Shown: positions 1 through 64,000 of the stretch, one piece after another | How positions within the stretch are numbered: position 1 is the first letter of the stretch | Layout of the letters: every line of letters starts with the position of its first letter | Assembly (NCBI GenBank): GCA_041665405.1 | Contig: JBAYIZ010000002.1 | Span: forward strand, 7,300-71,299 | Length of the DNA stretch: 64,000 nucleotides | Reading direction: 5' to 3' | DNA from: Candidatus Magasanikiibacteriota bacterium | Lineage (GTDB): Bacteria > Patescibacteriota > Patescibacteriia > Magasanikbacterales > GWA2-37-8 | Translations under genes and position numbers: made by a program | The notes under the pieces: generated by a model | What the model was told of the DNA's origin: nothing | Seen by the model: only the letters and a program-made list of their open reading frames with translations | Database searches by the model: none

Positions 1-1421
1 AAATTAACCAAATCAGGATTAATATTATACAAAATAGTATATGAACCCCAAGCAATAATCAATCCAACGACAATTTGTCCAATCTTTTTAAAACCATTCA
101 CTCGTTCTTCACCGCCTAGTACAGTTATTTTTATTCCTACTACAATTATCATAACTACTCCGATGATGCTCACTATCACCATCGCCAATTTATAAATTGC
201 TGTCACGTATTCACCTATGTAGGGAAGGTGAAGGTATCCTTCTGAGTCAATATTGTTTTGTACGTCACTGAATTTCAGTTGAGGGATATTGATTTCAAGA
301 ACTGGTTTTTTTATTTGTAAATCAGCAGTAATTCCAGCTAGTTTAGGTAATGAGTTATATTTTTGCATTGATATTTCATCAAACCAACAAAAACCATCTT
401 GGCATATTCCTACGCCACCCAAATTTGCACATTCACTACTATTTTTGCATGATTTATCGGATTTTTTGCATATCTTTCCCTCACATGGAATAGTTGGAAC
501 GCCTTGTGATGCCAACCATGTATCTTGAGTGTATTGGCATGATTTTATAGTATTTGATCCACCACCCATTGGGCCTAAGTTAATTGTCGTAGAAATACAC
601 AAACCTGGTTTTCCATTGAGTATACAATCACTATCCGCGACGCATGTCTTATTGCTATCATAAAGATTGTCTTGGCATTTGTTTTCTAAACATTTTTGAC
701 CAGTTTTACATTGAGTATTGTTAGTGCAAGGTAAATTTTTAAATGATGCCAAGCATTCATTGAAACTGCTAAAAAGTTTATCAGTAGGGCTACATGTAGT
801 TCCTAGTGAGTTAGATAAACAAGTCGTTCCACTTTTGGCAACACAAAATTTTCCGGCCATGACCGTTTGTTTTTCCTGAGTACACAAATTAAAATTATCT
901 GGTTTGGTGTATTCTTTTATGGTATAAAATTGTTTTGGTATGTAATTTGAATTTAAAAATGCACTACACCCATTATTGGTTGGAACTGGAGCACATTCAA
1001 TTTGATTGGTGTTGGGATTAAAACCGAGACAAAAATATGGAATTTGTCCCACAGGAACAGGAAATTCTATGTCTTCTCCATTTGTACTTTGACAATAACT
1101 CAAATTATATGACAAGGCATTTCCACTAGAGCATTTCCAGTTACCACCATCTTTAGGAGGATTATATTGTTCATTACATGAATTTTTTCCTATCAGTGGG
1201 TTGTAGCACGTACAAAAATATTGGGGTTCATTATTTTGTTTTGGCAAAGTACTTTCCTGGCAGTCATGATTAGCACCAACCTCACATTCATCATTTGATG
1301 CCCACTCTGTGCAAGTGTCTCCGATTTCGCTTTTACTATAAGCTAAAGAGATGTTTAAATTAAAACCAAAAATAATAAAAAGTATAAAAAATATTTTAAT
1401 TATATTTTTTTTAAAAATCAT
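1..1421 (-). CDS. Partial (3'-truncated at window edge) cysteine-rich secreted protein; N-terminal signal/TM (MIFKKKNIIKIFFIL...), >40 Cys, C-terminal two hydrophobic helices separated by a short charged loop (VirB2/TrbC-pilin-like topology)
   Basis: Hand translation of the minus strand from ATG at 1419-1421. The frame was verified open at three separated points (1380-1421, 540-600, 1-17). Not in the ORF track because no stop lies inside the window. The only track ORF here (289..528 +) lies inside it. Confidence 0.6.
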   Translation of the reverse strand, partial: MIFKKNIIKIFFILFIIFGFNLNISLAYSKSEIGDTCTEWASNDECEVGANHDCQESTLPKQNNEPQYFCTCYNPLIGKNSCNEQYNPPKDGGNWKCSSGNALSYNLSYCQSTNGEDIEFPVPVGQIPYFCLGFNPNTNQIECAPVPTNNGCSAFLNSNYIPKQFYTIKEYTKPDNFNLCTQEKQTVMAGKFCVAKSGTTCLSNSLGTTCSPTDKLFSSFNECLASFKNLPCTNNTQCKTGQKCLENKCQDNLYDSNKTCVADSDCILNGKPGLCISTTINLGPMGGGSNTIKSCQYTQDTWLASQGVPTIPCEGKICKKSDKSCKNSSECANLGGVGICQDGFCWFDEISMQKYNSLPKLAGITADLQIKKPVLEINIPQLKFSDVQNNIDSEGYLHLPYIGEYVTAIYKLAMVIVSIIGVVMIIVVGIKITVLGGEERVNGFKKIGQIVVGLIIAWGSYTILYNINPDLVN

Positions 1422-1422
1422 A

Positions 1423-2079
1423 TTATTTTGTAATAAGTTTTGTCAGCATTTCAGTAATACTGACGTCATTGTCTAAATTTATTCTTTTATTATTTGCATA
1501 AATTGTTGGCACTTTATCGATTCCAAGGGTATTGGCTGTAGCGAGAGTGTGAGCAATTTTTTGTTTGGCATCTTCGGAATTTACACATTGCCACCAGCTA
1601 GCAGTATCCAATTTCAAATCATTGGCCACTTTCGTAAGACCTGACTCGTTGGAAACATTTTTTTGAGTATATAAAATATCTACATATTGCCAATATTTAT
1701 CTTGTTTACCTGCACAAAAGGCACTACGATGAGCGAGATCGTTGGTTTTAAAAATTAAACTTTGACGAGGTAAATCTTTTAGAAACAATCGTACATCCAA
1801 CGGATGTTCTCTAACAAATTTATTAATCTCAAAATATTTAAGTCTACACGCAGAACAAGAAAAATCACTAAATAATACTAGAGTGAGTGGGGCGCCAGGA
1901 TTTCCTAATATTTGATCATCATTTTCGGTCAAGTTTTCATAGTACCCTTCACTAAAAAGTGGGGTGACGGACGGTTTAACGGTAATTTTTCTAGTTTTTA
2001 TCAATTGCACTGTGAAAATTGACCCAGCGGTGATTACCGCTAACAGCAATAGTAGATAAAATTTATTAGTTGGATGCAT
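1423..2079 (-). CDS. DsbA-like thiol:disulfide oxidoreductase (thioredoxin fold, CxxC = CSAC), N-terminal membrane anchor
   Basis: N-terminal hydrophobic segment followed by a ...LVLFSDFSCSACRLKY... CxxC motif typical of the DsbA/thioredoxin family. It is adjacent to a Cys-rich secreted protein. Confidence 0.7.
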   Translation of the reverse strand: MHPTNKFYLLLLLAVITAGSIFTVQLIKTRKITVKPSVTPLFSEGYYENLTENDDQILGNPGAPLTLVLFSDFSCSACRLKYFEINKFVREHPLDVRLFLKDLPRQSLIFKTNDLAHRSAFCAGKQDKYWQYVDILYTQKNVSNESGLTKVANDLKLDTASWWQCVNSEDAKQKIAHTLATANTLGIDKVPTIYANNKRINLDNDVSITEMLTKLITK

Positions 2080-2096
2080 ATTAGCGATAAATTAAA

Positions 2097-3332
2097 TTAT
2101 AATTTAATTTCAAAGACACCACTTTGGATTGTGTCTGTGAAGAAAACTTTATTTTTTGCTTGATCGTAGTTTATGCTTTTGATGACGTAATCACCGCCCA
2201 AAGAAATATTACTTTTCAAACCAGTTTTCAAATCAATTTTGTACATGTCGTCATTATTGTAAGCCGCAATTTCCGGCATTATACCAGCGCCCTGTTGGAG
2301 CTCACGTGGCACTGCGCAATAGAGTATATTATCACCAGCGAAAGTGCATTTGTCTGCCCAGGTGTTTAATTTGAGCATTTGACGATTACTTCCGATGTTG
2401 TCGCCGTAGGAATCTACCACCCAAAGTTCTGGTTTGAAGTCACTGCGAGTGCTATACACACTGTATAAAAGTTTTTGTCCAGTAGGTGACCATTGTGGTT
2501 GGAAACCAAGGCCTTCGACAACAGTGGACTTAAAATTTTCTCCGTTCAATCCAACAAATAAAACTTCACGTCTTTCTCCACCAAGCGGTTCGCCAGTTTG
2601 AGAAAAGGCAACAGTCTGACGACTGGGGGACCAATCTACTTGCACTTTGCTTGCATTATTTCCCATCGGTTCTACCAAAGTGGTACCACTGCCATCATCA
2701 TTGATGGTGACCAGCCAGCGATTTTCTGGTGATAGCCCAATACTTTTGGCGGCAATTTGATTACTATCTGGTGAAAAAGAAAATTCTGACCAATGTTTTG
2801 GCAAGGTTACTTGTTTTTGTTTTTCAAAGTTATAAATAGTTTTTGATCCGTCGGGATATTCCAATACAGCTTTGTCATTGTTGTTCGCCCAAGTGACGTT
2901 GCTGACATTGTAAAATGTTTGATCGGAAAGAGAGACAATTTTTCCATCACTAGTGAGGCGATAAAATTTGCCGTCGGTAGCATTGTAATATCGCATGTTG
3001 CCAGTTTGATTAAAACCTGGATAACTGACAAATTCTGAAGTCAATTTGACTACCGGTTCTGGTTTTACATATCCGCCCTGAGTGGTTTGAGGAATTGATG
3101 GTGGAGTAGTTTCGATACCGCGGCCGAGTTGTCCACCTGCTGGGATTTCTGTTGAGGGTGTGACAATTCTTTCTCCAGCTCCAGGTAGTTGCCCGGGTGT
3201 CTGGGTAACTACAGTAGTGGTGGTTGGTGCTGTTGTCGTTTTTTTGAAAAGGAAATATAGACCAAAACCAATCATAGCGGCGGTGACCAACAGCGCGATA
3301 ATTAGGAGGATGCGTTTGAGAGCTGGGTTCAT
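2097..3332 (-). CDS. Membrane-anchored TolB-like beta-propeller protein (PD40/WD40-like repeats) with Thr/Pro-rich linker
   Basis: N-terminal TM, TTAPTTTTVVTQTP linker, and repeated ...SPDG/SPDS/SPTG... motifs (FSFSPDSNQIA, DWSPSRQTVAF, QWSPTGQKLLY) characteristic of PD40 propeller blades. Confidence 0.6.
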   Translation of the reverse strand: MNPALKRILLIIALLVTAAMIGFGLYFLFKKTTTAPTTTTVVTQTPGQLPGAGERIVTPSTEIPAGGQLGRGIETTPPSIPQTTQGGYVKPEPVVKLTSEFVSYPGFNQTGNMRYYNATDGKFYRLTSDGKIVSLSDQTFYNVSNVTWANNNDKAVLEYPDGSKTIYNFEKQKQVTLPKHWSEFSFSPDSNQIAAKSIGLSPENRWLVTINDDGSGTTLVEPMGNNASKVQVDWSPSRQTVAFSQTGEPLGGERREVLFVGLNGENFKSTVVEGLGFQPQWSPTGQKLLYSVYSTRSDFKPELWVVDSYGDNIGSNRQMLKLNTWADKCTFAGDNILYCAVPRELQQGAGIMPEIAAYNNDDMYKIDLKTGLKSNISLGGDYVIKSINYDQAKNKVFFTDTIQSGVFEIKL

Positions 3333-3341
3333 ATGTTTAAT

Positions 3342-4967
3342 TTATTTAAGATTTTTATCTTTTATTTCTTTTATAGGTGGTTTTCCCTTCGTTGGATCGT
3401 TTACTTGAATTTTTTTCCAACTATCTGCATCTTCTTTTCTTTCTTGTTTAGTGGCCGAAAGAAGTTGATTGATTTGGACTATTCTTTTTCTCAGTTTAAT
3501 TTTTTTCTTGAGTGGCTCTATCATCTTTTTTATTTTTTCAATCATTGGGTCTATATTATCTTTGATAATTGAGCGTATGGCTTTACTAATTTTTCCAGTG
3601 CCTGCTCCAAATTTAAAGAAAAAAATCGGTATTGCTATGATTGGTGAAAGAATTATAATTATGATACCTACTATTATTTCAACCAACGCGACGCCAATTT
3701 TTATAGCATGGATCACAGATTCTATATAATCTGCGATGGCTATCAGTGCATAAAGAAGAGTCTTGATAGTACGAAGTGTCAGAAGAGCAGCCTTTAACTT
3801 CGCTATTTTTACCACATCTTTTGCATTCGCCTTACCAAAAGTAAGCGAAGTGAGTTGATTGTAAATGGGGCGAGCAAAGGTCCTTAAAATCAGCATTGCT
3901 GGGTTAGTTTTCATTCCCTCAACTGTATTTTCCAGACCAGCTAATTCAGTTCCCAGTTTCTTTCTTTCTTTCTTTAGTTTCTTTTTTCGACTACGATCAC
4001 TTTCCAAATTACTTTTTATTTTATTCATCATTTTTCCAGGTGTCTCCTTTACGCTCTTGACAGTATTATCTACTTTGTTTTTAATTGTTTCTCCTATTCT
4101 ACCGCCTGTTCCTTTATTGGCCCTATCTGAAGCCATATCAGAAGCTGTTTGAGCCTGATTTTGTGGCGCGATCACACCAGGGGTTGTCGATCCAGTTGGA
4201 TGTGGGCCAGTTTCACTGAGAGCACTTTCTGGAACTTTCGGAGGAGTCGTATCTCTCTGTTCAGAAACACTGGATGTTGGTGTTTGATCTGGAGCGGCTG
4301 TGGGTGGTGTTTGTTCAGGAGCAGGTTGGTTTGTGGTCGGTTCTCCAGGTTTGGGTGTTTTTGGTTCTTCTGTGATAGGAGGTTCTTCTGTCGGTTTTTG
4401 TTCCTCTGTTGGTTGCTCAGGTGGTACTTCAGTCGGTGGTTGTTCTGGAGCAGTTTCAGTTGGAGGTGTCGACGGAGTTTGTTCTGGGGTGGGTTGTTTG
4501 GTGTTTGGTTTTCCAGGTTTAGGTGCTTCTGGTTCTCCCACAGTTGGGGTACCTTCTGTTGGTGGTTGTCCTTCGGTTGATTGTTCAGGAGGTGCTTCAT
4601 TCGGTGTCTGTGTCGGAGAGGATTGATTAACAGGTGCTGACTCAACCGGTTTCTCTTCTTCGTCAGGGGCGTCAGATGGTGTGGAATTTTCCTGATTGTC
4701 GTTGACGGCTGATGGTGAAGAAGGTAGACTCCCGAGCTCGTTTGCTTTTTTTGGGAATGGTATAATTTTAGCGTTACCATTAGCCTCAGTGCTGGTTGTT
4801 TTTTTAGTTGGTATTTCTAGTTTTATTACTTCGCCATTTCCAGCTATCTGTGCGCTTCCACCCTCTACTTCTGTTTTTTCAATTTTAAATTTATCACCAT
4901 TAGTTGAGGGTTTGTCACCACCTGATTTTTCCTCTTCTTCAATAGGTTTTCTGGCAAGATTTGCCAT
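3342..4967 (-). CDS. Hypothetical membrane protein with long Pro/Thr/Glu-rich low-complexity repeat region and C-terminal TM helices
   Basis: 541-aa ORF. About 280 aa of PTEEQKPTEEPP / PEQTP-type repeats, encoded by imperfect tandem DNA repeats of about 165-190 bp around 4290-4620. The C-terminal part has hydrophobic helices. No recognisable enzymatic motif. Confidence 0.5.
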   Translation of the reverse strand: MANLARKPIEEEEKSGGDKPSTNGDKFKIEKTEVEGGSAQIAGNGEVIKLEIPTKKTTSTEANGNAKIIPFPKKANELGSLPSSPSAVNDNQENSTPSDAPDEEEKPVESAPVNQSSPTQTPNEAPPEQSTEGQPPTEGTPTVGEPEAPKPGKPNTKQPTPEQTPSTPPTETAPEQPPTEVPPEQPTEEQKPTEEPPITEEPKTPKPGEPTTNQPAPEQTPPTAAPDQTPTSSVSEQRDTTPPKVPESALSETGPHPTGSTTPGVIAPQNQAQTASDMASDRANKGTGGRIGETIKNKVDNTVKSVKETPGKMMNKIKSNLESDRSRKKKLKKERKKLGTELAGLENTVEGMKTNPAMLILRTFARPIYNQLTSLTFGKANAKDVVKIAKLKAALLTLRTIKTLLYALIAIADYIESVIHAIKIGVALVEIIVGIIIIILSPIIAIPIFFFKFGAGTGKISKAIRSIIKDNIDPMIEKIKKMIEPLKKKIKLRKRIVQINQLLSATKQERKEDADSWKKIQVNDPTKGKPPIKEIKDKNLK

Positions 4968-4972
4968 AAATA

Positions 4973-7489
4973 TTATTTAACAAACAGTTGCTTTTCGTTA
5001 ATATCCAAAGTGTACTGTTTTTTATTTTTCTTTTTCAAAATTTCGGTAGCCATTAATTTTTCTATGGCCGTTCGTAGCTCACGGCGAATAGTGCGGGCAT
5101 TGGCGTTGGTAGTCGGAAGGGAAGCAACATAATCTGAAAGTATTTTTTCCTTGGTAATTACCTTGGTGTGATATTGCGCGAGCTGTTCGTTGAATTTCGC
5201 GATTTCTAGTTCGGCAATTTTGGCTAGATCAATGGCAGTCAAAGTATTGAACAAACAAATTTTATCCAAGCGATTGATAAGCTCAGGAGAAAAATATTCT
5301 TTTAGCTTTTCGGTAATTTTTTTATTATAAACTTCACTCTGAGCACCAGTTCCGCCAAAGCCAAAATCGGCACGTTTGGCGACTTCTGCACCCAACGAAG
5401 TGGTTAGTATTATTATAGCATGTTTTAAAGAAATTTTCTTCCCCGTAGAGTCGGTAATTTCCCCATTTTCCAGAATTTGTAATAATAGCTTGGTGACGTC
5501 TCTGTGTGCCTTGTCTATTTCATCAAAAAGCACTACGCAATGTGGGTTGTTTTTTATCTTGTCGGTAAAATTATTACTCTCTTTATAGCCAATATAACCG
5601 GCGGGAGAACCCAAAAGTTTGGACACGCCAAAACTTTCATTGAATTCGCTCATGTCCAATTTTATTAATGAACCTTTGTTTGGGTATAGAGTTTCAGCGA
5701 TAGTTTTGGCCAGTTCGGTTTTGCCCATACCACTTTGGCCGACAAACATAAAAGAGGCTAGTGGTCTATCTGGGTGGTTGAGCCCGAGTCTAGCGCGATT
5801 AATAATTTCGGCGACTTCATGCGTTACATTGTCTTGTCCGATGACTAGCGATTTTAATTTATCTTCCAAATCTAGTAATTCATTTTTTTCTTCCATGATA
5901 AGTTCACTCGGTTTAGATCCAATAATTTTAGCAATTTGTTCTAATACATCATGGTCGGTAATTTCACCGAGAAATTCAGTCTTTTTTTCTTTAGCAATTT
6001 TATTTTCAATATCTATTTCAAGTTTTAATTTTTCTTCTTGTTTTTTGAATTTTACTGCATCGTCAAATTTATCTGAAAGTGCGGCTGCTTCTTTAGCGGA
6101 AATTATTTTTTCTAATTTTTGTTTGAGACGTTCTATTTTTCCCACCCAAGAAGAATTTTTGGAGTTGATTCTTTTCGCGGCGGCAGTTTCGTCTAATATG
6201 TCGATAGCCTTATCTGGTAAAAATTTATTGGTGATGTATCTCTGTGACAGACGAACCGATGCTTCTACCGCAGATTTAGTAATTTTTATACTGTGAAAAA
6301 TTTCGTAGTTGGTTTTAATTCCTTCAAGAATTTTTACTGAATCTTCGGCCGTTGGCTCTTTGACAAAAATAGGTTGGAAGCGACGTTCTAGTGCCGAATC
6401 ACTTTCAATGTGCTTTTTGAATTCATTTAAAGTGGTAGATCCAATACAGCGAATTTGGCCTCGTGCTAGCGCTGGTTTGAGAATATTGGCGGCATCCATA
6501 GTACCTTGGCCACTGCCCGCTCCGACGATGTTGTGCAATTCATCGATAAATAAAATAATATTTGGATTGGCCGCGACGTCATCAATCACCTGGCGCAGAC
6601 GTCCTTCAAATTCACCGCGATAAATAGTACCAGCAATCAGTAACCCCATATCGAGGGCGTAGACTTTTTTGTTTAACAAAATATCTGGTACTTTATTTTG
6701 TAAAATACGTTTGGCTAGACCTTCGACGATAGCAGTTTTACCAACACCAGGTTCACCCAATAGTACCGGATTATTTTTAGTACGGCGACAAAGAATTTGA
6801 ATCAATCTTTCGATTTCGTTTTCTCGTCCGATGATTGGATCAATATTTTTTTGTAATTCCGGATTGGTAAGATTGGTGGCAAAAAAATCCAGAGCCATTT
6901 CTTTTTTACCAGATCGTTTATTATTTTTTGATGAGATAGGGGACTGATGCACATCACTATGTTCTGATCCCAACAAACTATCTTGGATTCTATCTACCGC
7001 TTCCATTACTTCATTTATTTGGGGGAATTGTGAGGCATTGGTAAGTACAATATTTAGTTGTTTGGAAATATCCGTCAACGAAACTTTATTATCTTTTAAA
7101 ATTAAATTAATTTTAGGATCATTTAGTTCGATTGTTCCTTTCAACAAATGCTCTGTGCCAATATAGTTGTGTAAATGTTCTTGAGCGATAGTCATAGCCT
7201 TTTCCACTGCAAATTTTGCGTCAGCGGACAATGCGGTCATTTCTATTTCTGTTGTGTTAGTTGTCTTTTTGATATTAGCAGTCGGCAGTTCCAAAATTAT
7301 TTTTTCCACGTTTTTTAAATCAATTTTTAGACGGTTTAATATTTCAGCCGCCACAGAGCCTTTTTGGTTTTGTAAAATGAAAAACAGATGAACAGGCTCT
7401 ACCTCTTTATTTTCTAGCTTTGTCGCCAATTGAATGCTTTTGCTCAGTACGTCTTTAAGGTGGGTTGAAAATCTATCTAAAATAGACAT
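4973..7489 (-). CDS. clpC: Clp/Hsp100 AAA+ ATPase, ClpC-like (two NBDs, Clp_N domain, putative ClpP-docking FGF loop)
   Basis: Clp N-terminal repeat region. NBD1 Walker A GEPGVGKT and NBD2 Walker A GQSGMGKT. Short middle domain and a ...RADFGFGG... loop resembling the ClpP-interaction tripeptide, favouring ClpC over ClpB. Confidence 0.85.
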
Positions 7490-7571
7490 AATTATCGGAT
7501 TAAGTTGCTTTAAGAATAAGGATATTATATAATGAAAGAGCCTAATTTACAAGCTAAAAAATGATAAAAAT

Positions 7572-8945
7572 ATGTTTCCAAAACAGGTATTTAAAGCCTA
7601 TGATATCCGCGGTTTGGTAGAGGGAGAACTCAACGATGATATAGCCTATCGGATTGGACGTTCTTACGGTGTATTTTTGCGTGATTTTTATAAAGATTGG
7701 AATGGTAAAAGTGTAGTGGTAGGCAGAGATATGCGCGCCACCAGCCCGCAATTTGCCAAAGAAGTCACTAGGGGGCTCAATGACGAAGGGTTGAATGTTG
7801 TTGACATAGGTTTGGCTAGCACTCCATCGTTTAATTTTGCCTGTACATTTTACCCTGAGCATGTGGCTGGGATAATGGTGACCGCTTCCCATAATCCAGC
7901 CGAATATAATGGTTTCAAAATGACTTTGGGAGATGGAACACCAGTAGGAGGCAAAAATGGTATGGATAAAATACGGGATGTAGCAGAGAAAATGGACAAC
8001 ACTGTCATTCCCGCGAAAGCGGGAATCCAAGCAGGCATCACAAAAAAGGATGTGGTATCGGATTATTTAAACAAAATACTTTCAATTGTAAAAGTTGAGG
8101 GAATAAAACCATTAAAAATAGTGATAGATGCAGGCAACGGTATGGCCGATGTGACTTTCCCTAGTTTATTAAAAAAATTGCCAGTGCAGGTAGAGTATTT
8201 ATTTTTGGAACCAGACGGTACTTTTCCAAACCATGAGGCCAATCCATTAAAAACTGAAACATTAAAAGATTTGCAAAAAAAAGTTTTGGAAACTGGAGCG
8301 GATTTTGGTTTTGCTTTGGATGGTGATGTCGATCGTTTTGGTTTGGTAGATGAAAAAGGGGAGGTGGTAGAGGCGTCTTTTGTCGGAGCATTGTGTGGTG
8401 TGGAAATTTTGAGTGAGCACCCAGGGGCACACATGCTCTATGATTTGCGATCAAGCAAAATTTTGAAAGAAACATGGGAGGCCAATGGTGCCACCACCGA
8501 TATGTGTCCGGTCGGGCATGCCAATATCAAGAGGATGATGAAAGAACAAAAAGCAGAGTTTGCTAGTGAACTATCTCTGCACATGTATTTTCATGAAATG
8601 AGCGATGTAGAAAGTACAGATCTAGCACTATTATATTTCTTACGATTGTTGTCGCGTACTGGCAAAAAGATGAGTGAATTGGTGTTGCCATTTAAAAAAT
8701 ATTTTCATGCTGGAGAAATCAATTTTGAAGTGAAGGATAAAGAAAAGGTCTTGAACAATTTACGTGTTCAATATGGTGATGCTAAAATTATTGAGTTGGA
8801 CGGGTTGTCTTTTGAGTATCCAACCTGGTGGTTTAATGTGAGAGCAAGTAACACGGAACCGGTATTGAGGTTGAATTTGGAGGCAAATACAAAAGAGGAA
8901 ATGGAAGAAAAATTAGCTGAGGTCAGGCAAATAATCGAAGGGTAA
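7572..8945 (+). CDS. Phosphomannomutase/phosphoglucomutase (alpha-D-phosphohexomutase family)
   Basis: N-terminal KAYDIRG motif, active-site TASHNPAEYNGFK, four-domain length (457 aa). Contains an in-frame copy of the 27-nt hairpin element (VIPAKAGIQ). Confidence 0.85.
   Translation: MFPKQVFKAYDIRGLVEGELNDDIAYRIGRSYGVFLRDFYKDWNGKSVVVGRDMRATSPQFAKEVTRGLNDEGLNVVDIGLASTPSFNFACTFYPEHVAGIMVTASHNPAEYNGFKMTLGDGTPVGGKNGMDKIRDVAEKMDNTVIPAKAGIQAGITKKDVVSDYLNKILSIVKVEGIKPLKIVIDAGNGMADVTFPSLLKKLPVQVEYLFLEPDGTFPNHEANPLKTETLKDLQKKVLETGADFGFALDGDVDRFGLVDEKGEVVEASFVGALCGVEILSEHPGAHMLYDLRSSKILKETWEANGATTDMCPVGHANIKRMMKEQKAEFASELSLHMYFHEMSDVESTDLALLYFLRLLSRTGKKMSELVLPFKKYFHAGEINFEVKDKEKVLNNLRVQYGDAKIIELDGLSFEYPTWWFNVRASNTEPVLRLNLEANTKEEMEEKLAEVRQIIEG
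8003..8029 (+). repeat. Copy A of 27-nt GNRA-hairpin repeat (tgtcattcccgcGAAAgcgggaatcca), in-frame inside the phosphohexomutase CDS
   Basis: 8-bp stem attcccgc/gcgggaat with GAAA loop. Same element at 12688, 28814 and 39931 with compensatory stem changes. Confidence 0.75.
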
Positions 8946-8960
8946 ATTTGTTAAATAAAC

Positions 8961-9066
8961 AAAATACCGCCAATAGTGACTTTTTAGCTTTCCTCACCCC
9001 GCGAGGGGCTCGGGGATGAACCTCGGTTCATAACCCGCTAAAAAGTAACTATTGGCGGTATTTTTT
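8961..9066. repeat. Copy 1 of ~105-nt palindromic element (A-run...T-run outer inverted repeat, conserved core with GCGA-loop hairpin and 'cataacccgct' motif); probable bidirectional terminator / structured RNA between convergent genes
   Basis: Outer stem aaaataccgccaatagt/actattggcggtatttt. Inner stems gactttttagc/gctaaaaagt and ccccGCGAgggg. Related copies at 22245-22356 and 60336-60412 (reverse). Confidence 0.65.
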
Positions 9067-9076
9067 GCTATAAAAC

Positions 9077-11176
9077 TTATTCAATTATAATTCTCGCATC
9101 CAATATTTTGACACCTTGGCCTTTTGGTAATACCAATAATGGATTGATGTCTAGCTCCTTAATATTTGGAAAATCAATTAGCAGTTGAGATAATCGTCCC
9201 AAACAATCAATCAGCGCCTGAGTGTCCATCACAGCTTGTCCGCGTGCACCATCTAAAATCTTTTTAGATTTTAATTTGTTGATCATTTTTTGAGCATCAT
9301 AAGCAGTGAGTGGAGCAAGCCCAAATGTAACATCTTTGAAAATTTCCACATATGTACCACCGAGCCCGACCATGATAGTATTGCCTAATCCTGGATCTTT
9401 TACACTGCCCAAAATCATTTCCACCCCTTTTTCTTTAATCATTTCCATTACCAATATTCCTTCGATTTTCGCCAATGGAAATTGATTTTTTATCTTTTTC
9501 ATCATCTCGGTAAATTTTGTACCGGCATCATTTGGTTCGATGTTGAGCATTACACCACCAGAATCGGTTTTATGTAATATATCTTGAGATATTATTTTTA
9601 ATACGATCGTTTTGCCAATTTTTTGGGCAATTTCTTGGGCGTCTTGTGCGGTTTTGGCGATTTCACTTTGTACTAAAGGAAAACCATAATCGCGTAAAAT
9701 TGGCAGTGCGTCTGCTTCAGGGAAAATAGTTTGTCCGCGAGTTTTGGCTTGCGTAAAATATTTTTCTGCGGCTTTTTTGTTAGTATTTTTGAAATTAAAT
9801 TTTGTTTTGTATTTGTCTTTACGAATATTGGAAAAGTGGGTGAGCGCGTCTAGTGCTTTGGCTGCTTCTTCGGGAAAACTGAAAGTGGAAACACCGCTAG
9901 CGCGTAACGTCTTGATACTTTGTTCAACTAGTTTACCGCCGATAAAACTAGCAATGATTGGTTTTTTACTTTTTTTCTTGGCGCTTATAATGGCTTGGGC
10001 GGTGAGATCAAATTCGGTCATGGATTGTGGTGTCAAAACTACGATTACACTGTCCACATTTTTATCAGCTATCAAAATATCTATGGCCGCTTTGTATCGG
10101 TCGGCTTTGGCATCACCAAGTACATCGATTGGGTTATGAAAATTGGCAAACGCTGGTAAAACTTTTTTTAATTTTTTTTGTGTGGATTCAGAAATTACCG
10201 CCATTTTTAATCCACTCAAAATAACTTGGTCAGTGGTCAAAACTCCAGGGCCACCAGCGTTGGTCACTATAGCCACGCGATCACCTTTGGGTAATTCGTT
10301 GTTGGTAAAGATGTTTAAATATTGAAATAATTCTGAAATCATTTCTACTCGTAGAATTCCAGCTTGTGAAAATAGTCCTTGGTAGGCACTATCATTGCCA
10401 GCCAGCGCGCCAGTATGAGAGGCGCTTGCTGAAGCACCATCACGAGTGCGTCCAGATTTTATGGCAATAATTGGTTTAGGGTTTTTACCATGAGTAAGTT
10501 TTTTGGCGGCGGCGATTAGAGCAGGGGCGTCGGTAAGTTGTTCTACATACATCGCCACTACTTTTGTTTTTTTATCTTTGGCCAAATATTCAAAAAGATC
10601 CGCTTCGGTCATAGTGGTTTTATTCCCCACGCTCACGAATTTAGAAAAACCGATATCTAATTTTTGGGCATAATCCAAAATGGCGGTGCAGAGTGCGCCA
10701 CTTTGAGAAATGAAAGCAATGTTACCCTCAGCCGGCATAATGTTGGCGAACGACGCATTCATTTTATTTTCGGTGTTTATCACGCCCAGACAATTTGGTC
10801 CCACCAAAGTTATATTATTTTTTTGACAAATATTTTTTACCTGATTTTCCAATTCAATATTTTCCACCTCTTTGAATCCGGCAGAAATAATAATCGCGGC
10901 TTTGATTTTTTTCTTGGCCACAGTTTCCAAAACAGCGGGGACGATGGCGCCAGGTACCACGATAATAGCCAGATCAATTTTTTCTGGTATAATCAAAACA
11001 TCTGGATAGCATTTCAATCCATATAGTTCGGTAGTTTTTGGGTTCACTGGGAAAATTCTGCCTTTGTATCCTTGGGTAGTGAGGTTTTTCAAAATATCAT
11101 TGCCAACTTGCCCAACGACAGTAGAGGCGCCGATGACAGCAATAGATTTGGGGTAGAAGATTGAGTTAAGATCCAT
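9077..11176 (-). CDS. Acetate--CoA ligase (ADP-forming) / NDP-forming acyl-CoA synthetase, fused alpha+beta (CoA-binding + succinyl-CoA-ligase-like + ATP-grasp domains)
   Basis: N-terminal CoA-binding Rossmann (SIAVIGAS...GQVG), ligase-CoA domain, C-terminal ATP-grasp. 699-aa fused architecture typical of ADP-forming acetyl-CoA synthetases. Confidence 0.8.
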   Translation of the reverse strand: MDLNSIFYPKSIAVIGASTVVGQVGNDILKNLTTQGYKGRIFPVNPKTTELYGLKCYPDVLIIPEKIDLAIIVVPGAIVPAVLETVAKKKIKAAIIISAGFKEVENIELENQVKNICQKNNITLVGPNCLGVINTENKMNASFANIMPAEGNIAFISQSGALCTAILDYAQKLDIGFSKFVSVGNKTTMTEADLFEYLAKDKKTKVVAMYVEQLTDAPALIAAAKKLTHGKNPKPIIAIKSGRTRDGASASASHTGALAGNDSAYQGLFSQAGILRVEMISELFQYLNIFTNNELPKGDRVAIVTNAGGPGVLTTDQVILSGLKMAVISESTQKKLKKVLPAFANFHNPIDVLGDAKADRYKAAIDILIADKNVDSVIVVLTPQSMTEFDLTAQAIISAKKKSKKPIIASFIGGKLVEQSIKTLRASGVSTFSFPEEAAKALDALTHFSNIRKDKYKTKFNFKNTNKKAAEKYFTQAKTRGQTIFPEADALPILRDYGFPLVQSEIAKTAQDAQEIAQKIGKTIVLKIISQDILHKTDSGGVMLNIEPNDAGTKFTEMMKKIKNQFPLAKIEGILVMEMIKEKGVEMILGSVKDPGLGNTIMVGLGGTYVEIFKDVTFGLAPLTAYDAQKMINKLKSKKILDGARGQAVMDTQALIDCLGRLSQLLIDFPNIKELDINPLLVLPKGQGVKILDARIIIE

Positions 11177-11241
11177 AAAAAAATCCGAGATAATTAATCA
11201 CGGATATATTTTATCATTTTTTTGGGTTTTTGTCATTTGCT

Positions 11242-12126
11242 TTATGCCATCTCGCGCAATTTTTTTATTCTATCTTCCACCGGTGGGTGAGTAGAGAAAA
11301 GCCCAGATAATTTTTTGCCAGAAAACGGACTGGATATAAATAGGTGAGCGGTAGCCTGAGAAGCTTGAGCCATCGGTCTATTTTCGCTTGCAATTTTTTC
11401 CAGTGCGCGTGCCAATCCTTCTGGGTAGCGCGTGAGTAAAGCGCCACTAGCATCAGCCAAATATTCACGGCGACGAGAAACTGCGAGTTTTATTAATTCA
11501 GCGATAATAGGAGAGAGAATGGCCAAAACAATTCCGACAATCGCAAAAATCGCCATTGCATTTCCGCCTTCGCGATTGTCTCTTTTTCCGCCAATCATTC
11601 CAGTCCGTATAAATATATTGGCCATAATAGAAACCGATCCAACCAGCACCGCCACTAACATCATAAAGCGGATATCATAATTTTTGACATGAGATAATTC
11701 GTGGGCGAGCACACCTTCCAGTTCTTCATTTTGTAACTTTTCAATCGCGCCACGAGTGACCGCCACCGAAGCAGTAGCCGGATTGCGGCCAGTAGCAAAA
11801 GCATTGATTGCCTGATCTTCTATTATATACAATTTCGGCATCGGTACCCCAGCTGTGATGCAAAGATTTTCGAGCATGTTGTAGACATAGCGGTTGTCTT
11901 CTTTGCCAGCTGGTTTGGCACCTGTATTCCAGAGAGCGATTTTATCACCTTGAAAATATGAAATAGCGGTAATCCCAAAAGATAACAAAACACCAATAAA
12001 TAATCCATCAAAACCACTACCACCTCGTGCCATATCAAAAACATAACCCAGACCAACCACCAAAGCGGCGGCGAGCATGAGGAGCAATACGGATTTACGT
12101 TTATTGGAATCTATCTGAGAATACAT
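11242..12126 (-). CDS. htpX: Zinc metalloprotease HtpX (peptidase M48)
   Basis: TM helices plus HELSH (HExxH) motif in LAHELSHVKNYD, typical HtpX length and organisation. Confidence 0.85.
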   Translation of the reverse strand: MYSQIDSNKRKSVLLLMLAAALVVGLGYVFDMARGGSGFDGLFIGVLLSFGITAISYFQGDKIALWNTGAKPAGKEDNRYVYNMLENLCITAGVPMPKLYIIEDQAINAFATGRNPATASVAVTRGAIEKLQNEELEGVLAHELSHVKNYDIRFMMLVAVLVGSVSIMANIFIRTGMIGGKRDNREGGNAMAIFAIVGIVLAILSPIIAELIKLAVSRRREYLADASGALLTRYPEGLARALEKIASENRPMAQASQATAHLFISSPFSGKKLSGLFSTHPPVEDRIKKLREMA

Positions 12127-12201
12127 AATAATATAAAAGTATCATAAAATGAGGGTGTTGTAAAGAATTTGTGTTAGTTGCGGAAGATATAAAATGGGGG
12201 A

Positions 12202-12230
12202 TTGACAAAAATGTAATAAAGTATTACAAT
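12202..12230 (+). promoter_or_regulatory. Near-consensus sigma70-type promoter TTGACA-N17-TACAAT upstream of AbrB-like gene
   Basis: TTGACA at 12202-12207, 17-nt spacer, TACAAT at 12225-12230, 33 nt upstream of ATG 12264. Confidence 0.45.
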
Positions 12231-12263
12231 AAGAAAGTAAGAATTTACTACTAATATTTTAAT

Positions 12264-12494
12264 ATGGAAGCAACCGTACAAAAAACAACTTCAAAGGGGC
12301 AGATTACTTTGCCAAAAGTATGGAGGGGGCAATTTAAAACCACTCATTTTGTGTTGGAATCTAATAGTGATATTATGATTATCCGTCCAATTTTTTTGGA
12401 TGATCCGAATAATTATAAAACCATATTTAATGCAGATAGAGATAATAAAGGCAAAGGAATATCTGCAAAGAAGTTGTTGAAGTGTATAAAATAA
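12264..12494 (+). CDS. AbrB/MazE/SpoVT-family DNA-binding protein (swapped-hairpin beta-barrel), possible regulator/antitoxin-like
   Basis: ...TSKGQITLPKVWRGQF... matches the AbrB/MazE N-terminal motif. 76 aa. No adjacent toxin-like ORF was detected. Confidence 0.55.
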   Translation: MEATVQKTTSKGQITLPKVWRGQFKTTHFVLESNSDIMIIRPIFLDDPNNYKTIFNADRDNKGKGISAKKLLKCIK

Positions 12495-12687
12495 TTTTTT
12501 GGATAATAATAAAATATAACTGGCTATTAAAGTCAGTTTTTTTGTATTAATATCAAATGATAACACAAAGCAAATTCAAGGTTTCACAGCACCACCTCTA
12601 TTTGACACCAACCAAATTTTGTGCTAAGGTAACCAGTTCAAAATCGTTCTTTTTACATATTCTCAGTTTTCTTTTTGGTAATAAAAT

Positions 12688-12714
12688 TGTCATTCCCGTG
12701 AAAATGGGAATCTA
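12688..12714 (+). repeat. Copy B of 27-nt GNRA-hairpin repeat (ttgtcattcccgtGAAAatgggaatct), intergenic
   Basis: Stem attcccgt/atgggaat (G-U wobble retained), GAAA loop. Confidence 0.7.
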
Positions 12715-12821
12715 ACAAATTATCAAAAAGAAGACTGGGAAACGCACACCCAGTCAAGGTAGCAAGCTTTAAGCTCGATAGGTTTCGGGTAAGGAGTAAG
12801 CTAATAAGTTGGAGGTGCGCC

Positions 12822-13646
12822 ATGGCGCGCAAAGACAAGGATCTCAAGGAAGTCCTCGGCAACTGGACGATCGGGTTCGAGGCGCTCAGCGCCCTCGTTT
12901 ACGCCATCCTCAAGAAGGGGGGCGGGATCGAGGATCTGAGTCGGCTCAGCGACAAGGAGGATACGACGGTCGTCGATCAGGTCGCCGATCTGCTCGTTCG
13001 TCCGAAGGTCGTTGCGGAACAGCTCGTGGTTCCGCCGCCCCCGCCCAAGCCCGTCGCCCTTCGGATCGAGGACTTCGTCACGCCGATGAAGGACGATCAG
13101 GTGCCGACCATCTTGCTCGTGTTCGTCAGCATCTGGCGCATGATCGCAAACTGGCTCGGCTACACCGGTCCGATCGCGTGGCGCATTCGTGAGGGCTTCA
13201 CCCTCAAGACGATTGCTCCGCAGGTGGGTCCGTGCCGCAAGGACTTCCAGTATCTCCAGAACTGGAACTTCCCGGACGAGCCGACCAAGGACTGCATCGT
13301 TTTCTGGATTCCGCGCCTCGTGGTCGGAAGTACCAGCAAGTCGGTTTCGGAACAGATGAAGCTCTTGGCAGATCTCCGTAAGCAGTTCAATCTGCCCGAG
13401 CACCACCTGTCCGGGTTCGGTTCGGTCACCGTCCTCGCCGCTCTCATTCTCGCCCATCACAAGCTGACGGGCGAGATGGTCCCGTTGGGCGGCAACTGGA
13501 CCCGCACCGACACCTGCGGTTCGGGCGGCGGTCGCCTCGGCCTGGGCTGGGTCGGGGGCGCTCTCTGCTGCGGCGTCTGGAGCTGGGATGGGGTCAGGTA
13601 CGGTAGTGTCGGCGCCTTCCCGCTGGGGGTGGAACTCGAACACTAG
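12822..13646 (+). CDS. DGR target (variable) protein; C-terminal ~37 codons form the variable repeat (VR); whole gene anomalously GC-rich (~60+% vs ~33% background)
   Basis: GGAGG RBS upstream of ATG. 3' end (13515-13625) matches TR 13981-14091 with all mismatches at TR adenines. The opposite-strand ORF 12801..13643 is a high-GC artefact. Confidence 0.7.
   Translation: MARKDKDLKEVLGNWTIGFEALSALVYAILKKGGGIEDLSRLSDKEDTTVVDQVADLLVRPKVVAEQLVVPPPPPKPVALRIEDFVTPMKDDQVPTILLVFVSIWRMIANWLGYTGPIAWRIREGFTLKTIAPQVGPCRKDFQYLQNWNFPDEPTKDCIVFWIPRLVVGSTSKSVSEQMKLLADLRKQFNLPEHHLSGFGSVTVLAALILAHHKLTGEMVPLGGNWTRTDTCGSGGGRLGLGWVGGALCCGVWSWDGVRYGSVGAFPLGVELEH
13515..13625 (+). repeat. DGR variable repeat (VR) followed by GC-rich IMH-like sequence ggggtggaactcgaacac (13626-13643)
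   Basis: 111 nt aligned codon-by-codon with TR. By hand count 22 differences, all where TR has A (e.g. AAC->GGC/TGC/GTC/AGC/TAC). All non-A positions are identical. Confidence 0.8.
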
Positions 13647-13980
13647 GACACTCGGTCCTTCGTTCGGTCACTCTTGGCAACTTGGACTCTCGTCGGTGGT
13701 ACACTTCATGTGTATCATCGGCGGGGGTCCTTCTTTATTTTATAAAAATTTGATATAATTCTATCGGCTGTATCGATAGTGTTTGCGCCCACGGGTGCAG
13801 GCCGGCAGCACAGGGTATTTATTGATCAGAATAATAAAGCGTACGCGTTTTATTAGCGTATCATTAAATATTTGAACTTCTTTTACACCCCGTGTCAAAC
13901 ATTATTGAGTTTGTGACTCAGAATTATATTCAACCCAAAGAGTATTCAATGGGTGGTGTTTCGGGTGGTGTTTGGCATAT

Positions 13981-14091
13981 AGCGATTCGGACGGCAATCG
14001 CCTCAACCTGAACTGGGTCGAGGGCACTCTCAACTGCGACAACTGGAACTGGGATGAGGACAGGAACAGTAATGTCGGCGCCTTCCCGCTG
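13981..14091 (+). repeat. DGR template repeat (TR), non-coding, AAC-rich (six AAC and two AAT codons in VR frame), followed by IMH*-like atgatgtaaatcgaaaaaac
   Basis: No start codon in frame (preceded by TGA at 13915). Adenine-containing counterpart of VR. Located between the target gene and avd/RT. Confidence 0.8.
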
Positions 14092-14106
14092 ATGATGTAA
14101 ATCGAA

Positions 14107-14134
14107 AAAACATCCTCGCTATTGAGGATGTTTT
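14107..14134. terminator. Perfect 11-bp stem hairpin aaaacatcctc-gctatt-gaggatgtttt immediately 3' of TR and 3' of avd (convergent); terminator and/or DGR RNA 3' structural element
   Basis: Inverted repeat seen directly, flanked by A-run and T-run. Confidence 0.5.
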
Positions 14135-14145
14135 GTTTGTAAATA

Positions 14146-14478
14146 TTATTTTTTCATTTCTTTTATCCACCCACCCATCATTTTACCGGCAGTTATGAGT
14201 TGTCCGGAGAGTTGGGAATATTTATTTGTGTTTAATCCTTTTATTTCCCACAAGATAGTTATGAAATATTTTAATGTGTCCAATTTTTTACTTATTTTTT
14301 CAAGGAATATTATTTTTTCTGTGCGTTGAATATAACTGGCGGTGAGAGTTAATTCAATTATGTCGGTAAAAAGATTGTCAATTTTTGTTCCCAAAGTATG
14401 TTTTGTTAATTTTGGCAAGTGGATTAGAAAACCATGCCACAATTTGTAACTTTCATTAAACTTAGTTAAAATTGGCAA
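14146..14478 (-). CDS. avd: Avd-like DGR accessory variability determinant (four-helix-bundle / '23S rRNA intervening sequence protein' family), TTG start
   Basis: 110-aa small helical basic protein with the general pattern of the four-helix-bundle family to which bAvd belongs. Sits between TR and RT, but on the opposite strand. Confidence 0.6.
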   Translation of the reverse strand: MPILTKFNESYKLWHGFLIHLPKLTKHTLGTKIDNLFTDIIELTLTASYIQRTEKIIFLEKISKKLDTLKYFITILWEIKGLNTNKYSQLSGQLITAGKMMGGWIKEMKK

Positions 14479-14488
14479 ATTTTGCTGA

Positions 14489-14498
14489 GGGGGGGGGG
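14489..14498. repeat. Homopolymeric G10 (C10 on minus strand) tract in the 43-bp divergent avd/RT intergenic region
   Basis: gctgaGGGGGGGGGGttaaaag, highly atypical in ~33% GC DNA. Potential slipped-strand phase-variation site or sequencing artefact. Confidence 0.6.
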
Positions 14499-14521
14499 TT
14501 AAAAGAACCGTTTATATTATT

Positions 14522-15529
14522 ATGAAAATTCAATTGCGTCATAGTTATAAAGAATTAGTTAATTTGGAAAATTTGTTATTTGCTTGGCAAGAGTTTATTG
14601 TTGGTAAAAAGAATAAATTGGACGCGCAAATTTTTAATCGCGATCTCATGGACAATATTGTAGAGCTTCACGAGAGTTTGGTCAATCATACATATTGTCA
14701 TGGTGGATACGAAAGTTTTTATGTCACTGATCCAAAGCGACGACATATTCACAAGGCGAGTGTGAGAGACAGGCTGTTGCATCATGCGATTTATCGGATT
14801 TTGTATCCGTTTTTTGATCGGACTTTTATTTCCGATTCATTTTCGTGTCGCGATGACAAAGGGATGCACAGGGCGTTGGATAGGTTTAGAGCGATGAATT
14901 TTGAGGTTAGTAAAAACCACGCTCGCACCTGCTGGGTTCTCAAATGTGATATTCAAAAATTTTTTGATAGTATTGACCACGGAATTTTATTGAATATTTT
15001 ATCTGAGCATATTTCTGACCGAGACATTTTGAATTTATTAAAAAATGTAATTGATAGCTATAATAGTGAAACAAACGGGGTGGGAGTGGGTTTACCACTT
15101 GGCAACCTCACTTCACAATTATTTTCCAACGTATATATGAATGTGTTTGACCAATTTGTTAAACACAAACTTAAAGTAAAAAATTATATCCGCTATGCGG
15201 ATGATTTTGTATTTCTTTCTCATGATAAACAATATTTAGAAAATTTAATACCTCAAATTCGGGATTTTTTAAGTGAAAAATTAAGATTGACTTTGCATCC
15301 TAGAAAAATATATTTGCAAACCATAGCATCAGGGATTGATTTTCTTGGGTGGAAACATTTTGCCAACCACCGTGTACTGAGAAAGACAACCCAAAAAAGA
15401 ATGATGAGAAATATTGAGATTCATCCGACAAACGAAACTTTACAATCATATTTGGGATTATTGAAACATGGGAATAGTGGAAAGATAAAAAATGAATTAT
15501 TGATTATGTCTTGGGTGTGGAGGATATGA
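14522..15529 (+). CDS. Diversity-generating retroelement reverse transcriptase
   Basis: RT motifs: ...KCDIQKFFDSIDH (motif A), LPLGNLTSQLFSNVYMN (the [ILV]GxxxSQ motif diagnostic of DGR RTs), RYADDFVF (YADD catalytic box), GIDFLGW. 335 aa. TGA stop. Confidence 0.9.
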   Translation: MKIQLRHSYKELVNLENLLFAWQEFIVGKKNKLDAQIFNRDLMDNIVELHESLVNHTYCHGGYESFYVTDPKRRHIHKASVRDRLLHHAIYRILYPFFDRTFISDSFSCRDDKGMHRALDRFRAMNFEVSKNHARTCWVLKCDIQKFFDSIDHGILLNILSEHISDRDILNLLKNVIDSYNSETNGVGVGLPLGNLTSQLFSNVYMNVFDQFVKHKLKVKNYIRYADDFVFLSHDKQYLENLIPQIRDFLSEKLRLTLHPRKIYLQTIASGIDFLGWKHFANHRVLRKTTQKRMMRNIEIHPTNETLQSYLGLLKHGNSGKIKNELLIMSWVWRI

Positions 15530-15593
15530 AAACAAAAACTCCGCCAATGATGGTGGAGTTCTTTTTTTGGTCTATGTAAGGAAAAATGCTTTA

Positions 15594-16160
15594 TTAGAAC
15601 TTCACCTGCACATTTTGTTTTTCATTTTCCGCGGCCAAGAAAAATTCGTATTTGGTGAATTTCAACAACCCTGCAAACATATTAGTAGGGAAGACCTGAA
15701 TTTGAGTATTGAAGTCACGCACATTGCCATTGTAAAATCGGCGACTAGCTTGGATTTTATTTTCTGTGTCCGAAATTTCATCTTGCAATTGCAAGAAGTT
15801 TTGGCTGGCTTTTAGATCCGGATAATTTTCAGTGACCGCAAATAGTGATTTCAAAGTAGAGGACAAAGCGTTTTCTGCCTGTTCGCGTTGAGCCAAGGTC
15901 GCGCCAGTATTATCATGAGTAGCCATAGCGGCAGTGCGAGCTTCGGTGAGTTTTGTCAAAGTTTCGCGTTCGTGGGTCATATAGCCCTTTACTGTCTCAA
16001 CTAGATTTGGAATCAGGTCATAACGGCGTTTGAGTTGGACATCAATGTCACTAAATGCTTCATCTACGCGGTTTTTACTGCGTACCAAACCGTTGAATAT
16101 GACAATGATCCAAACCAATCCTATTGCCAGAACTGCTAAAATAATATAAAATGGATTCAT
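15594..16160 (-). CDS. lemA: LemA family membrane protein
   Basis: N-terminal TM plus ...RRYDLIPNLVETVKGYMTHERETL... and ...NFLQLQDEISDTENKIQASRRFYNGNVRDFN... signature regions of the LemA family. Confidence 0.8.
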   Translation of the reverse strand: MNPFYIILAVLAIGLVWIIVIFNGLVRSKNRVDEAFSDIDVQLKRRYDLIPNLVETVKGYMTHERETLTKLTEARTAAMATHDNTGATLAQREQAENALSSTLKSLFAVTENYPDLKASQNFLQLQDEISDTENKIQASRRFYNGNVRDFNTQIQVFPTNMFAGLLKFTKYEFFLAAENEKQNVQVKF

Positions 16161-16187
16161 AGAATATTAACTTAATTAGCAAAGCCG

Positions 16188-17543
16188 GTGTCGGCTTTAT
16201 TGAGTTATTTTACCTTAATTATAATTATAAATCAAGCAACTATGGCCTCTTTGTTGTATTTTATCATTGTTTTAGCGATACTAGTTATTTCACATGAATT
16301 TGGTCATTTTATCATAGCCAAAAAAACTGGCATGAAAGTGCATGAGTTTGGTTTTGGTTTTCCTCCGCGTCTTTTTGGTATTCAATTTTTAAAAGAAAAA
16401 AAATTAAAGAAAATTGCTGAAGTGGAAACAATAGAAGTAAAAGATGAAATCGTGGCTGGTATAGATGGTGGAGAAATTTTACAAGAAACAATTACTGACA
16501 CAACCAAAGAAATAGATATAATAGAAAATAAAACAAAATGGCGGTTTGTTTTGGGCAATCGCGATCTTAATGAAAGTGATGAACAATATGGTACGGTGTA
16601 TTCTTTGAACTGGTTACCACTTGGTGGATTTGTAAAAATAAAAGGAGAGAACGGCGATGGTGCGGATGATCCACAAAGTTTTGCGGCCAAAAAACCATGG
16701 CAAAAGGCAGTGGTATTGGTAGCGGGTGTGGTGATGAATATTATTTTGGCTGGAGTTTTGTTGATCGCTGGATATATGATTGGCCTGCCACAAACTTTGG
16801 ATAATATGGATGATGTGTCTGCGATAAAAGATCGTCGTATTGAAATTTTGCAAACAATTCCTGGCAAACCAGCCGAAGCGGCCGGGATAAAAGCAGGGGA
16901 TGTAGTTGTGCAGGTTGGTGAGATTGTGAATCCTCGTTTGAAAGAATTACAAAATTATGTAAATGAACACAAGACCGAAGAATTGTTATTGCGTGTAAAA
17001 CGTGGCGAAGAAATTATTGATAAAAAAATTACTCCAGCAGTTTACGCCGATACTGGCAAAGGTGGTTTGGGAATTGCGATCGCTGAACTCGGTACGGTGA
17101 AGTATTCATTTTTCCCAGCTATTTGGGAAGGTATCAAAACTACCGGTTGGTATCTGAAAGAAATTTTAGTGGCTTTTTATTTATTGTTGAAAGGTTTGAT
17201 TACCGGTGGTGGTGCAGCTGAGGCGGTGTCTGGTCCAGTGGGAGTAGCAGTGATGACTGGCCAAGTGGCACGCTTGGGCTTGATTTATCTCATCCAATTT
17301 ACTGCGATGCTATCTTTGAATTTAGCGATATTTAATATTTTACCTATTCCAGCTTTGGATGGTGGTCGTTTATTATTTTTAGCAATTGCCAAGATTCGTC
17401 GCAAACCAGTATCTGAAAAAATTGAAGGTATTTTTCATACGGTTGGATTTATGTTGTTGATGTTGCTAGTGGTAGTGGTGACGGTGCGAGATTTATCTAC
17501 TTTCAAAGAATTGATTATGAATTTTTTTAGTAGATTATTTTAA
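16188..17543 (+). CDS. rseP: RIP site-2 metalloprotease RseP (peptidase M50) with PDZ domain; true start possibly the second Met (16242)
   Basis: HEFGHF (HExxH) in the first TM, PDZ region (GIKAGDVVVQVGE), C-terminal NLLPIPALDGG motif. Confidence 0.85.
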   Translation: MSALLSYFTLIIIINQATMASLLYFIIVLAILVISHEFGHFIIAKKTGMKVHEFGFGFPPRLFGIQFLKEKKLKKIAEVETIEVKDEIVAGIDGGEILQETITDTTKEIDIIENKTKWRFVLGNRDLNESDEQYGTVYSLNWLPLGGFVKIKGENGDGADDPQSFAAKKPWQKAVVLVAGVVMNIILAGVLLIAGYMIGLPQTLDNMDDVSAIKDRRIEILQTIPGKPAEAAGIKAGDVVVQVGEIVNPRLKELQNYVNEHKTEELLLRVKRGEEIIDKKITPAVYADTGKGGLGIAIAELGTVKYSFFPAIWEGIKTTGWYLKEILVAFYLLLKGLITGGGAAEAVSGPVGVAVMTGQVARLGLIYLIQFTAMLSLNLAIFNILPIPALDGGRLLFLAIAKIRRKPVSEKIEGIFHTVGFMLLMLLVVVVTVRDLSTFKELIMNFFSRLF

Positions 17544-17545
17544 AT

Positions 17546-18262
17546 ATGAAAATTAACGGGGAAAGATTTTTAAATGACGAAGCCCTTGAGAAAATGAGTG
17601 GGCAATGGAAAAAAGATGCGGATAAATATGAAAAGAGAACTCCAGATTTTCCTTATTATTATCCTGTAAATAGAATTGAAGGTAAAAAACGCGACGGCGG
17701 ACAAATTGATTTGTTGCATAATGAAAGGTTTATTGAGGAAACAATACCAGTATTAATAAAGAATAATCCTGAAAGGAAAATAAAAATATTAGATGTAGGT
17801 GGTGGTACTGGGTTATTTGCGAAACAAATCCGTGAGATCTTTGGTTCAAAAGTAGAGGTGCTTACCACTGGTTTAGTAAAGCAGTCAGCTAGAGTGGAAC
17901 GAGCTTCAATTGGTGAATCAACTAAACTTCATCAAAATGATTTAAAGTGGCGTTCGGTATTAGAACTTAGCGATTTTCCGGAGTTTGATTTGATTATTGA
18001 TACAATGGGAGAAGGATTATGGGGTGTGGGACTTGAAGAGTTTGAAGAATCAAAAGGTAAGATTGAAAATTATTTAAACGCTGTCGCAAAAAAGTTATTA
18101 CCTGGTGGACATGCCAGTATTACACAATTACATGTGGATGAAACTTCCCCTGATGAATTTAGAAAATTGTTTGATCATATAGAACAGGCTTGTGGTGTGA
18201 AGATAGATCGTAATGAAAAAGGTGGTTCAATAAAAATATATAAGAGTGATAAAAAAATATAA
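17546..18262 (+). CDS. Class I SAM-dependent methyltransferase (hypothetical substrate)
   Basis: Motif I ILDVGGGTGLFA and an acidic residue after beta2. No further specificity is discernible. Confidence 0.55.
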   Translation: MKINGERFLNDEALEKMSGQWKKDADKYEKRTPDFPYYYPVNRIEGKKRDGGQIDLLHNERFIEETIPVLIKNNPERKIKILDVGGGTGLFAKQIREIFGSKVEVLTTGLVKQSARVERASIGESTKLHQNDLKWRSVLELSDFPEFDLIIDTMGEGLWGVGLEEFEESKGKIENYLNAVAKKLLPGGHASITQLHVDETSPDEFRKLFDHIEQACGVKIDRNEKGGSIKIYKSDKKI

Positions 18263-18270
18263 GTTAAATA

Positions 18271-19323
18271 TTGTTTATGCAATCTAAACTTGAACAATTA
18301 AAATCCGAAGCGCTGTTGGCTTTGAAGTCAGTCAAAGACAAAATGCAGTTGGAAGAATTGGAAAATAAATTGTTGGGACGCAAAAATGGCGAGCTCACCA
18401 ATATTATGAAGGGGCTCAAAGATTTGGCCGATGATGCTCGCAAAGTAGCTGGCCAAATTGCCAATGAGGTAAAGATAGAAATCGAGAGTGCTTTGCAATC
18501 CAAAAAACAAGAATTGTCTCAAGCGGATTGGTCTTCTGTTTTGGAAAAAGAACGGATAGATATTTCTCAACCAGCTCTGCCAAAAACAGAGCGTGGACAT
18601 TTTCATCCCAATACTATTATCCAAACTGATTTGGAAGATTTGTTTACCTCTATGGGTTTTATGGTTTTGGATGGACCGGAATTAGAAAGTGATTATTACA
18701 ATTTTACTGCCGTAAATATACCAACCACTCATCCGGCGCGCGATATGCAGGATACTTTTTATATCAAAAACCATGATGTGGGGACAGATAGTCCATGGGT
18801 GATGCGTACGCAGACATCTTCGGTGCAGGTGCGAGCGATGCAAAAATATGGCGCCCCACTACGCGCGATTGTGCCAGGCAAATGTTATCGCAACGAAGGT
18901 ACAGATGTCCGCCACGAACATACTTTTTACCAGTTGGAAGGTTTTGTTATTGATGAAAATATTACTTTTGCCCACATGAAAGGGGTAATGGAATCGGTGG
19001 TGGAGCATCTTTTTGGAGAAGAAACAAAATTAAAACTGAGACCAAAATTTTATCCTTTTGTGGAGCCGGGAGTAAATGGTGAAGTGACTTGTTTCCTATG
19101 CAAAGGAAAAGGATGTCGTGTCTGTAAAAATACTGGATGGTTAGAAATTATTGGCGCGGGTATGATTCATCCAAATGTTTTGCGTGAAGGCAAAATTGAT
19201 CCAAATAAATATCAGGGGTTTGCTTTTGGATTTGGTTTGACTCGTCTAGTTATGTTGAAATATGGTATCGAAGATATTCGTCATCTGGAAAGCGGAGATT
19301 TAAAATTTTTAAAACAGTTTTAA
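18271..19323 (+). CDS. pheS: Phenylalanine--tRNA ligase alpha subunit
   Basis: Class II aaRS motifs, ...FNFTAVNIPTTHPARDMQDTFYI..., typical 350-aa size, directly upstream of pheT. Confidence 0.92.
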   Translation: MFMQSKLEQLKSEALLALKSVKDKMQLEELENKLLGRKNGELTNIMKGLKDLADDARKVAGQIANEVKIEIESALQSKKQELSQADWSSVLEKERIDISQPALPKTERGHFHPNTIIQTDLEDLFTSMGFMVLDGPELESDYYNFTAVNIPTTHPARDMQDTFYIKNHDVGTDSPWVMRTQTSSVQVRAMQKYGAPLRAIVPGKCYRNEGTDVRHEHTFYQLEGFVIDENITFAHMKGVMESVVEHLFGEETKLKLRPKFYPFVEPGVNGEVTCFLCKGKGCRVCKNTGWLEIIGAGMIHPNVLREGKIDPNKYQGFAFGFGLTRLVMLKYGIEDIRHLESGDLKFLKQF

Positions 19324-19324
19324 T

Positions 19325-21766
19325 ATGTTGATTTCTTATAATTGGTTAAAAAATTATGTAAATCTGCCTGCTTCTATTTCTGCTCGCGAAGTAGCGGATA
19401 AATTGATGGCTAGTACTGTAGAGGTAGAGGGGTTGCAAGATCAGGGCGAACTTTTGCAAAATATTGTGGTTGGCAAAGTCGTAAGTGCAGAAAAACATCC
19501 CAATGCCGACAAATTGAAACTATGTAAAGTAGATATTGGTAATGAAGAACTGCAAATAGTTTGTGGTGGTAGTAATGTGGGCGAAGGCATGCTCGTGGCT
19601 GTCGGAAAAATTGGCGCCAAAGTGCAGTGGCACGGCGAAGGGGAGTTGGTAGAATTGAAACCAACTAAAATTCGCGGTGAAGAATCTTTTGGTATGATTT
19701 GCGCATCTACCGAGATTGGTTTGGGAGAATTATTTCCAATAAAAGATGAAAAAGAAATTTTGGATTTGACTGACAAAAATTTTCAAGTAGGCATGCCGTT
19801 GGCACAGGCGCTAGGTCTTAATGATGTGGTGATTGAAATAGATAATAAATCACTGTCTCATCGTGGCGATTTGTGGGGTCATTATGGTATGGCGCGCGAG
19901 GTGGCGGTTTTGTACAATCGCGATTTGAATAAATATGAGACCAAAAAAATAAATGCCGGTAAAGATTTTAAATTAAAGGTGGAAGTAAAAGACGCCAAAT
20001 TGTGTCCACGCTATATGGCGGTGGCAGTGGGTGGTATCAAAGTAGGTCCATCACCGATTTGGTTGCAAGAAAAATTGATGGCTCTTGGCCATCATCCGAT
20101 AAATAATATTGTGGATATTACCAACTATGTGATGTTAGATTTGGGGCAGCCACTACACGCTTTTGATGCTATTAAAGTGGAAGAAAAAATAATTGTTCGC
20201 AATGCATTAAAAGGAGAAACATTGGTCGCTTTGGATAAAAATGAATACAAGCTAAATGAAAGCGACCTGGTAATTGCCGATAACAAAAAAGCTTTGGCGA
20301 TAGCTGGTGTGATGGGAGGAATGGAAAGTGCTATTTCAGATAGTACTACCACTATTATTTTTGAGTCAGCAAATTTTGATGCGGTGAGTGTCCGCAAAAC
20401 CTCCACTCATTTGAATTTGCGCTCCGATTCATCTATGCGTTTTGAAAAAAGTTTGGATCCAAATACTTGTGAGGTTGCTTTGCAAAAAGCAGTAGAATTG
20501 GTATTGCAATGTTGTCCAGACGCCAAAGTGGTGAGCAAAGTTATGGATGAGAAAAAGTTTTCTTTGGCTGTTGGTCCGATAGAAATGCCAGCGAATATTT
20601 TTGAGAAAAAATTGGGAGTGCAAATTCCCCAAAAAGATATTTTAAATATTTTGAACAAACTCGGTTTTGAAGTAAAAGCCAAAAAAGAAAAACTGTTGGT
20701 CACCATCCCAACTTGGCGTGCTACCAAAGATATTTCTATTGCTGAGGATGTAGTGGAAGAAGTGGCTCGTTTCTTTGGCTTTGATAATATTCCATCTGTG
20801 CTACCTTGGATGCCAATTAATCCACCACAAAAAAATGCTTTGCGTAATTTGGAAAGAATAGTATCTGAAACATTTGTAAAAGAATTGGGTTATAACGAAG
20901 TATATAATTATAGTTTTGTTAGTGAAGATCAAATTGTCAAAATGCAAGATGATTTGAGTAAATATATTGAGTTAGAAAATCCACTTTCCAAAGAGCGTCC
21001 ATATTTGCGTCGCAATCTGTTGCCGAATTTGTTGGAAAATGTAAAAAATAATATTGAAAATTATCCGGAAGTAAAAATTTTTGAGATTGGCAAAGTATTT
21101 TCAATACATGAAAATGGTGTACGAGCGGACCTCAATGGTGACGGACTATTGCCCCGTCAAGATACTTGGTTGGCGACTGCCTTTGTATGCAAAAAAGATA
21201 ATGCGCCATATTGGCAGGTACGACGCGCGTTGGAAACAGTTTTTGGTGTGTTAAATGAACAATTTGAAATTGTGGTGGCGGATGTTGTGAAATCATGGGA
21301 ACACCCGACTCGTTTGGCTCTGGTTTCTGTATTTGGAAAAACAGTAGGAGTTATTTGCGAAATTAATCCTACTGTATCTGAAAGTTTGGGGGTTGAACAA
21401 CGTGTAGGCGTATTGCAATTAAATTTGTCTGAGCTGTCCGCGTTGTTGGAAAATAAAAATTTTGTTTCTAATTATCAACCAGCTTCAATTTATCCAGAAG
21501 TTGTCCGTGATTTGGCCTTTTTGGTAAAAAAAGAAGTTGAGCATAAAGAAATTTTGGTTTCGTTATTAAAAAGCGCGACGTTATTGGTTAAAGCCGAATT
21601 GTTTGATATATACGAAGGTAATAATATCGGTGAGGGATACAAGAGTATGGCTTATCGACTGACTTATGCCGACCCAAAACGCACTTTGACCACTGCGGAG
21701 GTAGATTCATCATTAGAAAAAGCGCAAAAAGAATTGAAAAAAGAGTTTGGTGCGGAAATTAGATAA
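19325..21766 (+). CDS. pheT: Phenylalanine--tRNA ligase beta subunit
   Basis: N-terminal MLISYNWLKNYV... tRNA-binding domain, B3/B4, B5, FDX-ACB domains. 813 aa. Confidence 0.92.
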   Translation: MLISYNWLKNYVNLPASISAREVADKLMASTVEVEGLQDQGELLQNIVVGKVVSAEKHPNADKLKLCKVDIGNEELQIVCGGSNVGEGMLVAVGKIGAKVQWHGEGELVELKPTKIRGEESFGMICASTEIGLGELFPIKDEKEILDLTDKNFQVGMPLAQALGLNDVVIEIDNKSLSHRGDLWGHYGMAREVAVLYNRDLNKYETKKINAGKDFKLKVEVKDAKLCPRYMAVAVGGIKVGPSPIWLQEKLMALGHHPINNIVDITNYVMLDLGQPLHAFDAIKVEEKIIVRNALKGETLVALDKNEYKLNESDLVIADNKKALAIAGVMGGMESAISDSTTTIIFESANFDAVSVRKTSTHLNLRSDSSMRFEKSLDPNTCEVALQKAVELVLQCCPDAKVVSKVMDEKKFSLAVGPIEMPANIFEKKLGVQIPQKDILNILNKLGFEVKAKKEKLLVTIPTWRATKDISIAEDVVEEVARFFGFDNIPSVLPWMPINPPQKNALRNLERIVSETFVKELGYNEVYNYSFVSEDQIVKMQDDLSKYIELENPLSKERPYLRRNLLPNLLENVKNNIENYPEVKIFEIGKVFSIHENGVRADLNGDGLLPRQDTWLATAFVCKKDNAPYWQVRRALETVFGVLNEQFEIVVADVVKSWEHPTRLALVSVFGKTVGVICEINPTVSESLGVEQRVGVLQLNLSELSALLENKNFVSNYQPASIYPEVVRDLAFLVKKEVEHKEILVSLLKSATLLVKAELFDIYEGNNIGEGYKSMAYRLTYADPKRTLTTAEVDSSLEKAQKELKKEFGAEIR

Positions 21767-21839
21767 TTGTTTTGGTAGTTTTTTGTTTGTTTTCCTTTTT
21801 TGTGTTATACTATATGTATAATTTTTAAAAGAGGGTAAT

Positions 21840-22226
21840 ATGTTTGAAAATTCAAAAGATATTTTATATTTAGTAATTTCATTTTGTGTTTTGTGGGTGA
21901 CTTTTTTCTTATGTTGGATGTTTTATTATCTGATGAGATTATTGCGCAACGCCAATCAGATAGTAGAAGAATTTAGAGTGCGATTACAGGCGCTGACCGA
22001 GGCCATAAATTATGTGCGTGGAAAAGTGGAGCATATGTCTGGGCTTTTGACATTGATTACCGAGGGAGCTTCTGGTTTGGTAAAAAAAGTGATTTCCAAA
22101 AAGACAGACGAATGGATGAATGCTGGATCAGACAAATTTAATAATAGTGCGAAGGAAGCGGTAGCTAGGGCGGTCGCTGAAACAGCACAGCAGATGAAGA
22201 AGGCGACTAAAGCAATTAAAAAATAA
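21840..22226 (+). CDS. Hypothetical small membrane protein (N-terminal TM + coiled coil; DUF948/YtxH-like)
   Basis: Hydrophobic N-terminus then Ala/Lys/Glu-rich helical region. No catalytic motifs. Confidence 0.4.
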   Translation: MFENSKDILYLVISFCVLWVTFFLCWMFYYLMRLLRNANQIVEEFRVRLQALTEAINYVRGKVEHMSGLLTLITEGASGLVKKVISKKTDEWMNAGSDKFNNSAKEAVARAVAETAQQMKKATKAIKK

Positions 22227-22244
22227 TATAATAAAATAGGATAA

Positions 22245-22356
22245 AAAATACAGCGACAATAATGACTTTTGAGCTTTCCTCACCTCGCGAGAGGTTCAGG
22301 GAATCGCCTGCGGGCTCATAACCCGCTCAAAAGTAATTATTGTCGCTGTATTTTTT
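22245..22356. repeat. Copy 2 of ~105-nt palindromic element (outer IR aaaatacagcgacaataat/attattgtcgctgtatttt; conserved core)
   Basis: Between convergent genes. The core aligns with 8961-9066 with compensatory changes (ttttTagc/gctAaaaa vs ttttGagc/gctCaaaa; ccCcGCGAgGgg vs ccTcGCGAgAgg). Confidence 0.65.
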
Positions 22357-22360
22357 GATT

Positions 22361-23053
22361 TTATTTTTTTATGTTGTTTTCATGTTCCCAGCGTGTACCG
22401 ATAAATATGGTCAGTGCGAACAACAATGCAAAATGACAGAGTATGGAAGGGAATTGATAATTTAATGCTGGGAAAAGTATCATTAAAATATAGGTAGGGA
22501 AAGCCATCAGGAAAACTCCCAACGGAAACATCAAGTATATTTTTTGTTTTTTCTGGTTAGCTTCTTTGAGATATGCTCGGATGCCGATTAGACAGGCAAT
22601 TAATATAAATGCAAAATAATAAGCAGTGTAGATTCCAAATCGGATTGAGGAAAGAGGTGAACTAACATCAGAAAAAATATTGTGTGCAGTTATAAAGATA
22701 TTGTGGCATTGTCCATTGACTAAAAAGATAGGTGCAGTTGTGGCCATGATGATGTATATGACGGGTATAATATAAAGCCAAATTAAATTTAGTTTTATCT
22801 TGAAATATTTTATTATACTATGTAACCCAATAGCTGGTAGTAGAGTGTAGGAGCAAAAACCGATTCGCATCCACAGGTCAGGATTGGTGGATTTGCAGAA
22901 CATAAATTCGGTGAGTTGATATAATCCTAAAAGAAATAGTACTGCACTAGAATAATAACGAATTCGTGTTTTTGAATATTTTATTGGTAGTATGATTGCT
23001 AGTGTCCATTCTATAATTGCGGTGGTCAAGGAGATGGTCGGATTATAACACAT
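22361..23053 (-). CDS. Hypothetical polytopic membrane protein
   Basis: 230 aa with multiple hydrophobic helices. No recognisable motif. Confidence 0.4.
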   Translation of the reverse strand: MCYNPTISLTTAIIEWTLAIILPIKYSKTRIRYYSSAVLFLLGLYQLTEFMFCKSTNPDLWMRIGFCSYTLLPAIGLHSIIKYFKIKLNLIWLYIIPVIYIIMATTAPIFLVNGQCHNIFITAHNIFSDVSSPLSSIRFGIYTAYYFAFILIACLIGIRAYLKEANQKKQKIYLMFPLGVFLMAFPTYILMILFPALNYQFPSILCHFALLFALTIFIGTRWEHENNIKK

Positions 23054-23115
23054 AATTTTGAATAGTTATTAAAGTAGCTTTATTATACACTAAAAACAGA
23101 CACGGTGTATCCACT

Positions 23116-23144
23116 TTGACTGGGGATATGATTTGGAGTATGAT
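23116..23144 (+). promoter_or_regulatory. Sigma70-like promoter TTGACT-N17-TATGAT upstream of gdhA
   Basis: TTGACT 23116-23121, 17-nt spacer, TATGAT 23139-23144, about 30 nt before ATG 23175. Confidence 0.45.
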
Positions 23145-23174
23145 TTATTAGTATATTTTTAATTATTTACATAT

Positions 23175-24401
23175 ATGCAAAATCCGTTTGAAAATGCGAT
23201 GGCTCAATTGGAAAAAGCAGCCAAAACAATGGGGCTGGATAAAAGTATCCATGAAATTTTGAAACAGCCAGATAGAGTTTTGACAGTATCAGTACCAGTA
23301 AGGATGGATAGTGGCGAAGTAAAGGTGTTCACCGGTTATAGAAGTCAATTTAATAATGCCCTTGGCCCATATAAAGGTGGTATTCGTTATCATCAAAATG
23401 TGACTCTAGATGAAGTAAAGGCATTGTCTTTTTGGATGATGGTCAAATGTGCGACGGTAAATATTCCAATGGGTGGAGGTAAAGGTGGAATTATCGTAGA
23501 TTCAAAATCTTTGTCTGAGGGGGAAACTGAAAGATTATCACGCGAATATATCCGAAAAATTTGGCGTGAAATTGGTTCGGACAAAGATGTGCCAGCGCCA
23601 GATATGTATACTACTCCAAAGATTATGGGGTGGATGCGTGATGAGTTTGAAAAACTTTTGGGTCATGCTGATCCGGGAGTGATTACCGGTAAGGCAATTG
23701 CCGATGGTGGTAGTGCCGGACGCGAAACCGCAACGGCTCAAGGTGGAGTATATGTGGTACGCGAATTGGCCAAAAAATTGAACCTGAACCCAAAAGAAAC
23801 AAAAGTAATAATCCAAGGCATGGGGAATGTGGGTGGTTTTATGGCCAAAATTTTGAGTGCTGACGGGTATATCATTGTGGCTATTAGTGACTCAAAAGGT
23901 GGTATATATAATGAAGCTGGGTTGGATGTATCAGCGGTGTTTGCCCACAAAGAACAAACTGGATCGTTGGCAAATTTTGCTGGTGCTAAAATAGTAACCA
24001 ATGCAGAATTGTTGGAATTGCCAGGAAATATTTTGGTACCATCGGCAATGGAAAATCAGATTACTGCCGAAAATGTAAATAATATAAAAGTCCAAGCGAT
24101 TGTAGAGATGGCCAACGGTCCTACCACTCCAGAAGCAGATGAAATTTTGGTTCAACGTGGTATTGTGGTGGTGCCAGATGTATTGGCCAACGCTGGGGGT
24201 GTGACAGTAAGTTGTTTTGAATGGGAACAAAATAATAAAAATGAAAAGTGGACAGAAGAACAAGTGTTTGCGAAGTTGGAACCAATGATGATCACTGCGT
24301 TCAATGAAGTGTGGGAAACAAAAGAAAAATATTCTACTACTATGCGCGTCGGGGCTTTTGTGAAAGCGATTGAGCGAGTGGCGAGTAAAATGAAGGTATA
24401 A
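23175..24401 (+). CDS. gdhA: Glutamate dehydrogenase (Glu/Leu/Phe/Val dehydrogenase family)
   Basis: ...GPYKGGIRYH... and ...KCATVNIPMGGGKGGI... active-site region. NAD(P)-binding GMGNVGG. Confidence 0.9.
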   Translation: MQNPFENAMAQLEKAAKTMGLDKSIHEILKQPDRVLTVSVPVRMDSGEVKVFTGYRSQFNNALGPYKGGIRYHQNVTLDEVKALSFWMMVKCATVNIPMGGGKGGIIVDSKSLSEGETERLSREYIRKIWREIGSDKDVPAPDMYTTPKIMGWMRDEFEKLLGHADPGVITGKAIADGGSAGRETATAQGGVYVVRELAKKLNLNPKETKVIIQGMGNVGGFMAKILSADGYIIVAISDSKGGIYNEAGLDVSAVFAHKEQTGSLANFAGAKIVTNAELLELPGNILVPSAMENQITAENVNNIKVQAIVEMANGPTTPEADEILVQRGIVVVPDVLANAGGVTVSCFEWEQNNKNEKWTEEQVFAKLEPMMITAFNEVWETKEKYSTTMRVGAFVKAIERVASKMKV

Positions 24402-24402
24402 T

Positions 24403-25272
24403 ATGCCAGAATTGCCGGAAGTGGAAACTATCCGCCGTGATTTGGAAAAAAAGATTGCTGGCAAAAAGATAAAGGTGATTGAAATTTTGGCATCAAAAAG
24501 TGTACACAATAAAAGCGCGGATTTTCTGTGCTTTTTGGTTGGTAATAATTTCAGTCATATTGAAAGACGGGGGAAATTATTAATGTTTGCTTTGAAAAAA
24601 ACAGATAAGTTTGCATATTTATTGGTCCATTTGAAAATGACTGGTCAATTAATTTTTAAACAAAAAAATAAACTGTTGGTCGGTGGTCATAATGTTTCAG
24701 TGAAAGATTTGGATTTGCCAAATAAATTTACCCGCGTAATTTTTTATTTTGCAGACGGTAGCCAGTTGTTTTTCAACGATATGCGTCGGTTTGGTTATCT
24801 GAAATTGGTTAGTAAAGAAGAAAAAGAAAAGATAGTGAAAAATAATTTTGGCATTGAACCTTTAACAACAGATTATACTCTGGAAGCTTTTACTGCTTTG
24901 TTTAAAAAGAGAAAAACAAATATAAAAGCCTTGCTTTTGAATCAAAAATTAATTTCTGGGATTGGAAATATTTATGCGGACGAGGTGTGTTTTTGCGCTC
25001 GCGTCTTACCATTTCGTTCTGTCCAAAGCTTAACCAAATTAGAAATAAAAAAATTATTTAGTTGTGTCGAACATGTATTAAAGATTGCTATTAATAATCG
25101 CGGTACTACTTTTAGTGATTATGTAGATAGTGAGGGAAATATTGGCAAGCATGTGGATTTTTTAAATGTGTATGGACGTAACAGAGAAAAATGTAAGCGT
25201 TGTAAACATATTATCCTAAAGAAAAAACACGCAGGACGAGGCACGCACTATTGTTCTAGCTGTCAGAAATAA
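24403..25272 (+). CDS. mutM: Formamidopyrimidine-DNA glycosylase
   Basis: N-terminal MPELPEVETIRRDL (catalytic Pro2/Glu3), H2TH domain, C-terminal zinc finger CKRC...CSSC. Confidence 0.9.
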   Translation: MPELPEVETIRRDLEKKIAGKKIKVIEILASKSVHNKSADFLCFLVGNNFSHIERRGKLLMFALKKTDKFAYLLVHLKMTGQLIFKQKNKLLVGGHNVSVKDLDLPNKFTRVIFYFADGSQLFFNDMRRFGYLKLVSKEEKEKIVKNNFGIEPLTTDYTLEAFTALFKKRKTNIKALLLNQKLISGIGNIYADEVCFCARVLPFRSVQSLTKLEIKKLFSCVEHVLKIAINNRGTTFSDYVDSEGNIGKHVDFLNVYGRNREKCKRCKHIILKKKHAGRGTHYCSSCQK

Positions 25273-25275
25273 TTT

Positions 25276-26178
25276 ATGAATTTTCCCGGATGTACTATTA
25301 CTCTATGTACTTATAATCGACTTGAATCTTTAAAGAGAAGTTTGGCTTCTTTGTTGGCTCTAGATTATCCTGAATTTGAAATTATAATCATCAATGATGC
25401 ATCTGTAGACGGCACTAGTAAATATCTGACTACTCTAAGAGATCCAAAAATAAAAGTAGTAGAACATCAAAAAAATCTTGGTCTCAGTGAGGCGAGAAAC
25501 AGCGGTATCAAAGCCGCTCGTTATAATTTTGTTGCTTCGGTTGATGATGACTGCGTAGTAGACAAAAATTGGTTAAAAAATTTAATGGTTGGTTTTACTT
25601 CAGAAAATATTGCTTTTGTATTTGGTCAAGTAAATTTCGTAGCGGAAAATTATCATGGATATTTTCCAGACAGATTGGTGCGCAATATTGGTGCTTTTTG
25701 GCCAATGGGTGGAAATATTGTTTATCGCAAGAAAGTATTTGATAAGATTGGATATCTGAATTCAGATTTTTTTTATTTTAATAATGAAGATAGTGAAATA
25801 GCGATTCGAGCGGTAGCCAATGGTTTTGAATATGCACGTGCTCCACAGGCGATAGTGACCCATGAGCCAGCGATTTGGAATGTAAAATCACTTTGGAGGT
25901 CAGCTCGCAATGGAGCGGTGTGGCCGAAATTAAAAAAACTTTACCCAAAAGATTATTTACATTTTCACCCCAAAGTACTATGGGGGATGGTTGTGTTGCC
26001 TTTGGATTATTTATTTTTATTGTCCTTACCAATTTGCGTCCCGATATTGTTAGTTCGCTATTTATGGCACGGCAAAAGAGGTTTAAAGATATTTTTTGCT
26101 AAGTGGCCTATACTGTTGTTTTTACGTCGTTATTATATTTGGAAGGAAGCCATTAAGAATAGGGTTTGGATGTTTTAG
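25276..26178 (+). CDS. Family 2 glycosyltransferase with C-terminal membrane helices
   Basis: ITLCTYNR...IIIINDASVDGT and a DDD motif region (VDDDC) typical of GT-A fold GT2 enzymes. Confidence 0.8.
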   Translation: MNFPGCTITLCTYNRLESLKRSLASLLALDYPEFEIIIINDASVDGTSKYLTTLRDPKIKVVEHQKNLGLSEARNSGIKAARYNFVASVDDDCVVDKNWLKNLMVGFTSENIAFVFGQVNFVAENYHGYFPDRLVRNIGAFWPMGGNIVYRKKVFDKIGYLNSDFFYFNNEDSEIAIRAVANGFEYARAPQAIVTHEPAIWNVKSLWRSARNGAVWPKLKKLYPKDYLHFHPKVLWGMVVLPLDYLFLLSLPICVPILLVRYLWHGKRGLKIFFAKWPILLFLRRYYIWKEAIKNRVWMF

Positions 26179-26246
26179 TAATTTATTTGTCTATCCTTGC
26201 AATTTTTGATCAATTTAGTTAAAATATAGCGGTAATTACTATAAAT

Positions 26247-29200
26247 ATGTCTAAGTATAACCATAAAGAAGTAGAGAAGAAATGGAAGAAAAATTGGGAG
26301 AAAAGCGAGATATACAAAACAAAGGAACCATCCTTCGCCAAGGCTACGGCGGGCAAGGCGAAATACTATGTTTTGGATATGTTTCCATATCCGTCTGGGG
26401 CAGGTTTGCATGTTGGTCATCCAAAAGGATATATTGCGACCGATATCGTGGCTCGTATGAAAATGATGCAGGGATTCAACGTTCTTCACCCTATGGGTTG
26501 GGATGCTTTTGGTTTGCCAGCCGAAAATTATGCTTTGAAAAATAAAGTTCACCCTTCTGATGGAACAGCAAAAAATGTAGCTACTTTTAAAAAACAATTG
26601 GGCTTGCTTGGTTTTACTTATGATTGGGACAGGGAAGTGAATACCACTGATCCGAAATATTATAAATGGACACAGTGGATTTTTTTACAGATGTTTAAAA
26701 AAGGTTTGGCTTTTGAATCCTTCGCGCCAATCAATTGGTGTCCAGATTGCAAAACTGGTTTGGCCAATGAAGATTTAGAGGGTGGGTTGTGTGAACGCTG
26801 TGGTAGTGAGATCGAGCGCAAACCAATGCGCCAATGGGTATTACGTATTACCGATTATGCGGAAAAATTATTATCTGGGTTAGATACTTTGACCGCTTGG
26901 CCAGAACATATTAAAAAAATGCAAAGTGATTGGATTGGAAAGAGCGAGGGGGCGTTGGTAGATTTTAAAATAAAGGACAGTGACCAAACCCTAAAAGTAT
27001 TTACCACTCGTCCAGATACTTTATTTGGTGCGACTTATATGGTAGTTGCACCTGAGCATCCATTGATTTCCGAAAATTTAGACAAAATTTCCAATAAAAA
27101 AGCCGTTCAAGAATATATTGAAGTCGCCAAAAGTAAAAGTGATTTGGAACGTACCGAATTACAAAAAGAAAAAACCGGTGTGGAATTGAAAGGGCTGAAA
27201 GCAATTAATCCACTCACCAATGAAGAGCTGTCAATTTTTATGGCGGATTATGTTCTATTTGGTTATGGCACAGGCGCTATTATGTCTGTACCAGGACACG
27301 ATGAACGCGATTGGGAGTTTGCCAAAAAATATAAATTACCGATTGTGGATGTGGTCTTACCGGTAAACGAAAAAGGTGATGTTTTGTTTGATGCTAATAA
27401 TCTCAGTGACAAACCTTTTACCGAAGACGGTGTAGCGGTGAATTCTGATTTTATAAATAATTTACCCACTCCACAAGCCAAAGAAAAAATGCTTAGTTAT
27501 TTGGAAGAAAAGGGAATTGGACAGAGAAAAATACAATATAAATTGCGTGACTGGGTGTTTTCTAGGCAACGTTATTGGGGTGAGCCAATTCCATTGGTGC
27601 ATTGTGAACAATGTCAAAATAAAAAATATAATTATATAATTTTGCATGGATTCAGCGGTACGGCTGATAAGAATGGACCAAACCGAGGGGAAAGTAATAA
27701 TTGGAGGCCGTGGATAAAGTCAAAATTAGAAGATAAGGGAAATAAAGTATTTTGTCCCAATTTACCTAATACATTTGAACCAAATATCGAAGAACAGGTT
27801 CAGTATGTTATAGATAATGTGGGTTTCGAGATTAATGATGGCACTATTATCGTTGGACATAGTTTGGGTGCGGTCGTTATTTATAGATTATTAGAAAAAT
27901 TAAATAAAAAAGTTGGTAAAGTAGTTTTGGTTGACCCAGTAGTTACGGATAATTTTGTTGATCATGAAAGACCGAAAGTTACAAAAAGTTGTAATTGGAA
28001 ATTTAATTTTGAAAAAATTAAAAAATTGAGCAAAGAATTTATTGTGTTAGGTGATTCTGATTTTGGTGTAATTTTTGAAAAGGATATAAAGGATTTAGTT
28101 GAAAATTTAACTGCAAAATTAATTTTGTCTAAACCAAGCGCGGGTCATTTTACAGCCGAACAAGAGCCATCAGTGTGGGGTGTGTTAGATCAAAATGGTT
28201 GGGTGCCAGTGCCTGAAAAAGATTTACCACTTGAATTACCAAAAGTAAAAAATTATGAACCAAGCGGTACTGGTGAATCGCCATTGGCTACCATTTCAGA
28301 TTGGGTAAATACCAGCTGTCCGCAGTGTGGTGGTCCTGCTAAGCGTGAAACCAATACCATGCCACAATGGGCAGGGAGTTGTTGGTATTATTTGCGCTAT
28401 GAAGATCCGCACAATACCAAAGAATTGGTTAGTAAAGAAAAAGAAAAATATTGGTCACCGATTGATTTGTATGTGGGCGGGGCTGAACATGCTACTCGTC
28501 ATTTGATATACGCTCGTTTTTGGCATAAGTTTTTATTTGATATTGGCATGGTCAATTATGATGAACCATTTACTCGTTTGCAAAATGTCGGTTTGATTTT
28601 GGCCGAAGATGGTCGCAAGATGAGTAAACGTTGGAACAATGTTATTAATCCAGATGATGTGGTAGAGGAGTACGGTGCCGATGCGATGCGTTTGTATGAA
28701 ATGTTTATGGGGCCATTTGATCAACCGTGTGCTTGGAGCACCAAAGGGGTAGTGGGTGTACGCAGATTTTTGGAGAGAGCGTGGACATTGGCAGAGAAAG
28801 TGAAATCTGATATTGTCATTCCCGTGAAAACGGGAATCCACGGTGTTGGATCCCCAATCAAGTCGGGGATGACAACTGTGTTACATCAGACGATCAAAAA
28901 AGTTTCTGAGGATATTTTGGCGTTGCATTTCAACACCGCTATTTCATCAATGATGGAATTGGTCAATGAAATGAATAAAGTGCCGAATGTATCCAAAGAA
29001 GATTTTGTTTTGTTGTTACAATTATTATCTCCATTTGCGCCTCATATTACCGAAGAATTATGGTCTCAAGTTGGTAATAAAGGCAGTATTTTTGAATCTG
29101 TTTGGCCACAACATAATGCCGAGCTGGCCAAAGACACTGAAATTACTTTAGCTATTCAAATAAATGGTAAATTGAGAGATACTATTTTGGTCTCAGCAGA

Positions 29201-29324
29201 TATAAGTGAAGAAGAAGCGAAACAAGCATCGTTAAATTCAGAAAAAGTACAAAAATGGTTGGAAGGAAAGACACCGAAAAAAGTAATTTATGTAAAAAAT
29301 AAATTAGTTAGTATAGTAGTTTAG
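26247..29324 (+). CDS. leuS: Leucine--tRNA ligase carrying a ~230-aa alpha/beta-hydrolase (RBBP9/YdeN-like serine hydrolase) domain inserted in the zinc-knuckle/leucyl-specific region, plus an in-frame copy of the hairpin repeat
   Basis: HIGH-type PYPSGAGLHVGHPKGY, KMSKRW (KMSKS), CP1 editing region. The insertion ILHGFSG...GHSLGA...LGDSD...AGHF sits between HCEQCQ and CPQCGGPAKRE. Hairpin repeat at 28814-28840 encodes VIPVKTGIH. Confidence 0.9.
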   Translation: MSKYNHKEVEKKWKKNWEKSEIYKTKEPSFAKATAGKAKYYVLDMFPYPSGAGLHVGHPKGYIATDIVARMKMMQGFNVLHPMGWDAFGLPAENYALKNKVHPSDGTAKNVATFKKQLGLLGFTYDWDREVNTTDPKYYKWTQWIFLQMFKKGLAFESFAPINWCPDCKTGLANEDLEGGLCERCGSEIERKPMRQWVLRITDYAEKLLSGLDTLTAWPEHIKKMQSDWIGKSEGALVDFKIKDSDQTLKVFTTRPDTLFGATYMVVAPEHPLISENLDKISNKKAVQEYIEVAKSKSDLERTELQKEKTGVELKGLKAINPLTNEELSIFMADYVLFGYGTGAIMSVPGHDERDWEFAKKYKLPIVDVVLPVNEKGDVLFDANNLSDKPFTEDGVAVNSDFINNLPTPQAKEKMLSYLEEKGIGQRKIQYKLRDWVFSRQRYWGEPIPLVHCEQCQNKKYNYIILHGFSGTADKNGPNRGESNNWRPWIKSKLEDKGNKVFCPNLPNTFEPNIEEQVQYVIDNVGFEINDGTIIVGHSLGAVVIYRLLEKLNKKVGKVVLVDPVVTDNFVDHERPKVTKSCNWKFNFEKIKKLSKEFIVLGDSDFGVIFEKDIKDLVENLTAKLILSKPSAGHFTAEQEPSVWGVLDQNGWVPVPEKDLPLELPKVKNYEPSGTGESPLATISDWVNTSCPQCGGPAKRETNTMPQWAGSCWYYLRYEDPHNTKELVSKEKEKYWSPIDLYVGGAEHATRHLIYARFWHKFLFDIGMVNYDEPFTRLQNVGLILAEDGRKMSKRWNNVINPDDVVEEYGADAMRLYEMFMGPFDQPCAWSTKGVVGVRRFLERAWTLAEKVKSDIVIPVKTGIHGVGSPIKSGMTTVLHQTIKKVSEDILALHFNTAISSMMELVNEMNKVPNVSKEDFVLLLQLLSPFAPHITEELWSQVGNKGSIFESVWPQHNAELAKDTEITLAIQINGKLRDTILVSADISEEEAKQASLNSEKVQKWLEGKTPKKVIYVKNKLVSIVV
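28814..28840 (+). repeat. Copy C of 27-nt GNRA-hairpin repeat (tgtcattcccgtGAAAacgggaatcca), in-frame inside leuS; possibly extended by a second small hairpin atccccaatcaagtcggggat and outer tgtcat/atgaca inverted repeat (to ~28873)
   Basis: Stem attcccgt/acgggaat, GAAA loop. Same frame usage (V-I-P-x-K-x-G-I) as the pgm copy. Confidence 0.75.
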
Positions 29325-29328
29325 TGGT

Positions 29329-30828
29329 ATGCTCAAGGAGGGGATAAATTTGATTGTAGAATCAAAAAGCAGGTCTTTTTTGGGCCTGTGTTTTTGTTTT
29401 ATTTTAGGGGTAGCGATATTTTCTTTAAATAATACTAATTATTGGCAAATATATTTATTTGTAATTTTGTTTATAACATTGTTTTTCCTAATTATTTATT
29501 GGAGCAATAAAATTGTAAGATATTGTTTGTTATGCGGGTTGTTTTTTATATCGGGTGGCTTGCGTTTTTTTCTTTCTATACCGAGTAATAATGACAATAA
29601 TATAAGTTATTATAATGGTCATACAATAAATTTTGTTACCAAAGTATCTCAGGAAGTGGTATCCAAAGAAAATAGCACCCAGGTCGTTGTTTCATCTGAA
29701 AAAATACAGAATAAAAATGTGAGTGGAAAAGTTTTGTTATACTTGCCACCATATAGTGATTTGAAATTTGGTGATAAAATTAGTGTGGAGTGTTTATTAA
29801 AGAAGCCGGAAGGTTCGGAAACATTTATAAATTATGATAAATATTTGGCACGTAATGGTGTGTGGTCTCAATGTAGTTGGCCCAAAATATTAAAATTATA
29901 TTCGAAACCGTCATGGATAGAAAATATTATTAATAATTTCTATAATTTTAAACAGCAAGTTCAATCAAAAGTTGATGAATTATGGGTAGAACCGGAAAGC
30001 GCCTTGATGTCTGGTCTACTCTATGGTGCGCGAGCAAGTTTTAGCGCAGAAGTAAGTAATGATTTTAGTCGAACTGGGATCACTCATATTGTGGCAATTT
30101 CCGGATATAATATTAGTATTATTGCCAATATTTTAATGGGTGGATTATTGATGATCGGATTAAATCGGCGTCGTGCATTTTGGTTTGCGATAATTGGGAT
30201 AATTTTATTTGTGCTGTTTACTGGAGCATCGGCCTCGGTAGTCCGAGCGGGGATTATGGGTGTGATAGTATTATTAGCTACTCAAATGGGTAGATTGTCT
30301 CGCATTGGCAATGTTTTAGTATTTACGGCAGCCCTAATGTTATTACTCAATCCATTTGTTTTAGTTTGGGATGCTGGATTTCAGTTATCATTTTTATCAA
30401 CAATTGGATTGATCTATTTAGCGCCTATCATTAATGCTCATTTTGCTAATAATATCAAAAATAAGTGGCTGGCTAGTTTAAAGGAAAATTTTATTTCAAC
30501 AATATCAGCGATTGTTATAACATTGCCACTAATTTTGTTTCAATTTGGGCGATTATCCATTGTAGCACCGCTAGCCAATATGATTATTATTTGGATTATT
30601 CCGTATTTGATGTTAGTTGGTTTTGTATCTATAATTTTAAGTTTCATATTCTTTCCTTTAGCTCAGCTAGTTGCATGGGTGGCCTATTTAGGTTTAAAAT
30701 ATGTTATAATAATGTCACATACATTGGCTAGTTGGTCATTGGCTAGCGTTAAGTTTTCGGTGTCGTTTGTTGTAATGATATTTTTATACGGTTTAATATT
30801 GTTATGGATATATAAAAAATCTGAATAA
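29329..30828 (+). CDS. comEC: ComEC/Rec2 competence protein, N-terminal (DUF4131 + competence channel domain) portion
   Basis: Multi-TM, ...FSRTGITHIVAISGYNISII... competence domain signature. The MBL-fold domain is encoded separately at 31588..32442. Confidence 0.75.
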   Translation: MLKEGINLIVESKSRSFLGLCFCFILGVAIFSLNNTNYWQIYLFVILFITLFFLIIYWSNKIVRYCLLCGLFFISGGLRFFLSIPSNNDNNISYYNGHTINFVTKVSQEVVSKENSTQVVVSSEKIQNKNVSGKVLLYLPPYSDLKFGDKISVECLLKKPEGSETFINYDKYLARNGVWSQCSWPKILKLYSKPSWIENIINNFYNFKQQVQSKVDELWVEPESALMSGLLYGARASFSAEVSNDFSRTGITHIVAISGYNISIIANILMGGLLMIGLNRRRAFWFAIIGIILFVLFTGASASVVRAGIMGVIVLLATQMGRLSRIGNVLVFTAALMLLLNPFVLVWDAGFQLSFLSTIGLIYLAPIINAHFANNIKNKWLASLKENFISTISAIVITLPLILFQFGRLSIVAPLANMIIIWIIPYLMLVGFVSIILSFIFFPLAQLVAWVAYLGLKYVIIMSHTLASWSLASVKFSVSFVVMIFLYGLILLWIYKKSE

Positions 30829-30973
30829 ATATTAATTTTCGCCGCGCGAATTGTTTGAAGTGGCGAGAACCAACAAAGCTGTCAGCAAAACGATAAATTC
30901 GCCACAAGTCTGAGCGCAAGAAAATTCATATTTATGAAGCTGTTTCATGGTTTTACGTTTGATAATATAAATT

Positions 30974-31579
30974 ATGTCAAAAATTAAAATTTTAAATTCG
31001 GTGAGTGGGTATGATTTGGCGGCATTTGATTATGATAAAAAAGAAAAATATTTAAATAGTTTTGAACAAAATAAAGTTTTGCCTTTATTTGGGGATATCA
31101 ATAAAAAAAATATTTTAGATGTGGGAGCGGGTACTGGGCGGTTGGCCACAATACTTTTTAATGCTGGAGCGGAAGTAACGGCGTTAGATGTTTCATCTGA
31201 AATGCTACAGCAGTTGGTTAAAAAAAACCAGAAAATTAAAACAGTTGTAGGCGACGCCGAAGAGCTTCCATTTCCAGATAGTACATTTGATTTTGTGACA
31301 GCTGCTTTTTTAGTTGTTCATCTGAAAGACCCGTCATCTTTTTTTGACGAAGCTTATCGAGTGTTAAGAGATGGTGGTAAGCTTATTATTACTAATATCA
31401 ACCAAAAAGAACCACCAGAGGTAAAAACCAAAGAAGGTAAAATAAAAATTGAATCATTTTATCACCGCCCTGAAAGAATTATTGAGCAGTTAGAGAGCTT
31501 GGCTTTTAAAATTAAAAAAAATATTTTTGTTTACGAAAAAGATATTTGGATTAACCAAATAGTCGTGGCCAGTAAATAG
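30974..31579 (+). CDS. Class I SAM-dependent methyltransferase (UbiE/COQ5-like)
   Basis: ILDVGAGTGRLATIL motif I, ...ALDVSSEML..., DFVTAAF region. 201 aa. Confidence 0.6.
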   Translation: MSKIKILNSVSGYDLAAFDYDKKEKYLNSFEQNKVLPLFGDINKKNILDVGAGTGRLATILFNAGAEVTALDVSSEMLQQLVKKNQKIKTVVGDAEELPFPDSTFDFVTAAFLVVHLKDPSSFFDEAYRVLRDGGKLIITNINQKEPPEVKTKEGKIKIESFYHRPERIIEQLESLAFKIKKNIFVYEKDIWINQIVVASK

Positions 31580-31587
31580 AATAAATT

Positions 31588-32442
31588 ATGGAGGGGATAG
31601 ATAGGAAAAAAATAATTATTGCTATTGTTTTGTTGTTAGTAGTCTTAGCAACAATTTTTTATTTTCAAAATAATAAAGCAAATAATTTTAATTCAGTCAC
31701 ATATTTTGATGTCGGACAAGGAGATTCGGCGCTAATTAAATTTGATAATGGTCAAAAAATGTTGGTGGATTGTGGTATTAATCGTAATATTTTATCCAAA
31801 CTCGGTTCGGCATTATCATTTTTTGATCGGACCATTGATTATTTGGTAATTTCCCATCCCGATGGAGATCACTATGGTGGCTGTCCAGCAGTATTACAAA
31901 GATATCAAGTTAAAAATATCATTACCAATGGTGCCCAAAAAACCAATGACCCATTTTGGAAAGCTTGGCAGAAATATTCACAGTTGGAGCAAGCGCAAAA
32001 TAAAGTTATTTCTGGGCATGAAATTTTGACAATTGGAGCTAGCCGGATTGAATTTTTGGCGCCAGATGAAAGTTTGGGAGCTGACTTCAATAAAGCAGGT
32101 GGTAATAATCAATCGATAGTGTTTTTGCTTAAAAATAATTTGGGAAAATATTTATTTACGGGTGATATGGAAATTTTACTTGAAGAAGCTTTGATTAAAA
32201 AATACTGCGCCGGCGCAGTCTATTGTCCCGCTCTTCAAGCAGATTTTTTGAAGGTTGGGCACCATGGTAGTGACAGTTCGTCAGGAGATCTATTTTTACA
32301 GGCAGTAAATCCTAAATTTTCTGTTATTTCAGTTGGTCAAAATTCATATGGGCACCCATCATTGCGTACATTGCGCAAATTAGATCGTGAAGGAAGTGAG
32401 ATATGGCGCACCGATCAAAAGAATGATATAATAGTGAAATGA
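31588..32442 (+). CDS. ComEC-type metallo-beta-lactamase-fold domain protein (ComEC C-terminal/ComA-like), N-terminal TM
   Basis: MBL motif ISHPDGDHYGG (HxHxDH) and downstream His/Asp ligands (KVGHHGS). Confidence 0.7.
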   Translation: MEGIDRKKIIIAIVLLLVVLATIFYFQNNKANNFNSVTYFDVGQGDSALIKFDNGQKMLVDCGINRNILSKLGSALSFFDRTIDYLVISHPDGDHYGGCPAVLQRYQVKNIITNGAQKTNDPFWKAWQKYSQLEQAQNKVISGHEILTIGASRIEFLAPDESLGADFNKAGGNNQSIVFLLKNNLGKYLFTGDMEILLEEALIKKYCAGAVYCPALQADFLKVGHHGSDSSSGDLFLQAVNPKFSVISVGQNSYGHPSLRTLRKLDREGSEIWRTDQKNDIIVK

Positions 32443-33050
32443 AAAAGATTATTTTTTTATTAGTGTTATTGTTTATATTTTTTGCCCACCAAGTGTCTGC
32501 GGCAGAGATTGTTGATACCGACACGGATGGTCTCATTGATGATTTGGAAATAAAAATTGGTACAGACACTAAAAATCCAGATACAGATGGTGATGGCTAT
32601 AAAGATGGAGAAGAAGTGACCAATGGATATAATCCGTTGGTAGGTAATTTGGACAATAAAGTTAGTCGTAGAGTAGAAGTAGACCTCAGTACACAAAAAT
32701 TAAAATATTATTTCAATAACATTTTAATTGGTACTGCTCCAGTTTCGACTGGCAAGATTGGTACCGATACCCCAACTGGGAATTTTAATATTATTCGAAA
32801 GTTACCAGTTTATCGCTATGTTGGTCCAGGGTATAATTTACCAAATACCAAATGGAATTTAGAGTTCAAGCGCAGTTATTTTTTGCACGGTGCTTATTGG
32901 CATAATCAGTTTGGTATACGTCCGATGAGTCACGGTTGTGTGAATATTGGTTATGTAGATGCCGAAAAGATTTATAAATTTTTGAAAGTGGGAGACAACG
33001 TTAAAGTGGTAGGAAAAACGCCGCGAAAGGCGCTAGCCAAAAGCATTTGA
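32439..33050 (+). CDS. L,D-transpeptidase (YkuD domain) with N-terminal signal peptide and thrombospondin type-3-like Ca-binding repeats
   Basis: Catalytic ...HGAYWHNQFGIRPMSHGCVNI... (His/Cys). DTDTDGLIDD...DTDGDGYKDGEE repeats. Confidence 0.8.
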   Translation: MKKIIFLLVLLFIFFAHQVSAAEIVDTDTDGLIDDLEIKIGTDTKNPDTDGDGYKDGEEVTNGYNPLVGNLDNKVSRRVEVDLSTQKLKYYFNNILIGTAPVSTGKIGTDTPTGNFNIIRKLPVYRYVGPGYNLPNTKWNLEFKRSYFLHGAYWHNQFGIRPMSHGCVNIGYVDAEKIYKFLKVGDNVKVVGKTPRKALAKSI

Positions 33051-33090
33051 CATCTTTTTGAAAAAATGGTATATTGACATACAGAGTATG

Positions 33091-33118
33091 AAGCACTTCT
33101 GTAGAGGGTGCTTTTTTT
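33091..33118 (+). terminator. Rho-independent terminator-like hairpin + T-run downstream of L,D-transpeptidase gene
   Basis: aagcac...gtgctt stem followed by TTTTTTT. Confidence 0.45.
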
Positions 33119-33143
33119 AATAAGTTAATATAAATATACATTT

Positions 33144-34358
33144 ATGTCAGACATTACAAAGGCCATTCAGTTACTTTGCGACGAGAAAAATTTGTCTTTT
33201 GAAGCCGTCATGGAAACTATCGAAACTGCGCTAGCCGCCGCTTATCGTAAGGATTTTGGTAATAAACAACAAAATATCAAAGTAAAATTTGATCCTGAAA
33301 CTGCCGACATGAAGGCTTGGGATATCAAAACTGTGGTAGAGGATATTGATGAAGAAGTTTTAAAAAACGCTCAGGAAGAAATGACCGCTCGTCGCGAAAA
33401 AGCGCGTGCAGAAAATCGTGAATTAACCGAAGAAGAAACTGCCGATTTGCCTCATTTCAACCCAAAAACAGAACTGATGCTTTCTGAAGCCAAAAAAATA
33501 AATAAAAAAACTAAAGTAGGTGAGGTGTTGGAAATCGTTTTGGAGATCCCGGGGGCTTTTGGACGTATGGCTGCTCAGACCGCCAAACAAGTAATTATCC
33601 AAAAAGTTCGTGAAGCTGAGCGTAATATGGTGTTTGGTGATTTCAAAGGACAAGAAGGGCAGATCATCATGGGTACTATTCAACGCGCAGAGGGACACAA
33701 GGTCTTGGTTGATTTGGGAAAAGTGACTGGTTTATTATTGGGCGAACAACAAATCAAGCGCGAACATTACCGTCCGGGCGCTCGTATGAAATTTTTTGTA
33801 TTGTCTGTCAATATGGGTCCTCGCGGTCCGGAAGTTTTATTGTCTCGTTCTTCCAGTCGTTTGGTAGAAGAAATTTTTAAACAAGAAATTCCAGAAATCG
33901 AAAGTGGTGTGGTAAAAATAAAAGGTGTAGCTCGCGATGCTGGTTATCGCAGTAAAGTGTCAGTGCAAACCGACGACGAAGCTATCGATCCAGTTGGTGC
34001 ATGTATTGGTCAACGTGGTAGTCGTATTAATACTATTATTGAAGAGTTGGGTGGAGAAAAAATCGATATTATAGAATTCAAAGATGACGCGTCTGCATAT
34101 ATTTCCAAAGCACTTTCTCCAGCGAAGGTTTCTTCGGTGGAGCTAAATGATGCTGAAAAAACAGCAGACGTATTGGTAACCTCTGATCAATTTTCATTGG
34201 CGATTGGTCGCAATGGACAAAATGTACGCTTGGCTAGTGAAATGACCGGTTGGAGGATCAATCTAAAAGATTTGGGTGGAGCACAAGAAATTAGTAGTGA
34301 TGAAATACCAGTTGAAGGCGAAACTGCTCCAGAATCAGTAGAATCAAAAGAAGAATAA
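33144..34358 (+). CDS. nusA: Transcription termination/antitermination factor NusA
   Basis: N-terminal domain, S1 domain, two KH domains (GACIGQRGSRINTIIEELGGEKIDII). Confidence 0.9.
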   Translation: MSDITKAIQLLCDEKNLSFEAVMETIETALAAAYRKDFGNKQQNIKVKFDPETADMKAWDIKTVVEDIDEEVLKNAQEEMTARREKARAENRELTEEETADLPHFNPKTELMLSEAKKINKKTKVGEVLEIVLEIPGAFGRMAAQTAKQVIIQKVREAERNMVFGDFKGQEGQIIMGTIQRAEGHKVLVDLGKVTGLLLGEQQIKREHYRPGARMKFFVLSVNMGPRGPEVLLSRSSSRLVEEIFKQEIPEIESGVVKIKGVARDAGYRSKVSVQTDDEAIDPVGACIGQRGSRINTIIEELGGEKIDIIEFKDDASAYISKALSPAKVSSVELNDAEKTADVLVTSDQFSLAIGRNGQNVRLASEMTGWRINLKDLGGAQEISSDEIPVEGETAPESVESKEE

Positions 34359-34368
34359 AAAATATATT

Positions 34369-35148
34369 ATGTTTTCAACTCTTTTTCATGTAGTTTTGTA
34401 TCAACCATTATTCAACCTGTTTGTAGGATTGTATAATATTTTACCAGGGCATGATGTTGGTTTGGTAATTATTGTGATAACAATTTTATTGCGCTTATTA
34501 GTTTATCCTTTGACAGCTTCATCTATAAAAGCCCAACGATCATTGCAAGAACTTCAACCAAAACTTGAAGCCTTGAAAAAACAATACGCCGGTGATCAAC
34601 AAAAAATCGCTCAGGCGACTATGGAGATGTATAAAACCAACAAAGTAAATCCATTGGCTTCTTGTTTGCCTCTGTTGGTACAGTTACCAATTTTGATTGC
34701 TCTTTATTGGGTGATGCAAGATGGTTTGGCTTCCACGAATTTGGCCAAATCTCTTTATTCATTTATAGGTAATCCTGGAATTATCAATCCAACGTCGTTT
34801 GGTTTCCTGAATTTATCAAAACCAAATGTAATTTTGGCAATTTTGGCAGGTGGCGCCCAGTATTTGCAGGCGAAGACTATGAATCGTCAAACGCCGCCGA
34901 AATCTGCCGGTGCAGGTGGCAAAGATGAGAATATGATGGCCATGATGAATAAACAAATGTTGTACATGATGCCAGCGATGACGGTATTGATTGGTTTTAG
35001 TTTGCCGGCTGGGTTAACTCTTTACTGGTTCTGGAGTACAATTTTGATGGCTGGCCAGCAATATTATATGGCCAAGAAAAATCCTATTCCAACAGTAAAT
35101 AATTTATTAGATAATAAAGTAATCGAAGGTGAAGTAGTTAAAAAATAA
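34369..35148 (+). CDS. yidC: Membrane protein insertase YidC/Oxa1 family (short Gram-positive-type)
   Basis: ...MYKTNKVNPLASCLPLLVQLPILIALYWV... conserved insertase core. 259 aa. Confidence 0.85.
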   Translation: MFSTLFHVVLYQPLFNLFVGLYNILPGHDVGLVIIVITILLRLLVYPLTASSIKAQRSLQELQPKLEALKKQYAGDQQKIAQATMEMYKTNKVNPLASCLPLLVQLPILIALYWVMQDGLASTNLAKSLYSFIGNPGIINPTSFGFLNLSKPNVILAILAGGAQYLQAKTMNRQTPPKSAGAGGKDENMMAMMNKQMLYMMPAMTVLIGFSLPAGLTLYWFWSTILMAGQQYYMAKKNPIPTVNNLLDNKVIEGEVVKK

Positions 35149-35155
35149 AATTTAT

Positions 35156-35458
35156 ATGATCATCAATTTGCATCAATTAAAAAGTTTGCCGGTAGAGACT
35201 AAATCGGGAATGAAATTGGGCAAAATAAGTGAAATAAATTTTTTGGTAGAGACACAATCAGTTCATCAATATATTGTGCGGCCGTCTTTTTTAAGCGGTC
35301 GTATTTTTTTAATTTCTACCAATCAAGTTTTGGAAATAAATGATAAAATAATAGTGGATGATGCAGTGATGACTGAAAAAAATGTCCAAGCAGAAAAGTC
35401 TAATAAATTTGTCGATAGTAAGGTGTTAGGAGGAGTAGCAACTCGAGAACTAAGATAG
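35156..35458 (+). CDS. Small PRC-barrel-like domain protein (hypothetical)
   Basis: 100 aa, beta-rich pattern resembling YlmC/YmxH PRC-barrel proteins. Weak. Confidence 0.3.
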   Translation: MIINLHQLKSLPVETKSGMKLGKISEINFLVETQSVHQYIVRPSFLSGRIFLISTNQVLEINDKIIVDDAVMTEKNVQAEKSNKFVDSKVLGGVATRELR

Positions 35459-35462
35459 TAAT

Positions 35463-36416
35463 ATGGACAAACTGGATCTTAAAAAGGCGGTCTTGCGCAC
35501 TCTGGCTTATTTTGATTTGAGCGATTATCCGCTGACTGTTACTGAAATAAAAAATTGGTTATATCATTATGAGGTGCAAGATTATTTTGATTTGTTGACA
35601 GTTTTGGAAGAAATGAAAAATCAAAAACAGGTTGAAGAAAAATTTAGTTATTTTTATTTGCCCAACAGAGAAATGGTGGTAGAAAACAGAAGGCAAAATT
35701 TGGTAATTGCCGAATTGAAATTAGGAAAAGCACGACGAGCCGCCAAATTTATTCGTAGTGTTCCATTTTTGAAGGCAATTTTTGTTTGTAATACTGTCGC
35801 GGCGGGCACAGCCGCTGGGAAAAGTGACATTGATTTTTTTATTATTGCTCAAGCCAAGCGTGTTTGGTTGGTAAGATTTTTTACTAACTTGATTTTACGT
35901 TTGTTTAATTTGCGTACATACGGAGACAATAATCGTGATAAGATTTGTTTATCATTTTTTGTAGATGACAATAATCTGAACTTGCAAAAATTGAAAGCTT
36001 GCGAAGAAGATATTCATTTTGCTTATTGGATAACCCAAATGGTGCCGATTTTTGATCTCAATAATTATTGGAAAAGTTTTTTGTCAGCGAATTATTGGTT
36101 AAAAGATTATTTTCCAAATTTGTTAAATAATTTTATTTTTCAGAATTTGGTTGAGCCGGGCAGTTTCGCAATGGTTTGGAAAAAAACCTGGGAAATAATG
36201 TGGTTTGGTGCTTATGGTGATTTGTTGGAAAAGCAGGCGCGTGATTGGCAAATGCTGAAAATGAAATTGAGTACTAAAGAAAAAGCAGGACAGGGAGATA
36301 ATGGCATAGTACTAAATGAAGGGGTAATAAAATTGCATGAAAACGACACTCGTATAGAATGTGCGAAGCAGTGGGAAGAAAAATCAACAGAAATTTTGAA
36401 TATGTTATGCAAATAA
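35463..36416 (+). CDS. Hypothetical nucleotidyltransferase-fold protein
   Basis: ...CNTVAAGTAAGKSDIDFFII... resembles the G[ST]...D.D motif of minimal nucleotidyltransferases. No further assignment. Confidence 0.35.
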   Translation: MDKLDLKKAVLRTLAYFDLSDYPLTVTEIKNWLYHYEVQDYFDLLTVLEEMKNQKQVEEKFSYFYLPNREMVVENRRQNLVIAELKLGKARRAAKFIRSVPFLKAIFVCNTVAAGTAAGKSDIDFFIIAQAKRVWLVRFFTNLILRLFNLRTYGDNNRDKICLSFFVDDNNLNLQKLKACEEDIHFAYWITQMVPIFDLNNYWKSFLSANYWLKDYFPNLLNNFIFQNLVEPGSFAMVWKKTWEIMWFGAYGDLLEKQARDWQMLKMKLSTKEKAGQGDNGIVLNEGVIKLHENDTRIECAKQWEEKSTEILNMLCK

Positions 36417-37690
36417 ATGTTTCAAGAATTAAAGATTTTTTGCTTTTAGTATTATTATTTGTTTTGCCTTGGCAAACTAGGTTGATTTATCAAACTGCAT
36501 ATTTGGGTGAAAATTTTTGGGAGTTCGGGAGTTTGTCTTTATATGGTGTTGAAATTTTATTGGGTGTTACAGTTTTGTTTTTTTTGGTGGACAAAATTAG
36601 AAGTGACTTTCACAGTCTGTTAATAAAACATTTTAACAAAAAACGTCTGGCAATAATATTGGCCAGTATTTTTGGTATATTCCTTTTATATCTATTGACT
36701 AGTGCACATTGTGCCATAACCTGGCAATATTTAAACTGGTTTATATATGGGTTGTGTCTTATTTTTATTACATTGGAAAGCCAGTTAAGTTTAAAAAAAT
36801 TATTATTGGCAGTTTGGGCTGGCGGCTTTTTGCAAGGCGTTTTAGCAATATGGCAATTTTTTAATCAGTATATCCCCGCCAATAAGTGGTTGGGTATGGC
36901 GGTGCAAGATCCTCGCCAATTGGGAGTAGCGGTAGTGGAGTTTGGTGATGAACGTTGGTTGCGAGCGTATGGGAGTTTTGGTTGGCCCAATTCATTGGGT
37001 ATATATCTGGCCGTGGTGTTTTTATTAGGTATAATTTTAATTGAAATCGAGAATATAAAAAAATATCGAATTATGTTGTTGGTAGGGCAGTTGTTTATTA
37101 TTATTGGTCTTTTCTTTTCCTTTGCACGTGGTGCGTGGTTGGCTGGAGTAGTGGGTTTGTGTATTTTTGGTATTAAGAAATATAAAGATAGAATTTTTTG
37201 GCAACAGATTGGTGTTTACGCTGTAACTACTTTGATGTTGTTAATAATTTTTAAACCATTAGTTATTTCGAGGTTTGATTTGCAAAATAGGTTGGAAAAA
37301 AATTCAATTTCTCAACGTATTGATCAAGGTGTAGAGTTTAAAAAAATATTTTATTCAAATTATTTGGTAGGAACAGGGCCCGGTAATTATACCGCTGTTT
37401 TGCACAATCTTTTTCCGCAGTATTTTGCATATGATTTAAAGCCAGTTCATAATATTTATTTATTGTTTGTGGCTGAGTTTGGATTATTTGGATTGTTTTT
37501 GTTAGTTATATTTTTGTTTAGGAATATAAAATTGGTATATTTATATTTTGCGCCACTGGTAGCTCTATTAGTTGCTGGGCTATTTGATCATTGGAGCATG
37601 AGTACATTTACTGGACTAACATTTCTTTGTTTAATGATTGGTTTGTCTGTTAAATATTTCGCCATTGACACAAAAGTATCCCCAGAGTAA
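36359..37690 (+). CDS. O-antigen ligase/polymerase-like (Wzy_C) polytopic membrane protein; true start probably downstream (ATG ~36404, first three nt of ATGTTATGC at 36404-36412)
   Basis: About 10 TM helices with central ...FSFARGAWLAGVVGL... loop motif typical of the O-antigen ligase family. The 5' end overlaps the previous gene by 58 nt. Confidence 0.55.
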   Translation: MCEAVGRKINRNFEYVMQINVSRIKDFLLLVLLFVLPWQTRLIYQTAYLGENFWEFGSLSLYGVEILLGVTVLFFLVDKIRSDFHSLLIKHFNKKRLAIILASIFGIFLLYLLTSAHCAITWQYLNWFIYGLCLIFITLESQLSLKKLLLAVWAGGFLQGVLAIWQFFNQYIPANKWLGMAVQDPRQLGVAVVEFGDERWLRAYGSFGWPNSLGIYLAVVFLLGIILIEIENIKKYRIMLLVGQLFIIIGLFFSFARGAWLAGVVGLCIFGIKKYKDRIFWQQIGVYAVTTLMLLIIFKPLVISRFDLQNRLEKNSISQRIDQGVEFKKIFYSNYLVGTGPGNYTAVLHNLFPQYFAYDLKPVHNIYLLFVAEFGLFGLFLLVIFLFRNIKLVYLYFAPLVALLVAGLFDHWSMSTFTGLTFLCLMIGLSVKYFAIDTKVSPE

Positions 37691-37707
37691 ACTTTATAGG
37701 CTAAGAA

Positions 37708-37823
37708 GCCAGAGTTGGGGACAGACTCTCTCGCACGCCATAGTTCCGAGCTAGACCATAGACAGGCATAGTTCGGACAATAAGTGGACGGCGAGCAAAG
37801 TTCGTTCCCAACTCTGGTTTTTT
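37708..37823 (+). other. GC-rich ~115-nt extended hairpin (11-15-bp outer stem ccagagttggg/cccaactctgg + T6) downstream of ligase-like gene; long terminator or small structured RNA
   Basis: Inverted repeat seen directly. Internal imperfect pairing (ctctcgc/gcgag...). Local GC ~50% versus ~33% background. Confidence 0.4.
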
Positions 37824-37969
37824 ATTATTTTGGCTAAAAAATGATGTGGATATTTGGAAGATGATGGCATCTTGACAAAATCATAAAATTGGTTAAAATG
37901 GTATAGTAATTATCACTCAAATCTAGCGAGTGATAAATCAATAAGTTAATTAATCTAATATATTTATAT

Positions 37970-38275
37970 ATGAACATCAAACCATTGGGAGACCGAGTTG
38001 TGGTCAAACCAGCCAAAGAAGCCGAAGTAACTGCTTCGGGTATTTTGTTGCCTTCTAGTGCAGACAAAGAAAAAAAAGCAGAAGGTGAAATCGTGGCTAT
38101 AGGAAACGGCGAGGCAATTGCTAAATTGGATTTGAAGGTAGGGGATAAAGTTTTGTATAAAAAATGGGGTGGGGAGGAAATTAAAATTGGTTCTGGGTCT
38201 AGTGAAGAGACATATAAGATTTTGTATGTGGGATCTGGTGAAGACAAAAATGACATTGTCGCAACTATTTCTTAA
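37970..38275 (+). CDS. groES: Co-chaperonin GroES
   Basis: MNIKPLGDRVVVKP...ASGILLP..., 101 aa, immediately upstream of groEL. Confidence 0.85.
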   Translation: MNIKPLGDRVVVKPAKEAEVTASGILLPSSADKEKKAEGEIVAIGNGEAIAKLDLKVGDKVLYKKWGGEEIKIGSGSSEETYKILYVGSGEDKNDIVATIS

Positions 38276-38282
38276 TTAATAA

Positions 38283-39926
<1,644 letters not shown>

Positions 39927-39930
39927 AAAC

Positions 39931-39962
39931 TTGTCATTCCCACGAAAGTGGGAATCCAAAAC
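39931..39962 (+). repeat. Copy D of 27-nt GNRA-hairpin repeat (ttgtcattcccacGAAAgtgggaatccaaaac), 5 nt after groEL stop
   Basis: Stem attcccac/gtgggaat, GAAA loop. Confidence 0.75.
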
Positions 39963-39988
39963 AGCCTGTGCAAACGGGCTGTTTTTTG
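39959..39988 (+). terminator. Rho-independent terminator after groEL (cagcc-tgtgcaaac-gggctg + T6)
   Basis: GC stem followed by TTTTTTG. Confidence 0.55.
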
Positions 39989-40167
39989 TTATAATACATT
40001 TCAATTAGATGTGGATGTAAAATTGACTATCCACACGGATGCTTGACAATCATATTAGTCTGTGGTTGGCTATATACATAGCTTTCAATATTTTTTTGCA
40101 TTTATGCCTAAAATTAGAGAAAAATTTTGCTTAATTATCACATTTTGTCCAGCGTATCTTTGTGTCT

Positions 40168-40196
40168 AAACTCCTCATTTTGAGGAGTTTTTTGTT
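40168..40196 (+). terminator. Hairpin aaactcctca-tttt-tgaggagttt + T-run about 40 nt upstream of the 1502-aa gene start (possible attenuator or orphan terminator)
   Basis: Perfect 9-10-bp inverted repeat followed by TTTTTG. Confidence 0.4.
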
Positions 40197-40233
40197 TATT
40201 TACAACTAAAATATAAAAAAATAAATTAAAAAT

Positions 40234-43200
40234 ATGAGGAAAAATAGCATTTGGTTAAAAATGATCATTGGTTTAGTGGTGTTTCAAATGGTAGTTATGC
40301 CGATTGCCCCAGTATTTGCTGAAGAAATATCTAGTAGCACTGTTGAAACTATCCAACCAGATGAATCTGCTATCGGTGAATCGATTTTACCAGTTACTAA
40401 TGTTGAACCGGTTACTAATGATAGTTCGACAACAATAGGTACTCCAGTAGAAAATTTGCCAGTAGTGCAACCAGAAGTGCCTGTTATTGTGGATGCTGCT
40501 ATTTCACCAATAATTGAAAATACTCCAGAAAATATTTTATCTACCACCACTCCGGTAGTAAATCAAAATTTAGCAAATAAAAATTACAATGTAATAATGC
40601 GTCGTCTTAATAATTTAGATAAAGAAAGTGTAAATGGCGCTCAATTTGATAGTTTTATTCAATCAGAAAAAGATAAATTGGATAAATTAGGAATAGATGG
40701 TTCCAAAAAAGCGGATTATTTAAATTTTTTAGAAAAACAATCACGTAAATTAAATAATGAACCAACTCCGTTAAAGGAAAGAATAATAAATAAAGTCAAA
40801 GATATACTTGGTATTGATGAGAAAAAATCCACAATAGAAAAAGCGGAATTTCGTATTCCACAAAAACCAGCTTCTTTTCAATTTAATAATAACCCAGTTG
40901 AATTAAAAAATTTGTCAGATAGGAACGAGAAAGACGCCATAGTAAATCTGAAGGATATGTTTGGGCAGGTATTTAAAATGGATCAGGTTTCGGCCGATAG
41001 TCAATATTTACCTACTGTAGATGATATCAAAGCAGACGGCGTAGAAGTGCAGATAAATAACGAGATACAGGATTTGGCTGTTAGTTTAAATAATAATCCG
41101 GTAAATATTTTGAATTTTGTCCGTACGAATATTTCTTATGAACCATATTTTGGTGCCAAGAAGGGTAGTGTAGGATGTTTGCATGAAGGGGTTTGTAATG
41201 ATGTTGATGCTAGTTCTCTGACCATTTCATTGTTGCGCGCTGCTGGTATTCCAGCTAGATACAAAAGTAGTGTTGTGCAAATGAGTGCTGATCAGTTGAA
41301 AAATTTGTTAGGAGTGGATGAATTGAAAACTGTGTATATTGCTTTGGCACAAAATAAAGTACCAGTATATGTAATTTCTTCGTCCACTATACCATCTGGC
41401 AAAGCGATTGATTATGATTTTTCTGGTGAAACTTCTTTGGGTTTAGAGTGGATGTTTGTGGAAGCTTTTTATGATTATGATGAGCGGGGAGCAAATTTTA
41501 GTAATTTATTATCGTTTAATAATGCATCCACCACAGCCGATGTTCAAAATATTTTACAAACATATAATAATAAACAGTGGATTCCAATGGATGCGGTAGT
41601 CAAAAATTATAATCGTACCAAGAATGAAATTGTGCATGATACTGCCAATTTTAACATGCAGAATTTTTGGAATAATTTTCTTCAATATCAAGGCGCTTTA
41701 TCTCCAGTCCAAAAATATGTTCAAGATTTAAAGACAGCAACTGGCAAAGATATTAATAATGCTTCTTTTCAATCTAGTTTAGTTGGAGCTGATAAAACTT
41801 TTCCAATTTTACCTCCGACATTGCCATATTATACTCACACTGGTGAAGTCGGTGGCGTTTTGATTCAGCCAACTGCGTATTCACTGTTACCAGATAGTCA
41901 TCGTCCACAAGTAAAAATTTCTTTATTGAAAGAATCCGACAATAGTGTAGTTTTGGAAAATACTTTTTATGCTAGTCAGGTAAATAATGTGGATATAAAT
42001 TTGTTTTATGAAGGTGCTACTGATGCGGATAAACAAATAATAGAAAGTTATGGCGGTATTCATGCCACTCCGGCATCATTGGTAGATATTACGCCATATT
42101 TTGTTGGTGATAAATTCAAATATTCAACAAATAATAAAATTAAAATTGGAGATCAATTAATTTTGGCTTTTGAATATAAATCTAATGGGGAAATAATTAA
42201 TGAAGATGAAAAATTTTCGATTGCTGGAAATAGTGAAGGTATAGTAATATCCTTGTCTAAAATATTATCAGATCCAGATTTAACTAATAATTCAGAAATA
42301 TTATTGCAAGGTAATACTGGTTTGGCGAGAAAGTATTTGGAACATTTGCAAACCACTGGTGAATTGTTACAAAAATCTTTGGATTATAGATTCAACACAG
42401 TTTTTTCACGTGCTGTAATTACACAGAATCGTATTTTATCCGAAGTAGACGGTGTACCTACAACTTTTGATTTCAAGGGTTTGTCTATTGATTCCGGAAC
42501 CTATATCAACGATTGGTCCAATCGCGGATTGGTAACAAACCACCGCAAGGATTTCCGTTTGATTTGGGGACAAGATGCTTCGTATTATGAAGGTCAACTT
42601 TTTGATGATATTACCGGTTTAACGGGAATTTCTACAGTAAAAGGTTTGCAATTTGCGTATGCTCATCCAGAAACTTATACCGTGCATACTATAACTTCAA
42701 ACAATGAAAATGAAATTGATGGTTTGAATCTTTCTGATAATACCAAAATTAATATGCATTTGGCTGTACAAGAGGGGAACACTGTTATCACCCCAGATAA
42801 AGCCATAGTTGATGGTGCCTGGAATGGATTATTGTATATTATTTTACTTCCAGAGGGATGTGGTACTTATGCGATTGGAGAACAGACACAACAGAATGGA
42901 GGTATGACAGTAGATGAAGCTCAATATTTAGCATATAATGATACGATTTCGGAGTTGCTTAAGTATACCTATTATTTTGATCAGGATTCTCAATATTATG
43001 CTTTTGAAGATGGTAGGTCGGTAGATAGTATTCAATGTGTAATTCAAAAGCCTCAATATGAAGATATCAAAAATAATTCTGGTTGGAATTCTTCATATGG
43101 ATTTCCGTGCGTAAAAAATATCGTAAATTTCGGTTCAGTTCAGCATGTGTATATTTTAGCTTCTAATGGAGCCAAGTTTTTTAGCTCTGATAAATACAAT

Positions 43201-44742
43201 AAATGGTATTCTAAAACAGAAGTAGAAAACAAAGTTAATGTGTATATAAATAATATTGGTTCAGTAACAGATAAATATGTTTTAAAATTTTCTAGTACAC
43301 TTGGTATTTATCGTCAGTCAATTTGTACTGGTAGTGGATGGAATAATTGTAATAATGGTAAATACGAAACTGTGTATTTTGTTCCAGATAACAATAGTGG
43401 GCAGGTTTATAGACTTAAGACAGAATTTCTAGATAAAGCTGCCAATAATAGCAATGAAATTATAAAAATTGTAGGTTTTCCAACCAACGATCAAGCGTCT
43501 GCCGCCACCAGTAAATATGGCACTAGTGGTAATTATCAGAACTTCGTTAATGGACAAATGTATTCTTATAAACGATGGGGTTGGACTTGGGTATATTATA
43601 CCCAAGGTAAAATAACGGAAGCTCATAATGCTAACGGAGGCACAAATGGTAATCTTGGTTTTCCTGAAAATGATCCTAAAAATCGTAATGGTGTGATTTA
43701 TCAAGAATTTGAAGGTGATCAAGAAATTGGTTGGAATTTGTCTACTGGATCTACGGCTATTGAAACTTTTAAGAAATATCGTTGCGAATTGTATAAAGAT
43801 ATAAAAAATTCAACAATTCTAAAATTAATAATGGCGCAAGGAGTCTTCGATACTGTAGTTCAGACAGTTGATGATGTTTTTTCTCTTATAATGCCAGTTA
43901 TAAAAGGAGTGATAAACATTGGAGATACTGCCGATAGTGCCTATGAGTTAGCACAAGACGCAGCTAAGATTAATGTAAATGATATAACTAACTTTCTTAA
44001 ATCTACTGGTAGTGCAGCGTACAATTATTTGATAGATGAATATAATACATCTATTGGTCCAAATGGGTGTTCGGCTAGAGCTAATTATGTGAGTGGGAGA
44101 ATTGTGGGTGAAATATTATTGATTTATGTACCAGTAAACAAGTTGAAAGCAGTCAGTAAAGTAAAATTAACTAGTAAGTTGAGCGAAGATGTTAAAATTA
44201 TTTCCAAGTTGGGTGATGTCACAGAAAATACAGTAGAAACTCTTAACGGGTTGGCTAAGGTAGGTAAATTTAAAGGAAAACCAATATTTGGTATATTTAA
44301 AAAATATATTGATAGCGGAGAATATATCTGGTACAAAACACCTCTTGATGATTTATCTGGTTTTGGTCTTAAACAGGCATTAGAGAGTGGCTACTTAAAA
44401 GGAGATCTAAAGAATGGTTTTTATAGTTTACAGAAAGCGATCAATGACGATTATCTTATAGGTCTAACTCAAAAAGGAGATGAAATAATCTATGTACTTC
44501 AGCAAGATGGAAAAATGATTATTTCACCTCGTGGCGCCTATAAGCTCCCTCATCCAATTCTAAGCGAAGGAGAAAGTGTTCGGTCTGCTGGTACTATAAA
44601 ATTCACTTCAAAGGATGTGGTGGAAATAGATAATAGTTCAGGTCATTTTTGGGCTAGTTCTGAAAGTCTTGATGATGTAAAGGCAACAATTCAAAATTCT
44701 TTTTCAAATGTAAAAGTTAATGTAATTAAAAAATATGAATAA
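40234..44742 (+). CDS. Large (1502 aa) secreted/membrane-anchored protein with transglutaminase-like cysteine-protease core and a C-terminal divergent domain
   Basis: N-terminal TM/signal. ...GSVGCLHEGVCNDVDASSLTISLLRAAGIPARY... matches the transglutaminase-like Cys...His...Asp core region. About 900 further residues of unknown function. Confidence 0.65.
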   Translation: MRKNSIWLKMIIGLVVFQMVVMPIAPVFAEEISSSTVETIQPDESAIGESILPVTNVEPVTNDSSTTIGTPVENLPVVQPEVPVIVDAAISPIIENTPENILSTTTPVVNQNLANKNYNVIMRRLNNLDKESVNGAQFDSFIQSEKDKLDKLGIDGSKKADYLNFLEKQSRKLNNEPTPLKERIINKVKDILGIDEKKSTIEKAEFRIPQKPASFQFNNNPVELKNLSDRNEKDAIVNLKDMFGQVFKMDQVSADSQYLPTVDDIKADGVEVQINNEIQDLAVSLNNNPVNILNFVRTNISYEPYFGAKKGSVGCLHEGVCNDVDASSLTISLLRAAGIPARYKSSVVQMSADQLKNLLGVDELKTVYIALAQNKVPVYVISSSTIPSGKAIDYDFSGETSLGLEWMFVEAFYDYDERGANFSNLLSFNNASTTADVQNILQTYNNKQWIPMDAVVKNYNRTKNEIVHDTANFNMQNFWNNFLQYQGALSPVQKYVQDLKTATGKDINNASFQSSLVGADKTFPILPPTLPYYTHTGEVGGVLIQPTAYSLLPDSHRPQVKISLLKESDNSVVLENTFYASQVNNVDINLFYEGATDADKQIIESYGGIHATPASLVDITPYFVGDKFKYSTNNKIKIGDQLILAFEYKSNGEIINEDEKFSIAGNSEGIVISLSKILSDPDLTNNSEILLQGNTGLARKYLEHLQTTGELLQKSLDYRFNTVFSRAVITQNRILSEVDGVPTTFDFKGLSIDSGTYINDWSNRGLVTNHRKDFRLIWGQDASYYEGQLFDDITGLTGISTVKGLQFAYAHPETYTVHTITSNNENEIDGLNLSDNTKINMHLAVQEGNTVITPDKAIVDGAWNGLLYIILLPEGCGTYAIGEQTQQNGGMTVDEAQYLAYNDTISELLKYTYYFDQDSQYYAFEDGRSVDSIQCVIQKPQYEDIKNNSGWNSSYGFPCVKNIVNFGSVQHVYILASNGAKFFSSDKYNKWYSKTEVENKVNVYINNIGSVTDKYVLKFSSTLGIYRQSICTGSGWNNCNNGKYETVYFVPDNNSGQVYRLKTEFLDKAANNSNEIIKIVGFPTNDQASAATSKYGTSGNYQNFVNGQMYSYKRWGWTWVYYTQGKITEAHNANGGTNGNLGFPENDPKNRNGVIYQEFEGDQEIGWNLSTGSTAIETFKKYRCELYKDIKNSTILKLIMAQGVFDTVVQTVDDVFSLIMPVIKGVINIGDTADSAYELAQDAAKINVNDITNFLKSTGSAAYNYLIDEYNTSIGPNGCSARANYVSGRIVGEILLIYVPVNKLKAVSKVKLTSKLSEDVKIISKLGDVTENTVETLNGLAKVGKFKGKPIFGIFKKYIDSGEYIWYKTPLDDLSGFGLKQALESGYLKGDLKNGFYSLQKAINDDYLIGLTQKGDEIIYVLQQDGKMIISPRGAYKLPHPILSEGESVRSAGTIKFTSKDVVEIDNSSGHFWASSESLDDVKATIQNSFSNVKVNVIKKYE

Positions 44743-45424
44743 AGAAGATGTTGTTAGTGAAGGATTGAAAATTCTGTCAGGATGGAAAACTACCAATCCT
44801 AGTTTAATTGATAATTTAATAAATCGATTTAATAAGCAAATAGAATATTTTACACAAAATAACAAGAGGTGGAATATTACTATTGAGCCATATATTGTTT
44901 ATGTTGATAATTATCAATTGTTGTTAGAGACTTTGATTTCTCAGATTGGTAGAGAAGGAATTGAAAAACTTATAATATATTTATTGGAAAATGATAGTCG
45001 TTTGCACAGTAAAATGATAAAACCTGTATATCCACCTTATTTAGTTCAGTTTGCTTATTTATTATTATATATTTTACCAAAAGGATTCAGAACACGTCGA
45101 TTGTTTGAATCATTTTGGGATCATCAAGCAAAAATATTTCCAGGGATTGATGAGCAGTTCGCTAGGAATTTTTTCAACCCATTCATCGAAGAGGATATAA
45201 CAAACGTAAAAGAAATACAAAAATTATTGATTAGAGATTGGTGGCGTTGGCAAGAGGCTTCGATGGATTCCTTATATTATGGAGTTTCAATTGGTTTAAG
45301 TGCAGTTTATTTTGTAGATTTTGAACAGGAAGATAGTAAGAAAATAAATTGGGAATTGAAAGAAAAAGAACTTGAGATAGATTGGAAAGAAAAAACAGGA
45401 AAAGAACCAAAAAAATGGTTTTAA
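44735..45424 (+). CDS. Hypothetical cytoplasmic protein translationally coupled (start overlaps stop of the 1502-aa gene); candidate partner/immunity-like protein
   Basis: ATGAATAAAG... start at 44735 overlaps the TAA stop at 44740-44742. 229 aa with no signal peptide. Trp-rich C-terminus. Confidence 0.4.
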   Translation: MNKEDVVSEGLKILSGWKTTNPSLIDNLINRFNKQIEYFTQNNKRWNITIEPYIVYVDNYQLLLETLISQIGREGIEKLIIYLLENDSRLHSKMIKPVYPPYLVQFAYLLLYILPKGFRTRRLFESFWDHQAKIFPGIDEQFARNFFNPFIEEDITNVKEIQKLLIRDWWRWQEASMDSLYYGVSIGLSAVYFVDFEQEDSKKINWELKEKELEIDWKEKTGKEPKKWF

Positions 45425-45465
45425 ACGGAGTGTTTACCTAAAAAATAAATATTTAATAAAAAAAT

Positions 45466-48400
45466 ATGTTATTCAAGCGCATGCTAGTCTATTTGACCAT
45501 CGTTAGTATGATAGGCGGAAATTTTATCCCGTTTGTTGGGGTATCGGCAGCGAATAATTCCAAGGTACCCAAGAAAAAGGATATTACTCCGGTAGCTTCG
45601 GCGGCGATTCCAGAAACAGACTGGTCGGCGGTGGATTGGAATGAAGAATTGGTATTGCCAGAAGATCAGATGGAATACCAAAGACAGGTGAAAGAATTGC
45701 AAGATAGTGGACGGGATTCTGAAATTAAAAATTTGGTTGTTAAAAAACACAAATTGAGTGATGATGATATAATGGCGCGTTCGAATGTACCAAAAGATAT
45801 TCGGGAAATGGTAGATGATTATAAAAATGTGGTTTCATCACTTGGAAAACAAGTGGATGTAAAAAGACTGGAAGCCGAAAAACTTTTATTATCAGAAAGA
45901 ATTGCGTCTGAACATCCTTTTGTTGGTGATAAAAAATTAAATTTAGATATTAATGTCGATCAGATTATAGATGTTAAAAGTGCAGCCAAATTGAAACCAA
46001 AAAAGTTAATTCCATATACACCAAATATTCCAACTGTGGTTGAGATAAAACCAAAAATAAAATCTCAAACAAAAGAAAAACAATCAAATTTTGATTTATA
46101 CAATGTTACATCTCGTGGTTTGAGAGATAAAGCAGATAAAATAGAAAAAGATATTCGTCAAAAAAATGATAAACGATCAGTTAGTGATTTGGGATCGAGT
46201 ATCCGAAAGTTTTTTGGAATTGAATCAGCTAGCGCCAGTACTCCAATAATTAATTATTATTCTGGTATAGAAAAATATTCTTCTGACAATGCTCTGTATT
46301 ATATTTCCAATCAACAAAATGCAGATGGCAGTTTTGGTGATACGAGCTTATATGAAAATACAGCTCAGGTGGTATGGGCATTGAGTGAATATGGGCGCAC
46401 CAATAATGATCAATATACAGCAGCGGTAAATTACTTAAAAAATACTGCACCAGAAAATATTCGTGAACAGGCAGTTAAGGCTCGTGTTTTGTATGGTTTA
46501 GGTTTGCCTTATCAGTCAATTTTGGATGATATTATTGCTAATAGAAATAAAGATGGAGGATATGGTTTACAAAAAGGATATGTCAGTGATGTTATCACTA
46601 CTGGCGAAGTAGTTACTACACTTTGGGCTGGTAATTATTCTATTCAAGATGCCTTACCAAAGGGTCTGTTGTTTATATCAAGTCAGATTCCAAGCGATGG
46701 CGGGATGCGTTTTACAGCCAACAGCAATCCAAGTTATTTTTTAATAAATTTTACCGCTCAGTATTTATATCCATTTAAATCATTTACCTTAGCGAATGAC
46801 AGTGGTGTTTCGATTCCGCTTCAACCAAAAATAAATAGTTTATTAAATTATTTAAGTTTACAATTTGATAGTAGCGCAGAACGATTGTTAGGTGCAGAAT
46901 CGTCTTTGGATGAATCAGCCACTATTAATACTTGGAATATTTATCAGACCGATTTGGATAAAGCAAAATTATTAACAAGTAGTTTACAAGAGAAACAATT
47001 TATTGATGGAAGTTTTGATCAAAGTAATTTGGCAACACTGTCAGCTCTTAAGGTGATAGCTAAACCAGATTTAATATTAACAAACTTGGTAAGTACTGGT
47101 AGTTTGATAAATAAGAGCCAGGCAAGTTTTAGTTTGACTATTCAAAATAGGGGATATGCTCCAGCAGTGACCACCACGATTTATTTATTTGCAGAAAGTT
47201 ATAATACTGGTATTAAAATAAATCTCAAAGATTTAGTTTCAGCCATTGAACCAAATGAAACCATAACAATTAATTTTAATATCTCTGATACCATTAGTTA
47301 TTTTGGTGATGTGGAAATTAAAATGTATGCTGAAGATGATGGTGATATAAATTATGATGATAATTGGATAGCAAAAACTTTTACTTTTGCTAGTGCTGCT
47401 AATAATTCACCAGCATTGCAAATGTTTTATATGGCTGGTAAACATGTAATAGCTGGTAATCCAAGTTTAAATGTTCGTTGGGCCAAACCAAAAGTTGATC
47501 CAAATCGTCTTAATTATGTTATAATGTGGCGTCAAAAAGGTACTACGGATTGGAGTTTTTATGGTATAAACACAACATGGAATGGCGCATTTTTGGGTGG
47601 TGGATTTGTTGATGGCACAACTTACGAAGTGACTGCTGGTGTATTGTATAATGATGAACAGACTGTAACTTATTTTTCAAATACAACTGATGTAAAAACC
47701 GGTGCTGTTGAAAATATGTACATGGGAAATTTGTCTGGCTATATTACTTTAGATAATCAGCCGCTGCCCAATGTTAGTATTTCTGGTTTTGGGGTCAACG
47801 GTAAGTCTGACTCTAATGGTAATATAAATTTATCCAGTATTCCTAACGGCTCTTCAATGTCTAAAGTGCAAACTTATCAGTACGATGAATTGTACTCGAC
47901 CCGTTTTCCAATAGCTATTAACGCGACCACTACTGGTGTTCGATTTCTCACTCATTTAAAAGATGATGTTACTACCCCAACAATCTCCAATACTGAATTA
48001 CGTTGGGCATCAAATTATAAAGTTAAAAATCAAAAAGAATATCAACTGCTTACTTGGGGTGCAGATAATGTGGCGATAAAAGAAGGTGATTTTTATTTGT
48101 GGAATCCGAATACTCAGATGTGGACGTTTTTGAGTACATCGCCGGTAAATAGTTCAGGAGGAAATTATACAGAATTAAAATGGTATATTCCTACCGATTT
48201 ACCTTTGGGCGCAGGATATAAGATCAAAGGCAATTTGCGAGATTATCGAGGTAATGAATCTGTTTTTAAAGAATGGGGTCCGTTTGAAATTATTGATGGA
48301 ACCGCTCCGCAATTTACCGTTTTGTTTCCTAATGGTGGAGAAGAGCTAGTGTTAGGGACAACCAACACCATTAAATGGACGACCACTTCCACCAACCCAG

Positions 48401-51400
48401 TAAACACTGTCAGTTTCGCGATTGAATATCCAGATGCGTATAGTACGTTATTTAGCAATAAACCCAATACAGGTTCGTTTGATTGGTTTATTCCATTTCA
48501 TCCAAATTTTATTGGTAATAAATTTAAAATTAGAGTATCGGGTGCTGATAGTGTGAACAATGAATATAGTACGGATAGTAGTGATAATTATTTTACTATT
48601 AAAGACCCATCTCCCAAACCAGCTGATCCATGGGCTATGCCACAATATTTGTTTGATGCTATTACGTCTACCGCGCAAATTATTTCTCGTGGTAATTACC
48701 AAATTGATTACGACCAAAACGGCGTCGCACATATGGTATATAAATATACCGAAGATTATTTAAGTTTAAGTCCACGTGTAATCAATGAAAAATTGATGTA
48801 TACAAAATTTGAAAATGATGCTTGGACAATGCCAATATCGATTTATGAAAAAAGATGGGAAACAGATAGTAACTTAAACGGTTATCAACCAATAGTTAAT
48901 CTTAAAATGAAATTATTTAATGGTTATCCGCAGTTACTTTGGCAGAGTAGTTATTCGGGTGGTTGTATAAATTTTAATACTCAAGAAATTTATCATTATT
49001 ATTTTGATGGTAATAACTGGATTGGACCGACAAATTTATCAAATAACAATACCGAATCTCGCGACCCTGATTTTACCATAGATAAAAATGGCAATGTGAG
49101 CGCGGTGTGGAGTGATGGTTATACTTGGAACGATACCTGTGATCCTGTTGGTGACAGAACATCATTATTTACTAGTAAATTTTTAAGTGGTGGATGGGCC
49201 AATCCAACAACTTTAAGTTTAGATCAATACACCGGTTATCTTTTGTTGGCCACTACTGCTGATAATAAATTACATCTTGTGTTTCGTTCTGGAAGTGATG
49301 AAAAGATAAAGCATACCATGAAAAATGGTTCAACTTGGTCTACTCCAGTTGCTTTGGCCAATGGTTTTATTGATAATCCAAGCTTGCAATCGTTTGGCAA
49401 CAAGTTACACTATGTTTATCGTGAGAGGTATACAGATCCCACAACTAATATAAATAGAACAAGAGCGATGTACACGGGTTATGATAGTTCGGTTTGGAAT
49501 ACTCCAGAAGAAGTATCTTTAATAGCAGATAAATTAAGCGCGGAAATTCCACGCGTGACTGTGTCTAGCAACGGCCAACCGCAGATTATTTTTCAGAGTT
49601 ATAATAGTGTTTCCAATAAAGCACAATTAGTATGGACTACAAAATTACCAAATAATAAATGGTTAACACCTCAAAATATTGCTTTTGATAGTCAAAGTTA
49701 TTTTGATGGTAGCGGCGTAGTTTATGGTGGGTTAAATAATAATTTGCTAGCCGTATGGACTGGAACTTATTCTTATAAACCACAAATTATTTTTAATACC
49801 GCTGATTTAAATATTGACTATATCTGGCCAGAGGTGGTAGTTGGCATTAGCGCAACTTCTACAAAGCAAATAGTAAAAGTTCAATGGTCTAAATATGATA
49901 ATATTGATGATGATTTTGATCATTTTAATATTTATCGTTCCGTTACCACTAGTTTAAACGGATTAAACCCAATTGGGACAGTCAGTAATATTTCATCGAC
50001 TGAATATACTGACGGCGGACTTAAATCTAGTAGTATTTATTATTATTCTGTAACTATAGTTGATAAAAGTGGCCATGAAAGTACGGCAACTACTTGGTCA
50101 AATGGGGTAGATGTTGTGCAGGATACTAGTTCGATAGTAGACTTATTATTCGAAGAAAGTGGTAATGGCGCAGGAATTGATTATTCTGGCAATGGCAACA
50201 ATGCTACTTGTAGTGTTGGGTTGTGTCCTGTTGTTGGTATTAAGGGTGTAGAGGGTAACACTATAAATTTTAACGGCAAAGATCAATCAATGAGTGTAGC
50301 CAATAATTCTTCACTTAATCTTGTTAATGCAGTGTCAGTAGAAGCTTGGATCAAACCAAAAAATAATAATAGTGATGCTAGTCCTTATGAAGTAGTAGCA
50401 ACAAAAAATTTGAATTATGAATTATCTATTTCAAAATATGGAGCGGTAAGGTATGGGATTATTAATGAGAATAATATTAGACAAGTCAAAGATTCTCCAA
50501 ATGTTTTGGCTTTTGATTCTTGGAATTATGTAGTGATGACTTATGATGGTGCTTTCGTTCGAGCATATGTTAATGGTGAATTGGTTAGTAGCTTGGCGCA
50601 AACTGGTAAAATTCGCAATGATAATACTGCATTAACTATCGGTCAATGGGATAACTTTTACCATTTTAATGGTGACATGGATCAAGTGACTGTATACAAC
50701 AAAACTTTGAGTTTGCAAGAAATAGAAACTTATTATGCTAAATTTACCAAACAAGAATTTGGATTGTTGACTTACTATAAATTGGACGATAGCGTGGGCT
50801 CAAATAATTTTGTTGATAGTTCTGGAAATTTAATCAACAGTGTGTCTTGTACAGGAAATGGTTGCCCAATTAGTGGTGTACTAGGTCGCAAAGATACAGC
50901 TGTTTTATTTGATGGTAAAGATGATTATTTAAAATTGAATGATAATAATTTTATTAACCCCTCTAAACAAATAACTATAGAGGCTTGGATAAAACCATCT
51001 TTCAAAATAACTGATCCGATTTATCAAGTAGTAGCTACAAAAAATTTGAATTATGAGTTATCGGTGTCCAAATATGGTGCCTTGCGATGTGGAATTATAA
51101 ATTCTGCAGGACAAAGATTAGTAAAAGATATTCCTAATGTCGTTGTCAATAATAGATGGAATCATATTGCTATGATTTATGATGGTGCCAAAATTGATTA
51201 TTATGTTAATGGTGAGAAAGTCGGCACTCTACCACAGGTTGGTCTTATAAGAAGTGACACGACCCCTCTTTTAATTGGTCAGTTTGATAATTATTATTGG
51301 TTTGATGGCGTAATTGATGAATTGAAGATTTATGATAATGCTTTGTCTGCTGCAGATATTAAGAGTCATTATGACGAATTTCCTTTAGCGGTTGGTGTAG

Positions 51401-52020
51401 ATATGCCGTTGAATTTGAATTTGGATGAAAATGTCGGAGCTACATTATTTGTTGATCAATCTGCTAATAACAATAATGCAATTTGCGTTGGAGGTTTTTG
51501 CCCGACAGCGGGAGCAGAGGGTAAGGTAAATTTTGGCTTGAATTTTGATGGTTTGAATGATTATTTATCAGTTACTAGTAGTGATGCCATTAATCTCATA
51601 AAATCTGTATCCATCGAGGCCTGGATAAACCCAAATTTTGCTCCTAATGATATGTATTATCAAGTTGTTTTGACCAAAGATTTAAATTATGAGTTAACGG
51701 TGACAAGGGATGGTTCTTTAAGAACTGGTATTACTAATCAGCTGGGTAGTCGAGTGGTATTTAATAGCCCCGGGGTAATTATTAACAATCAATGGAGTCA
51801 TATAGTTATGACTTACGACGGTTTTAAAATTCGTGCTTATGTTAACGGAGTGAAAGTGGGCGAACAATCCCAAACCGGTCTTATCAATATTAATGATAAG
51901 CTACTCTCTATTGGTAATCTAAATAATTATTATTGGTTCCATGGTTTGATGGATAATGTAAAATTATACGGTGTTGTACTTTCTGACGCTGAAATTTTGG
52001 ATCACTACAACAATCTTTAG
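45466..52020 (+). CDS. Giant (2184 aa) secreted surface protein: signal peptide; prenyltransferase/squalene-oxidase-like alpha-alpha toroid repeats; CARDB/Ig-like and propeller-like regions; three C-terminal LamG/concanavalin-A-like lectin domains
   Basis: Repeats QNADGSFGD / NKDGGYGLQ / PSDGGMRF. The CARDB-like segment is LILTNLVSTGSL...FSLTIQNRGYAPA. Three LamG-like repeats each contain ...EAWIKP...YQVVATKNLNYEL...YDG...YVNGE... Confidence 0.7.
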   Translation: MLFKRMLVYLTIVSMIGGNFIPFVGVSAANNSKVPKKKDITPVASAAIPETDWSAVDWNEELVLPEDQMEYQRQVKELQDSGRDSEIKNLVVKKHKLSDDDIMARSNVPKDIREMVDDYKNVVSSLGKQVDVKRLEAEKLLLSERIASEHPFVGDKKLNLDINVDQIIDVKSAAKLKPKKLIPYTPNIPTVVEIKPKIKSQTKEKQSNFDLYNVTSRGLRDKADKIEKDIRQKNDKRSVSDLGSSIRKFFGIESASASTPIINYYSGIEKYSSDNALYYISNQQNADGSFGDTSLYENTAQVVWALSEYGRTNNDQYTAAVNYLKNTAPENIREQAVKARVLYGLGLPYQSILDDIIANRNKDGGYGLQKGYVSDVITTGEVVTTLWAGNYSIQDALPKGLLFISSQIPSDGGMRFTANSNPSYFLINFTAQYLYPFKSFTLANDSGVSIPLQPKINSLLNYLSLQFDSSAERLLGAESSLDESATINTWNIYQTDLDKAKLLTSSLQEKQFIDGSFDQSNLATLSALKVIAKPDLILTNLVSTGSLINKSQASFSLTIQNRGYAPAVTTTIYLFAESYNTGIKINLKDLVSAIEPNETITINFNISDTISYFGDVEIKMYAEDDGDINYDDNWIAKTFTFASAANNSPALQMFYMAGKHVIAGNPSLNVRWAKPKVDPNRLNYVIMWRQKGTTDWSFYGINTTWNGAFLGGGFVDGTTYEVTAGVLYNDEQTVTYFSNTTDVKTGAVENMYMGNLSGYITLDNQPLPNVSISGFGVNGKSDSNGNINLSSIPNGSSMSKVQTYQYDELYSTRFPIAINATTTGVRFLTHLKDDVTTPTISNTELRWASNYKVKNQKEYQLLTWGADNVAIKEGDFYLWNPNTQMWTFLSTSPVNSSGGNYTELKWYIPTDLPLGAGYKIKGNLRDYRGNESVFKEWGPFEIIDGTAPQFTVLFPNGGEELVLGTTNTIKWTTTSTNPVNTVSFAIEYPDAYSTLFSNKPNTGSFDWFIPFHPNFIGNKFKIRVSGADSVNNEYSTDSSDNYFTIKDPSPKPADPWAMPQYLFDAITSTAQIISRGNYQIDYDQNGVAHMVYKYTEDYLSLSPRVINEKLMYTKFENDAWTMPISIYEKRWETDSNLNGYQPIVNLKMKLFNGYPQLLWQSSYSGGCINFNTQEIYHYYFDGNNWIGPTNLSNNNTESRDPDFTIDKNGNVSAVWSDGYTWNDTCDPVGDRTSLFTSKFLSGGWANPTTLSLDQYTGYLLLATTADNKLHLVFRSGSDEKIKHTMKNGSTWSTPVALANGFIDNPSLQSFGNKLHYVYRERYTDPTTNINRTRAMYTGYDSSVWNTPEEVSLIADKLSAEIPRVTVSSNGQPQIIFQSYNSVSNKAQLVWTTKLPNNKWLTPQNIAFDSQSYFDGSGVVYGGLNNNLLAVWTGTYSYKPQIIFNTADLNIDYIWPEVVVGISATSTKQIVKVQWSKYDNIDDDFDHFNIYRSVTTSLNGLNPIGTVSNISSTEYTDGGLKSSSIYYYSVTIVDKSGHESTATTWSNGVDVVQDTSSIVDLLFEESGNGAGIDYSGNGNNATCSVGLCPVVGIKGVEGNTINFNGKDQSMSVANNSSLNLVNAVSVEAWIKPKNNNSDASPYEVVATKNLNYELSISKYGAVRYGIINENNIRQVKDSPNVLAFDSWNYVVMTYDGAFVRAYVNGELVSSLAQTGKIRNDNTALTIGQWDNFYHFNGDMDQVTVYNKTLSLQEIETYYAKFTKQEFGLLTYYKLDDSVGSNNFVDSSGNLINSVSCTGNGCPISGVLGRKDTAVLFDGKDDYLKLNDNNFINPSKQITIEAWIKPSFKITDPIYQVVATKNLNYELSVSKYGALRCGIINSAGQRLVKDIPNVVVNNRWNHIAMIYDGAKIDYYVNGEKVGTLPQVGLIRSDTTPLLIGQFDNYYWFDGVIDELKIYDNALSAADIKSHYDEFPLAVGVDMPLNLNLDENVGATLFVDQSANNNNAICVGGFCPTAGAEGKVNFGLNFDGLNDYLSVTSSDAINLIKSVSIEAWINPNFAPNDMYYQVVLTKDLNYELTVTRDGSLRTGITNQLGSRVVFNSPGVIINNQWSHIVMTYDGFKIRAYVNGVKVGEQSQTGLININDKLLSIGNLNNYYWFHGLMDNVKLYGVVLSDAEILDHYNNL

Positions 52021-52206
52021 TGTTTATTTGTCAGAGTTGAATCATTTAGTCCCTCTCTATTTTAAAAAGAGAGAGGCTAAATTAGTAGATTTGGATGTAA
52101 GGAAAATTGTTAACTGTTCTAGAACTGAAGAGATTGAAGAATATTTTCGAAGCTGGTAATAAAAAAATAATTTCAAATATTTTTGTCATTGTGTATGACT
52201 TAAAAT

Positions 52207-52557
52207 ATGAACAAAAAAATACTGAGAAAACAAGAAATAATGTGTGATAAATATGGGGTAAAATGGATAGAATCACCAGATTCTATGAAAGTTGGTATAA
52301 GTAAAAATATTAAGGAAGGAAAGTTGCCAATCAATGGGATGAGACATCCAATATCGGGCGACACTACAGGTTGGTATATTTGGGGCGGCGAAGACATAAC
52401 AAAAGACAAAGATTTTTTTGTGCCATTGCATGTAAATCATTTAGAAGAATGGTGTCCACAGGTTTTGAAATATTTAGGATTGCCACCAGGTAGTAGGTTT
52501 CAAATAGCCGATAATTATGAGGATGTGTGGACGGATAAGAGCTTGTTAATTGCCTAA
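52207..52557 (+). CDS. Hypothetical small cytoplasmic protein (116 aa; immunity-protein-like fold suspected)
   Basis: No signal peptide. ...GDTTGWYIWGGEDI... reminiscent of small immunity-type proteins. Weak. Confidence 0.3.
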   Translation: MNKKILRKQEIMCDKYGVKWIESPDSMKVGISKNIKEGKLPINGMRHPISGDTTGWYIWGGEDITKDKDFFVPLHVNHLEEWCPQVLKYLGLPPGSRFQIADNYEDVWTDKSLLIA

Positions 52558-52569
52558 TTAAAAAACCAA

Positions 52570-53634
52570 TTGTATATGCGAAATCAAAAACACATTTTAT
52601 TCATCACGATAGTATTTATTGTATTTTTGTTTTCCTATTCAAACAAAGTTTCAGCTGATACCGTTGTACCTATATTGTTGCCATTTTCGGCTGGAAACTC
52701 TTCAAACGTAGTTCTAGAAAAGAAATACAATCCAGCCAAATTCGAACTGGGAGTAAAGGCAGAGGAAAAAAGCGAACAGGAAATTAAAAAATTAATCAAA
52801 ACAGATCCATATAAAAAAGATGACGGTGAGGTAGGCAACTTATATTTGAAAGGTGACGATCTAAATCGTTTACCAAATATTTCAAAATTGCTAAAAAGTT
52901 ATCCTCATTTACAAATCAATGATGTGAACGCCAAAGGAGATTATGTCGGTTGTCTTTCTCGAAGTGATTATGATGTTAAACGAGCATTTGCAAATATCAA
53001 AGGCAAACAATATATTATTGGTTCGGTCGCTGGTATTTTTGCCTGTGCTACTGGTATTAATGACAATGGGGATGTAGTGGGATATTACGATTATAGAGAA
53101 GGAGTGTCACGAGGTTTTTTATGGAAGAAAAACAAATTAACAAAGTTACCATTACTGAAAATAAACGAAAGTGCAATGCCAGAAAGGATTAATAATAAAG
53201 GTATAATTGTTGGTATGGCTAGTGTGGGACGACCAAATGGTATATCTGAAGAATCTCACGCGGTTCAGTGGGTAAATGTAAAAATAAAAGATCTTGGCAT
53301 TCCGGAAGATAGTGATATTAAATATTGTGGTTGGGCGTTTGATATAAATAATTACGGGCAAGTATTAGTAGATTGCGGTGGCAGGCCGGCAATGTGGTAT
53401 ATGGATAAAATGTATTATTTTGACGATTTGGTTTCTGATTTGGAAATAGGGGAGCGTTTTGATACTTTTATTGAGGATGAATTTAATAGAAACTTTTTTT
53501 CTGATAATTCATTATTTTTTAGAGCAGTAAAATGTTCTTATAAGCCGCAAAAACCTAATGAAGAAGGAATGACGTATTCTTGTGATTATAGGCGTTTGAA
53601 AGTGTCTATTCCAAGAGTACCACCTCATTATTGA
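52570..53634 (+). CDS. Secreted protein with HAF-family-like extracellular repeats
   Basis: Signal peptide. Repeated ...A.GINDNGDVVGYY...GVSRGFLW...L..LP... / ...INNKGIIVGMA... units resembling HAF repeats. Confidence 0.5.
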   Translation: MYMRNQKHILFITIVFIVFLFSYSNKVSADTVVPILLPFSAGNSSNVVLEKKYNPAKFELGVKAEEKSEQEIKKLIKTDPYKKDDGEVGNLYLKGDDLNRLPNISKLLKSYPHLQINDVNAKGDYVGCLSRSDYDVKRAFANIKGKQYIIGSVAGIFACATGINDNGDVVGYYDYREGVSRGFLWKKNKLTKLPLLKINESAMPERINNKGIIVGMASVGRPNGISEESHAVQWVNVKIKDLGIPEDSDIKYCGWAFDINNYGQVLVDCGGRPAMWYMDKMYYFDDLVSDLEIGERFDTFIEDEFNRNFFSDNSLFFRAVKCSYKPQKPNEEGMTYSCDYRRLKVSIPRVPPHY

Positions 53635-53756
53635 CAAAAAAGCCATTCTATAGTATGTTGACTGTATAATCAAAAGGTTATATGTTAAGTGTTATATACA
53701 GTACTGGCATATTTGAATACGAGATTATCGCGTTAAGTTTACGTTTATCCTAATAG

Positions 53757-53777
53757 CTCCCCAAAAGGGAGTTTTTA
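53757..53777 (+). terminator. Rho-independent terminator (ctccc-caaaa-gggag + T5)
   Basis: Hairpin plus T-run in the intergenic region after the HAF-repeat gene. Confidence 0.45.
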
Positions 53778-53821
53778 TTATATTTATTAATTTTTTTAAG
53801 AAATAATTAACGTATATCCAT

Positions 53822-56098
53822 ATGAAATTTTGGCAAAACAACAAATTCGTGAATATCCCAATGGGAATATTCCTAATAGTCGGAACACTTATTGTAGGTT
53901 TGGGTGCTTTTTTAAATATCGCGAAAGCACAAACTCCTTGGTATGATTCAGCTTGGCAGTATCGCTCCGTGGTTACTGTAGATAATTCTGCAGTTTCGTC
54001 TGTAACGAATTTACCAATAAAATTTATTTTAGACACAGCTACCTTGATAACAGATAATAAATTAAAATCAGATTGTAGTGATATCCGGTTGACTGATAGC
54101 GACGGAGTGACTTTGTTGCCTGTATATATGGAAACCAATTCTTGTAATTCAGTAGCGTCTGTTTTTTATGGTAAAGTTCCTTCGATTGCTTCTGCTTCCA
54201 CCACGACTATTTATCTATACTATGGAAACCCATCCGCATCCGCAAATTTTTCTTGGGACAATGTATTTTTACCATATAGCGAACAATCAATTGTAAGTTC
54301 TAATATTCCGGGAGCTCGTTATGAACATAAATCTATTTTTTGGAATAATAAATTTTGGGTAATAGGTGGTAGAGTTACACCAAGCACGGATATCGGTTAC
54401 AAAAATGATGTCTGGAGTAGTGAAGATGGAAAAAATTGGACTTTGGTAACTAATAACGGTGATTTTCCCGCGCGTGCCAATTTTGCAATTTATAATTTTC
54501 AAGATAAACTTTGGATTGCGGGTGGTCATGTCGGTATAAGTGTTGATGGTGTGGCAGTAGATGTAAAATTTAGCGATGTCTGGAATACTAGTGATGGTAT
54601 TACTTGGACAAAAGTCACCGAAAATGCTCCTTGGGGTCTTCGTGATAATATGGCTTTCGGTGTTTTTAATAATAAAATGTGGTTAATCGGTGGAACTGTG
54701 AGTGTTGGTGGTGTGAATCAATATGGTAGTGATATTTGGAGTAGTAGTGATGGGGTAAGTTGGAATCAAGAAGTCGTAGTTGCTGATTGGGGGACTCGTT
54801 CATTTGCCAGTGCTTTGACTTTTAATAATAAAATGTATTTGATGGCTGGGTATGGTGCTAATGTAGGTACTACTACAAAAGCATATAAAAATGATGTTTG
54901 GTCTAGTTCTGATGGTATAAATTGGACTGAGGAAACATCTTCATCCGGTTGGAGTCAACGACAGTATGCGGCCACTGCTGTGGCTATGGATAAAATGTGG
55001 ATTTCTGCTGGAAATAGAGGTGCAAGTTTTTTTGATGATTTGTGGTATAGCTCAGATGGTATTACTTGGACAGAAGTTACTGAAACAGCTATTCCTACTC
55101 GTACTAGACACGCTTTGGTTAGTGATGGTACGCGATTACTTTTGATTGATGGTTTGGGATTAGGAAGTTCGTTGTTGTCTGATCGTTGGCAGTTGGTTCG
55201 TCCGTTTGTTGCGCCTGAGCCAATAATTTCTGTAATGGTTGGTAAAGTATATGATATTACAGCCCCTGTGATTACCTTAAATGGCGGTAATGTTTCTGTG
55301 ACAGTAGATTCGGTGTATATTGATGCTGGCGCGACTGCTTTGGATAATGTTGATGGCGATTTAACTTCTAAAATAATTATTAATAATTTGGTAAATACTG
55401 CAGTAACCGGTACTTATGCTGTTACATATGATGTAGTTGATGATGCTGGCAATAATGCTATTCAAATGACAAGGACAGTCACTGTAGTGACGGTTCCAGA
55501 GGCGAATTATAGTCATGTTATTGAATTAAAATCCGGATGGAATGTAATTTCCACACCTCGTATAGTTGCATCACACTTATTTTCAACTTCGGAAACAGTA
55601 GAAAATTTTTCTGTTTATGTTTTGGATCCAACCAATATTTCTGGTTGGTCTACAATGTCTGAAATTGGGCAGACCGAATTTACTCCATTGTATGGATATT
55701 TTATTTATAATAAAACTGGTAGCAATCAAACATTAACATTGAATTATAAAACGGATGTCTCTCCAGCACAACAATTATTTGATCGTATTCTCAAAGCTGG
55801 GTGGAATGTGGTCGGTGTAGCAAATCCAGATTATGCCTTAAAACAGAATGAAACAAATGGCGCTGATACAAATAATGTCAGTAGTATTTTGAATAGTTTG
55901 TCCAGTTGTGTTTCTACGGTATTGGATTTTACTGCTGGTGAAACGGAAAAAAATTCAGTAAAAATTAGTGATGTTTGGGCTAATAAAATTTGGACCGGAG
56001 CGAATTTATTGAATGATTTTCGTGAAACAAAAGCGTATGGTGTATATGTAACATCTGATTGTAATTATGCCGGTTTGCAGAATAATAATTCAATTTAA
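53822..56098 (+). CDS. Surface protein: N-terminal TM, DUF2341-like domain, Kelch/propeller-like W-rich repeats, bacterial Ig-like (DUF5011/HYR-like) domain
   Basis: ...WYDSAWQYRSVVTVDN...LPIKFILDT...DCSDIRLTDSDG... (DUF2341 pattern). Repeated DVWSS.DG..W. blades. ...APVITLNGGNVSVTVDSVYIDAGATALDNVDGDLT... Ig-like. Confidence 0.55.
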   Translation: MKFWQNNKFVNIPMGIFLIVGTLIVGLGAFLNIAKAQTPWYDSAWQYRSVVTVDNSAVSSVTNLPIKFILDTATLITDNKLKSDCSDIRLTDSDGVTLLPVYMETNSCNSVASVFYGKVPSIASASTTTIYLYYGNPSASANFSWDNVFLPYSEQSIVSSNIPGARYEHKSIFWNNKFWVIGGRVTPSTDIGYKNDVWSSEDGKNWTLVTNNGDFPARANFAIYNFQDKLWIAGGHVGISVDGVAVDVKFSDVWNTSDGITWTKVTENAPWGLRDNMAFGVFNNKMWLIGGTVSVGGVNQYGSDIWSSSDGVSWNQEVVVADWGTRSFASALTFNNKMYLMAGYGANVGTTTKAYKNDVWSSSDGINWTEETSSSGWSQRQYAATAVAMDKMWISAGNRGASFFDDLWYSSDGITWTEVTETAIPTRTRHALVSDGTRLLLIDGLGLGSSLLSDRWQLVRPFVAPEPIISVMVGKVYDITAPVITLNGGNVSVTVDSVYIDAGATALDNVDGDLTSKIIINNLVNTAVTGTYAVTYDVVDDAGNNAIQMTRTVTVVTVPEANYSHVIELKSGWNVISTPRIVASHLFSTSETVENFSVYVLDPTNISGWSTMSEIGQTEFTPLYGYFIYNKTGSNQTLTLNYKTDVSPAQQLFDRILKAGWNVVGVANPDYALKQNETNGADTNNVSSILNSLSSCVSTVLDFTAGETEKNSVKISDVWANKIWTGANLLNDFRETKAYGVYVTSDCNYAGLQNNNSI

Positions 56099-56101
56099 TG
56101 T

Positions 56102-57028
56102 ATGAAAAGAGTGTTTATTTTCTGCGCGATTTTACTTTTGCCGGTATCAGTTTATGGGGCGAATAATAGTTTTCCATCATTTCCAATGTCGTTTTATGGC
56201 ACAGTATCTGCCGATGGGAGCTCATTGTCTAGTGGCACAAAAGTACGCGCCTATTGTAATGGCGATATAGTTGGTGAAACTACAGTAGCTGGTGGCGGTA
56301 TTTATGGCACATTCGATGTTACGGGCTCAAAATTATTGGTAAAAGAAAATAATTGTTCAGAAATTGTTTTCAAATTTTTTGATGGACAAACAGAAAAAAC
56401 CGGTTTAGAAAAAGTATCGTACAGTGGATCTTTTTCTGCTGGTATGTCTGTTAGTAAAAATTTAAATTTCAAAATTACGGCTGAGCCGGTAATTAATGTG
56501 GGGCAACCATCATCTGGTGGTGGTGGATCTAGCTACCAACCTCCTGTGGTTATTCTTCCTATTGTTACCACAACAATCAAACCAATTATTGAACCAATCA
56601 AAACAACCTCAACCGTCGGTCAAGTTCTTGGTGTCAAAATTACCCGTCTAGATGAATTGGCGGCTAAGTTGAAACAAGGACAGAGCAATAAAGAAGTGAA
56701 TGAATTGCAAAAAGAATTACAAAAACTCGGATTTTTTGCAAAGAATTTTAAGACCACAAATTATTATGGTCCTATGACCGCCGCCGCAGTGAAAAAATAT
56801 AAAGCTAGTATAAAAATTGTTTCAAATGTCGGGCAAGTTCTTGGTGTTAAAGTTACTCGTGTAGATGAATTGATTGCCAAATATAAACTTGGCCAAAGCA
56901 ACAAGGAAATTAATGAAATACAAAATGAAATGCAACGACTTGGTTTCTTTAGAAAGAATTTCAAGACCACAAACTATTATGGTCCTATGACTGCCGCCGC
57001 AGTGAAAAAATATCAGGCCAGTAAATAA
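56102..57028 (+). CDS. Secreted protein with two tandem peptidoglycan-binding (PG_binding_1-like) repeats
   Basis: Signal peptide. Near-identical ~67-aa units ...LQKLGFFAKNFKTTNYYGPMTAAAVKKYKAS... encoded by a ~200-bp tandem DNA duplication (56608-56810 and 56826-57028). Confidence 0.6.
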   Translation: MKRVFIFCAILLLPVSVYGANNSFPSFPMSFYGTVSADGSSLSSGTKVRAYCNGDIVGETTVAGGGIYGTFDVTGSKLLVKENNCSEIVFKFFDGQTEKTGLEKVSYSGSFSAGMSVSKNLNFKITAEPVINVGQPSSGGGGSSYQPPVVILPIVTTTIKPIIEPIKTTSTVGQVLGVKITRLDELAAKLKQGQSNKEVNELQKELQKLGFFAKNFKTTNYYGPMTAAAVKKYKASIKIVSNVGQVLGVKVTRVDELIAKYKLGQSNKEINEIQNEMQRLGFFRKNFKTTNYYGPMTAAAVKKYQASK

Positions 57029-57064
57029 AATGGAGTGGCTTTTGGAGAATATTTATGGTAAAAT

Positions 57065-58033
57065 ATGGATAATATGCGTAAGACATTAAAAAAATATTTC
57101 ATTCCTCACGAGGAGAACAATTATCATCCGCATATTTTGCATACCAAAAGAGCGGTATTTTATGGTTTGGTTTTTTTCTTGGCAAAAGTAGTGTTGGTGA
57201 CATTTGTGATATTTTTACCTAATGAAGTATTTGTTTTACCAGATGTATTGGCCGAAGAACAAAAACAGATTATCGCCTTGACCAATGAAGTGCGTGCAGA
57301 AAATGGCTTGCCCACATTGGACGTCGCCACAAAATTAAATACCTCAGCACAATACAAAGCCGATGATATGTCTGCTAAAGAGTATTTTGCTCATACCGAA
57401 AATAACGTCACCGTGTCTACTTGGCTTCAATCTGCTGGATACAAATATGAAACGGCTGGTGAAAATTTGGCGGTAGGGTATAGCACTGCGCAAGATATTG
57501 TAGAGGCATGGAAAAATAGCCCAACTCATTATGCGAATTTGATTGATTTAGATTTTAAGGATTTTGGTGTTGGGTTGTCTGGTGGTATGTATGATGGGCA
57601 GGCGACGGTTTTTATTGCTCAGCATTTGGCATCACCATTGGTAGTAGTTGAAAGTGAATCTGTACCAGCGGTCGCACAAACAAAAGTTGAAAAAACTATA
57701 GTTAAAAAAGAAATAGAACAAAAAATAGTAGAAATAGCCGCAACCACTTCCTCGGTGTTATCCGCCAAGGTAGAAAATGTTTCACCTACCGTCGCTCCCG
57801 TAATAAATCTTAAAGCCCCAACCCCAGTAGACAAATATATCCAAGCCAAAAGTGTTTTATCGCCGGTGACCAATATTTTTGCAGTGTCAAAGAATATTTA
57901 TTTGGTCGCCATATTTTTCTTTGCTTTTGTGTTGATTCTCAATATTATCATTGAAGTTCGTAGGCAACATCCTCATGTTATAATGCAGACGACTGGATTG
58001 ATTGCGCTACTGGTTGCGTTTTGGAAGTTTTAA
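57065..58033 (+). CDS. CAP/SCP (PR-1-like, YkwD-type) domain protein flanked by TM helices
   Basis: ...EQKQIIALTNEVRAENGLPTL...YFAHTENNV...GENLAVGYSTAQDIVEAWKNSPTHYANLI... CAP-domain signature motifs. Confidence 0.65.
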   Translation: MDNMRKTLKKYFIPHEENNYHPHILHTKRAVFYGLVFFLAKVVLVTFVIFLPNEVFVLPDVLAEEQKQIIALTNEVRAENGLPTLDVATKLNTSAQYKADDMSAKEYFAHTENNVTVSTWLQSAGYKYETAGENLAVGYSTAQDIVEAWKNSPTHYANLIDLDFKDFGVGLSGGMYDGQATVFIAQHLASPLVVVESESVPAVAQTKVEKTIVKKEIEQKIVEIAATTSSVLSAKVENVSPTVAPVINLKAPTPVDKYIQAKSVLSPVTNIFAVSKNIYLVAIFFFAFVLILNIIIEVRRQHPHVIMQTTGLIALLVAFWKF

Positions 58034-58053
58034 AATATTTTATAGCTAATAAG

Positions 58054-58081
58054 ACAGTTTGCACCTGCAAGCTGTTTTTTG
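58054..58081 (+). terminator. Rho-independent terminator (acagtttgca-cc-tgcaagctgt + T6)
   Basis: 10-bp stem (one G-U) followed by TTTTTT, after the CAP-domain gene. Confidence 0.55.
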
Positions 58082-58149
58082 TTGTATTATTGCATTTTAG
58101 TTTGTTTTAAGATAAAATACACTTATTCAAAAAATAGTAATTAATATTT

Positions 58150-58641
58150 ATGATGCATGGCTTAGTAAACTTTTTTTCCAGTTTTCCTCCCCAATTAGCA
58201 ACATTATTTTTGGCTATGACACCAGTGGGAGAACTGCGTTTGTCTATACCGGTCGCTTTGTTGGTGTATCATTTGTCATTATTTGAGGCGATGTTTTGGT
58301 CAATTCTCGGAAATATGATTCCGGCACTCATTATATTATATTTTTCGGATTTGTTTCATATTTGGATTCAAAAACAATCTGGGTATTTTTCCAAAAAATG
58401 GGTCAATGCTTTGGCTCGTGCACAGTCCAAATTTTCTGGTAATTATGCCAAATATGGTTTGATTGGTTTGATGATTTTTATTGGCGTTCCTATCCCCGGC
58501 ACTGGCGCGTTTACTGGAGCGTTGGCCGCATTTGTATTTGGTATTCCATTTAAAAAATCCTGGCCTTATGTTTTGGGTGGTGTTTTTATTGCCGCTTGTA
58601 TTACTTCTGCGGTGACATTAGGGTTAGGAAAGATTTTTTAA
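58150..58641 (+). CDS. Small multidrug-export-like membrane protein (COG2426 family)
   Basis: 163 aa, 4 TM. ...LAMTPVGELRLSIPVAL... pattern of that family. Confidence 0.45.
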   Translation: MMHGLVNFFSSFPPQLATLFLAMTPVGELRLSIPVALLVYHLSLFEAMFWSILGNMIPALIILYFSDLFHIWIQKQSGYFSKKWVNALARAQSKFSGNYAKYGLIGLMIFIGVPIPGTGAFTGALAAFVFGIPFKKSWPYVLGGVFIAACITSAVTLGLGKIF

Positions 58642-58642
58642 T

Positions 58643-59719
58643 ATGACTTTGGAAAAATTACAAGAACTGAATAAAAAGATTGAGGAGGCGATGAATCTTT
58701 TGAAATTGTCTGATTTAAAAATAAAAGCCCAACAGCTCGAAGAACAGATGAATGTGTCTGATTTTTGGTCTGACCAAAAACGGGCACAAAATATTTCTCA
58801 AGATTATCAGAATATAAAAAGTGAAGTAGAAAAGTGGGAGGAAATAAAAAAACAGGCGGGTGATCTTTTAGAGTTGGCACAATCTGGTGATGAGAGTTTG
58901 GAAAAGGAAATTGAAACCCAGACAACTGTATTGGAAAAAAAATTTGAAGAGTATGAATTATTTTTATTACTCAATGGACCATACGATCAAAATAATGCTA
59001 TCGTAGCGATTCATGCTGGTAGTGGTGGCACTGAAGCTCAGGATTGGGCAGAGATGCTTTTGAGGATGGTGACTAGATTTTGTGAAAAAGAAAATTGGCG
59101 GATAGAAATTTTGGATGAAAGTCGTGGGGCGGAAGCGGGATACAAATCTATTACTTTTCGCGTGAGTGGTCGTTATGCTTTTGGATATCTCAAATCCGAG
59201 CACGGTGTTCATCGCTTGGTGCGTATTTCTCCGTTTGATGCCGAGAAGATGCGCCACACTTCTTTTGCTTTGATGGAAGTATTACCTGAGCTTGATGAAA
59301 AAATAGAAGTTGAAATTGATCCAAAAGATTTGCGTATTGATACTTTTATGAGTGGTGGCAAAGGTGGACAAAGTGTAAACACTACTTATAGTGCCGTGCG
59401 TGTGGTGCATATTCCGACTGGCATTAGTGTGTCTTGTCAAAATGAAAGATCGCAAACACAAAACAAAGAAACAGCGATGAAAATTTTGCGAGCAAAACTT
59501 CATTTGATTGAAGAAGAAAAAAAAGAAAAAGAACATTTGGAATTACGCGGTGAATATAAATCGGCTGAATGGGGGAATCAAATTCGCAGTTATGTTTTAC
59601 ATCCATATCATCTAGTAAAAGATCATCGCACGGATTATGAAAGTACCGATCCCGAGGGTGTACTGGAAGGGGATCTGTTGCCACTATGTGAAGCATATTT
59701 AAAATGGAAGAAAAAATAA
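58643..59719 (+). CDS. prfB: Peptide chain release factor 2 (intact, no programmed frameshift)
   Basis: GGQ motif (GGKGGQSVNTT) and SPF tripeptide (RISPFDA) specific to RF2. Contiguous 358-aa ORF. Confidence 0.9.
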   Translation: MTLEKLQELNKKIEEAMNLLKLSDLKIKAQQLEEQMNVSDFWSDQKRAQNISQDYQNIKSEVEKWEEIKKQAGDLLELAQSGDESLEKEIETQTTVLEKKFEEYELFLLLNGPYDQNNAIVAIHAGSGGTEAQDWAEMLLRMVTRFCEKENWRIEILDESRGAEAGYKSITFRVSGRYAFGYLKSEHGVHRLVRISPFDAEKMRHTSFALMEVLPELDEKIEVEIDPKDLRIDTFMSGGKGGQSVNTTYSAVRVVHIPTGISVSCQNERSQTQNKETAMKILRAKLHLIEEEKKEKEHLELRGEYKSAEWGNQIRSYVLHPYHLVKDHRTDYESTDPEGVLEGDLLPLCEAYLKWKKK

Positions 59720-59720
59720 T

Positions 59721-60323
59721 ATGCAAATAATGTCTGAATGCAATTTAGCAAAAATTGTGATTGAAATTTTGTCTGGTAAAGTAATGGTTTTTCCGACGGA
59801 AACTTCTTATGCGATAGGGTGTGATGCTACCAATCAAGCGGCGGTGGATCGTATTTTTGATATCAAAGGACGAGAAGGGAACAAACCATTATTGATAGTA
59901 GTAGATAGCACAGAAACAGCCAAAAAATATTTACATTGGAGTGAAAATTTACAAAAATTGGCGGATAAATATTGGCCCGGGGCGGTGACAGTAGTAGGGG
60001 AATCTATTGAGGATCATTTGGCCAAAGGGGTAATCAAACGCGATGGTACTGTTGGTCTGCGAGTATCTGCCTATCCATTATTAAAATCCATTACCGAAAA
60101 AATTGGCCGACCACTGGTGGCTACTTCAGCCAACATTGCTGGTGAAGAAAATCTGTATGATGCCAAAAAAATTATCGAAGTTTTTTTCAAACAAAAAAAT
60201 CAACCAGACATAATTTTAGATTACGGAATGTTACCAACAAAACCACCGACAACAGTAGTTAGTGTCATCGGTGATGATATAAAAATATTAAGACAGGGCG
60301 AGTTATTAATTAACCTGAACTAG
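59721..60323 (+). CDS. tsaC: L-threonylcarbamoyladenylate synthase (YrdC/Sua5 family)
   Basis: ...VMVFPTETSYAIGCDATNQAAVDRIFDIKGR...KPLLIVV... YrdC domain signatures. 200 aa. Confidence 0.85.
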   Translation: MQIMSECNLAKIVIEILSGKVMVFPTETSYAIGCDATNQAAVDRIFDIKGREGNKPLLIVVDSTETAKKYLHWSENLQKLADKYWPGAVTVVGESIEDHLAKGVIKRDGTVGLRVSAYPLLKSITEKIGRPLVATSANIAGEENLYDAKKIIEVFFKQKNQPDIILDYGMLPTKPPTTVVSVIGDDIKILRQGELLINLN

Positions 60324-60335
60324 ATATTTGACAGG

Positions 60336-60412
60336 TTGTATTGAGCGGGTTATGCGCCGAGGCGCATCCTTTTGCCCTCGCGGGCAAAAAAAGCGAAATA
60401 CAATCTGACAAA
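60336..60412 (-). repeat. Copy 3 (reverse orientation, more divergent) of the ~100-nt palindromic element; overlaps the annotated TTG start region of ksgA
   Basis: Reverse complement contains gcccGCGAgggc hairpin, atgcgcc-tc-ggcgcat stem (compensatory to atgaacc-tc-ggttcat in copy 1) and cataacccgctc motif. Confidence 0.55.
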
Positions 60413-61283
60413 TATCGTCACTGACTTTATGAACGAAAAACTTTTTAACATAGACTATCTCAAACATCTTTGTAATAAGTTTGGTTTGCGCCCATCCAAG
60501 GAATACGGTCAAAATTATTTGATCAATCCAGAAGTGATAGACACGATGATAGCAGTAAGTGGCGTTAATAAAAAAGACACAGTGGTCGAGGTTGGTCCTG
60601 GTTTTGGTATTCTCACGTTGGATCTCGCGGCCAAAGTAAAAAAGTTATTAGCTTTTGAAATTGAAATAAAATTAAAACCATATTGGGAGGAAATTAGTAC
60701 GCGTTTGTCCCAGAGTAAAGAAAATAATTTTGAAATTATTTGGGGCAATGTATTGCGTACTGATCCAGCCATTTTTCCCAAAAGCTATAAAGTGGTAGCC
60801 AATTTACCATATCAAATCACCTCGCCGGTATTAAAATTTTTTCTCGAAGATCTGGAAAACAAACCAAAAGAGATGACCTTGATGGTGCAAAAAGAAGTTG
60901 CTCAAAGAATCTGTGCTAAACCAGGGGAGATGTCGGTATTGGGTCTGTCGGTGCAATATTTTGGTCAGGCAGAAATCGTGGGTGAAGTAAAAAATAATAA
61001 TTTTTGGCCAGTACCTCAGGTAGATTCGGCGATAATCAAAATAATTTTGTCCAAACGCGCTACCATCAGAATGGAAGATCAAGCATTTTTCAAATTAGTC
61101 AAAATCGGCTTCGCTCAAAAACGAAAATTATTAATAAAAAACATTTTGCCAACAATAGGCAAGGAACATAAAGAAAAATTCCTCTCAGAGCTGAAAAAAA
61201 TGGGTTTTACTGAGACGGTACGCGCCCAAGAACTCAGTGTCGCCAACTGGCAACAACTAGTGAAGATATCCACATTACTCTAA
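60372..61283 (+). CDS. rsmA: 16S rRNA (adenine1518/1519-N6)-dimethyltransferase RsmA/KsgA; track start is TTG at 60372, ATG at 60429 is the more likely start
   Basis: ...YGQNYLINPEVID...VVEVGPGFGILTLDLA...NLPYQITSPVL... canonical KsgA motifs. Confidence 0.85.
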   Translation: MPSRAKKAKYNLTNIVTDFMNEKLFNIDYLKHLCNKFGLRPSKEYGQNYLINPEVIDTMIAVSGVNKKDTVVEVGPGFGILTLDLAAKVKKLLAFEIEIKLKPYWEEISTRLSQSKENNFEIIWGNVLRTDPAIFPKSYKVVANLPYQITSPVLKFFLEDLENKPKEMTLMVQKEVAQRICAKPGEMSVLGLSVQYFGQAEIVGEVKNNNFWPVPQVDSAIIKIILSKRATIRMEDQAFFKLVKIGFAQKRKLLIKNILPTIGKEHKEKFLSELKKMGFTETVRAQELSVANWQQLVKISTLL

Positions 61284-61324
61284 TGTGGATTTTTGTGCTA
61301 TAATAATAAAAAAGAATTGGGCTT

Positions 61325-61969
61325 ATGGTAGATGTCGAACAACCCACTGAAACCGGCTTATCCAAAGAGCAGAAGATAGGTTTTGTCTTACTGTCTGCTT
61401 TTGCTATTCTCGCGATTGGTTTGGGAGTAATTCAAATTCGCAATACGATGTACAGTCATTTTGCTTTAAACAATCAAATCCCGAATGTAATAAAAGATCA
61501 GGTAAATACAGTAGACGCATTGCGTTTTCGAGATACTGACAAAGATAGTCTTACCGATTTTGATGAATTATATGTATATGGTACTAGTCCCTATTTAGCC
61601 GATACTGATAGTGATGGTATCCCAGATGGAGAAGAAATAAATCGTGGTCTTAATCCTATTTGTGCTGAAGGCACAGATTGTTCATTCACTTTAGAGGCGG
61701 CGGCGGTAGCGGTAGTTGGTAGCAGTACTTTGGAGTCAACACTGATTGTTCCAGCCGAGCAACCAGCAATGGATTTGGGTGAAGCGATTAAAGATCCGGT
61801 GCAAGTGCGCAAAATGTTAATCAGCGCTGGAGTAAGTAGCGAAGTGGTGAATAAATTTTCGGACACAGAATTAATGAAGATGATTACTGAAATCATGAGC
61901 CCGTCTTCTACTGTTGATAATATAAAAACTTTAAATACAAATTTGTCCGCGACTGGGACGAAAAAATAA
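61325..61969 (+). CDS. Hypothetical membrane-anchored protein with thrombospondin-type-3-like Ca-binding repeats
   Basis: N-terminal TM. DTDKDSLTDFDE...DTDSDGIPDGEE repeats. Confidence 0.45.
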   Translation: MVDVEQPTETGLSKEQKIGFVLLSAFAILAIGLGVIQIRNTMYSHFALNNQIPNVIKDQVNTVDALRFRDTDKDSLTDFDELYVYGTSPYLADTDSDGIPDGEEINRGLNPICAEGTDCSFTLEAAAVAVVGSSTLESTLIVPAEQPAMDLGEAIKDPVQVRKMLISAGVSSEVVNKFSDTELMKMITEIMSPSSTVDNIKTLNTNLSATGTKK

Positions 61970-61982
61970 TTTCCACTAAAAT

Positions 61983-64000
61983 ATGTTTTTTCAAAAAATG
62001 AGAAAGTTGACGATTGGATTTTTATTATCGATTTTAATTTTTTCTTCAGTCGCTGGTTTTCTGGTCTCGGCGCAACCAGCCAATGCTCAGTTGGCGGTAC
62101 TGGTGACTGGAGATATTCAAGCTCAGGCCAATAGTATCGTGGACATGATCAAAAACGGTTGGAAGATAGCCGTGCTCAATGCCGCTCAACAAGCTGTGTC
62201 GTATTTTTTGCGCAAATTAGCTTATGATAGTGCGGTGTGGTTGGCGTCTGGTGGTAAAGGACAGAGTCCATATGCTCAAACCAAAGGATTCGGAGATTAT
62301 ATGGCATCAGTTGGTTCGGATGCCGCTGGTACGGCGATTGAACAACTTGGCAAGGGGTTTGGTTTGGATCTTTGTAAGATTCCGGACGTGCAAATAGATT
62401 TAGCTTTGCGTATTGGTTTGCATTACAATTACAATTTGGATGGTGGAAATAGTCCTGCGGCACCAGCTTGTAATTTGGCCACTTTTCAAGAAAATTGGAG
62501 TGGAAATGCTTGGGCTACCAAATATGGTGATGGCCAAGGCGGTTTTGATGTAAACAAAGTATTTAATAAAACCCTTACTGTTGAGGATGCTCCATTAGGT
62601 ATAGCTCTAAAGACTACTCAAAAAATTGATCGTCTAGTACTTGCCCAAACTAATGCAGCTCAAGCTGATCGTTTAGAGGGTCAAGGATATAAGGCGGCTA
62701 CAAGATTGATTTCTGGAGAGACAATGATACCGTCACAAACAATCAAAAAAGAAGCTGAAGCAAATACACCAAGTGAACAAACCAAAAAAAGTGAAGCTCA
62801 AATCGCGGCGGCTATGGGTTCAGGAGCTTGGGAAATTATTCCTTCGACCCTGTCTTTATTTTTGAATACTTTGTCTGGCCAGATGTTAAAGAATTTCAAA
62901 GATAATGGCATGTTGCCAGGTGGTTTATGTGTTGGTGGTTATGGTGATCCTTCTTGTAAAACTAAAAGTGGAAGTTCAGCACAAAACTTCGTTGCCGACA
63001 CCTCAGTATCAGGACGAGCCGTGGCTGAGGCGGCCTTTAGTGAATTTTTGATAACAAAATTAGACGCTTTATCAAACTATGACATATTGCGTGAACTTAA
63101 TAGTTGCGAATCACGTGGCTTATACAATTGTCGTGCCGATAGTTATTTAGTACAGGCAATTCAAGAAGAAAAACAATCTGCCCCAGTAACCGTCAAAGAG
63201 GCTATGAACAAAGGTTGGTTGCATCGTTCATGGAAACTGATTCCACCATCACGCACTGTCGATAATTCTTCTGCCCAATGTTATAATTCTGCTTATTGTT
63301 ATAGTAATATTCAAGTGCTTCGTCAACTGAGAATTCTTCCTCTTGGTTTTGAAATTGCGGCAAAAAACAGTGATCCAGATAGTCCATGGACGTTGGAAGA
63401 TGTAGTTAACGGATTTTATGATTGTAATTATAATAAAGACGCCAAAGGCAACATAGTTGGTATCACTTATGATCCAGTCAATAAACCGTTTTGTCATTTG
63501 ATAGATCCAAATTGGGTAATAAAATTATCTCAAGCTCGTTGTGATGCAGAAGCATATAGCGGTGTTCCGTTGAACGCAGGGGTACCAAATAGAGTTAAGG
63601 AATGTGTAGATGTAAAAACATGTGTTGGTTATGATAAAGAAGGTAACTGTGCCAGTTTTGGCAATTGCGTTCGTGAAAAAAATGTTTGGAAGTTTGACGC
63701 TACCAAATGTGATGCACAATATACGACTTGTAGGGCATTTACCGATAGTGTTGGCAAAGATGTATCTTATTTGTATCGTACATTGGACACTGGAGATTGT
63801 AATCAGGATACAGCCGGTTGTACGGCTTATAGTTTGGAACAAGATGACAAAGGTTGGAAAGAAGTATCCAAGACAGATTATGGAAGTTATTCTACTGGTA
63901 TTTATCTAAATAAAAATGTTTCGACTGCGAATGTTTGTAATGCGGATGCTGTTGGTTGTAGTGCTTTTAAATTATCAAATGATGCCAATTCAAATAATAT
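61983..64000 (+). CDS. Partial (3'-truncated at window edge) large cysteine-rich secreted protein with N-terminal signal peptide
   Basis: ATG at 61983. The frame was verified open at three points to the window end (>670 codons, >35 Cys). Absent from the ORF track only because no in-window stop. Minus-strand track ORFs in this span are spurious. Confidence 0.65.
   Translation, partial: MFFQKMRKLTIGFLLSILIFSSVAGFLVSAQPANAQLAVLVTGDIQAQANSIVDMIKNGWKIAVLNAAQQAVSYFLRKLAYDSAVWLASGGKGQSPYAQTKGFGDYMASVGSDAAGTAIEQLGKGFGLDLCKIPDVQIDLALRIGLHYNYNLDGGNSPAAPACNLATFQENWSGNAWATKYGDGQGGFDVNKVFNKTLTVEDAPLGIALKTTQKIDRLVLAQTNAAQADRLEGQGYKAATRLISGETMIPSQTIKKEAEANTPSEQTKKSEAQIAAAMGSGAWEIIPSTLSLFLNTLSGQMLKNFKDNGMLPGGLCVGGYGDPSCKTKSGSSAQNFVADTSVSGRAVAEAAFSEFLITKLDALSNYDILRELNSCESRGLYNCRADSYLVQAIQEEKQSAPVTVKEAMNKGWLHRSWKLIPPSRTVDNSSAQCYNSAYCYSNIQVLRQLRILPLGFEIAAKNSDPDSPWTLEDVVNGFYDCNYNKDAKGNIVGITYDPVNKPFCHLIDPNWVIKLSQARCDAEAYSGVPLNAGVPNRVKECVDVKTCVGYDKEGNCASFGNCVREKNVWKFDATKCDAQYTTCRAFTDSVGKDVSYLYRTLDTGDCNQDTAGCTAYSLEQDDKGWKEVSKTDYGSYSTGIYLNKNVSTANVCNADAVGCSAFKLSNDANSNN

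What the first reader, a model, noticed from the sequence alone, without database searches (positions are those of the whole stretch)
14479..14521. G10 homopolymer in the 43-bp divergent avd/RT control region
A run of ten G (14489-14498) lies between the TTG start of avd (minus strand) and the ATG of the RT (plus strand). Tracts this long are highly improbable in ~33% GC DNA. They are classic slipped-strand mispairing sites, and length changes would alter promoter spacing for both divergent genes. This could make it a phase-variation ON/OFF switch for DGR mutagenesis. Alternatively it is a homopolymer sequencing or assembly artefact.
Basis: partly seen in the sequence, partly recalled or inferred. 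Interest (0 to 1): 0.55.

Follow-up and report, generated by a model that had tools for sequence, protein, structure and literature searches.

The report
Conserved poly-G tract in CPR retroelements
The run of ten G between the two divergent genes of this mutagenic retroelement is real. The same tract sits at the same place in about 88% of more than 140 related elements from uncultivated bacteria, and its length drifts like a slippage-prone switch, so it is probably an undescribed control element of these elements.

Summary
G10 at 14489-14498 is the only G/C run of 7 or more in the 64-kb window (expected about 0.03). It lies in the 43-bp spacer between avd (minus strand, TTG start) and the DGR reverse transcriptase (plus strand). 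It is not an artefact: an independent assembly has the same G10.

In 144 related loci from Patescibacteria/CPR, fetched by RT similarity alone, 126 carry G7-G17 (mode G10) at this site, always G on the RT strand. The flanks are essentially unconserved. Seven loci carry (GA)n, (GT)n or (CT)n there instead. Seventy-six distant viral DGRs have no such run.

Tract length shows no phylogenetic signal. In two pairs of otherwise identical contigs it is the only difference.

One subclade does have −35/tract/−10/leaderless-ATG geometry, with the total spacer held at 16-18 bp.

Best reading (confidence about 0.5): a selected, slippage-prone simple repeat that stochastically tunes RT/Avd expression. Main rival (about 0.3): a fixed G-rich cis element whose length varies only incidentally. 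I found no published description.

The parts
14489..14498 (+). G10 homopolymer (G on the RT-coding strand, C10 on the avd-coding strand); the element under study
   Evidence: A homologous G7-G17 tract is present in 126 of 144 related loci.
14479..14521 (.). 43-bp spacer between the divergent avd and RT start codons: 10 nt (ATTTTGCTGA), then G10, then 23 nt (TTAAAAGAACCGTTTATATTATT)
   Evidence: In relatives the tract lies 2-24 nt from the avd start and mostly 13-25 nt from the RT start.
14499..14507 (+). Right-flank motif TTAAAAGAA. This is the local version of the weak family consensus YTTAAAARG, which keeps a fixed distance from the tract rather than from the RT ATG.
   Evidence: Position weight matrix (every position below 0.6 bits); sequence lists.
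14146..14478 (-). avd (accessory variability determinant), 110 aa, TTG start
   Evidence: Pfam PF22296 bAvd, E=3.4e-11. Divergent orientation is conserved in all related loci that carry both genes.
14522..15529 (+). DGR reverse transcriptase, 335 aa
   Evidence: Pfam RVT_1, E=1.9e-24. The identical protein is named as Candidatus Magasanikbacteria RT/maturase.
13982..14106 (+). Template repeat (TR); its adenines are on the RT strand
   Evidence: The same order VR-TR-(avd inverted)-tract-RT holds in all 85 resolvable loci.
13516..13640 (+). Variable repeat (VR) at the 3' end of the target gene
   Evidence: 24 of 26 VR/TR mismatches are at TR adenines. VR differs between the two assemblies of this strain at four TR-adenine positions.
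12822..13646 (+). DGR target gene (274 aa, no Pfam hit), 60-70% GC
14107..14134 (.). 11-bp-stem hairpin between TR and the avd stop codon; terminator-like on both strands
13684..13730 (+). 20-bp-stem hairpin 44 nt downstream of VR (where DGRs carry a hairpin/cruciform); followed by a T-rich run
14444..14472 (+). Promoter-like site TTGTAA-17-TAAAAT inside avd codons 3-12, pointing towards the RT. If used, transcription starts at about 14479 and G10 is at about +11 to +20 of the RT leader.
   Evidence: 9 of 12 matches; such sites are not significantly enriched. It is not conserved beyond what avd coding explains.
14472..14484 (+). Two upstream TTG codons (14472-14474 and 14482-14484). Their reading frame relative to the RT ATG is set by tract length.
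   Evidence: Simulation for G8-G12. With G10, one uORF stops at the ATGA overlap with the RT start and the other stops at the TAA right after the tract. With G9 or G11, one of them fuses in frame to the RT.

Best explanation
The G10 is this genome's copy of a simple-sequence tract that belongs to a large family of DGR cassettes in Patescibacteria/CPR. All share the architecture target/VR, then TR, then inverted avd, then tract, then RT.

Shown: the tract is maintained by selection. It is present in 88% of loci, is pure G, and is always on the same strand, while the flanking bases are almost free to vary. Its length nevertheless drifts quickly between about G8 and G12.

Inferred: what selection keeps is a slippage-prone repeat in the short shared 5' region of avd and RT. 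Gain or loss of a G changes how much RT (and possibly Avd) is made, in a heritable but reversible way. Only part of a population would then run the costly mutagenesis at full rate.

The link between tract and expression differs between sublineages. In one subclade the tract fills the spacer of a sigma-70-like promoter for a leaderless RT mRNA; the geometry is shown, the activity is inferred. In some loci the tract abuts or enters the RT N-terminal reading frame. In this window it most likely lies in the RT 5' leader (and possibly the avd leader). There its length sets the frame of two upstream TTG codons relative to the RT ATG (inferred).

G10 is compatible with an active element, because the VR differs at adenine sites between two samples that both carry G10.
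For: (1) Family-wide conservation found without using the tract as a search criterion. G of 7 or more is present in 65 of 73 species-representative genomes and 59 of 69 metagenome loci with RT 56-77% identical. In 713 kb of these loci, 122 runs of G8 or more lie at this site and 11 elsewhere. At least seven of those 11 are the same tract on contigs too short upstream for avd to be detected, most of them cut just upstream of the RT.

(2) Flank positions carry less than 0.6 bits each, against about 2 bits per tract position.

(3) Seven loci have (GA)12-18, (GT)8-12 or (CT)10 at the same place. The (GA)n loci form a clade with varying copy number, and the others are nested among G-tract loci. A simple repeat, not G as such, therefore recurs.

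(4) Hypermutability. L177 (G11) against L178/179/181 (G10), and L072 (G10) against L151 (G9), have 0 mismatches and 1 gap in 2244 and 3615 nt. Another pair of contigs differs by 1 nt in avd-RT distance. Pairs with RT identity of 80% or more differ in length as much as distant pairs do.

(5) The length distribution has mode 10, mean 9.7 and sd 1.2. This matches the equilibrium described for phase-variable poly-G/C tracts in C. jejuni: modal length 9, G8 biased to insertion, G11 biased to deletion (PMC3401435).

(6) Subclade geometry: CTGGCA(avd start)-d1-Gn-TAnnnT-7 nt-ATG. Here d1+n stays at 16-17 while n runs from 8 to 13. TAnnnT immediately follows the tract in 15% of loci against a 3.4% background.

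(7) Loci without a tract still have diversified VRs (L102, L139). The tract is therefore accessory or regulatory, not part of the reverse-transcription chemistry.

(8) The outgroup of 76 viral DGR loci (295 kb) has no G/C run of 8 or more.
Against: No read-level data were available, so heterogeneity inside a population is unproven. Homopolymer sequencing or assembly error could explain the single-base differences between contigs.

Tract length is identical in both assemblies of this strain (G10) and within three other groups of identical contigs (4x G9, 2x G11, 2x G9).

No single geometry links tract length to either start codon or to a promoter across the family. n does not correlate with d1 or d2 (rho about 0), and the spanning-promoter test is not significant.

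The frame relation to upstream starts looks random.

Conservation across such deep divergence is unusually high for a feature kept only by second-order selection for switching.

Transcription starts are unknown.
Confidence: 0.5

Rival explanations
1. Fixed G-rich cis element. A run of 8 or more G on the RT strand (C on the avd strand) is itself the functional unit. It could be a leader element of the RT mRNA or the avd mRNA, bound by a factor (Avd/RT autoregulation, or a C/U-rich antisense RNA as in RepG-tlpB). It could also be a G:C clamp between 5' leaders of the two divergent transcripts if they overlap. Length variation would then be an unavoidable side effect.
For: Conservation is very high and the strand is strictly constant in about 125 loci over deep divergence. 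Length has a narrow range with a sharp lower bound at 8. Relatives with 0-30 nt between the two starts (L087, L139, L092, L123, L190, L191) must have their promoters inside the partner gene. This suggests the tract is transcribed in both directions. The only promoter-like site for the RT in the window places G10 in the leader. The tract is predicted to be unpaired and accessible in both leaders. A precedent exists for a length-variable G-repeat in an mRNA leader targeted by an sRNA (PMC8295292).
Against: (GT)n and (CT)n replacements cannot mimic a G run. No conserved partner was found: no covarying flanking stem (p=0.44), no covarying long-range pairing with the avd 3' region (p=0.19 and 0.37), and no Rfam family. 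Distance to both start codons is variable. The organism hardly uses Shine-Dalgarno sites (3 of 43 genes), so an SD-like role is unlikely. Complementarity of overlapping transcripts does not require a homopolymer.
Confidence: 0.3
2. G10 is the spacer of overlapping divergent promoters, so adding or removing one G changes −35/−10 spacing for both avd and RT, as with the hifA/hifB TA repeats.
For: A subclade of about 11 related loci has exactly this geometry for the RT promoter, with compensation between flank length and tract length. In the window a −35-like TTGGCA overlaps the avd start codon.
Against: In the window, TTGGCA lies 21 bp from the nearest weak −10-like hexamer (TTAAAA). The best hexamer pairs spanning the tract score 1.9 bits (plus strand) and 3.2 bits (minus strand). 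Family-wide the permutation test is not significant, and for the avd strand it is null (z=−0.4). The (GA)n tracts of 24-36 bp cannot fit in a 17-bp spacer.
Confidence: 0.1
3. DNA-structural element. A homopurine-homopyrimidine tract or alternating repeat adopts non-B DNA (rigid A-like tract, triplex, Z-DNA). It would absorb or insulate the negative supercoiling generated between divergently transcribing polymerases.
For: All the variants (Gn, (GA)n/(CT)n, (GT)n) belong to classes of non-B-forming repeats, and the site lies between divergent genes.
Against: From general knowledge, G8-G11 is shorter than the mirror repeats usually needed for stable intramolecular triplexes, and a single G10 cannot form an intramolecular three-tetrad quadruplex. 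This idea does not explain the sharp lower limit at 8 or the promoter-spacer geometry of the subclade. There is no direct evidence for it.
Confidence: 0.07
4. Chance occurrence or a sequencing/assembly artefact.
For: Homopolymers are error-prone. Several contigs start in the tract or within 12 nt of it (L042, L113, L130, L146, L185, L142, L011). One contig (L272) is joined to unrelated sequence exactly at the tract.
Against: The expected number is 0.03 per window. The same G10 appears in an independent JGI assembly. The homologous tract appears in 124 other loci from many studies and assemblers, always at the same functional position. Junk poly-C/G at contig ends looks different (L051, L131).
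Confidence: 0.01

Closest known systems
Poly-G/C contingency loci of Campylobacter jejuni (and Neisseria, Haemophilus, Helicobacter): slipped-strand phase variation
   Same: A pure G/C homopolymer of 8-13 nt in AT-rich DNA. The modal length is about 9-10, consistent with insertion bias at G8 and deletion bias at G11 (PMC3401435). Length differs between near-identical sequences. The tract is conserved at a homologous site.
   Different: Those tracts are mostly inside ORFs of surface-structure genes in host-associated pathogens. Here the tract lies between two divergent genes of a retroelement in free-living or episymbiotic groundwater CPR bacteria. It is conserved across a much deeper divergence. 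Switching has not been demonstrated.
Promoter-spacer repeats: N. meningitidis porA (poly-G) and opc (poly-C), B. pertussis fim (poly-C), H. influenzae hifA/hifB (TA repeats in overlapping divergent promoters) (recalled from general knowledge)
   Same: A simple repeat between the −35 and −10 elements sets promoter strength. hifA/B is also a divergent gene pair. About 11 related loci show this geometry for the RT promoter.
   Different: This is not the geometry of the window locus or of most family members. There is no evidence for the avd-directed promoter.
Helicobacter pylori tlpB leader G-repeat regulated by the sRNA RepG
   Same: A length-variable homopolymeric G repeat in an mRNA 5' leader, where length determines post-transcriptional output (PMC8295292). 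In the window the tract is predicted to lie in the RT leader and to be unpaired.
   Different: No C/U-rich partner RNA has been identified. The transcription starts are unknown. The tract here also reads as C10 on a second, divergent gene.
Known DGR cis elements: IMH/IMH*, the GC-rich hairpin/cruciform after VR, and the TR-RT spacer RNA with its priming site in Bordetella phage BPP-1
   Same: They belong to the same kind of cassette. The window has the VR/TR pair, the adenine bias and a strong hairpin after VR.
   Different: None of the known elements is a homopolymer or lies between avd and RT. In BPP-1, avd-TR-brt are co-directional. The 2017 survey of DGR features (PMC5758913) mentions GC-rich IMH segments and inverted repeats but no G tract. 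Tract-less relatives still diversify, so the tract is not part of the core mechanism.

Membership tests
Diversity-generating retroelement (DGR) | Reverse transcriptase of the DGR type next to a TR/VR repeat pair whose mismatches fall at TR adenines | tested here: met
   RVT_1, E=1.9e-24. VR 13516-13640 and TR 13982-14106 are 79% identical, and 24 of 26 mismatches are at TR adenines.
Diversity-generating retroelement (DGR) | Accessory gene avd | tested here: met
   PF22296 bAvd, E=3.4e-11, score above the curated cut-off.
Diversity-generating retroelement (DGR) | Ongoing adenine-directed diversification of VR | tested here: met
   Four of the five differences between L001 and L002 in this region lie at TR-adenine positions of VR.
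Simple-sequence contingency locus (slipped-strand phase variation) | Uninterrupted repeat at or above the length at which slippage becomes frequent (about 7-8 for G/C) | tested here: met
   G10 in the window; G8-G14 in 122 related loci, plus three G7 and one G17.
Simple-sequence contingency locus (slipped-strand phase variation) | Repeat number varies between otherwise identical or near-identical genomes | tested here: inconclusive
   Varies in 2 groups (G11/G10; G10/G9, with no other difference) and probably a third. Does not vary in 4 groups, including this strain (G10 in both assemblies). These are consensus assemblies only, not reads.
Simple-sequence contingency locus (slipped-strand phase variation) | The repeat is placed so that a change in length alters expression (promoter spacer, 5' leader or reading frame) | tested here: inconclusive
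   Promoter-spacer geometry holds in a subclade. In the window, tract length changes the frame of two upstream TTG codons relative to the RT ATG. No family-wide rule was found.
Simple-sequence contingency locus (slipped-strand phase variation) | Reversible, high-frequency ON/OFF or graded change of the gene product | not testable with these tools
   This needs read pile-ups, reporter fusions or single-cell data.
porA/hif-type promoter-spacer tract | −35 and −10 hexamers flank the tract with a total spacer of about 16-19 bp | tested here: not met
   In the window the best spanning pairs are TTGCTG-18-AACCGT (1.9 bits) and TTCTTT-17-CAAAAT (3.2 bits). The family-wide permutation test gives z=1.15 and −0.4. 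The feature is met in only about 11 related loci.
RepG/tlpB-type leader G-repeat | The G repeat lies in the transcribed 5' leader | tested here: inconclusive
   Supported only by a consensus promoter match at 14444-14472 and by relatives with 0-30 nt spacers. There are no transcript data.
RepG/tlpB-type leader G-repeat | A trans-acting C/U-rich RNA pairs with the repeat | not tested
   No candidate was searched for beyond the local region. No Rfam hit in 13400-14700.
Homopolymer sequencing/assembly artefact | Not reproducible in independent data and not tied to a biological position | tested here: not met
   Reproduced in L002 and at the homologous site of 124 other loci.

The most novel reading that the evidence does not exclude
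The tract is not merely a mutable dial but a strand-specific nucleic-acid element of this DGR lineage. The RT and avd mRNAs start inside each other's genes, so their 5' leaders overlap. The G10:C10 segment would be the strong nucleation point of an RNA-RNA (or RNA-DNA, R-loop) interaction that couples the output of RT and Avd. Tract length would tune that coupling. This would be a self-contained version of the RepG/G-repeat principle, built into a retroelement.
Probability: 0.15. Interest if true: 0.8.

Novelty: new variant of a known kind. Interest (0 to 1): 0.68.

Why it matters
How DGRs are regulated is largely unknown. CPR/Patescibacteria hold a very large share of known DGRs and cannot be cultured. 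A conserved simple-sequence tract at the junction of the two enzyme genes gives a concrete, testable handle.

If it is a slippage switch, a targeted hypermutator is itself under the control of a second hypermutable sequence. That is bet-hedging on when to mutate as well as on what to mutate. Tract length could then be read directly from metagenomes as a marker of DGR state.

There are also practical consequences. The tract marks this DGR lineage. It breaks assemblies at this spot. It causes inconsistent RT and avd gene calls: 25 of 120 RT homologues in the database carry a spurious or real Gly-Gly-Gly N-terminal extension.

Tried and rejected
(1) Hairpin with the G run in the loop. Complementarity between left and right flanks is no better than in permuted pairs (−6.14 against −5.98 kcal/mol, p=0.44).

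(2) Long-range pairing of G10+TTAAAAGAA with 14158-14176 at the avd 3' end (inverted repeat I6). There is no covariation in relatives (p=0.19 and 0.37) and no consistent pairing position.

(3) A conserved uORF or frame relation across the tract, or a translational frameshift switch as a general rule. The RT frame is open with an upstream start in 64 of 121 loci, which is chance-like. In the L048 subgroup, 3 of 7 loci are in frame.

(4) Family-wide compensation between tract length and distance to either start codon. Spearman rho is about 0.

(5) A Shine-Dalgarno role. The tract lies 13-25 nt from the ATG. No SD core lies between tract and ATG in 66 of 89 loci. The organism has SD-like cores upstream of only 3 of 43 genes.

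(6) A conserved −10/−35 inside avd codons beyond what coding explains.

(7) Local RNA structure of either leader: z=+0.4 to +1.5.

(8) A known RNA family: no Rfam hit.

(9) Unconditioned sampling of the P0120 locus, where the tract is inside the called RT ORF, through its Avd protein.

(10) P0037/P0039 as a length polymorphism. This turned out to be a contig joined to unrelated sequence at the tract.

(11) Literature. No paper linking DGRs to a poly-G or homopolymer tract was found. Paul et al. 2017 and one 2026 preprint could not be read.

Full report
**1. Observation**

Window positions 14489-14498 read GGGGGGGGGG, flanked by A and T. The run lies in the 43-bp spacer 14479-14521. On one side is the TTG start of a 110-aa minus-strand ORF that matches Pfam bAvd. 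On the other is the ATG of a 335-aa plus-strand reverse transcriptase (RVT_1).

The window is 36.7% GC. This is its only G or C run of 7 or more. The expected number of G runs of 10 or more is 0.011 (independent bases) or 0.032 (first-order Markov).

The DGR is canonical. VR 13516-13640, at the 3' end of a 274-aa target gene, and TR 13982-14106 are 79% identical. Of their 26 mismatches, 24 fall at TR adenines. The identical RT protein is recorded from a Candidatus Magasanikbacteria genome.

**2. Not an artefact**

The RT protein occurs on two contigs. L001 is identical to the window and is probably its source. L002 comes from an independent JGI metagenome. L002 also has G10.

The two assemblies differ at six positions in 4.9 kb. 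Four of these are TR-adenine positions inside VR. The element has therefore been diversifying in nature while carrying G10.

**3. A family-wide feature**

Using an alignment of RT homologues, I fetched 80 loci from species-representative genomes and 80 from metagenomes. Their RTs are 56-77% identical to the window's RT. These loci were chosen by RT similarity alone.

- Wherever both genes are on the contig, avd is divergent from the RT.
- In all 85 resolvable loci the order is VR, TR, 3-72 nt (mostly 25-45), inverted avd, spacer, RT, with TR adenines on the RT strand.
- In 126 of 144 loci the spacer contains a run of G7 or longer on the RT strand. The counts are G10 x43, G9 x36, G11 x19, G8 x16, G12 x5, G7 x3, G13 x2, and one each of G14 and G17.
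- By source, this is 65 of 73 species-representative genomes and 59 of 69 metagenome loci. Mean length is 9.7 with sd 1.2.
- The named hosts span many CPR lineages, including Magasanik-, Uhr-, Doudna-, Yanofsky-, Jorgensen-, Levy- and Berkelbacteria.

The tract is highly site-specific. In 713 kb of these loci there are 122 runs of G8 or more at this site and 11 elsewhere. At least seven of those 11 are the same tract on contigs too short upstream for avd to be detected, most of them cut just upstream of the RT.

The flanks are almost free. No flank position exceeds 0.6 bits. There is only a weak CGTT on the left and YTTAAAARG on the right, and the right motif keeps its distance from the tract rather than from the ATG.

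As an outgroup, 76 viral DGR loci (RT 31-41% identical, 295 kb) contain no G/C run of 8 or more. Two viral loci at 56-57% identity lack the tract and have almost no spacer.

**4. Other simple repeats at the same place**

Seven loci carry a different repeat between avd and RT: (GA)12, (GA)12, (GA)15, (GA)18, (GT)8, (GT)12 and (CT)10.

- The (GA)n loci form a clade (RT 66-72% identical) with varying copy number.
- The (GT)n and (CT)n loci are nested among G-tract loci.
- The eleven loci with no tract or a degenerate one are scattered on the tree. At least two of them (L102, L139) still have diverged VR/TR pairs.

So a simple repeat recurs at this site, and it is not essential for mutagenesis.

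**5. Behaviour of tract length**

Length shows no phylogenetic signal. Pairs with 80% or more RT identity differ by 1-2 G on average, the same as pairs at 50-70% identity (1.3-1.7).

Among groups of contigs that encode an identical RT, with the tract outside the ORF:
- L177 has G11 and L178/179/181 have G10, with 0 mismatches and 1 gap in 2244 nt.
- L072 (G10) and L151 (G9) have 0 mismatches and 1 gap in 3615 nt.
- Two contigs of the P0044 group differ by 1 nt in avd-RT distance, but no DNA was available for one of them.
- Four groups, including this strain, show no difference.

Five contigs begin inside the tract and two begin within 12 nt of it. One contig is joined to unrelated sequence at the tract. 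This points either to heterogeneity among reads or to sequencing difficulty.

The length distribution matches what is described for phase-variable poly-G/C tracts of C. jejuni: modal length 9, G8 mutating mainly by insertion, G11 mainly by deletion (PMC3401435).

**6. How it might act: tests**

Real loci are not significantly better on the RT strand (z=1.15, 13.5% of permutations as good). On the avd strand they are not better at all (z=−0.4). The window locus scores 1.9 and 3.2 bits, which is effectively no promoter.

A subclade of about 11 loci is different. It reads (C/G)TGGCA(avd start)-d1-Gn-TAnnnT-7 nt-ATG. The sum d1+n is 16-17 while n ranges from 8 to 13 (13+4, 11+6, 10+7, 9+8, 8+9). 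TAnnnT directly follows the tract in 15% of loci against a 3.4% background. There the tract is the spacer of a promoter for a leaderless RT mRNA, and total spacing is under selection.

*About 20 other loci.* These have no ATG, GTG or TTG at the position aligned to RT residue 1, and the tract lies 3-11 nt from it. In the L048 group an upstream TTG is in frame with the RT only when the tract is G9. Three loci are in frame and four are out of frame, which does not differ from chance.

*The window locus.* The only promoter-like site for the RT is TTGTAA-17-TAAAAT at 14444-14472. It is a consensus match only and is not conserved beyond what avd coding explains. If used, it would place G10 at about +11 to +20 of the leader.

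Tract length sets the frame of two upstream TTG codons (14472 and 14482). With G10, one ends at the ATGA overlap with the RT start and the other at the TAA right after the tract. With G9 or G11, one of them fuses to the RT.

Relatives with 0-30 nt between the two start codons must have promoters inside the partner gene. This suggests that in general the tract is transcribed in both directions.

*Other ideas that failed.* A flanking hairpin, pairing with the avd 3' region, significant local folding, an Rfam family, and a Shine-Dalgarno role (the organism has SD-like cores before only 3 of 43 genes).

**7. Interpretation**

What is shown:
- The tract is real.
- It is conserved by selection at a fixed functional position of a large DGR lineage.
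- It is replaceable by other simple repeats.
- It is dispensable for mutagenesis.
- It changes length quickly.

The most economical reading is a slippage-prone repeat kept because its length changes modulate RT (and perhaps Avd) production. The molecular link would differ between sublineages: promoter spacer, start-codon frame, or leader. I give this a confidence of about 0.5.

The step from length change to expression change is inferred everywhere. It has geometric support only in the subclade.

The main rival (about 0.3) is that a run of 8 or more G on the RT strand is itself a functional leader or DNA element and that length variation is incidental. Its strengths are the depth of conservation and the constant strand. 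Its weaknesses are the (GT)n and (CT)n replacements and the lack of any conserved partner.

The two-promoter spacing model for this locus (about 0.1), a non-B-DNA or topological role (about 0.07) and artefact or chance (about 0.01) follow.

**8. Comparison with what is known, and novelty**

The tract works like the poly-G/C contingency tracts of Campylobacter, Neisseria and Helicobacter. In one subclade it resembles the porA/opc/hif promoter-spacer repeats. If it lies in the leader, it resembles the tlpB G-repeat controlled by RepG (PMC8295292).

Membership in the phase-variation class is not established. Repeat type and length are met. Between-strain variation is partly met. The placement rule is inconclusive. 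Switching cannot be tested here.

None of the described DGR cis elements (IMH, hairpin/cruciform, TR-RT spacer RNA) is a homopolymer between avd and RT. The 2017 DGR survey and the 2021 global survey do not mention one. Full-text searches linking DGRs with poly-G, homopolymers or G-tracts found nothing relevant. Paul et al. 2017 could not be read.

I rate it a new variant of a known kind.

**9. Limits**

- All length comparisons are between consensus assemblies.
- Transcription starts, start codons of avd and of some RTs, and mismatch-repair status are unknown.
- The promoter scoring uses E. coli-like weights.
- The exact-protein look-ups are conditioned on tract length whenever the tract lies inside the called ORF, as for P0120.

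Noticed in passing
window 12800-13650 (target gene 12822-13646); related loci L003-L162: The DGR target gene is 60-70% GC in a 37% GC window. This is general in the family: across 90 related loci the target region averages 54.5% GC against 38% for RT and avd, and it is more than 10 points higher in 80% of loci. The cause is unknown. The whole gene is affected, not only VR.
   Followed up: partly
window 13594, 13599, 13600, 13605 (VR): The window and the independent assembly L002 differ at four TR-adenine positions of VR. This indicates recent DGR activity in natural populations. In the window, 21 of the 24 adenine-site differences between TR and VR are A-to-G.
   Followed up: yes
whole window (43 ORFs of 150 aa or more): Only 3 of 43 long ORFs have a GGAG/GAGG/AGGA core within 20 nt upstream of the start. 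This organism apparently makes little use of Shine-Dalgarno sites, and its leaders are A/T-rich.
   Followed up: partly
window 14476-14478; avd starts in L003-L162: The nearest in-frame start codon to Avd residue 1 is TTG in 94 of the 116 loci that have one; ATG is rare (11). In many loci the aligned codon itself is not a start at all (TTA, ATT, CTG). Gene callers give avd lengths of 64-124 aa for homologous genes. The true Avd N-terminus in this family is unclear.
   Followed up: partly
L048, L104, L109, L133, L148, L153, L128, L125, L003, L083, L085 and others (RT start region): About 20 related RT genes have AGA, GGA, GGG or similar in place of the initiator ATG. In some, the only canonical in-frame start is a TTG formed by TT plus the first G of the tract, or an upstream codon read through the tract as Gly-Gly-Gly. 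Of 120 database RT homologues, 25 carry such a GGG-containing N-terminal extension.
   Followed up: partly
L042, L113, L130, L146, L185 (contig starts); L142, L011; L271/L272: Assemblies often break at the tract. Five contigs begin inside it and two begin within 12 nt of it. One MEGAHIT contig (L272) is joined to unrelated sequence exactly at the tract. This indicates either read-level length heterogeneity or poor sequencing through G runs.
   Followed up: partly
window 13684-13730 and 14107-14134: A 20-bp-stem hairpin lies 44 nt after VR, where DGRs have a hairpin/cruciform. An 11-bp-stem hairpin that is terminator-like on both strands lies between TR and the avd stop. In many relatives TR runs almost up to the avd stop codon, so any RNA region 3' of TR would be antisense to avd.
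   Followed up: partly
window 12264-12494: A 76-aa ORF has a weak MazE/AbrB-type antitoxin match (E=7e-4, below the Pfam cut-off), just upstream of the DGR target gene.
   Followed up: no
L087, L139, L092, L123, L190, L191: A few related DGRs have no tract and only 0-30 nt (or even an overlap) between the divergent avd and RT starts. Their promoters must lie inside the partner gene.
   Followed up: partly
L049 (2357-2501): This locus has G17, followed by a scaffold gap (N10) and a 51-nt poly-C run between avd and RT. It is almost certainly a scaffolding artefact at the tract.
   Followed up: no

Follow-up and report, generated by a model that had tools for sequence, protein, structure and literature searches.

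Aminoacyl-tRNA synthetases (aaRS) are among the best-studied enzymes, and extra modules in them usually signal editing, tRNA binding or regulation. What, then, is a serine hydrolase doing inside a zinc knuckle of a leucyl-tRNA synthetase (LeuRS)? The question is raised by a leuS gene in a window of 64,000 nt (assembly GCA_041665405.1, contig JBAYIZ010000002.1, positions 7,300-71,299) from Candidatus Magasanikiibacteriota, which belongs to the CPR. The literature we searched mentions neither a serine hydrolase within the ZN-2 knuckle nor any aaRS with a domain of its family, PF06821. Such nesting is also seen at another site of LeuRS and in further proteins that handle tRNA.

Apart from its guest domain, the leuS product is a complete bacterial LeuRS (Table 1). 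It scores 1021 bits against TIGR00396 leuS_bact (cut-off 548), matches the Pfam families tRNA-synt_1, tRNA-synt_1_2 and Anticodon_1, and aligns with T. thermophilus LeuRS (1h3n) at E 1.3e-223. The leucine-specific domain, which precedes KMSKS in the T. thermophilus enzyme (residues 580-637), has no counterpart in the 1h3n alignment, where query residue 786 is followed by 792. This domain occurs in T. thermophilus and E. coli LeuRS and is not universal; it is also missing from insert-free orthologues of 802 aa. In the CP1 editing domain, TTRPDT (aa 253-258) and HDERD (aa 351-355) are intact and nearly invariant in LeuRS alignment A1, and editing motifs are still intact in LeuRS with an embedded hydrolase. 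The first CP1 hairpin has its turn at aa 243-247, between strands 232-242 and 248-253 of the full-length model, and is the alternative insertion site of related LeuRS, called site B below; the ZN-2 knuckle position is site A. ZN-2 is a bacterial-specific LeuRS domain whose name and functional importance come from earlier work (PMC4005665).

Table 1. Features of leuS and its nested domain, in window coordinates
Feature	Position (nt)	Strand	Basis
leuS, 1025 aa with nested domain	26247..29324 (stop codon included)	+	ORF listing, profiles
HIGH motif as HVGH, aa 55-58	26409..26420	+	nearly invariant in LeuRS alignment A1
ZN-1 knuckles CPDC (aa 165-168) and CERC (aa 182-185)	26739..26801	+	alignment to T. 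thermophilus ZN-1 region
CP1 editing domain, aa 228-419	26928..27503	+	PF13603 E 1.1e-62
First ZN-2 knuckle HCEQC (C453, C456)	27600..27614	+	aligned to T. thermophilus C439/C442
Nested RBBP9/YdeN-family serine hydrolase, aa 457-650 (194 aa)	27615..28196	+	gap in T. thermophilus alignment
Oxyanion-hole motif His467-Gly468 (ILHGFSG)	27645..27650	+	conservation
Nucleophile elbow GHSLG, aa 537-541 (Ser539, 27861-27863)	27855..27869	+	aligns to RBBP9 S75
Asp563 after strand beta6 (VLVDP), proposed relocated acid	27933..27935	+	clade conservation, covariation
FVDHERP loop	27954..27974	+	phmmer alignment to RBBP9, column counts
Phe606 in canonical catalytic Asp column (RBBP9 D138)	28062..28064	+	family alignment
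Catalytic His634 (AGHF)	28146..28148	+	aligns to RBBP9 H165
Rest of ZN-2 (GWVPVPEKDLP...)	28197..28346	+	aligned to T. thermophilus 443-492
Second ZN-2 knuckle CPQC (C691, C694)	28317-28328	+	aligned to T. thermophilus C484, C487
KMSKS motif as KMSKR, aa 791-795	28617..28631	+	motif, 1h3n alignment
Anticodon-binding domain, aa 876-988	28872..29210	+	PF08264 E 4.9e-21

The extra segment is exactly aa 457-650, because 1h3n aligns with the product in three blocks (residues 1-442 to query 1-456, 443-579 to 651-786 and 638-876 to 792-1025). The insertion point lies between T. thermophilus C442 and G443, within ZN-2 and straight after its first CxxC. The original prediction had placed about 230 extra residues at the leucyl-specific insertion. 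The two knuckles are separated by 234 residues, of which only 194 are extra, and the site is ZN-2, the leucine-specific domain being missing from this protein. Its proposal of an RBBP9/YdeN-like domain between the halves of a zinc knuckle was borne out, as PF06821 (Ser_hydrolase) is matched above its gathering score of 22 both in the whole protein (29.3 bits) and in the segment alone (32.5 bits). PF00561 also exceeds its gathering score of 25.8, with 29-34 bits against the segment, and the segment also aligns with YdeN of B. subtilis (1uxo; E 2.9e-11) and with human RBBP9 (E 1e-7). When the segment was scanned with Pfam and NCBIfam, alpha/beta-hydrolase families alone came up, and there was no homology to the known aminoacyl-tRNA editing and deacylase families CP1, AlaX/tRNA_SAD, YbaK/ProX, Dtd and Pth. 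A 7-nt repeat at the window's insert junctions looks like a product of chance, and no junction repeat is conserved across relatives.

Structure prediction agrees with these profiles. The AlphaFold model of the segment alone (pLDDT 91.1, pTM 0.90) has a beta-alpha-beta pattern, and in Foldseek it matches 1uxo with TM scores of 0.81/0.84 and RBBP9 (2qs9/7oex) with about 0.80/0.85, at rmsd 2.4-2.7 A; the next matches fall to TMq of about 0.65-0.70 and TMt of about 0.5. In the full-length model (pLDDT 83.6, pTM 0.78) the insert portion reaches pLDDT 87-96 and is predicted to be a separate fold, a guest domain in the ZN-2 hairpin. The window domain shares with YdeN and RBBP9 the minimal six-stranded alpha/beta-hydrolase fold of about 190 aa, the HG oxyanion motif, the G-H-S-x-G elbow and the C-terminal His. 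Unlike these free-standing proteins, it is nested within another enzyme. The RBBP9 pocket residues S76, Y99 and L103 become L540, V565 and N569, and in the 24-sequence alignment A2 no sequence but that of the closest relative also has the 9-aa extra loop (aa 475-483).

The motifs ILHGFSG (aa 465), GHSLGA (537), LGDSD (601) and AGHF (632) stand where they had been reported from the sequence. The claim of an intact catalytic triad made from them holds for the Ser, the His and the HG oxyanion motif, which are conserved in homologues; the acid assigned to LGDSD lies off the catalytic Asp column. The nucleophile Ser is present in 76/76 LeuRS-embedded domains, in 24/24 domains of other host proteins and in 152/154 family members outside the window's clade. 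His634 is likewise found in all 76 LeuRS-embedded copies and is invariant in A2 (as H178), and H467 is invariant in A2 (as H11), in 22/22 clade members and in 145 of the 154 other family members. However, the catalytic Asp that follows strand beta7 (the S-D-N-D-P motif, D138 in RBBP9) is not present in the window domain. In 137 of 179 family members its column is occupied by D, whereas the window's clade has F, Y or R there. Just upstream of Phe606, D603 is kept in 20/22 clade members and D605 is not conserved in the clade.

A substitute for this acid is probably Asp563, which is found in 22/22 clade members and is replaced by A, G or S in other family members. Among 179 domains, 145 have an acid at 606 and lack D563, 26 have D563 and lack an acid at 606, three have both and five have neither, a covariation that lies within essentially one clade. 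Pancreatic lipase and the haloalkane dehalogenases LinB and DhaA are precedents for such a shift of the catalytic acid from beta7 to beta6. The family may provide a further case, and three of its sequences carry both acids. Opposite the acidic D/E-x-E-R loop of RBBP9 the window domain has D572-H-E574-R575, in which D572 is invariant in the clade and E574 and R575 align to RBBP9 E108 and R109 (phmmer). As an aminopeptidase, RBBP9 requires a free alpha-amine, and its Glu108 anchors the alpha-amine of the substrate (PMC8866121). By alignment, E574 may be the counterpart of this anchor, although the position is not conserved in the clade. With dN/dS of 0.105 for the insert and 0.07-0.14 for the backbone against the relative L003, and judged from sequence conservation, the hydrolase domain is apparently catalytically active.

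Could the architecture be an artefact, either of a chimeric assembly or of a frameshift that joins two genes, or does it contain an intein or intron that never reaches the mature protein? The contig does come from a metagenome assembly, and the related contig L001 is full of frameshifts. However, the reading frame is continuous with exact junctions, and an identical protein on a 104-kb contig is held by NCBI, JGI and ENA. The earlier suggestion to align related LeuS proteins also gave a clear answer: the insertion recurs, with this architecture in more than 30 independent protein clusters and the same junction (...HCExC|xNKK...N|GW.PVPE) in dozens of independent assemblies. Assembly error was rejected on these grounds. 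The insert starts with QNKK and ends with LDQN, followed by Gly651 at +1. Hence there is no Cys or Ser at position 1, no His-Asn and no Cys, Ser or Thr at +1, and a Pfam scan of the protein found no intein family, in accordance with the initial judgement that the insert is not intein-like. Rfam gave no match in the window and therefore no group I or II intron. The artefact reading is effectively refuted, with a probability close to nil.

Comparisons among relatives show the insert to be an optional cassette among orthologous leuS alleles. Of the 119 nearest LeuRS clusters, 68 lack a large insert, 32 carry one at site A and seven carry one at site B. The closest orthologues at the same syntenic locus (84-87% backbone identity) have either no insert or the hydrolase at site B; P0010, P0012 and P0013, which have no insert, have backbones 85-87% identical to that of the window. 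Upstream, the window and three related loci have GDH-Fpg-leuS in common, GT2 separates Fpg from leuS in all but L007, and of these loci L004 has no insert, L005 has site B occupied and L007 has site A occupied by a different hydrolase lineage. Against L007 the insert has dN 0.76 and the backbone 0.11-0.18, whereas against L003 the values are 0.20 and 0.23-0.29. In addition, the residues flanking the insert (HCE.C, EKDLP) resemble those of P0009 and the remaining backbone resembles P0010, and the insert has 31% GC (GC3 22%) versus 39% (GC3 34%) in the backbone. Insert and backbone histories are discordant, and the cassette has therefore been exchanged between alleles, for which homologous recombination through the conserved flanks would be a likely route. 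The nearest orthologues function without the insert, so neither aminoacylation nor editing depends on it. An obligatory role in LeuRS is counted against by the insert-free nearest orthologues, together with the intact CP1 editing site.

The same hydrolase is also nested in ValRS, AlaRS, TsaD, Der and SecA, and a Ser_hydrolase fusion to tRNA_bind (Trbp111-type) occurs in 15 diverged protein clusters. Further fusions are to Peptidase_S51, NUDIX, HD, nucleotidyltransferase and glyoxalase domains. This census of hosts is biased because the query was a LeuRS-embedded copy, and it includes SecA and Der, which are not tRNA binders. Stand-alone copies of about 190 aa are abundant in Patescibacteria. 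Within LeuRS, several diverged hydrolase lineages occupy the two sites, and taxa with the hydrolase in tRNA-handling proteins include Magasanikbacteria, Taylorbacteria, Uhrbacteria, Minisyncoccia and Saccharimonadales. The loops of related LeuRS also hold NUDIX, HAD, ASCH, Y1 transposase-like and unknown domains, and because unrelated guests share these loops LeuRS may simply be a permissive host.

Known systems resemble the nested hydrolase in part. CP1 (PF13603; LeuRS, IleRS and ValRS) is also a hydrolytic domain inserted into a hairpin on the surface of the Rossmann-fold catalytic domain, and many relatives carry the RBBP9-like domain within CP1, in its first hairpin. However, the two have unrelated folds and different catalytic chemistry, CP1 is kept intact alongside the guest, and CP1 is universal and vertically inherited whereas the hydrolase is an optional domain that differs even among close relatives and has moved between alleles. 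With inteins and similar elements the hydrolase shares an in-frame position at a conserved site of an essential gene, a patchy distribution and a phylogeny discordant with the host; moreover, the site is precisely intact in empty leuS alleles, as with inteins. Unlike inteins, it has neither splicing residues nor a homing endonuclease, its own catalytic residues are under purifying selection, and we infer that it stays in the mature LeuRS. Other aaRS accessory modules, such as the N-acetyltransferase of IleRS (NF040702) and the Trbp111/EMAP-II-type tRNA_bind domains of MetRS and PheRS-beta, similarly join an extra functional module to a synthetase, but they are terminal appendages of other folds, whereas the hydrolase interrupts a zinc knuckle.

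That the insert is a nested, folded hydrolase cassette under selection is very likely. What it does is a more tentative matter. The best explanation, to which we give slightly less than even weight, is an exchangeable RBBP9/YdeN-family hydrolase nested in ZN-2 that acts as an accessory aminoacyl-type deacylase or clean-up enzyme. Ser539 and His634 would catalyse the reaction together with Asp563 after beta6, which would have taken over from the post-beta7 acid whose place is now filled by Phe606. If RBBP9 is a guide, the bond cleaved would be the acyl bond of an amino-acyl group with a free alpha-amine; an aminoacyl-type substrate has about an even chance of being correct. An aminoacyl ester on or near tRNA would be the most likely substrate because the domain is repeatedly tethered to tRNA-binding proteins, namely LeuRS at two sites, ValRS, AlaRS, TsaD and a Trbp111-type tRNA_bind domain; candidates are aminoacyl-tRNA or an aminoacyl-adenylate-like molecule. 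A link of the substrate to tRNA is a distinctly weaker proposition than its aminoacyl character. The activity would add to CP1 editing and would not replace CP1. A wider proposal is that a recombination-mobile cassette of Patescibacteria, often accompanied by NUDIX, which either enters enzymes that handle tRNA through their surface hairpins or is joined to a tRNA-binding domain, may form a new class of aminoacyl-tRNA or aminoacyl-adenylate hydrolases for proofreading, deacylation or in-situ immunity against adenylate-mimic toxins, with an alpha/beta-hydrolase fold whose catalytic acid has been relocated; we regard this as rather unlikely.

The accessory deacylase reading has to be weighed against an autonomous passenger with a job unrelated to tRNA, such as amino-acid scavenging or metabolite clean-up by an aminopeptidase or esterase in an auxotrophic CPR cell. 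Its place in LeuRS would reflect no more than the tolerance of the ZN-2 and CP1 hairpins for guests and the expression that fusion to an essential, constitutive gene guarantees. The abundant stand-alone copies, the nesting in SecA and Der, the Peptidase_S51, NUDIX, HD, nucleotidyltransferase and glyoxalase fusions and the NUDIX, HAD, ASCH and Y1_Tnp-like guests of the same LeuRS loops are all consistent with it, as are the insert-free nearest orthologues with CP1 editing intact and the role of RBBP9 itself as a peptide aminopeptidase (PMC8866121). However, several diverged hydrolase lineages have entered LeuRS at two sites, and permissiveness alone gives no obvious explanation for ValRS, AlaRS and TsaD hosts and 15 tRNA_bind clusters. 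A passenger of this kind is possible, and we would give it about a third of the weight. Selfish or neutral insertion, in which the domain persists by its position in an essential gene, clean removal needs recombination with an empty allele and activity is irrelevant, would give intein-like population dynamics without splicing. The patchy occurrence among close relatives, the discordant phylogenies, the GC content below that of the host gene and an IS200-like Y1 transposase domain nested in one related LeuRS would suit such an element. Yet dN/dS is about 0.1, as low as that of the LeuRS backbone, Ser and His are invariant in all 76 copies, and a compensated relocation of the acid would point to selection for catalysis. 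Neither a homing endonuclease, a splicing motif nor a conserved junction repeat was found. Strong purifying selection and the repeated tethering to tRNA-binding proteins count against a neutral passenger, and we consider this reading very improbable.

In-situ immunity is a further alternative, by analogy with MccF, of which the domain would be a functional analogue: as an accessory resistance trait, the hydrolase and its accompanying NUDIX would destroy toxins that mimic aminoacyl-adenylates (microcin C, agrocin and aminoacyl-sulfamoyl-adenosine types). Presence/absence polymorphism, cassette exchange and fast turnover are typical of accessory and resistance traits, and LeuRS, ValRS, AlaRS and TsaD form or use adenylates. 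In addition, stand-alone copies are fused to resistance-type enzymes, namely an aminoglycoside nucleotidyltransferase and a glyoxalase/bleomycin-resistance fold, the chemistry known from the family is to cleave aminoacyl groups that bear a free amine, and NCBIfam NF040702 describes an IleRS with an added GNAT domain. However, the case is purely one of analogy, and the domain is not homologous to MccF (family S66). Nearby there was no sign of a toxin locus, PADLOC returned no match, and SecA and Der do not fit as hosts. We rate immunity as improbable.

If the accessory deacylase reading is correct in that the segment deacylates tRNA, this would be a fold not known for such activity. To our knowledge the bacterial PF06821/YdeN family has no known function, and its fusion partners lead to a concrete hypothesis, namely an aminoacyl-type substrate near tRNA. 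Empty, site-A and site-B orthologous alleles at more than 84% backbone identity also provide a natural experiment in domain insertion. Moreover, to judge from the nested NUDIX, HAD, ASCH and transposase-like guests of LeuRS, gene-poor CPR bacteria may use essential proteins to house accessory enzymes.

The host of the insertion is a bona fide bacterial leucyl-tRNA synthetase (LeuRS). It scores 1021 bits against the NCBIfam profile TIGR00396 (cut-off 548) and carries the Pfam tRNA-synt_1, LeuRS editing and anticodon-binding domains. Moreover, HIGH (HVGH), KMSKS (KMSKR), ZN-1 and the CP1 editing residues TTRPDT and HDERD are intact, and an identical protein is recorded on a 104-kb contig as 'leucine--tRNA ligase [Candidatus Magasanikbacteria bacterium]'. 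The original prediction placed the extra residues at the leucyl-specific insertion. However, alignment with Thermus thermophilus LeuRS (Tth; 1h3n) falls into three blocks (Tth 1–442 with query 1–456, 443–579 with 651–786, and 638–876 with 792–1025), and hence puts a clean insert between Tth C442 and G443, immediately past the leading CxxC of ZN-2, a zinc knuckle. The leucine-specific domain (Tth 580–637, directly before KMSKS) is a separate site and has no counterpart in the window LeuRS. ZN-2 is a bacterial-specific zinc domain in which Cys mutation abolishes aminoacylation in another LeuRS (PMC4005665), and all four of its cysteines (C453, C456, C691 and C694) are retained here. In the anticodon-binding region, a locally GC-rich loop has very low model confidence, and identity in that block is 0.41–0.52 even among the closest orthologues.

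Features of the leuS region, and other guest domains nested in LeuRS of database relatives
Feature	LeuRS residues	Window coordinates	Strand	Description or relatives (protein clusters)
leuS ORF	1025 aa	26247–29324	+	bacterial leucyl-tRNA synthetase
Hydrolase insert, 194 aa	457–650	27615–28196
Direct repeat TCAAAAT, 7 nt		27614–27620 and 28190–28196		both insert junctions
Extra loop, 9 aa	475–483	27669–27695		KNGPNRGES
Loop, anticodon-binding region	856–872	28812–28862		IVIPVKTGIHGVGSPIK...
ComEC-like competence channel gene		29329–30828		DUF4131 + Competence
NUDIX guests				P0045, P0036, P0078, P0133 (site C and others)
ASCH plus hydrolase				P0112
HAD phosphatase-like guest				P0161
IS200-type Y1 transposase-like guest (Y1_Tnp)				P0126
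Guests without Pfam match				P0041, P0086, P0160

The insert matches PF06821 (Ser_hydrolase) and PF00561, both above gathering scores, and among solved structures it comes closest to Bacillus subtilis YdeN (E = 2.9e-11), followed by human RBBP9 (E = 1e-7). Modelled on its own with AlphaFold from a 24-sequence alignment (pLDDT 91.1, pTM 0.90), the insert superposes on these two with TM 0.80–0.85, compared with TMq of only about 0.65–0.70 and TMt of about 0.5 for other alpha/beta hydrolases. Thus, the RBBP9/YdeN-like family originally recognized from the sequence alone is borne out by profile and by predicted fold. In the full-length LeuRS model (pLDDT 83.6, pTM 0.78), the insert scores 87–96 except for one loop, aa 470–489, and on these predicted structures it is a guest domain that folds separately inside a complete LeuRS. 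The sole low-confidence part of the insert model is the extra KNGPNRGES loop past the HG motif. Among 24 aligned hydrolase domains, this loop is common only to the closest relative (P0009/L003).

Catalytic columns were counted in 179 near-complete domains aligned from two database searches. Both Ser539 and His634 occur in 76/76 LeuRS-embedded copies and 24/24 copies in other host proteins, and the HG motif is likewise conserved in the family alignments. The nucleophile, His and HG motif of the original prediction therefore hold, but its acid, LGDSD, is ruled out as stated. The canonical Asp column (RBBP9 D138, the second D of 'STDDP') holds Phe606 in the window and F, Y or R throughout its clade, in which D605 is variable and D603 is kept in 20 of 22 members. 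Asp563, right after strand beta6 ('VLVDP'), is invariant in this clade; elsewhere in the family that position is A, G or S. The two columns covary: 26 domains have D563 without an acid at column 606, 145 have an acid at 606 without D563, 3 have both and 5 have neither. This pattern suggests that the triad acid was relocated from beta7 to beta6 (Asp563) in essentially one evolutionary event. Three site-A inserts (P0129, P0133 and P0136) have Asp563 plus Glu at column 606, and may be intermediates in this relocation. Lipases and haloalkane dehalogenases provide precedents for such a beta7-to-beta6 shift of the acid. Profile, fold, nucleophile and His all assign the insert to PF06821, and because it lacks the canonical acid we class it as a divergent member whose acid has probably been relocated.

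A comparison with LeuRS of related genomes, as the original prediction had proposed for gauging spread, indicates that the insertion is optional and that the hydrolase has two sites. In a census of the 119 closest LeuRS clusters, 68 are without a large insert; inserts occur at ZN-2 (site A) in 32, at the turn of the editing domain's first hairpin (site B, aa ~243–247, just ahead of TTRPDT) in 7, and inside the editing domain (site C, aa ~370–390) in 23. The site is empty in P0010, P0012 and P0013, whose backbones are 85–87% identical to the window; the hydrolase occupies site B in P0007, P0008 and P0011 (84–85%) and site A in P0014, P0015 and P0017 (80–81%). Empty alleles have an exact C–GW junction. 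Alleles with an empty site, site A or site B occupied share one locus, GDH-Fpg-(GT2)-leuS (window and loci L004, L005 and L007), and the upstream order PheS-PheT-...-GDH-Fpg-GT2-leuS is kept in relatives, as seen in L002. Downstream genes vary by allele, with the ComEC-like gene immediately 3′ of leuS in the window and response regulators or EamA in L004, L005 and L007. A first hint of the second site came from L001:1-2275 (JGI 3300024056, Ga0124853_1298387), where the hydrolase lies directly upstream of TTRPDT and ZN-2 is uninterrupted; this LeuRS gene is broken by many frameshifts, probably through error-prone assembly.

Because the nearest orthologues are without the insert and CP1 is intact, the hydrolase is dispensable for LeuRS function. 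A degenerate CP1, which would have pointed to replacement of editing by the hydrolase, was looked for and not seen: CP1 in hydrolase-bearing LeuRS shows minor variants only (e.g. TTRLDT, TTRIDT and TTRADT).

Insert and backbone histories disagree, and the cassette moves between alleles. With P0009, the window LeuRS shares 71% identity in the insert but only 68% in the backbone; with P0014, the figures are ~29% for the insert and 81% for the backbone. Similarly, dN against L007 (P0014) is 0.76 for the insert versus 0.11–0.18 for the backbone, and against L003 (P0009-like, Magasanikbacteria RIFOXYC2_FULL_42_28) it is 0.20 versus 0.23–0.29. Residues adjacent to the junctions (H452, E658-K-D) are P0009-like, while the backbone farther out is P0010-like. 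GC-content is 31% in the insert versus 39% in the host gene, and GC3 is 22% versus 34%. Cassette replacement by homologous recombination via highly conserved flanks fits these data, and the pattern of insert and backbone differences does not agree with transposition. Purifying selection on the insert (dN/dS 0.105) is as strong as that on the backbone (0.07–0.14). The TCAAAAT repeat, which gives Gln-Asn at the start and end of the insert, was rejected as a transposition-type signature: the window's + strand contains 32 copies of the heptamer, none is present at the site in the empty allele (as deduced from protein sequence), and the repeat is not conserved, relatives sharing just an Asn near each junction at the protein level. 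It is probably chance or microhomology.

Beyond these alleles, the insert, used as query in an exhaustive phmmer search, gave 1205 hits, and LeuRS with the hydrolase at site A or B makes up 40 of the best 150 representatives (clusters at 50% identity). By source names, the LeuRS carriers are Taylorbacteria, Uhrbacteria, Minisyncoccia, Saccharimonadales and Magasanikbacteria; the taxonomic spread rests on these names, since a scan of GTDB species representatives with the single insert sequence gave only one close relative (Magasanikbacteria RIFOXYC2_FULL_42_28, 72% identity). Other hosts in which the hydrolase is nested are ValRS (two clusters), AlaRS, TsaD, GTPase Der/EngA and SecA (P0146, P0176, P0200, P0214, P0229 and P0235), with Ser and His conserved in every case. 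End-to-end fusions join it to Peptidase_S51, NUDIX, HD, nucleotidyltransferase, glyoxalase and Trbp111-type tRNA_bind domains. The tRNA_bind (Trbp111/MetRS-beta-like) architecture, ~300 aa, comprises P0270 (Candidatus Harrisonbacteria) and P0287–P0300, with 15 diverged clusters 40–49% identical to P0270, and some of these proteins are named 'methionine--tRNA ligase subunit beta' by NCBI. Stand-alone PF06821 proteins of ~190 aa are very common in Patescibacteria; the neighbours of one from Peregrinibacteria (P0004), LemA, TPM phosphatase and SpoU, are uninformative.

LeuRS of Magasanikbacteria and other Patescibacteria hold further nested guests, in-frame and in the same or nearby loops. In window LeuRS numbering, the insertion points are aa ~214, 240–250, 276, 370–390, 456 and 734, and a single LeuRS holds up to three guests, as in P0041 (1321 aa) and P0036 (1260 aa).

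The aminopeptidase RBBP9 depends on a free alpha-amine in its substrate, which Glu108 anchors (PMC8866121). Window E574 and R575 align to RBBP9 E108 and R109, and an invariant D572 lies two residues upstream. In addition, most identifiable hosts bind tRNA, and a dedicated tRNA-binding-domain fusion exists. On these analogies we tentatively favour an accessory hydrolase whose substrate would be an aminoacyl ester located on tRNA or close to it, either aminoacyl-tRNA or an adenylate-like compound. Almost as probable is the main rival, in which the domain is a housekeeping aminopeptidase or esterase acting autonomously, with LeuRS merely a permissive, always-expressed carrier; SecA and Der among the hosts and the varied other guests in the same LeuRS loops argue for it, and the tRNA-binding hosts and tRNA_bind fusion are what the tRNA-linked hydrolase draws on.

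Immunity of the MccF type against adenylate-mimic toxins seems unlikely, and a selfish or neutral insertion is more doubtful still, being contradicted by the selection data on the insert. An artefact is hardly credible: the same protein stands on the 104-kb contig record and the junction is shared by relatives, which rules out misassembly. Like inteins in its population behaviour, the insert is nevertheless not an intein, in agreement with the original prediction. Intein junction residues are absent, and an intein or intron is excluded, with no Rfam family reaching gathering score in the whole 64-kb window (no tRNA, rRNA, riboswitch or T-box match). PADLOC returned no defence-system match. CP1 too is a hydrolytic domain nested in LeuRS, but the insert is not CP1.

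The composite has already been noticed by automated annotation, as 'leucyl-tRNA synthetase/predicted alpha/beta hydrolase family esterase' at JGI and, for some copies, as 'alpha/beta fold hydrolase' at NCBI. Full-text literature searches, of limited coverage, turned up no description of the hydrolase-in-LeuRS architecture, its site polymorphism or the NUDIX, HAD and ASCH companions. The arrangement would surprise specialists in aminoacyl-tRNA synthetases, and it provides a lead, open to testing, on an orphan hydrolase family.
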